Source: Paraspadella gotoi (lineage: Eukaryota > Animalia > Chaetognatha). Taken from it: a stretch of 64,000 nucleotides of DNA. Where the stretch lies: NCBI GenBank assembly GCA_051294375.1, contig CM119267.1:24501783-24565782 (forward strand). Reading direction: 5' to 3'. Positions 1-64,000 of the stretch are shown one piece after another. The notes below the pieces were generated by a model, which saw only the letters and a program-made list of their open reading frames with translations, was not told the origin of the DNA and searched no databases. Within the stretch, counting starts at the first letter, position 1. Every line of letters starts with the position of its first letter. Both the position numbers and the translations under genes were made by a program.

Positions 1-93
1 TCGATCTTGAGATCCAGAAAAATTTGAAACAAAATTGGAGAACGGCATATTTTTTTTTTTTTGAGATCGCGAGAAGTATTAATACATCGGTAA

Positions 94-274
94 AATTTTA
101 CTTTCGCCGACCAGGGTTTTGACGTTTTTTTTAAAAATCCCCTTAAAAATACTTATTTTTTAAAATAATGTACAAAAAGTATTACCTAATTACCCTAACC
201 CAAACTACCCTTAAACCTAAACCACCCCTAAACTACCCTTAACCCCGCTAACCCCGGTCGTCAAAAGTAGAATT
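94..274. mobile_element. Small element with ~25-bp imperfect inverted ends and (CCTAAC)-like internal repeats
   Basis: aattttactttcgccgaccagggtt at the left vs reverse complement of aaccccggtcgtcaaaagtagaatt at the right. Confidence 0.35.
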
Positions 275-1302
275 ATGCCAATACGCGAATACAATTTAAT
301 TGAGATAAAAAAAGAAACGAAGATTGTTTGATCGAATTTTAACTGAAAATTAGGATGAAAACTTTACGATGGGAAAAGATATTTGATCGGATTTCCATCA
401 GTTTTCGGTGCTAATTTTATTTTGGTTTTTCTTGTTTCAAATTAACTTATTAAGAAAAAGGGTCATTCAATTCAACTTCAAAATANNNNNNNNNNNNNNN
501 NNNNNNNNNNGGCCAAATGGAGTACAAATTCAGAAAGCTGAGCTCCTGGCGGATTCCGAAAATGTATTCACTTTAAAACATTTGAGTGCATTCTACCCAT
601 TTTATATCGGTTTTAATTATAATATAAAATAAAAGAAACCTATCTGAAAGTTGCAGGTCAAACGAAAAGGCCAATCCATCTGATATTTTTTATGAATCTT
701 TTTATTACTGAATTAGAAAAATGTATAAGAGAGACATTTTTAAACTTTCAACTTGTATCCTGAAAATGAAACGTTTTTAAAACTTTAAATGCCCTGAATT
801 CTTTTCTAACTGGAACGCCGTTTATCAAAAATGTCTCTCTATTGTACATTTTTTACAAAATGTTTTTTAAGATTGCTAATCAAGATTTTTTTAAATCTCA
901 ATATTATTGCAGTCGTTTAGTGCTGCAACTCTTCAAATTCCAGTGTAGATTCATTGTAGGCTCGAAATTTTCTTTACCATCTATTTAACTGATAGATTTT
1001 GTTGCATGACTGGAAAACACAACAGAGTAACGAGATTTAATTGTTTAATTCTTCCCTTCTAAACTAACCGCATAACCCTTGTTTTTAACTTCTTACTAGA
1101 ATTTTTTTAACAAACAGATTGAAAAACAAATCTTTAAAAAATGTGCTTACCCCATTTAACTTAGACAATTTTGTTATTTTTACCGGATTTCAAAAAAAAA
1201 ATATTTAAAACACAATGTTGACATATAAATAAAATTCTTTTTTTTGGTATTACTGGTGATTCACGATGTATTTCTCGATGTTTTGCTCTAATAATCAATG
1301 AT

Positions 1303-8933
<7,631 letters not shown>

Positions 8934-9047
8934 GGCGGCGTAATAAAGGAAAGCAGAAAGAAAGAAGGAAAGAAGAGAGAAGAGAGAAGAGAGAAGAAAG
9001 AAAGAAAGAAAGGAGAAAGAAGAAAAAAGGAAGGAAAGAAGCAGGAC

Positions 9048-9079
<32 letters not shown>

Positions 9080-10237
9080 AGCCTGACGCCGTTTTGATGC
9101 AGGAGACTGGCGAATTGAAGAGTCGTAAAAAAATTCAAAATCTAAATTTTAATCATTTAAAAAATGCTAAATGTGAAGAATCGTAGTAATGAACGTTACT
9201 TTATGAAAAGGTAGTGTTATAAATTTTGAATAATTAGCAAAACCTATTTTACGCGGAACATTAAATTTAAATAATGAAATTATAAATAAATATATAGTTC
9301 TCAAATAGTTTATTAAGGAAAAAATGGACAGAAGTGAATTTATTTTCTTTCATCAATTGTAGACGAGAATTTTAAATCTGAGATTAAAATTAAGCACAAC
9401 CTATTTTGAAATTTTAAGAATTTCTAAGGATAGTACTGCTTATTGCGAAAAATGAGATGTATAAGATGAATTTTCTTTTTAATAAAAGTACATGGTTAAT
9501 GACTGGCGTTAAGACTTTTCATACTGTAACTTTCACTACACTCTACTTTTATTCAGAGAGTTTATTTATTTTGTTCGGTAGATGTCTTTTGAAAGGCGGA
9601 AATTTAAGTCGTTTCAAAAGACAATTGCGTCGATTTGTGACCAGACTTAAATCAAGCCGTGATTTAATCATTTTAATCGATTCGTGCACTTAGTGAAAAA
9701 GAGAAACAAAATGAATAAAATAATTAATCTATTCTTTGTTGTATTTTGGTTTTTTAGGACAATTTTACTTTTGCATAAAGAGATTAAAAAAAAAAAAGAC
9801 AATTGAGTTATAAACTTCTGTCCCGTTCGATAGATGTCACATTAAGTTGGAGTCAAATGAAAAACAAAAGATTTTGCTCCCGCCGTTCAAAAATGCACAC
9901 CATTTCCACTGGTGGGTTTAAGTCAGACAACTAAGAAAAAAAACCTTCGTATTTTAATGAAATAAAAAGTTTATGATTCGAGTCTTCCCTTCGTCCTACG
10001 GCCTTCGCTCTCGCTTTTGTGATTCGTTTAAAACATCCCGAATTTACAGAGAGTGCAATATCTTTTTTCAAAAATTTTAAAGTTTTAAATTAAAAATCGA
10101 TTGAAGAAAAAGCCTCACGAAAAACTTCCGTTACCGACTCAATTCTAAAACTCCTTTGAGGAACTATAAATGTAAAAATTAACGAAAAAAACTATATCGC
10201 CTTGGTACATCATCGGGACCGATCATAGCGCCGCATC

Positions 10238-13200
10238 ATGGCAGGGAAAGGTGACGACAAAAGAACATCTAAAGGTAAATTAAAGGAAAATTATATTTGT
10301 TTATTATGATCAATTATGTTTATTTCGATTCGAGTTACGTAGAATAATTGTTGTCTTCTTCAAATCTAAATATTTTCAAATAATTCATTCTGTAACTCTT
10401 TCTTTCATGTACAAATTTATTTTATAGATGTTTATTGATTTACGTTTTGTTTTAACTCGCTAGTTTTTGAAGTCATTGATTCATTGGTTCATTCATACAT
10501 TTATTCATTCATTCATTCATTAATTAATTCAATCCCTCATTGATTAATTATTATATTTACCACCGATACATTGGTCTCAGAAACGTTCTTTTCTCTCTCG
10601 GCGGAGATTTTCCCGCCTTTTGTCGTCGCCGGAGCTGGAATGGCGGCGGCGGGATGTCTCCTGGACCGACTTCAGTTCCAACGCGTCTTCAAGGAAATTC
10701 CGGAGATCTTCATCTTGGTTCCGGCCCTGATCGGCCTCAAGGGTGAGACCGGGGTGAGAGGACATGTCATGCAGTTCAGTCAAGGACTTGATCCTGTTTA
10801 TATTTCTTGGCAGGAAACTTGGAAATGACTTTGGCCTCTCGTCTCTCAACTTTGGCCAACGTTGGCCTCTTGGAGTCCAAGAGGCAAAAGTGGGACACAG
10901 CGGTTGGGAACATCGCTCTCACTCAGGTTAGTCTCTCTCCTTCTTTGGTCTTTATTTTGTTTTATTTAAATTTTTTAAAAATTTAATCAATAAAATACTA
11001 TTTAGGCGAAAATCTTGCTTAAAAAAAAATTCAACATTTTTCTAATAGAGATTTCCGTTCGAATCTGACTGCCCAACTTTACAAACAAGCCTGCAAGAAA
11101 TTCCGGTAGAAAACAGTTGTAAAAACACCCGATTCCGACAGCTTTGCATCTCAAGAGCTCGTTCCTTTCTTCTTGTGGCATTTGATAAAGATTTTACTAT
11201 CAAATAAGCCAGGGGAAATGAACTACTCATCTCCGGAGGATTTTCAAAACTCATTTTTACTATAGAAATGAAAGGGAAATTTCACTTTTTTAAAATTACA
11301 AACGGGATTAGGGTATGTTAGCATTATAAATAGTACTTCGAATTATGAGATTCCAAAAGCCTTGTGTCCCTAGAGCTCGTTCTATTTTTCTTTTTATTAT
11401 TGACCAATTTTTTCATATTAAACCAACATGGTAAAGTGAATTGGTCCAGTTTTCATCGCGAAATTTTTATTTAAAAAGAAATTAAAAGGAAGGTTAAGAT
11501 AAAAAACTTATTTTTCCTAATATCTTTTGGAGGAACAAAGATAAATGGTTGGCAATAGTACCAAAATGAAGCCATAATCATAGGGCACATTCAAGATACA
11601 ATTTTAGAATTATTTTTGCTGAAATCTCTTTACAGGGTGAGTGTCAAACTAAGTCAAAATTATAATTAATTTTAAAACTAATGACACCCCATAAGAATAA
11701 ATAAAAATTCAATTCTTTTTACTGATTCTGAAAGAAAAAAAGCTAAATTGTACTCTAGTAAANNNNNNNNNNNNNNNNNNNNNNNNNNNNNNNNNNNNNN
11801 NNNNNNNNNNNNNNNNNNNNNNNNNNNNNNNNNNNNNNNNNNNNNNNNNNNNNNNNNNNNNNNNNNNNNNNNNNNNNNNNNNNNNNNNNNNNNNNNNNNN
11901 NNNNNNNNNNNNNNNNNNNNNNNNNNNNNNNNNNNNNNNNNNNNNNNNNNNNNNNNNNNNNNNNNNNNNNNNNNNNNNNNNNNNNNNNNNNNNNNNNNNN
12001 NNNNNNNNNNNNNNNNNNNNNNNNNNNNNNNNNNNNNNNNNNNNNNNNNNNNNNNNNNNNNNNNNNNNNNNNNNNNNNNNNNNNNNNNNNNNNNNNNNNN
12101 NNNNNNNNNNNNNNNNNNNNNNNNNNNNNNNNNNNNNNNNNNNNNNNNNNNNNNNNNNNNNNNNNNNNNNNNNNNNNNNNNNNNNNNNNNNNNNNNNNNN
12201 NNNNNNNNNNNNNNNNNNNNNNNNNNNNNNNNNNNNNNNNNNNNNNNNNNNNNNNNNNNNNNNNNNNNNNNNNNNNNNNNNNNNNNNNNNNNNNNNNNNN
12301 NNNNNNNNNNNNNNNNNNNNNNNNNNNNNNNNNNNNNNNNNNNNNNNNNNNNNNNNNNNNNNNNNNNNNNNNNNNNNNNNNNNNNNNNNNNNNNNNNNNN
12401 NNNNNNNNNNNNNNNNNNNNNNNNNNNNNNNNNNNNNNNNNATATTACGCATTGTTATGCTGAATGACCTTTCCTCTTAAGGAACAAAAAATTAACTAGC
12501 GGAATTAAAGTTTGTAAGAGGAAGTCAGAATCGGCGAAAATCTTAAAAGGCGAGAATGTTGAAAAAAGGGAGAGGAATTTTGGTTGTTTTTGGTCGATTT
12601 CTTCTAAACCCATGGGCCAATTTAGATGTAACTTAAGATTTACATTATTCCAGTCATTCTCTATCCAAAAATATAAAAATATTAGGAAAAAAGGTTTGGG
12701 ATCGAGTTTCGGAATTCGGTTCTATACTATTTTTTTGTTTCGGTAACTTTTTTTCATATGTTCTTATTACCTTTCCTTTCCTCCCTGTCTTTCCTCTCTC
12801 TATCCTTTCCCCCCTCTTTCTTCCCTCTCTTTCCTTTTCTCTCTTTCTTTCCTCCCTCTCTTTCCTTTCCTATCTTTCTTTCCTTTCCCCCTCTTTCCTC
12901 CCCTGCTCTTTCCTTTCTCTCTTTCTTCCTCCCTCTCTTTCCTTTCCTATTTTCCCCCTATTTTCCTCCCTCTCTTTGTCCTTTCCTACCTTTCGTTTCC
13001 TCCCTCTCTTTCCTTTCTTATCCTTTCCCCCCTCTTTCCTCCCTCTCTTTCCTTTCCTCCCTTTCCTTTCCAGGTCCAATCGATCGTCGTTGGTCTCCTC
13101 GCCTCCTTCGTCGCGATCCTCCTCGGCTGGGGACCTCTCATATTCTCCTTCACCTCTTCCTCCGCCGACGCAGCGGCTGAGGGAGTGGCGGCCAAAGCGA

Positions 13201-13970
13201 TGCTGCTCTGCGGCGCCGCCGTCGTCACGGCGGCGCTGACGTCGTTCGTCTTGGGTGAACCGATCCCCTTTTGTATATATCCCTCCGCTTTTTGTTTATT
13301 GATGAATTTAATTGTTTGTTTGTTTTGAAATGCTTGTTCTCTCTGTAAGTCTGCATATTCTGTATATCCCAGTATGAAAGGAGATTATCCCCTTGATACG
13401 TGCGTCTCCTTCCGATAAGGTCCCCACCACTCTGGTTATGAACATGAATGAAAGAGACCGAATTTTATTTTCTTTTCTTTTCTTTTCTTTTCTTTTATAT
13501 TTTTTTCCTTTCTTTTCTTTTCTTTCTTTTTCGTTTCTTTTCTTTTTTTTCCTATATTTTTTTTTCTTTTTTTTTTCCATTTTTTTGGTTTCTTTACTTT
13601 CTTCTTTTATCCTATGTACATTTATATATCGTTGGGGTTTTATCTCAGTCTTGTGTCCCGTTCTCTATTCCTTATTCTATTCCTTTTTCTCTTTAATCCA
13701 TAATCTCTTTTTTCTTTTTCTTTTTATTTTCCTTTTTTTAAATTTCCTCCACTTTCCTCCTTTTCTCTCTTCTCTATCGTCATTTTATTTCACTCTTTCT
13801 TTTAGAATTCTACCTCTTTCCTTTTTTCTCTTTCCTCTCTTTTTCTTTTCTTTCCTTTTTTCCATTTCTTTCCTTCTTTTCTCCTGAACTCTGGGTACCT
13901 TTTCTCTTTTCCGCCGACGAATAATGATCCTGGGACGGAAGGCGGCCGATTGGAATACAAACTATGGGGC

Positions 13971-14008
<38 letters not shown>

Positions 14009-17000
14009 NNNNNNNNNNNNNNNNNNNNNNNNNAGAGAGAGAGAGAGAGAGAGAGAAGAGAGAGAGAGATGAGAGAGAGAGAGAGAATGAGGGGCATAGT
14101 CAATAAAATTTCCCAACTCCCCCTGCCCCTTCCCTCCTCCTCCTCCTCCTCCTCCAGGCCTCCTCATGATCGGCGTCGTCTTCGTCTCTTGCGTCGTGGG
14201 CGTCGACCCCGACAACGTGGCCACGCCCATCGCCGCCGCTTTGGAGATTTGACGACGCTCGCCATCTGGCCGAAGTGGCGAGGAGATTTTGGGAGAAGAG
14301 GAGAGGTTAAGCGTGGGGGGGAATGGGGAGGAGAGAGAGAATAGAGGGGGAGGATAGGGAGAGGATGAGGGGAGGAGATGTGGGGAGGATAGGAAGAAGG
14401 GAGGATAGAGATGAAGGGGAGTATAGGGAGAGAGGAGGGGAGGATTGGGAGAAAAGGAGGGGGAAGCAATGAGGGGGATGATAGGGGGAAGAAATATAGA
14501 AGAGGAGGATTGGGAAGTCAGAGAAGAAGAGAAAGGTTAGAAAGGAGAGAGGAAGTATTTAGGAGGGAGGAGCAAGAGGAAGAGGAAGAGGAAGATGAGT
14601 TAAGGAGAGGAAGAAGAGAGACACGCACTGCATCGGAATCCTTTTAGGATTTCCTGAAGGCGGCGCTAGCAGTCACTTAGATTTGAAGTTTTTTCTGTCT
14701 AACAAATGAGCAACCAACTACAAGCAAATTTTATACATTTTTAACGTAAGTGGGACAGACCGACGGGACTGCGACCGGGACAGACCGACGGACTGACGAC
14801 GGACAGACCGACGGACAGACCGACGGACGGACCGACGGACGGACCGACGGACAGACCGACGGACGACCGACGGACTGACGAGGACTGACCGACGGACAGA
14901 CCGACGGACTGACCGACGGACGGACCGACAGAAAAGTGACTTATAGAGTTGCTCCGCGAGTATTCGCGGCGCAACTAATAATAGGTAAATAAAGGAGATA
15001 AGAATTTAGTTCCTCTCCTCCTTTTCCCTCCCTCTCCATCTCTCACTCCCCTCTCTCTATCCCCCCTCTCTGCTCCTCTCTCACTCCCTCTCTGGCTCCC
15101 ATCCCTCCAGTCCTCCTTTTCAGCGCCATCTTGCTCCTCTTCCTCTTCCTCCTCGTGGCGCCCATCTGCGTGCCATCTGTCGTCGCAATCATTGGTGGCG
15201 CGATTTTGGCCTCCGGGTGGGCGCCGGTCATCAGCGCAATGGGCATCAGCAGCTTGGGAGGTGAAGGGACTTGAGTTTTCGTTGGACGATCGATCGACAA
15301 AAGAATTGATTGATGGAATTCGAGTTACAAGCGAACTGATGATGTTTCAGACTATCTTTCAGACTATCTGTCAGATGGTATTTTGACTGTCTGTTAGACG
15401 ATCTGTTAGACAGTCTGTCAGATTATCTGTTAAATTATCTGTTAAACTATCTGTCAGACTGTCTGTCAGACGGTTTTTTTACCGTCTATTAGACGTCTGT
15501 GAGACAGTCAGATTATCTGTTAAATTATCTGTTAGACTGTCTTTCAGATGGTCTTTCAGACGGTCTGTTAGATGGTCTGTTAGACGGTCTGTTAGATGGG
15601 CTGTTAGACAGTCTATCAGATTATCTGTTAAATTATCTGTGCAGACTATCTGTTAGGACTATCTGTTAGAATATCTATCAGGCTGTCGACAGTTAAATCG
15701 AACGATTCACTTGTTATTATGAAATTTTGGATCACGAGGATTTTTCTCCATCAATCAATCACACCCGCTTAACCGAAAAACCCTTCAACCAATCAACATT
15801 CAACCCATCAATCGTTGAACTACTAAACCAATCAATCGTTCAACCAATCATATTCTTCATCCAATCAGGTTTGATTCTCAACCGCGTCGTCCCATCTACT
15901 CGAGCATCGCCGCTTTTCAACCAATTATCAAACGCGTCGGGGAAACCCTCGTCGGGTCATGGCGTCCAGGTTACGGGGGGGGCTTGGCGTCGGTGTTGGG
16001 GCTTTTGGAAATGATGATCGTCACTTTGTTGGTCAAATATCGTCACTCGTAAAAATTGTCATATTGACGTTCTACCTTTTTTCGTTGGTTTGAAAATTGA
16101 GATGAAATTTTTTTCTTTTGTTTTCACAACGAAATATTCCACTGATAAAAGTCTGATAATAATCCAAATCCCTAATCCAAAAAACTTTTTCACTAACCCT
16201 AACTATTTTTACCAAATCTATAACCTAATCCCGAACCCCTATCCTAAACCCCTAAACCTAATTTCTTAACTTAAAAAACTGAATTCAAGCTTAAATGAGG
16301 CACTTTTGGTAAATATGGCCCCACGATATTTCCTTCCCCTCGAGATCTCCACGGATCTCCATCGCGAGAAGAAAACTTCAGATGATGAAGAGGAGGAGGA
16401 ATACTCCTCCCCTTCTTCCTCTTTCCTCCGTCCCTTCCTCTCCGCCTTTCTCGGTTCCTCCGTCACTCCCTCTGCGCACGCGTTCTCCTCGCTCTCGTCC
16501 TCCCGCGGTAAAGTTTCGATAGAGTGATACCGTGATGCAGAAGCGATTACGGTATCTTGATACTCTCCATTTTTTATTCATTGATCTTGGAAATCTTTTG
16601 CAATTTTGTCCTATATTTCTGTTTTAATGTATTTATTATAATTTATTATATTATAATTTATTATAATTTAGGTCATCTCCTCTTTCTCTTCGCCCTCATC
16701 TCTTTCAACGCGAATGAACGAATTTTAAACTTTGCGTTTCTCTTCGCTTATTTGATGCGGCGCACGTGCAGGTAATAAGATGATGTTACGTGTGAGAACG
16801 TGCGTTTGTATGCGTGTGCATGCGGGATCTGTGTTGGCTTCGTGTTCCTTTGTTTGCGGGTACGCTCGTGAGCCTTTATACGTGCCTTAATTTGGATTCA
16901 TTGCCTTTAGCTGCCTTTGTTTTACCGCGTTAACTAGCGAACAGACTTGATAATGGAAGATCAAAAAGTTTATATTCTTGTTTAAAAATCCGTCATTAGA

Positions 17001-17439
17001 CCCGTTAAATATTTATAAAACTATTATTTTATGCCTTTAATTTATGAAAAATTGCAAAATTATAACTATGTATACTTTCTTTTTGTCACCTTTTCATAAG
17101 GGATCCAAATATGTTAGAAAATTTTAACACTTGATTTTAAAGTGTTGACTATTTATTATAGTAGCACTATAATTACTACTTGTTTTATTAAAAAGATATC
17201 TTTAAGATTCATATATTTTATTCTCATCATGCTACTTCATTCCTCACCCCGTCTCTCCTTCTCCCAGGTTGTTCTTTTGTTGACGATCGCCCTCTGGCTC
17301 GTGCGGTGGCTCTGGCGGCGCGGCATCGATCCGGACGACGCCGCCATCCCTTATTTGACGTCATTGGGCGACCTCTTTGGGACGGCGTGTTGGCGGCGGC
17401 GTTCGTTGCGCTCGACGCCGTGGTGTCGCTGTGAGTTGA
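10238..17439 (+). CDS. SLC41A: SLC41 family (MgtE-like) Mg2+ transporter, 10 exons: 10238-10274, 10581-10742, 10814-10926, 13074-13254, 14158-14305, 15124-15260, 15869-15969, ~16344-16508, 16672-16771, 17268-17439
   Basis: Signature motifs [80 protein letters not shown]; GT-AG sites; exons 5-10 carry scattered indels that differ between the two duplicate copies. Confidence 0.92.
14650..14978 (-). mobile_element. HINE/DINE-1-like element, family B (also ~19730-20062 and a fuller copy at ~42390-42640)
   Basis: Minus strand: agttgcgccgcg hairpin, ctataagtcac core, GTCG/GTCY microsatellite; matching subTIR gttgcgccgc at ~42415. Confidence 0.6.
15345..15690. repeat. 12-bp intronic minisatellite (ctgttagactat-like); duplicate at ~20435-20790
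   Basis: Directly visible periodicity. Confidence 0.8.
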
Positions 17440-19231
17440 TCTCGAACAAAAGAGCATCGATGATCGATCGATTCGGCGACGAAGGATCGACGGATAGAAA
17501 AGAAAATATCATCGTTTGAATATATTAAGAATAATTAGTAATTTTCACTGTTCAGCGCTAAATTAAAACAATTATGGGAATCTACATTTTATTTATTTGA
17601 ACATAGTAATTTTATAATCTACCTAAGCTACTTACCAACATTGTATTATTACATAAATAAAACCGAAGTGCCCTCATATAATTTTCTGTTTGTTTACATT
17701 ATTTTTTATTAACCCCTTTTTTCCTCGGTTATGACATACAAGCCCTCGATTGATTTGCTGTTTATTGCGAATATACCACTAAGTCTTGTAATTGTTTGAT
17801 TATTTATATCATCACAAAAGAAACCCCTTAAATTTAATGATAATTAGGTGACAAATTAAAAAAGTTAGTTTGTGGTCACGTGATGAGAAATTATAATTCG
17901 GACAGAAATCATCATCACGCGGAACGTAAATAGTCTAATTAACCAAATATAAATAACTTTATGCTGTAGAGAATGAATCTTTCAGTCCTAAGGAGGTTGT
18001 ATTATGTAATAAAACTTATTTGTAACCTCTAAAAAAACTATAATTGCCAACAAATTACATCATTTCTATATCTTTACATGTATGTTTTCCATCATGGTAC
18101 AAGAAAAACCCTCGGCTCAGCCACTTGGGGAGACGAAAAGCACAATACTATAAAAAGTAGGGTTTAAGACGACGTGCGAACCACGGCTTTCCTTGCTAAC
18201 CACCGATTTTACCAACATGTCAATAAGCTCTGCGTAAACAAATTGACGTTTTAATTGACATATTATGAAATACCATAATTTAATCAATAACAAAAAACGC
18301 TGGCTCAGGTTCTGGGACTCTTTGATGGTACACCGCTTTCCCTTTCCAATCCCACGCAACTTTCTGTCGAACCGTTCATCCTGGAAAGCGTTAAGGCGCC
18401 CTCGCGGTTAATTGTTTCGACAGAGATGTGTGGAAACATCGCTGCGAACGATTCTTATCGATGAGCCGCCAGATGGAATCGCGTCTCATCGACGTTTGGA
18501 CGGCGGCGGATATCTCCGATGGTGGCGGAGGATTCCGGGGTGGGATTGGCAACCCTCCATGCCTGGCCACGCTCTCCCATGAAGGCTGGGATCACAGCCG
18601 GGGAGCCAACTCCCGCCGAGGGAGAATATCTCTTAAATGAGAGAGTCAATTTACGGACCGGCATAAAACTCGTACTGTGTAAAAGAAAAAATATAAAATG
18701 AAATCTAATATATTGAATATAATAAATTAATTTATCTCAATTGTACTGATTGCTAAATTTCTTAATGAAAAGTTCAGACGCGAGAGCTTTGAAATATCCT
18801 ACTAAGTATCTTTTATATCTTATCAATTTGTCTAGCTCACTTTCATAATATCTAATTATTATCTATCTCTCCTTTTTGTATATTATTATATGATTACTCA
18901 ACACGTTACAAATTTTCAATTTTGCACTATGATATATTACAGCAAATTGAAACTGATTATAAATATAATAATATTGTTGTTGAAACGAATAAAGTAATAA
19001 ACCGGAAAGTCAAATGTTTTTTTTTTATCATTAAATAGCTGATAATAATTTGATTTTGCACCAATTGATAAAACATAGCAATTAATATTATTTTAATAAA
19101 GGTACCAAAGCAGTGAAGGTTTTCTTTGTTTGTTTTTTTTTGCATTAATGAGGGATAGATTCTACCGCAAATTTGGTTTCGTACTTTTTGCGTACCCTGC
19201 CCCTTCCTCCTCCTCCTCCTCCTCCCTCCAG

Positions 19232-22200
19232 GCCTCCTCATGATCGGCGTCGTCTTCGTCTCTCGCGTCGTCGGCGTCGACCCCGACAACGTGGCCACGC
19301 CCATCGCCGCCGCTTTGGGAGATTTGACGACGCTCGGCCATCTGGCCGAAGTGGCGAGGAGATTTTTGGGAGAAGAGGAGAGGTTAAGCGTGGGGGGGAA
19401 TGGGGAGGAGAGAGAGAATAGAGGGGGAGGATAGGGAGAGGATGAGGGGAGGAGATGTGGGGAGGATAGGAAGAAGGGAGGATAGAGATGAAGGGGAGTA
19501 TAGGGAGAGAGGAGGGGAGGATTGGGAGAAAAGGAGGGGGAAGCAATGAGGGGGATGATAGGGGGAAGAAATATAGAAGAGGAGGATTGGGAAGTCAGAG
19601 AGAAGAGAAAGGTTAGAAAGGAGAGAGGGAAGTATTTAGGAGGGAGGAGCAAGAGGGAAGAGGAAGAGGAAGATGAGTTAAGGAGGAAGGAAGAAGAGAG
19701 ACACGCACTGCATCGGAATCCTTTTAGGATTTCCTGAAGGCGGCGCTAGCAGTCACTTAGATTTGAAGTTTTTTCTGTCTTAACAAATGAGCAACCAACT
19801 ACAAGCAAATTTTATACATTTTTAACGTAAGTGGGACAGACCGACGGACTGACCGACGGACAGACCGACGGACTGACCGACGGACAGACCGACGGACAGA
19901 CCGACGGACGGACCGACGGACGGACCGACGGACAGACCGACGGACTGACCGACGGACTGACCGATGGACTGACCGACGGACAGACCGACGGACTGACCGA
20001 CGGACGGACCGACAGAAAAGTGACTTATAGAGTTGCTCCGCGAGTATTCGCGGCGCAACTAATAATAGGTAAATAAAGGAGATAAGAATTTAGTTCCTCT
20101 CCTCCTTTTCCCCTCCCTCTCCATCTCTCACTCCCCTCTCTCTATCCCCCCTCTCTGCTCCTCTCTCACTCCCTCTCTGGCTCCCATCCCTCCAGTCCTC
20201 CTTTTCAGCGCCATCTTGCCTCCTCTTCCTCTTCCTCCTCGTGGCGCCCATCTGCGTCGCCATCTGTCGTCGCAATCCATTGGTGGCGCCGATTTTGGCC
20301 TCCGGGTGGACGCCGGTCATCAGCGCAATGGGCATCAGCAGCTTGGGAGGTGAAGGGACTTGAGTTTTCGTTGGACGATCGATCGACAAAAGAATTGATT
20401 GATGGATTCGAGTTACAAGCGAAACTGATGATGTTTCAGACTATCTTTCAGACTATCTTTTCAGACTATCTGTCAGATGGTATTTTGACTGTCTGTTAGA
20501 CGATCTGTTAGACAGTCTGTCAGATTATCTGTTAAATTATCTGTTAAACTATCTGTCAGACTGTCTGTCAGACGGTTTTTTTACCGTCTATTAGACGTCT
20601 GTGAGACAGTCAGATTATCTGTTAAATTATCTGTTCAGACTGTCTTTCAGATGGTCTTTCAGACGGTCTGTTAGATGGTCCTGTTAGACGGTCTGTTAGA
20701 TGGGCTGTTAGACAGTCTATCAGATTATCTGTTAAATTATCTGTGAGACTATCTGTTAGACTATCTGTTAGAATATCTATCAGGCTGTCGACAGTTAAAT
20801 CGAACGATTCACTTGTTATTATGAAATTTTGGATCACGAGGATTTTTCTCCATCAATCAATCACACCCGCTTAACCGAAAAAACCCTTCAACCAATCAAC
20901 ATTCAACCCATCAATCGTTGAACTACTAAACCAATCAAATCGTTCAACCAATCATATTCTTCATCCAATCAGGTTTGATTCTCAACGCGTCGTTCCCATC
21001 TACTCGAGCATCGCCGCTTTTCAACCAATTATCAACGGCGTCGGGGGAAACCTCGTCGGCGTCATGGCGTCCAGGTTACGAGGGGGGGCTTGGCGTCGGT
21101 GTTTGGGGCTTTGGAAATGATGATCGTCACTTTGTTGGTCAAATATCGTCACTCGTAATAAATTGTCATATTGACGTTCTACCTTTTTTCGTTGGTTTGA
21201 AAATTGAGATGAAATTTTTTTCTTTTGTTTTCACAACGAAATATTCCACTGATAAAAGTCTGATAATAATCCAAATCCCTAATCCAAAAACTTTTTCACT
21301 AACCCTAATATTTTACCAAATCTATAACCCTAATCCCGAACCCCTATCCTAAACCCCTAACCTAATTTCTTAACTTAAAAAACTGAATTCAAGCTTAAAT
21401 GAGGCACTTTTGGTAAATATGGCCCACGATATTTCCTTCCCCTCAGAATCTCCACGGATCTCCATCGCGAGAAGAAAACTTCAGATGATGAAGAGGAGGA
21501 GGAATACTCCTCCCCTTCTTCCTCTTTCCTCCGTCCCTTCCTCTCCGCCTTTCTCGGTTCCTCCCGTCACTCCCTCTGCGCACGCGTTCTCCTCGCTCTC
21601 GTCCTCCCGGGTAAAGTTTCGATAGAGTGATACCGTGATGCAGAAGCGATTACGGTATCTTGATACTCTCCATTTTTTATTCATTGATCTTGGAAATCTT
21701 TTGCAATTTTTGTCCTATATTTCTGTTTTAATGTATTTATTATAATTTATTATATTATAATTTATTATAATTTAGGTCATCTCCTCTTTCTCTTCGCCCT
21801 TCATCTTTTCAACGCGAATGAACGAAATTTAAACTTTGCGTTTCTCTTCGCTTATTTGATGGCGGCGCACGTGCAGGTAATAAGATGATGTTACGTGTGA
21901 GAACGTGCGTTTGTATGCGTGTGCATGCGGGGATCTGTGTTGGCCTTCGTGTTCCTTTGTTTGCGGGTACGCTCGTGAGCCTTTATACGTGCCTTAATTT
22001 GGATTCATTTGCCTTTAGCTGCCTTTGTTTTACCGCGTTAACTAGCGAACAGACTTGATAATGGAAGATCAAAAAAGTTTATATTCTTGTTTAAAAAATC
22101 CGTCATTAGACCCGTTAAATATTTATAAAACTATTATTTTATGCCTTTAATTTATGAAAAATTGCAAAATTATAACTATGTATACTTTCTTTTGTCACCT

Positions 22201-22552
22201 TTTCATAAGGGATCCAAATATGTTAGAAAAATTTTAACACTTGATTTTAAAGTGTTGACTATTTATTATAGTAGCACTATAATACTACTTGTTTGTTAAA
22301 AAGATATCTTTAAGGATTCATATATTTTTATTCTCATCATGCTACTTCATTCCTCACCCCGTCTTCTCCTTCTCCCAGGTTGTTCTTTTGTTGACGATCG
22401 CCCTCTGGCTCGTGCGGTGGCTCTGGCGGCGCGGCATCGATCCGGACGACGCCGCCATCCCTTATTTGACGTCATTGGGCGACCTCTTTGGGACGGCGCT
22501 GTTGGCGGCGGCGTTCGTTGCGCTCGACGCCGTTGGTGTCGCTGTGAGTTGA
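19232..22552 (+). CDS. SLC41A: Second copy of SLC41 exons 5-10 (19232-19382, 20209-20349, 20973-21074, 21447-21610, 21776-21876, 22379-22552)
   Basis: Same exons as 14158-17439; exons 5 and 10 are in frame here; probably an assembly or haplotype duplicate. Confidence 0.7.
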
Positions 22553-24749
22553 TCTCGAACAAAAGAGCATCGATGATCGATCGATTCGGCGACGAAGGAT
22601 CGACGGATAGAAAAGAAAAATATCATCGTTTGAATATATAAGAATAATTAGTACTTTTCACTGTTCAGCGCTAAATTAAAACAATTATGGGAATCTACAT
22701 TTATATTTAATTTGATTGAACATAGTAATTTTAAAATCTACCTAAAGCTACTTACCAACATTGTATTATTACATAAATAAAACCGAAGTGCCCTCATATA
22801 ATTTTCTGTTTGTTTACATTATTTTTATTAACCCCTTTTTTCCTCGGTTATGACATACAAGCCCTCGATTGATTTGCTGTTTATTGCGATATACCACTAA
22901 GTCTTGTAATCTGTTTGATTATTTATATCATCACAAAAAAGGAAACCCCTTAATTTAATGATAATTAGGTTGACAAAATTAAAAAAGTTAGTTTGTGGTC
23001 ACGTGATGAGAAATTTAATTCGGACAGAAATCATCATCACGCGGAACGTAAATAGTCTAATTAACCAAATATAAATAACTTTATGCTGTAGAGAATGAAT
23101 CTTTCAGTCCTAAGGAGGTTGTATTATGTAATAAAACTTATTTGTAACCTCTAAAAAAACTATAATTGCCAACAAATTTACATCATTTCTATATCTTTAC
23201 ATGTATGTTTTCCATCATGGTACAAGAAAAACCCTCGGCTCAGCCACTTGGGGAGACGAAAAGCACAATACTGTAAAAAGTAGGGTTTAAGACGACGTGC
23301 GAACCACGGGCTTTCCCTTGCTAACCACCGATTTTACCAACATGTCAATAAGCTCTGCGTAAACAAATTGACGTTTTAATTGACATATTATGAAATACCA
23401 TAATTTAATCAATAACAAAAAACGTGGCTCAGGTCTGGGACTCTTTGATGGTACACCCGCTTTCCCTTTCCAATCCCACGCAACTTTTCTGTCGAACCGT
23501 TCATCCTGGAAAGCGTTAAGGCGCCCTCGCGGTTAATTGTTTCGACAGAGAATGTTGGAAACATCGCTGCGAACGATTCTTATCGATGAGCCGCCAGATG
23601 GAATCGGCGTCTCATCGACGTTTGGACGGCGGCGGATATCCTCCCGATGGTGGCGGAGGATTCCGGGGTGGGATTGGCAACCCTCCATGCCTGGCCACGC
23701 TCTCCCATGAAGGCTGGGATCACAGCAGGGAGCCAACTCCCGCCGAGGGGAGAATATCTCTTAAATGAGAGAGTCAATTTACGGACCGGCATAAACTCGT
23801 ACGGTGTAAAAGAATAAAATATAAAATGAAATCTAATATATTGACTATAATAAATTAATTTATCTCAATTGTACTGAATTGCTAAATTTCTTAATGAAAA
23901 AGTTTTCAGACGCGAGAGCTTTGAAATATCCTACTAAGTATCTTTTATATCTTATCAATTTGTCTAGCTCACTTTCATAATATCTAATTATTATCTATCT
24001 CTCCGTTATTATTATATGATTATTCAAACACGTTACAAATTTTCAATTTTGCACTATGATATATTTACAGCAAATTGAAATGATTAAAATATAATAATAT
24101 TGTTGTTGAAACGAATAGAAGTAATAAACCGGAAAAGTCAAATGTTTTTTTTATCATTAAATCGCGATAATGATTTGATTTTTGCACCAATGATAAAACA
24201 TAGCAATTAATAATTATTTTAATAAAGGTACAAAGCAGTGAAGGTTTTCTTTGTTTGTTTTTGTTTGCATTAATGATGGATATAATTCTACCGCAAAATT
24301 TGGTTTCGTACTTTTTGCGTCTCGTCTCAAACAATTTTTGTTTTGGTTGAAATCGCCTTTGTTGCGAGATGACTATGACTATGAACTATGAATTTATATG
24401 AACTTATTAAAAAAAAACTACGGAAGTAATAAATGTAACAAGAATGTAAAAAAAAATTATTAATATTTTTTAAACCTTGAATTGATATGCAAGAACGTTA
24501 TAGATCAGGAGAGCATCATATTGCATCGTGACGAGAGACAGCAACATGGTCGACCAGAATTAAACCTTGCAACAGTAACTGTTGCACCCTCATTTTGACA
24601 ACATTATCTGGAGGAACATGACCAGATTGTATAAAACTGACATTGACAATGACATTGACAATGACATTAACATTGATATATATTACTCAAAAAAGAAACA
24701 GAAAAAACATAACAAAACAAAACAAGAGACGTAAAAGAATCAATGGCAA

Positions 24750-56347
<31,598 letters not shown>

Positions 56348-56562
56348 TTATTCTTACCAACTTTCGTTTTTAAAATTTTTTTCTTATCTGTTCCCCTTTT
56401 TTAAACCCTTTCAACCCAACTTTGCTTTTCTTACTAACAAATTATAGACAAGTCGCTCGTTCATTAAACAAATGCTATCGTCAACATAAGTTAGCTTTAT
56501 ATGCTCCCGCCCACTTCTCTTCAAATCCTCCTTCTCCTCCTCCTCCTCCTCCTCCTCCTCGG

Positions 56563-58440
56563 TTTGGCAGCTCAAATTATTTGAACAAAGACGATGACGA
56601 CGACGAATACAACGATGAAGACAACAACGAAGTCTTTGTACTTTGTGACCCGTAGTATCGTAGTGGTCAATAAGAATGACCTGTTCTTACCCGAACATAA
56701 ATGACTTTGTTATGGCTGACCTTTTTCAGTCAATGTAAATACTAGTTGTTGTTGTTGTTGTTATTTTTATCGGTTTTGCTTTTTACTCTGTTTTTGATAA
56801 TACATGTTTTTTCTTTATCATGAAAAACAATTGGTATTGCTCGACGTTTCTTTTGGACATTCTTAACTATTGTGCAACCTTCTAGACATTTTTTCCTTGT
56901 TATCGTCGTTTTTAGTTTCATTTGTTTTCAAACGTATAATCAATCCAAAGATAGAGTACATCAGTCCACGCCCCCGCAACGATTCTGCGCCAAGCCTCTC
57001 ATTGTCATTGAGTCAGAGGTGGCGACCCATCACCCCGAGATTCGTCAAACCCTTGGCAGACATCTCTTTTCACCCAAATCCGCGCCGACAGTGATTCAAC
57101 CAACGCCCGCATCGACGAACTCAGAGGCCTTGTCCTCTCGTTGCAGTCAACTCTCGACGCCGCTCTGGCCGAGTTATCGAGACCTTCAGAGACGCGAACG
57201 GAAACCGAGATGCAGCAGCAGTTCTCAATATTCTTATTTTATCTGGACCCACGCATCTCTACAAAGACTTACTTTTCTTTCGCTAATGCTGCTAATCTGT
57301 TTAATATTCGTTTTGTATCAATTTTGTCTTTGTTGATTCATTTGAATAATTTTTGTACATTTTGTCACATGTATATTTATATACATAGAATACACTTTAT
57401 TTCATTTTTAAAACTTTTGTTTAATTTGTTTCGTCCTATAGCGATCTTAGTTAGTTGAAAGTTCAGATAAAGTTCATTACCAGATGGGCTTGATTTAATA
57501 AAAAAACGTGTTGGAATACTATTAAAGTGGGCTATAATTAAGTTAGCTTCTTTAAGCATATGAACATTTTTTTATGCTATGGTCAGCAAAAAAGTCCTAC
57601 TTGAATATGCAAATGTCAATAATCAGTACAAATAAAAAAAAATCAACGGGAATAGATCCAATGCAGTGACTCAAATGAGAATTTTGAGAAAAATTTGAGG
57701 CGTGTTTTTCATGTATTATCAAAAACAGAGTATAAAGCAAAAACGATAAAAATAACAACAAAACAACTAGTGTTTACATTGACTGAAAAAGGTCAGCCCT
57801 AACAAGGTCATTTATGTTCGGGTAAGAACAGGTCATTCTTATTGACCTCTACAATACTACGGGTCACAAAGTACAAAAGAATTTGTCGTCATCTTCGTCG
57901 TTGTATTCGTCTTCGTCATCGTCTTTGTTCAAATATTTGAGCTGCCAAATATCCCCCCCAAGCGCTGTTGTCGACTTGGCTGATGTCAGGGATGACAGGT
58001 CGTGCTCAAAATTCTTTGTCGATCGGCTCCAATGTTGCCAGGAGTGGTAGGCGCTTGCAGCGGCAACGCTGATGTCGCATCCGGCGCCAGACGCGGGTTG
58101 GGCGTAAGCTCGGGGTGATCCGCTGCGGCAGGAGACAAAGGTTGACGAGAAGAGTCGCTAAGGTATGATGGTGGAAGTCGTGGAGTTCCAAAGTAGGGAC
58201 GAGGCTGGCACTTGAAATCCTCACTCTCTTGCCTGCGTCTGAGGGCCCTGCTGCTGGCATCTCGGTTTCCGTTCGCGTCTCTGAAGGTCTCGATAAAACT
58301 CTGCCAGCGGCGTCGAGAGTTGACTGCAACGAGGAGGACCAAGGCCTTCTGAGTCGTCGATGCGGGGCGTTGTTGAATCACTGTCGGCAGCGGATTTGGG
58401 TTGAAAAGAGATGTCTGCCAGGGTTTGACGAATCTCGGGG
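56563..58440. mobile_element. Two opposed partial copies of a probable short non-autonomous LTR element
   Basis: Inverted pairs 56563-56806/57710-57949 and 57033-57218/58250-58440; on the minus copy a PPT-like gggggggata directly precedes the shared block. Confidence 0.45.
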
Positions 58441-58527
58441 NNNNNNNNNNNNNNNNNNNNNNNNNAATAAATATGATTAAACAGATTTAAGTCATGTTAT
58501 ATTTCCAAGTACTGCATTAACTCCTAT

Positions 58528-58931
58528 TTTTAGTCAGATCTGCTTTCAGCAGATCCCGACTCTATAATTCACTTGGCTGCTAGAGGAGGTTATAAAAGTT
58601 ACGGATAGTCATCTGCAGACCACTTAGCGCCTTATCCAATTAATTATCTAATTAATTAAACGATAAATTAATCAATCAATTTATTTAGTTATCTATTAAT
58701 TAATTATTTAATCAAGTCAATCGTTATTGGTATTATTGTCGTCATCGCCATCATCGTCGTCGTTGCTTTTGTCGTGGTCAGTGATAAAAAGACCTAAAAA
58801 TAAAGATTTCGGATCAAATTAATTAATTTATTAATAAAATTATTGTTTTAGTTTATATAGTTTGTATTACTTAATTAATTAATTACCGCTAATGATCGTC
58901 GGCAGATCCGACATTGTTTGCTCAAACTTTT
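58528..58931 (+). mobile_element. Short HINE family A copy
   Basis: Same termini as 4556-7306. Confidence 0.65.
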
Positions 58932-59290
58932 TTAAACTCCAATTTATGTTTGGGATAACATACAATAAAATCACCAAGAAATTCAACAATTGTTTAAACG
59001 TAATCCAGCATGTCATTCATTAGTTTTGAAAACACATTCATTGGTTTTAGTTTGTCATCGCGTTCAAATAAAAATCTTCGAAGCTTAATTTCACATCTTT
59101 TTTTCCATATTTTTCGGCCTGAGGGATTTTAATATGTGAGAGGGGATCCCTTACAGGGCAAAATGACGGCGTTTTGGTTCTGCATTTTTTCTCCAGCGTC
59201 CACTGCGAGCCATTGCAACAATTTTTACTAAACAAAACCATAGAAAGTAACAAAAAATAAACAGGTTCAAGTCTTGAACCCTAAAGTTCC

Positions 59291-59502
59291 TGTTATGGTG
59301 GACTAAAATCCACCATCCGTTCATCAGCGGCCATTGGTGCCGGAGGCAAGTCATTCGCCTCCCAACCCAAAGGTCCGAGGTTCTAGCCCGGTGGTCGCCT
59401 GTCAGTTAAGAGGGACGGGGCGCTTAACCCGCCTGTAACATGGTGTTACAGCCTGATCCGAAGCTCAGGGACTGCTTACATTGAGCGGTTCTGTCACTAA
59501 CA
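59291..59502 (+). mobile_element. LTR-like solo element, family 3 (tRNA-Gly-like head plus twister-like motif)
   Basis: TGTTA...TAACA termini (no TSD seen); ~150 nt homologous to the family-1 LTR; cattggtg...attcgcctccca...ggttc..cccgg resembles tRNA-Gly(CCC). Confidence 0.6.
59403..59474 (+). ncRNA. Candidate circularly permuted (type-P5-like) twister ribozyme, most intact copy
   Basis: P5 CAGU/ACUG; P2' G(A)GG; GA; T1' CGG; P1 G-U closed by GCGC; UAA; P2 CCC; T2 GC; P3 CUGUAAC/GUUACAG; P4 CCUGA/UCAGG with loop U-CCG-AA-GC. Confidence 0.65.
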
Positions 59503-59562
59503 CATAAAAATAATTAGTGTCTCTTCACTGTTCAGTAATCAATCATAGGTAAAGATAGCCAA

Positions 59563-61139
59563 TCAGTCTTTACGAACAAACAGAGCATAGAAAATAATCT
59601 CATAACAAATGAGACAATGGGAAATCTCGCCATGGTGAATTAAATTTAAATAACAAAAATTGCACATGCCGTGCCCGCAGAGAGGGAGATGGCCATACAC
59701 GTTGTCGCAGAAGGGCATCTAACATCTTAGACGCGCAATCATTTGCTCTGCAGTCAGAGACGATACTTCCAGGTCCACCATGTTGCCTCGCATTTCGTTT
59801 AATACTAATCCGTCGATTAGTAAATACACGTCGTTAAGGAATAACTGTAAAATTATAAAACAAATAGCAACCGATTATGAAAGTAAAGGTTATAGGATCA
59901 AAACCCCAACATGGTCATTTTTTTATTCTTACAATTCGCTTTTCCTGGCTCTTTGACCTCGGAAGAGGTAAAGCCGTGGCTCTGAGATGGCCTAGGGCGG
60001 CGCCTGCATCGTTGAGGGCGGCGTTGGAGTCGGCATCGTGATGGAGGGGGGCCGCGCCTGGATTGTTGGGGGCGGCAACGAGGGCGGCGTCATGTTTGGG
60101 GGGATGGACGGGGGGATCAATGAGATCGACCAGAGCGCCATCGGCGTCAGCTGGGTCAATTGCAGCAATACCCAGAACTGGGTGTTCCTCCAAAAACAAA
60201 AATGACAGGTCCATTTTGCCTTCTTCCATCGGCGAAGGTGACGGATTGAGGTAACCGGAAGGCGCGGATCTTCAGCACTAACTTTTGATTTGGCTTTACG
60301 GTTCCCGCGTTCAATTTTTCTTCATTTTATTCCTTCTACTTCAGAATTGCCAATCTCTTGCTTTTGGAAAGGTGTCTGGTCTTTTTCTTCTTTTTGTCCG
60401 TACCTGAATCGCTTAACAGCTTCCTATAAATAAATTTACATTTCAATATTAAAATTTTCATAAAGTATTAAAAAAAATTAACTTACTTCATTGTCATTTC
60501 TTTCCAGTGGTCGCTTGGATCTTGCTTGATTAATATGTAACTTATCAAGAATTCTTGGAAAATTAATTTCGTCAAATAGCGAATCCTGGAGATGCCTATT
60601 GCGTATTATATCCGCCCACCAACAGTATTGCGTATTGCGTATTGCGTATTAGTGGGTTATTCATTTACAATTCAATTCAGTAAATTACTTGGTTACTTTA
60701 TGCATTGCGTAAACTACCATTTTCAGAGACAAGTGCCAAGCCTTAGAAGCATTAAATCCATATTTTATATATATATATATTCTGCCGGTACCATTGATGG
60801 CTTATGAAATGAAATACCATCAGGCCAAAAGGAAGAGACATCGCTGGAATAAAGGTACCGAGAATCCTGAACTTTTAATAAAATTTGCATTGCGTGAGAA
60901 ATGTAAGACCGCAGGGGGACAAGAGCTATTTTAACCAATGATGATGGTAAAGGGGGCAAAACTTTCAAATTCAGAATCTTCAAGAAGAATTACTGCCTCA
61001 AGTTGAACGCCAGATTTCCGCGCCTTTTCTTTTAATTGTGGAAGTAGAAAATCCTTCTTTTTTTTTAAACTCGGACAATGAAACCGCAGACGTGAAAACT
61101 CCAAATTGTTTTTCGCTTTTCACAAAGTTAATCCGCCAT
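59563..61139 (-). pseudogene. Decayed spliced gene ending in a C3HC4-like RING finger
   Basis: Last exon 59563-59844 translates ...RLRC*MPFCDNVYGHLPLCGHGMCNFCYLNLIHHGEISHCLICYE...; upstream GT-AG-bounded segments (~59909-60423, 60488-60586, ~60690-60741, ~60794-61139) contain stops and frameshifts. Confidence 0.5.
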
Positions 61140-61453
61140 GATAAACTCCGACTTTTGTAGCGGTAAAACTTTTGCCATCTCGAAAAAAAAAAAATTCAAA
61201 AATATTAGAGACTACTCATTAATATACTCATATACTCATGAACACATTGAACCGAAATGAAAAAAAAATTCCTCCAGATTTCAAGGTCGATTTATCTTTG
61301 ACTTTTTTTTTCTTCTTCACGAAAATTGATTGTGAAAATCGGAGCCCAAGGATTCTAATCTGAGAAGCTTTTCTGCAGTCTCAATCAGAATTCATTATTT
61401 CAAATTTTCTACGATTAACCTACAGAAAGAAGTACGTGTAAGATTCATATTAC

Positions 61454-62441
61454 TGTAGCGGTAGTATTTCATACCCTGCTACTCGTCCCAGAATCAGCAG
61501 CACCTATAGCGCCAGAGGTAGCACAAGCTCCTCCCAACCCAAAGGTCTCGGGTTCGTGCCCTGCTGATTCACACAAGTAAAAGTGGGATGGGGCGTCTAA
61601 ACCACCTGTAGTGACGGACTGCAGCCTGATCCGAAGTTCGGGACCTTGTGTGCAACGGATGGTGAACTGCTCGCGACATTGTCTTCCACATTGGTGAGCC
61701 CACACGAACACCCTGGTACGTTAATACACCTCTGCTCTTGACCATCGTGTGTGAAGATGGGAGCAAGAATAGGCAGCCCCTCCTAGAGTGCTCGGGCACA
61801 ATGTGTGCATCATAGCCATCACACTTGCGTGGGAGTGTGATGCCTAGAGGGGATGTGTAGTGGTAGTATTTCATACCCTGCTACTCGTCCAAAAATCAGC
61901 AGCACTTATGGCGCCGGAGGTAGCACGAGCTTCTCCCAACCCAAAAGGACTCGGGTTCGCGCCCTGCTGATTCACACAAGTAAAAGCGGGACGGGGCGTC
62001 TAACCCACCTGAAGTGACGAACTACAGCCCGATCCAAAGTTCGGGACCTTGTGTGCAATGGATGGTGAACTGCTCGCGGCATCGTCTTCCACATTAGTGA
62101 GCCCACACAAACATGTTAGTTCACCTCTGCCCTCGACTTCATGTGTGCAGACGGGAGCCGGAATAGGCAGCCCCTCCTAGAGTGCTCGAGCACAACTCGT
62201 GCATCATAGCCATCAAACTTGCGCGGGTGTGTGATGCCTAAGGGGGGGATGTGTCGCAGTAGTATTTCATACCCTGCTACTCTGCCGCAGGTAGCACGAG
62301 CTCCTCCCAACCCAAAGGACTCGGGTTCGCGCCCTGCTGATTCACACAAGTAAAAGCGGGATGGGGCGTCTATCCCACCTGAAGGGACAAACTACCTTGT
62401 GTGCAACGCACGGTGAACTGCTCGCGGCATCGTCTTCCACA
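61454..62441 (+). mobile_element. Tandem TRIM / retrozyme-like mini LTR retrotransposon: LTR1 61454-61690, LTR2 61856-62093, LTR3 62252-62441 (internally deleted), two ~160-bp internal domains
   Basis: LTRs TGTAG...CCACA; PBS-like TGGTGAGCCCA 1 nt after LTR1; PPTs agagggga / aaggggggga before LTR2 and LTR3; no coding capacity. Confidence 0.8.
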
Positions 62442-62904
62442 TACAAAATTTTTAAATTTTTTCAATTTAAATCATAGCAAAGAGAGTTATCACCATTAAA
62501 AATAATCTTTAAATCTTAGTATTTCGCTTAATTTTAAAACCAAAAAATCTAAATTTTATATGTTACCTAAAATTTGTTGCATGTTTTAAAATCAAATTTT
62601 TAGCAACAATTTTTAGTTACACAATACATTTTCGACAATTTGTACCTCAGTAAATATGAGGCATCTTTTTTCGCCCTCATGCAACTCGCAAACACTCGCA
62701 CCTTGCAACGAATTAATCAAAAGAAAAAGCGAAAAAAAATTCAAGTTGATTTGGTATTCAGATCAAGTTTTTGAGCCAATGCCTCTTTCAGTATAGACTC
62801 TGTCTCTCTCTTATCTTTATCTTTTTTTCTTTTTTCTTTCACTCTCTCTCTCTTTCTATCTTTATTTTTCTTTCTTTAGGTCTTTCTTCCCTTTTTTATT
62901 CTTT

Positions 62905-62967
<63 letters not shown>

Positions 62968-63217
62968 GTTGGCGCATATTTGGGCCGAATTCGAGTCGTC
63001 AAAATCCGTTATTCCATCGGAGGAGGAATAAGTGAGAAAAGTGAAGGAGCAGGAAGAGGAGAAGGAAAGAAAGATAGACAAGATAAACATGGCGATAGAT
63101 AAGAAAGATGAAAGAAAGATAAAGGAAAAGCTGTAATTTACTAAAATATAGATTTCAATCGTCCGTTTTTTTATTCTTGTGATTTTTCATAACTTTTAGA
63201 AAAAGTAAATCGCTCTT

Positions 63218-63452
63218 TGTGGAAGACAATGCCACGAGCAGTTCACCATCCGTTGCACACAAGATCCCGAACTTCGGATCGGGCTGTAGTCCGTCACTAC
63301 TGGTGGGTTAGAAGACCCGTCGCGCTCTCTTGTGTGAATCAGCAGGGCACGAACCAGAGACCTTTGGGTTAAGAGGAGCTCGTGCTAGCTCCGGAGCCAT
63401 AGGTGCTGCTGATTCCTGGACGAGTAACGGGGAATGAAATACTACCGCTTCA
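63218..63452 (-). mobile_element. Solo LTR of family 1
   Basis: Full-length reverse complement of 61454-61690; flanks tctt/tctc. Confidence 0.8.
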
Positions 63453-63509
63453 TCTCTCCCTTAACTCTGTCTCCCTGAGTCATTTCTCTTTCACTCATCA
63501 CTTTAGTGA

Positions 63510-63582
63510 TGTCAATTATTGAAACGATTCCTTTTTGTTACAAAGCTGCGCCCGTCAATCAGGTGCTTAAAGCTCTCTATCT

Positions 63583-63613
<31 letters not shown>

Positions 63614-63783
63614 CCTTTCTGTCTCTTTAGACACACGAGAACCTGTTAAATTATTTCCAGACATCCCAATCTGATGCCGAGAAATCGTCCCACGAAGTCT
63701 CGTGGTCCAATTTATGTGTCATAACTGACTATTTCTAGTAATGTCAATTTTCAAAACGATTCCCGTCAATCAGGTGCTTAACG

Positions 63784-63847
<64 letters not shown>

Positions 63848-63955
63848 AGACACACAAGAACCTGTTAAATTATTTCCAGACATCCCAATCTGATTCCGAT
63901 AAATAGACCCACGAAGTCTCGTGGTCCAATTTATGCGTCATAACCGACTATTTCA
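63510..63955. repeat. Two-copy tandem repeat (~220 bp) with internal (TC)n
   Basis: caatcaggtgcttaa...(tc)n tttagacacac...cacgaagtctcgtggtccaatttatg occurs twice. Confidence 0.75.
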
Positions 63956-64000
63956 AAGGTGACATTTCGAACTCAACGTTACATTCCAACGCACGTTGTC

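What the first reader, a model, noticed from the sequence alone, without database searches (positions are those of the whole stretch)
59403..59474. Naturally minimal permuted twister-like motif with co-variation across three repeat families
Five copies (59403-59474+, 61570-61652+, 61973-62055+, 63256-63336-, 41281-41353+) plus a degenerate one (28542-28620-) share the order P5-P2'-GA-NNN-6nt-UAA-3nt-T2-P3-P4(U-NNN-AA-GY)-P5'. Compensatory changes seen: T1 CCG/CGG vs UCC/GGA; T2 GC/GC vs AC/GU; first P2 pair C-G vs A-U with a variable bulged base; single-pair P1 as G-C, G-U, U-G or C-G closed by 4 nt; P3, P4 and P5 differ in sequence but pair. Known: twister has a U^A-A cleavage loop, a conserved G-A before T1, two pseudoknots and P1/P3/P5 permutations, and engineered mini-twisters tolerate a shortened P1. 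A natural 1-bp-P1, bulged-P2 form could be missed by standard models (inference).
Basis: partly seen in the sequence, partly recalled or inferred. Interest (0 to 1): 0.85.

Follow-up and report, generated by a model that had tools for sequence, protein, structure and literature searches.

The report
Twister ribozyme in animal mini-LTR retroelements
A shrunken twister-like RNA fold, predicted to cut itself, sits behind a tRNA-type promoter sequence in the end repeats of a tiny gene-less jumping element in a likely animal genome, and it would cut the element's RNA into unit-length pieces that likely close into circles, a design my literature searches found described only in plants and only with a different ribozyme.

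Summary
The motif is real. All six copies are where stated. A structural descriptor finds five with at most one broken pair; shuffles give 0.03. Both pseudoknots, P1, P2 and P4 change on both sides, and in reads the family-majority letters pair where the window's copies are decayed. It keeps the twister catalytic core but has a 1-bp P1 and a bulged 3-bp P2, and stays below Rfam's cut-off.

Families A and B lie in ~235-bp LTR-like units with tRNA-type A and B boxes. Family B forms LTR-internal-LTR-internal-LTR with TG..CA ends, purine tracts and a PBS-like site, and its LTR is 17-32 times deeper in X1 reads than its internal part. A has a 4-bp target duplication. This fits the Helenus TRIMs, for which no ribozyme is reported.

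Best reading: an animal LTR retrozyme that uses a twister variant. Inferred: a Pol III transcript is cut in both LTRs to a 403-nt monomer, circularised and copied by a borrowed LTR reverse transcriptase. Cleavage, transcription and circles are untested, and family C's host is unresolved.

The parts
59403..59474 (+). Twister-like motif, family A (core 59410-59469; predicted cut U59425/A59426); all core pairs intact
59294..59527 (+). Family A LTR-like unit (solo), collinear with the family B LTR; flanked by CTGT at 59290-59293 and 59528-59531 (4-bp target duplication)
   Evidence: (loose ends pile up at 59293/59294 and 59527 in all four runs)
59335..59389 (+). tRNA-type A box (59335-59346) and B box (59379-59389) of family A
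   Evidence: box motifs as given in PMC10886601 section 3.5
61454..61690 (+). Family B LTR 1 (TG..CA, 237 bp): A box 61507, B box 61551, twister-like motif 61570-61652, predicted cut 61598/61599
   Evidence: (loose ends at 61454 in X1 and X2, at 61690 in X2)
61691..61855 (+). Internal part 1 (165 bp): PBS-like site starting TGG at 61692, purine tract 61846-61853
61771..61784 (+). Internal segment predicted to pair with the 5' half of the ribozyme (61988-62001) in the circular monomer; duplex energy mostly not beyond shuffles
61856..62093 (+). Family B LTR 2: A box 61909, B box 61954, twister-like motif 61973-62055, predicted cut 62001/62002
62094..62251 (+). Internal part 2 (158 bp; 137 of 156 aligned bases as part 1): PBS-like site reading TAG in place of TGG, purine tract 62240-62249
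62252..62441 (+). Family B LTR 3 with two deletions; broken ribozyme remnant 62356-62412 (P4 lost, TAA changed)
61599..62001 (+). Predicted 403-nt cut-to-cut monomer RNA (inferred); no run of four or more T in these LTRs or internal parts
63218..63452 (-). Family B solo LTR with twister-like motif 63256-63336; flanks GAGA / AAGA (3 of 4)
41182..41354 (+). Family C copy: tRNA-like head (A box 41226) and twister-like motif 41281-41353 (core intact, P5 not paired); a T6 run follows
28522..28762 (-). Family C copy, truncated at about 28522: tRNA-like head (A box 28700) and decayed motif 28542-28620 (G-G in place of G-A, one T2 pair broken)
6641..6757 (+). Ribozyme-less relative of family B: tRNA-like head, T6 run, an end in TACA, then the same PBS-like site

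Best explanation
The motif is a twister-like fold of the P5 permutation, predicted to self-cleave at U^A-A, inside the LTR of a gene-less, tRNA-headed miniature LTR element (Helenus-like TRIM), and it would turn the element's transcript into a unit-length, likely circular template. Shown by sequence and reads: the fold with two pseudoknots and two-sided changes; for family B the layout LTR-internal-LTR with TG..CA ends, purine tract and PBS-like site; sharp shared ends and a large excess of LTR over internal sequence; A and B boxes upstream of the ribozyme; no oligo-T terminator inside the unit. Inferred, in order: (1) RNA polymerase III starts at the tRNA-like head in the 5' LTR and, lacking a T run, reads through to the next LTR. 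(2) The fold forms during transcription, the G of G-A acts as base and the A after the cut as acid, as in known twisters, and each LTR is cut. [quoted passage not shown] (4) In the circle an internal segment may pair with the 5' half of the ribozyme and keep it off. (5) A tRNA primes at the PBS-like site, and the reverse transcriptase and integrase of an autonomous Gypsy-type element copy and insert solo, single or tandem forms. This is the plant LTR-retrozyme cycle with twister in place of hammerhead and a built-in promoter. The LTR reading is good for B, extends to A by homology and its target duplication, and is not shown for C.
For: Fold: 107 of 114 cells paired, 9 of 19 pairs change on both sides, covariation score 0.512 against 0.234 for shuffles (0 of 500 as high) and at most 0.161 for slid controls. 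Rfam Twister-P5 aligns to 41289-41352. Reads of family B: majority letters at 61589, 61601, 61621 and 61627 (96-99% in X1) give Watson-Crick pairs where the window copy has a wobble or mismatch. Reads of family C: 99% have G-A and 87% the paired T2 base where 28542 is decayed, the bulged base varies, and none of the 40 rows shown of 42 falls in P4/L4 or in T1-P1-UAA. Element: loose ends at 59293/59294, 59527, 61454 and 61690; summed depth in X1 about 3.8e6 on A, 2.2-2.6e5 on the B LTR, 0.8-1.3e4 on the B internal part and 160-790 on flanks (an index, not a copy number). CTGT duplication at A, purine tracts before LTR 2 and LTR 3, A and B boxes. No ORF of 120 aa or more in these units. No T4 in A or B units, but T6 after the head in the ribozyme-less relative at 6641. 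P5 forms in the nascent RNA (0.94-1.0) and not in the modelled circle (0.0). Precedent for the cycle: PMC4918200 Discussion; for the element: PMC10886601.
Against: No cleavage, transcription or circle was observed. P2 has 3 pairs and a bulge where twisters have 4, and a review reports the suggestion that changing P2 length may disturb the active site; the innermost P4 pair, called essentially invariant G-C, is A-U in A and B (PMC5408937 section 11). Folding z-scores are weak (-0.35 for A, -0.08 and +1.03 for C, about -2 for B, pseudoknots not counted). Covariation comes from six related sequences in about two lineages, and reads were laid at 80% likeness, which favours conservation. In family C reads 6.5% have an A at the first T2 base with no partner change listed. 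The PBS-like site starts TGG in 1 of 3 window copies and TAG in 2, and its tRNA is not identified. Target duplications are exact in 1 of 3 units with both ends (A 4/4, solo B 3/4, B array 1/4). A starts TA, not TG, and no internal part was seen for it. LTR 1 and LTR 2 differ at 21 of 236 bases, so the array is old or a mosaic. The sequestering duplex was matched by 192 and 235 of 1000 shuffles (27 of 1000 in the best of six comparisons), and the circle's fold by 6 of 100.
Confidence: 0.55

Rival explanations
1. The ribozyme is active but serves as a 3'-end former in place of the missing oligo-T terminator. Cutting in the 5' LTR is slow or blocked, so a linear RNA keeps a ~90-nt terminal repeat and is reverse-transcribed by ordinary strand transfer, with no circle.
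For: The ribozyme sits where the relative at 6641 and many published Helenus LTRs (supplement parts 1 and 7, by eye) have a T run. The weak P1 and bulged P2 could slow cleavage. Tandem arrays also occur in a Helenus family for which no ribozyme is reported (LTR-11_DR).
Against: Both LTRs carry the same complete fold downstream of the promoter boxes, and the 5' copy is predicted to form P5 as soon as it is made, so selective sparing needs an extra assumption.
Confidence: 0.2
2. These are tRNA-headed SINE-like or Penelope/Naiad-derived non-LTR elements that carry a twister variant. The tandem array arises as in animal non-LTR retrozymes, and the LTR marks are incidental. This is most plausible for family C, which could also be the donor that inserted into an ancestral TRIM.
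For: Animal retrozymes are reported as tandem, non-LTR and Penelope-related (PMC7761336; bioRxiv 10.64898/2026.07.22.740005). Unchecked notes of this scan report P5 twisters with reduced P1 in Naiad repeats. Family C showed no LTR boundaries, PBS or internal part, and continues into other tails. The PBS is imperfect.
Against: Naiad insertions are described as heavily 5'-truncated (PMC8557442), whereas A and B have sharp shared ends on both sides. B has a separate low-depth internal part bounded by a PBS-like site and a purine tract, and A has a 4-bp duplication.
Confidence: 0.13
3. The fold is an inherited twister relic or a non-cleaving structure; the shortened P2 and A-U closing pair have silenced it, and it spreads as a passenger of the element.
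For: Below Rfam's cut-off. It departs from the 4-bp P2 and the invariant G-C pair. Five of the seven window copies have a broken core.
Against: The catalytic letters and both pseudoknots are kept with two-sided changes across lineages whose LTR-like units are otherwise far apart. Family-majority letters pair. Natural twisters tolerated P1 and P2 imperfections.
Confidence: 0.12

Closest known systems
Twister ribozyme, type P5 (Rfam RF02684, clan CL00120)
   Same: Order of elements, G-A before T1, U^A-A, 3-bp T1, 2-bp T2 between P2 and P3, P4 loop U-NNN-A-A-NN.
   Different: P1 is one pair closing 4 nt (Rfam model: 3 pairs and a long loop); P2 is 3 pairs plus a bulge (model: 4); innermost P4 pair A-U in A and B; 17.6 bits at best against a cut-off of 37.6.
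Helenus / TRIMp3 (Kojima 2024, PMC10886601; parts 1-4 of 6 and supplement parts 1, 7, 10 of 11 read)
   Same: Gene-less unit of about 640 bp, TG..CA LTRs with tRNA-type A and B boxes, purine tract, PBS-like site, 4-bp duplication as in animal families, solo LTR excess, tandem arrays.
   Different: A twister-like fold follows the head and no T run is present. The paper's main text has no mention of twister, and 17 short motif searches of its consensus file showed no twister context in the places displayed (13 of 19 places shown for one motif).
Plant LTR retrozymes (Cervera et al. 2016, PMC4918200; passages and Discussion read)
   Same: Ribozyme in each LTR of a non-coding TRIM-like element, 4-bp duplication, solo and tandem forms, cut-to-cut monomer without R region; ribozyme predicted to be paired away in the circle.
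   Different: They carry type III hammerheads, occur in plants, have monomers of about 700 nt, and were described as seeming to lack a promoter (PMC7761336; a later abstract, PMC9695139, seen only in listings, reports an LTR promoter in N. benthamiana). Their circles are shown; here they are inferred.
Schistosoma T-variant twisters of Perere-3 (PMC8501958, passages)
   Same: Natural twisters with reduced or absent P1 on a retroelement.
   Different: Type-P1 form at the 5' end of an autonomous non-LTR element, with P1 completed by flanking DNA; here a closed P5-type hairpin inside an LTR.
Animal non-LTR retrozymes (PMC7761336 and bioRxiv 10.64898/2026.07.22.740005, passages)
   Same: Short tandem units with one ribozyme each, in animal genomes.
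   Different: They carry type I hammerheads, lack LTR, PBS and PPT, and are tied to Penelope-like elements.

Membership tests
Twister ribozyme type P5 (RF02684) | Permuted order P5-P2-GA-T1-P1-UAA-P2-T2-P3-P4-P5 | tested here: met
   P5 unpaired in copy 41281
Twister ribozyme type P5 (RF02684) | Catalytic G of G-A and U^A-A | tested here: met
   The G and UAA are in 6 of 6 copies, G-A in 5 of 6; 99% of family C reads have G-A
Twister ribozyme type P5 (RF02684) | Two pseudoknots T1 (3 bp) and T2 (2 bp) | tested here: met
   T1 17 of 18 cells and T2 11 of 12 cells paired; 3 of these 5 pairs change on both sides
Twister ribozyme type P5 (RF02684) | P2 of four Watson-Crick pairs | tested here: not met
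   3 pairs and one variable bulged base in all copies
Twister ribozyme type P5 (RF02684) | P1 of two or more pairs | tested here: not met
   one pair in 6 of 6; P1 is reported dispensable
Twister ribozyme type P5 (RF02684) | Innermost P4 pair G-C | tested here: inconclusive
   G-C in 2 of 6 (family C), A-U in 4 of 6
Twister ribozyme type P5 (RF02684) | Rfam gathering score 37.6 bits | tested here: not met
   17.6 bits for 41281; no twister match for 59403 or the whole window. Filed as a twister-like variant, not as an RF02684 member
Twister ribozyme type P5 (RF02684) | Site-specific self-cleavage | not testable with these tools
   needs an in vitro assay or RNA reads
Helenus (TRIMp3) | Two LTRs around a short non-coding internal part, 311-1263 bp | tested here: met
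   family B: 237 + 165 + 238 bp, no ORF of 120 aa or more; not shown for A or C
Helenus (TRIMp3) | tRNA-type A and B boxes in the LTR | tested here: met
   ARAGORN finds no tRNA; the B box is degenerate in family C
Helenus (TRIMp3) | Polypurine tract before the 3' LTR | tested here: met
   2 of 2 internal parts, 8 and 10 purines, each 2 nt before the TG
Helenus (TRIMp3) | PBS complementary to a host tRNA | tested here: inconclusive
   TGG in 1 of 3 copies. By eye, 9 of the first 10 bases of copy 1 pair with the bee tRNA-Trp end in Fig. S2; the 8-mer TGAGCCCA also occurs at the start of fungal Helenus internal parts. Host tRNAs not available
Helenus (TRIMp3) | 4-bp target duplication (animal families) | tested here: inconclusive
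   A 4/4, solo B 3/4, B array 1/4; loose-end cells on both sides of A mostly read ATA(T/G), at only 0.40-0.47 agreement
Helenus (TRIMp3) | Pol III transcription and Gypsy partner | not testable with these tools
   no genome held; no RNA data
LTR retrozyme (plant type) | Self-cleaving ribozyme in each LTR | tested here: inconclusive
   fold present in LTR 1 and LTR 2; cleavage untested
LTR retrozyme (plant type) | Type III hammerhead | tested here: not met
   no hammerhead match in the window at E <= 5; the motif is twister-like
LTR retrozyme (plant type) | Circular cut-to-cut RNA | not testable with these tools
   only contigs could be laid
Animal non-LTR retrozyme | Type I hammerhead; no LTR, PBS or PPT | tested here: not met

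The most novel reading that the evidence does not exclude
An animal lineage has LTR retrozymes built independently of the plant ones: a Pol III-driven TRIM swapped its oligo-T terminator for a minimal twister ribozyme, propagates through ~400-nt RNA circles in which an internal segment switches the ribozyme off, and has left many thousands of LTR copies. Such twisters, invisible to Rfam, would be a large uncounted class with a defined job.
Probability: 0.4. Interest if true: 0.8.

Novelty: new variant of a known kind. Interest (0 to 1): 0.63.

Why it matters
The papers I read divide retrozymes into plant LTR elements with type III hammerheads and animal non-LTR repeats with type I hammerheads. 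A twister-bearing, tRNA-headed LTR element in an animal would break that split. It would show that the ribozyme class is interchangeable and that the circle route to LTR-type reverse transcription arose more than once. It also gives eukaryotic twisters, whose roles are mostly unknown, a concrete job that is cheap to test: a 70-nt cleavage assay, and a northern or divergent RT-PCR for a ~400-nt circle. A natural 1-bp P1 with a bulged 3-bp P2 directly tests the suggestion that P2 length is fixed, and it shows how high-copy ribozymes escape the standard model.

Tried and rejected
No whole genome is held, so no genome-wide alignment, host tRNA list or Gypsy partner search was possible.

Sequencing runs: no RNA holder listed. 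Run X9 is only guessed to be RNA and covers flanking DNA like the DNA runs; I drew nothing on expression from it.

Pattern scans for the variant elsewhere: viral contigs 1, 16, 0 and 0 loci, metagenomes 0 and 10, prokaryote genomes 5. None of the 32 loci met P1, P2 and P4 pairing together, and model R1 found 0 matches at E <= 0.01 in them. These are exact patterns for a few T1 variants in mostly non-animal collections, so they say little about distribution.

One search counted pairs on alignment A3, where the two family C rows were two columns out of register (83.3% paired). It is superseded on A4. One search timed out and was rewritten.

I first took TGTCCACA near 28489 as the LTR end of the 28542 copy; reads show the family diverging from the window at about 28522-28530, so I rejected that and leave family C's host open. 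A 5-bp duplication for A was rejected because read ends place the start at 59294. An alternative 4-bp P2 in copy 61570 is not supported: 99% of X1 depth has another base at 61584.

The sequestering duplex and the stability of the circle were not clearly beyond shuffles and are kept only as leads.

The supplement of PMC11662667 could not be read, so I could not check whether similar sequences were assayed there; its text says it covers type-P1 forms. Roth et al. 2014 and the mini-twister paper were not read; I rely on PMC5408937. Look-ups of earlier scan notes by sequence, by place and by three word sets returned nothing.

Full report
Observation. The six motifs are at the stated places. I wrote a descriptor from them (G-A, three T1 bases, one pair around 4 nt, TAA, 3-nt P2 strand, T2, spacer, P4 with U-NNN-A-A-NN). 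It finds 41288-41352 and 59410-59468 with no broken pair; 61583, 61986 and 63267 with one; and 28549 with two, together with two AT-rich chance matches. In 500 local dinucleotide shuffles the mean counts were 0.002, 0.032 and 0.39. The descriptor is post hoc, so this shows non-randomness rather than function. On an in-register alignment, 107 of 114 cells pair, 9 of 19 pairs change on both sides, and the covariation score is 0.512 against 0.234 for shuffles and at most 0.161 for slid controls. The six rows are related: A and B share 70.6% over 119 nt, so the changes amount to a few events between about two deep lineages. A model built from the six finds a seventh, broken copy at 62356-62412 and one weak candidate at 39261-39307.

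What the motif is. Rfam gives no twister in the whole window or at 59403, but in a local scan aligns Twister-P5 to 41289-41352 at 17.6 bits, cut-off 37.6. Against the structural account in PMC5408937 (passages and section 11) the copies keep U^A-A, G-A, the 3-bp T1, the 2-bp T2 between P2 and P3, and the P4 loop. They depart in a 1-bp P1, a 3-bp P2 with a bulge, and an A-U innermost P4 pair in A and B. In natural type-P1 twisters, P1 and P2 imperfections did not lower cleavage while pseudoknot mismatches did (PMC11662667, section 32), and natural P1-poor forms exist (PMC8501958, passages). So it probably works like a twister, but I do not file it as an RF02684 member.

Reads. Four coded runs from three studies, all contigs, were laid. 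In family B, 96-99% of X1 depth has letters at 61589, 61601, 61621 and 61627 that give Watson-Crick pairs in T1, P2, P3 and P4, where copy 61570 has a wobble or mismatch. None of the 40 rows shown of 173 falls in A's core. In family C, 99% have G-A and 87% the pairing T2 base where 28542 is decayed; the bulged base varies; P2 varies towards wobbles (20% and 5%); and none of the 40 rows shown of 42 lies in P4/L4 or T1-P1-UAA. Against this, 6.5% have an unpaired A in T2, and laying at 80% likeness favours conserved reads.

The host element. Every copy lies behind a tRNA-like head. Family B reads LTR (61454-61690), internal part (165 bp), LTR (61856-62093), internal part (158 bp), deleted LTR (62252-62441), with a solo LTR at 63218-63452. 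The LTRs start TG and end CA, a purine tract lies 2 nt before each downstream LTR, and a PBS-like site follows each LTR end. Read ends pile up at 61454 and 61690, and in X1 the summed depth is 2.2-2.6e5 on the LTR, 0.8-1.3e4 on the internal part and about 160 on the nearest flank. The tool warns that this is no copy number, but the 17- to 32-fold ratio is what an excess of solo LTRs gives. Family A spans 59294-59527 by read ends, reaches about 3.8e6, is collinear with the B LTR and is flanked by CTGT on both sides. Weak points: the PBS-like site has TGG in 1 of 3 copies and its tRNA is unidentified; duplications are exact in 1 of 3 units; A starts TA and showed no internal part; LTR 1 and LTR 2 differ at 21 of 236 bases. 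Family C has a head and the ribozyme, but its ends, PBS and internal part were not established. The host is taken to be an animal by inference from short exon-like ankyrin and MgtE pieces and an RT fragment in microsatellite-rich DNA.

Mechanism. No A or B unit holds four T in a row, while a relative at 6641-6757 has the same head, a T6 run, a TACA end and the same PBS-like site but no ribozyme. I infer that Pol III reads from the head through both LTRs and that the fold cuts at 61598/61599 and 62001/62002. The 403-nt product has no terminal repeat. For plant retrozymes this same problem led to the model of a ligated circle as template, giving solo, single and multimeric insertions (PMC4918200 Discussion). 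In my folding, P5 forms in the nascent RNA (0.94-1.0), whereas in the circle 61988-62001 pairs with 61771-61784 (0.88-0.99 at all but one base) and P5 and P2 vanish. That duplex is mostly not beyond shuffles (192 and 235 of 1000; 27 of 1000 in the best of six comparisons), so it is a lead only. All of these steps are inference. I put the whole chain at 0.55, a terminator-like role with a linear template at 0.2, a non-LTR origin at 0.13 and an inactive relic at 0.12.

Comparison with what is known. The element fits Helenus (PMC10886601; parts 1-4 of 6 and supplement parts 1, 7 and 10 of 11 read). That paper's main text does not mention twister, and 17 short motif searches of its consensus file showed no twister context in the places displayed (line breaks can hide motifs, and 13 of 19 places were shown for one). 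Animal retrozymes are described as non-LTR with type I hammerheads (PMC7761336 and bioRxiv 10.64898/2026.07.22.740005, passages). Naiad elements lack canonical hammerheads and are 5'-truncated (PMC8557442, passages). PMC6765202 and PMC10085705 (passages) added background only. Ten searches of the held library listed no paper whose title or abstract start places a twister in an LTR or TRIM. Three searches matched more papers than were listed (25 of 168, 15 of 21, 20 of 599), and subscription journals are largely missing. Unchecked notes of this scan report similar P5 variants in other animal repeats and ribozyme-less Helenus; none shown combined the two.

Verdict. The minimal fold alone is a moderate novelty. 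Its place in the LTR of a tRNA-headed animal TRIM is the surprising part and is directly testable. New variant of a known kind; interest 0.63.

Noticed in passing
window 6641-6757 (+): Ribozyme-less relative of family B: tRNA-like head, T6 run, TACA end and PBS-like site. It could be the ancestral Helenus layout or a deletion derivative.
   Followed up: partly
window 39261-39307 (+): Weak decayed candidate (13.2 bits, rough E 0.12) with a further T1 variant (UGG/CCA) and a P1 loop like family C's; no head seen upstream.
   Followed up: partly
window 58555-58630 (+): Fragment resembling the downstream tail into which most family C reads continue, preceded by a hairpin at about 58533-58560.
   Followed up: partly
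window 28552-28562 (-) and 41339-41349 (+): In family C the P4 hairpin itself reads like a B box (GGTTC..), and read depth on this part is several times that on the rest of the motif.
   Followed up: no
window 59322-59402, 61492-61571: The heads of A and B are closed by a stem of 8-12 predicted pairs with different sequences in the two families; ARAGORN calls no tRNA.
   Followed up: partly
window 56635-56750 and 57762-57877: 116-nt inverted repeat, 96% complementary, 1011 nt apart; a piece inside it recurs inverted near 58255-58440. MITE-like.
   Followed up: no
window 50740-54160: Tandem satellite with a ~65-bp unit and many small indels.
   Followed up: no
window 43847-44389 (-): Reverse transcriptase fragment (Pfam RVT_1, E 1e-15); LINE-like by my recall, not an LTR-type partner.
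   Followed up: partly
window 55979-56113 (-) and 17280-17420 (+): Exon-like pieces with ankyrin repeats (TRP-channel-like by recall) and an MgtE/SLC41 domain.
   Followed up: partly
window about 14000-15700 and 19000-20800: Duplicated segment holding two different 12-bp tandem arrays.
   Followed up: no

What the first reader, a model, noticed from the sequence alone, without database searches (positions are those of the whole stretch)
61454..62441. Candidate animal twister retrozyme: tandem TRIM whose LTRs carry a tRNA-type Pol III module plus a ribozyme-like motif
Seen: LTR-int-LTR-int-LTR with TG...CA ends, PBS-like TGGTGAGCCCA, PPTs and no ORF. Each ~237-bp LTR has A-box-like (tagcgccagaggt/tggcgccggaggt) and B-box-like (ggttcgcgccc) elements inside a 10-bp stem (gaatcagcag/ctgctgattc in LTR1), followed by a twister-like fold (61570-61652, 61973-62055). 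Known: plant Cassandra TRIMs carry 5S-derived Pol III promoters in their LTRs, and plant LTR retrozymes carry hammerheads and yield circular RNAs. Inference: cleavage at U^A in successive LTRs (61598/9 and 62001/2) would release a ~403-nt monomer that could circularise and be mobilised by a Ty3/gypsy-type partner. I do not know of a described element combining LTR, tRNA-type promoter and twister, but I could not search the literature. The array copies each carry some mismatches and may be inactive.
Basis: partly seen in the sequence, partly recalled or inferred. Interest (0 to 1): 0.9.

Follow-up and report, generated by a model that had tools for sequence, protein, structure and literature searches.

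The report
Animal LTR retroelement with paired twisters
A short, many-copy jumping element of an invertebrate genome carries in each terminal repeat a tRNA-like sequence that likely serves as its promoter and a predicted self-cutting "twister" RNA that likely works by pairing with the twister of the next repeat, which would release a 403-base RNA that may circularise; I found no such combination in print.

Summary
The anatomy is real: LTR-int-LTR-int-LTR(deleted), TG...CA ends, PBS- and PPT-like sites, no ORF. Public DNA runs show a dispersed, high-copy family with sharp ends. A TRIM with a tRNA-type A/B-box module in its LTR is already known (Helenus, PMC10886601). The ribozyme is the new part. 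Rfam misses it, but it keeps the twister catalytic landmarks in P5-permuted order, and two further, diverged element families in the same window carry the same fold with compensatory changes in both pseudoknots and in P2-P4. In all three families stem P1 is cut to a 6-nt linker (phage P5 twisters: 16 nt or more) that is self-complementary in 6 of 7 copies, with a swapped centre pair between families. This mirrors the amphibian hammerheads that cut as dimers, and suggests a "double twister" formed by two successive LTRs. Not shown: any cleavage, RNA, circle or Pol III use. Against: an otherwise invariant G-C pair is A-U in two families, the array has no TSD, and the folding support for the dimer failed its control. 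Verdict: candidate first animal LTR retrozyme; cheap to test.

The parts
61454..61690 (+). LTR1, family A (237 bp, TG...CA)
   Evidence: 27 contigs of run X1 have unlike flanks that stop at 61454
61491..61570 (+). tRNA-like module of LTR1: 10-bp closing stem, A-box-like 61507-61518, B-box-like 61551-61561; likely Pol III type 2 promoter (inferred)
   Evidence: no tRNA gene called by ARAGORN
61570..61652 (+). P5-permuted twister-like domain of LTR1: P5 61570-77/61645-52, GA 61587-88, T1 arm 61589-91, self-complementary linker 61592-97, predicted cut U61598^A61599, P2 61601-03, T2 arm 61604-05, P3 61606-24, P4/L4 61625-42; first P2 pair is broken in this copy
61691..61855 (+). internal region 1 (165 bp): PBS-like 61692-61702, PPT-like 61846-61853; primer tRNA not identified
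61856..62093 (+). LTR2 (238 bp) with A-box-like 61909-61920 and B-box-like 61954-61964
61973..62055 (+). twister-like domain of LTR2; linker 61995-62000, predicted cut U62001^A62002; one T1 and one P3 mismatch in this copy
61599..62001 (+). predicted 403-nt cut-to-cut monomer (one LTR equivalent plus one internal region)
   Evidence: inference
62094..62251 (+). internal region 2 (158 bp): altered PBS-like site, PPT-like 62240-62249
62252..62441 (+). LTR3 (190 bp) with a 25-nt deletion in the tRNA-like module and a 22-nt deletion of P3/P4; predicted dead
63218..63452 (-). solo LTR of family A, 88% identical; flanks GAGA / AAGA (3 of 4 letters of a 4-bp TSD); linker no longer self-complementary
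59291..59502 (+). family B: diverged (about 70%) LTR-like unit, TGTTA...TAACA, with A/B-box-like module and an intact twister core (GA 59414, predicted cut U59425^A); ends inferred from sequence only, no TSD seen
41182..41354 (+). family C, truncated copy with an intact twister core (GA 41292, predicted cut U41303^A), found blind by the descriptor
28491..28762 (-). family C solo LTR-like unit (272 bp, TGTAG...TCCACA), flanks ATTT / GTTT (3 of 4); perfect palindromic linker, but catalytic GA and T2 are mutated (predicted dead)
6630..6757 (+). relic related to family A: tRNA-like module, LTR end and PBS-like site, ribozyme absent

Best explanation
This is a tandem, partly decayed copy of a high-copy non-coding LTR retroelement (Helenus-like TRIM) whose LTR holds a likely Pol III promoter and a predicted twister ribozyme that likely cuts as a pair of LTRs and would release a 403-nt RNA that is predicted to circularise and to be copied by a Gypsy-type partner. 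Shown: the anatomy, the dispersed family, the conserved and covarying twister fold, the 6-nt self-complementary linker in place of P1. [quoted passage not shown]
For: Twister identity: a simple P4+L4 scan of both strands of the 64-kb window gives 6 hits, all 6 in these LTRs with GA, a 6-nt linker and UAA at the same spacing. A P5-type descriptor allowing 4-40 nt linkers hit family B and, unforeseen, family C; 1, 4 and 0 of 20000 shuffles matched. On 6 cores, 92.9% of 126 cells pair and 10 of 21 pairs change on both sides, including T1 (2 of 3), T2 (1 of 2), P2, P3, P4; slid controls pair 25-51%. A 3-nt P2 with T2 AC/GU occurs in phage RNAs that pass Rfam Twister-P5's cut-off. Where the array's copies break a pair (61601, 62012, 62036), 93%, 98% and 78% of the depth of run X1 carries the pairing letter. 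P1 is dispensable for twister chemistry (PMC5408937, passages). Dimer: linker is 6 nt in all 7 copies against 16 nt or more in phage P5 twisters; it is self-complementary in 6 of 7 (three families: GGCGUC, GGCGCU, UGGCCG/CGGCCG), the centre pair swaps C-G to G-C, a pair no monomer can form; 34 of 707 LTR hexamers are self-complementary; two-strand folding gives the full double architecture for 3 of 6 domains. Precedent: amphibian hammerheads with a one-pair stem and palindromic tetraloop cut much better as dimers (PMC7229834, passages). Mobile family: unlike flanks end sharply at 61454 and 62093/62441 in three DNA runs of two studies; a contig bridging LTR-int-LTR has depth 581 against 7-25 for single-locus contigs in X3.
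Against: No cleavage, RNA or circle was observed. Rfam finds no twister here even at E 5-10. The P4 closing pair, described as essentially invariant G-C, is A-U in families A and B, and 0 of 28 phage stretches with the A-U form lie in a twister context. The bulged P2 was seen in 6 phage loci, but the 5 of them scanned were not hit by Rfam. Cross-pairing of P5 in the tandem transcript does not depend on the palindrome: 23 of 30 non-self-complementary linker permutations cross-pair as well, and 24 of 60 permutations of the family A linker letters are self-complementary, so for this base make-up the palindrome is not rare. Two-strand folding did not give the double form for family B, the truncated C copy or the solo A copy. 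Covariation rests on 6 sequences of 3 lineages, and the structure was drawn from them. The array has no TSD; TSD-like flanks are 3 of 4 at two solo copies and absent at B. Family C has no convincing B box. Tandem arrays also occur in Helenus elements for which no ribozyme is reported.
Confidence: 0.55

Rival explanations
1. The twister is active but works as a monomer (one-pair P1 with a tetraloop). It may make the same circle, or only trim RNA ends, for example supplying the 3' end in place of a Pol III terminator in an ordinary linear LTR cycle whose R region runs from the start site to the cut.
For: Twisters lacking P1 cut at near wild-type rate and P1-less variants serve Schistosoma Perere-3 elements (PMC8501958, passages). 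A first-to-sixth linker pair is possible in all 7 copies, the solo A copy included. No T4 run in the array or in the B and C LTRs. The palindrome is not rare for so G/C-rich a hexamer.
Against: The centre-pair swap between families and a fixed 6-nt length are what a shared helix predicts. In monomer folds of family A the T1 arm and linker are tied up in competing hairpins. A cut in the 5' LTR would remove R, so a linear cycle needs the 5' twister silent.
Confidence: 0.25
2. The fold is twister-derived but no longer catalytic in family A; it survives as a structural signal (packaging dimer contact or RT recognition) in an otherwise ordinary Helenus-type TRIM that uses a linear RNA.
For: A-U at the invariant P4 pair, C-G at the first T1 pair and a bulged P2; Rfam scores nothing; a self-complementary hexamer could also act as an RNA dimerisation contact, as recalled for retroviral genomes (own knowledge); a relic copy lacks the whole domain.
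Against: The catalytic G, the scissile U-A, A+2, the L4 U and AA and both pseudoknots are kept across three families only about 50-70% alike, with compensatory changes; a mere scaffold would not need these unpaired letters.
Confidence: 0.13
3. The repeats are not true LTRs: the unit is a SINE-like or Penelope-dependent tandem retrozyme (tRNA head plus ribozyme) moved by target-primed reverse transcription, and the TG...CA, PBS and PPT are incidental.
Against: Contigs end sharply at the TG and CA of the 237-bp unit, not at the 403-bp period or the cut site; solo units with TG...CA ends and near 4-bp TSDs exist in two families; PBS-like and PPT-like sites sit exactly at the unit's inner borders; LTR depth far exceeds internal depth, as with solo LTRs.
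Confidence: 0.05

Closest known systems
Helenus / TRIMp3 (Kojima 2024, PMC10886601; read: text parts 1-4 of 6, supplement parts 1, 5, 8, 10, 11 of 11, two supplement searches)
   Same: TRIM under 1 kb, two LTRs with a tRNA-derived A box (TRGCY..YGG) and B box (GGTTC), PBS and PPT, 4-bp TSD and Gypsy partner in animals, tandem arrays in LTR-11_DR; the B-box form GGTTCGCGCCC also stands in Helenus-1_AcRu.
   Different: No ribozyme is reported ('twister' 0 occurrences in the main text); searches of the consensus file for this element's motifs found nothing and four L4-like 8-mers outside any twister context (line breaks can hide matches). Many listed Helenus LTRs carry T runs after the B box; these LTRs have none.
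Plant LTR retrozymes (Cervera et al. 2016, PMC4918200; passages)
   Same: Non-coding LTR elements with a self-cleaving ribozyme in each LTR, PBS, PPT, 4-bp TSD, monomer defined by two cuts, proposed circular template for a Ty3-gypsy RT, multimeric arrays.
   Different: Plants only; type III hammerhead, active as a monomer; LTR 300-400 bp, monomer 600-1000 nt; no tRNA-type promoter described; circles shown by experiment, here only predicted.
Animal non-LTR retrozymes with type I hammerheads, axolotl HHR_Amex1 (Cervera and de la Pena 2020, PMC7229834; passages)
   Same: 170-400 nt monomers; a ribozyme stem cut to one pair plus a palindromic tetraloop; better cleavage as dimers; RtcB-type circularisation.
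   Different: Hammerhead, not twister; no LTR, PBS or PPT; long TSDs.
Twister ribozyme type P5 (Rfam RF02684; review PMC5408937, passages)
   Same: Strand order P2'-GA-T1-P1-UAA-P2-T2-P4/L4, both pseudoknots, catalytic G and A+1, 3-nt P2 and AC/GU T2 variants seen in Rfam-positive phage RNAs.
   Different: P1 is a 6-nt self-complementary linker instead of a hairpin of 16 nt or more; P3 and P5 both present; P2 bulged; P4 closing pair A-U and T1 CGG/CCG in families A and B; below any Rfam threshold.
Schistosoma T-variant twisters of Perere-3 (Liu et al. 2021, PMC8501958; passages)
   Same: Twister with altered P1 serving a retrotransposon in an animal.
   Different: 5' end of an autonomous non-LTR element, P1-type topology, single copy per element, no circle; 'dimer' 0 occurrences.
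Cassandra TRIMs (seen only as described in PMC10886601, and a search listing)
   Same: TRIM with an internal Pol III promoter in the LTR and long tandem arrays.
   Different: 5S-derived promoter, plants, Pol III terminator rather than ribozyme.

Membership tests
Helenus (TRIMp3) | Non-coding LTR-int-LTR under about 1.3 kb with TG...CA ends | tested here: met
   unit 237+165+238 = 640 bp
Helenus (TRIMp3) | tRNA-derived A and B boxes in the LTR | tested here: met
   families A (5 and 11 of 3000 shuffles) and weakly B (137 of 3000); not convincing for C
Helenus (TRIMp3) | PBS complementary to a host tRNA, and PPT | tested here: inconclusive
   PBS-like and PPT-like sites in place; no match among the tRNAs of Figure S2, nearest Trp shares TTGGTGA only; no host genome held
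Helenus (TRIMp3) | 4-bp TSD in animals | tested here: inconclusive
   3 of 4 letters at two solo copies, none at the array or family B
Helenus (TRIMp3) | Pol III transcription from the LTR | not testable with these tools
   also unproven for described Helenus
Twister ribozyme | Rfam CL00120 model match | tested here: not met
   the same library found phage twisters
Twister ribozyme | U^AA, catalytic GA, L4 U-NCN-AA-GY in the right order | tested here: met
   UAA in 6 of 6 cores, GA in 5 of 6
Twister ribozyme | Pseudoknots T1 and T2 with covariation | tested here: met
   T1 94.4% and T2 91.7% of cells paired, two-sided changes in 2 of 3 and 1 of 2 pairs
Twister ribozyme | Stems P2 and P4 | tested here: met
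   P4 100% paired; P2 88.9% with a one-base bulge
Twister ribozyme | Stem P1 | tested here: not met
   6-nt linker only; possible as a shared helix between two copies; P1 is dispensable in vitro
Twister ribozyme | Invariant G-C pair closing L4 | tested here: not met
   A-U in families A and B, G-C in C; A-U form in 0 of 28 phage stretches with twister context
Twister ribozyme | Self-cleavage at U^A | not testable with these tools
   needs in vitro assay
LTR retrozyme | Self-cleaving motif in both LTRs of a non-coding element with PBS and PPT | tested here: met
   structurally
LTR retrozyme | Motif is a type III hammerhead | tested here: not met
   no hammerhead by Rfam or core scan
LTR retrozyme | Abundant circular monomer RNA | not testable with these tools
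   only contigs were available, and a circle junction equals the tandem DNA sequence

The most novel reading that the evidence does not exclude
An old, diversified class of animal LTR retrozymes: Pol III-driven TRIMs whose LTRs carry an obligate 'double twister', two half-swapped ribozymes sharing one palindromic P1, that fires only when both LTRs are in one RNA, cuts out an exact monomer, leaves the circle uncuttable, and lets the circle replace the first strand transfer of LTR replication. It would be the first dimeric twister, the first twister in an LTR and the first LTR retrozyme in animals, missed so far because Rfam models cannot see it.
Probability: 0.4. Interest if true: 0.92.

Novelty: new variant of a known kind. 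Interest (0 to 1): 0.8.

Why it matters
Twister ribozymes have few assigned roles, and the papers read here describe animal retrozymes as non-LTR hammerhead repeats and LTR retrozymes as plant-only. This element would join three things known only apart (tRNA-promoter TRIMs, LTR retrozymes, twisters) and add a ribozyme architecture, the paired twister, that acts as a 'both LTRs present' gate. It also shows a twister class invisible to Rfam that occurs six times in one 64-kb window, so it may be abundant in invertebrate genomes. The central claims can be tested with a few short in vitro transcripts.

Tried and rejected
Rfam scans of the array and of single domains: no twister. No whole genome is held, so copies, TSDs, host tRNAs and the autonomous partner could not be counted. 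Sequencing runs: no RNA holder listed; run X9 is only guessed to be RNA and is not used as evidence of expression. Copy number, ends and variants of families B and C, and the full variant list of the family A ribozyme, stay untested with reads. Searches for 6-nt-linker twisters elsewhere: 6 metagenome, 7 viral and 1 prokaryote-genome match; 13 of the 14 lack the helices and one (L124) is an ordinary P5 twister; these collections hold little animal DNA. A covariance model from the 6 cores found no further intact copy in the window and matched the P4-L4 of phage twisters (best E 9e-5), but those loci were chosen by that motif, so this is weak. The unconstrained fold of the LTR1-LTR2 RNA gave the double form; I dropped it as evidence for the palindrome after the permutation control. 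A 4-bp P2 reading (CCAC/GUGG) was rejected because most other copies have C at 61584 and because T2 covaries only in the 3-nt reading. The absence of T4 runs fits read-through but is not unusual for 400 nt of this make-up. Host taxon: a TRPC-type exon is 66-71% identical to brachiopod, water-flea and flatworm proteins and 57-59% to fish: an animal, likely invertebrate, not resolved further. Earlier-finding look-ups by sequence, place and first word set were empty.

Full report
Observation. The stretch 61454-62441 is LTR1 (237 bp) - int1 (165) - LTR2 (238) - int2 (158) - LTR3 (190, two deletions), each LTR TG...CA, with PBS-like and purine-tract sites at the inner borders and no ORF of 120 aa or more. 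LTR1 and LTR2 differ at 21 of 237 columns, 17 of them transitions. A solo LTR lies on the minus strand at 63218-63452. The host is an animal, likely an invertebrate (TRPC-type channel exons). No genome is held.

Mobile family. Contigs of three DNA runs (two studies; the best holder may be the assembly's own source) pile up on the LTRs at depths up to about 2000 times that of the flanks and on the first internal region at about 50 times or more; the tool warns that this is no copy number. Contigs with unlike flanks stop at 61454 (27 in X1, 19 in X2, 10 in X3) and behind 62092-62093 or 62441 (38 in X1, 23 in X2), with flank agreement near 0.4-0.5. One X3 contig bridging LTR end, internal region and LTR start has depth 581. 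So the family is dispersed, has sharp TG and CA ends and many solo LTRs. TSDs are not clean here: TTAC/TACA at the array, GAGA/AAGA at the solo copy.

tRNA-like module. A- and B-box-like motifs lie 44-45 nt apart, the spacing of tRNA genes (own knowledge), inside a 10-bp stem; 11 and 5 of 3000 shuffles matched as well; ARAGORN calls no tRNA. This is the defining trait of Helenus TRIMs (PMC10886601), known from fungi, a plant and six animal phyla, with 4-bp TSDs and Gypsy-like PBS in animals. The paper mentions no twister, and its consensus file does not hold this element's motifs (five of eleven parts read).

Ribozyme. Rfam finds no twister. To get a yardstick I fetched phage twisters by motif and read Rfam's alignments. 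The LTR domain follows the P5 permutation: P5, A-rich joint, P2', GA, T1 arm, linker, UAA, P2, T2 arm, P3, P4 with loop U-CCG-AA-GU, P5'. A second, about 70% alike unit at 59291-59502 (family B) has the same fold with other letters. A descriptor written from A and B, with linker length free from 4 to 40, then hit a third family at 41292 (C), which has a second copy at 28491-28762; shuffles matched 1, 4 and 0 times in 20000, and the descriptor hit 14 of the 112 phage loci (16 of 85 distinct stretches were classed as P5-type). LTR1 and the solo copy were not hit because of their own mismatches. A plain P4+L4 scan finds 6 sites in 128 kb of both strands, all in these units. Across the 6 cores 92.9% of 126 cells pair, 10 of 21 pairs change on both sides (T1 CGG/CCG against GGA/UCC, T2 AC/GU against GC/GC, P2, P3, P4), 0 of 500 shuffles reach the paired share or the covariation score, 16 and 32 of 500 reach the two count measures, and slid controls pair 25-51%. 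Only three lineages stand behind these numbers. At the three places where the array breaks a pair, most depth from other copies has the pairing letter (93%, 98%, 78% in X1; 40 of 132 variant rows were shown), so these are private decay. T2 AC/GU with a 3-nt P2 is common in phage twisters (64 of 75 classified stretches had AC), and six such matches pass Rfam's P5 cut-off. Two departures remain: the L4 closing pair, essentially invariant G-C (PMC5408937), is A-U in A and B and was found in 0 of 28 phage stretches in twister context; and P2 is bulged, seen in 6 phage loci of which the 5 scanned are not Rfam hits. I put twister ancestry at about 0.93 and activity of young copies at about 0.8.

The P1 linker. 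In all 7 copies (the 6 cores and LTR3) six bases join the T1 arm to UAA. In 75 phage P5-type stretches the link was 16 nt or more, bar one 7 that is a misparse. The hexamer is self-complementary in 6 of 7: GGCGUC, GGCGCU, UGGCCG and CGGCCG, self-duplex energies -6.3 to -10.7 kcal/mol; the decayed solo copy has lost it. Its centre pair is C-G in A and B and G-C in C, a pair that cannot form within one strand. Two linkers can form one 6-bp P1 with an active site at each end, each site built from halves of two LTRs. This is the twister counterpart of amphibian hammerheads with a one-pair stem and palindromic tetraloop, which cut much better as dimers (PMC7229834). Chance is 4.8% per hexamer against the LTR background (34 of 707) but 40% for the same letters (24 of 60). 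The natural LTR1-LTR2 RNA folds unconstrained into the crossed form (pair probabilities about 0.5-0.6; constrained -195.0 against -187.9 kcal/mol for two monomers), but 23 of 30 non-palindromic linker permutations cross-pair P5 too, so that fold is no evidence for the palindrome; two-strand folding gave the full double form for 3 of 6 domains. Since twisters without P1 can cut, a monomer mode stays open. I put dimer dependence near 0.55 given activity.

Mechanism. Likely Pol III read-through (no T4 in 988 bp), paired cleavage at U61598^A and U62001^A, a 403-nt monomer, ligation by a host RtcB-type enzyme, and tRNA-primed copying by a Gypsy-type RT, as modelled for plant retrozymes (PMC4918200). 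One round of minus-strand synthesis on the circle would yield LTR-PPT-int-PBS, the intermediate that linear elements reach by strand transfer, and a circle with one twister would not recut (inference). None of these steps was observed. The array itself looks old: LTR3 is dead, LTR1 has a broken P2 pair; the LTR2 site could still cut in the crossed form, where both T1 helices happen to be fully Watson-Crick, probably by chance CpG decay.

Novelty. Ten full-text searches showed no twister in an LTR, no 'double twister' or 'dimeric twister' (0 occurrences among the 4 papers listed), and no animal LTR retrozyme; PMC9695139 states that animal retrozymes are non-LTR with type I hammerheads, and PMC7761336 cites truncated twisters only at RTE 5' ends. 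The library lacks most subscription papers, and repeat databases were not searchable, so absence is not proven. Papers seen as passages only: PMC8501958, PMC7229834, PMC7761336, PMC5408937, PMC4918200, PMC13725137, PMC6765202, PMC9695139, bioRxiv 10.1101/2022.07.19.500677 (its supplements closed). No relatives were found in metagenome, viral or prokaryote collections.

Verdict. Works like a plant LTR retrozyme; fits Helenus on the traits testable here; twister by fold and covariation but not by Rfam or by P1. New variant of known kinds, with a bold and testable reading (double twister, first animal LTR retrozyme). Interest 0.8.

Noticed in passing
window 14121-19193 and 19195-24320: A 5.1-kb tandem duplication, 96.7% identical, holding MgtE/SLC41-type cation transporter exons (PF01769 at 17118-17516); could be a real duplication or an assembly artefact, next to an N gap at 14009.
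   Followed up: partly
window 32306-32611 and 47406-47705, minus strand: Exons of a TRPC-type ion channel gene (PF00520, PF08344); the family C copy at 41.2 kb lies between them, so likely in an intron.
   Followed up: partly
window 43850-44389, minus strand: Fragment of a non-LTR reverse transcriptase (PF00078).
   Followed up: no
window 50735-54167: A 3.4-kb minisatellite with a unit of about 65 bp that yields long spurious open frames on the minus strand.
   Followed up: no
window 56563-56806 / 57710-57949 and 57033-57221 / 58248-58440: Two pairs of inverted repeats, about 92% identical, next to an N gap at 58441; possibly an assembly inversion or a foldback element.
   Followed up: no
window 1303-2636 and 2637-3890: Tandem pair of a 1.3-kb repeat, 84% identical, with CT-rich tracts.
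   Followed up: no
window 6630-6757: Family A relic with tRNA-like module, T-rich LTR end and PBS-like site but no ribozyme: either a deletion or a ribozyme-free sister TRIM with a Pol III terminator.
   Followed up: partly
window 41046-41056: A short match to the start of the family C LTR lies about 125 nt upstream of the truncated C copy, suggesting an insertion into that copy.
   Followed up: no
L145, L188, L196, L200, L201, L209: Phage twister-like RNAs with a 3-nt P2 facing a bulged 4-nt strand and T2 AC/GU; the five scanned are not hit by Rfam at E 0.01, so a further uncatalogued twister variant.
   Followed up: partly
window 63551-63735 and 63762-63954: Two-copy tandem repeat of about 190-220 bp, 88% identical, beside the solo LTR.
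   Followed up: no
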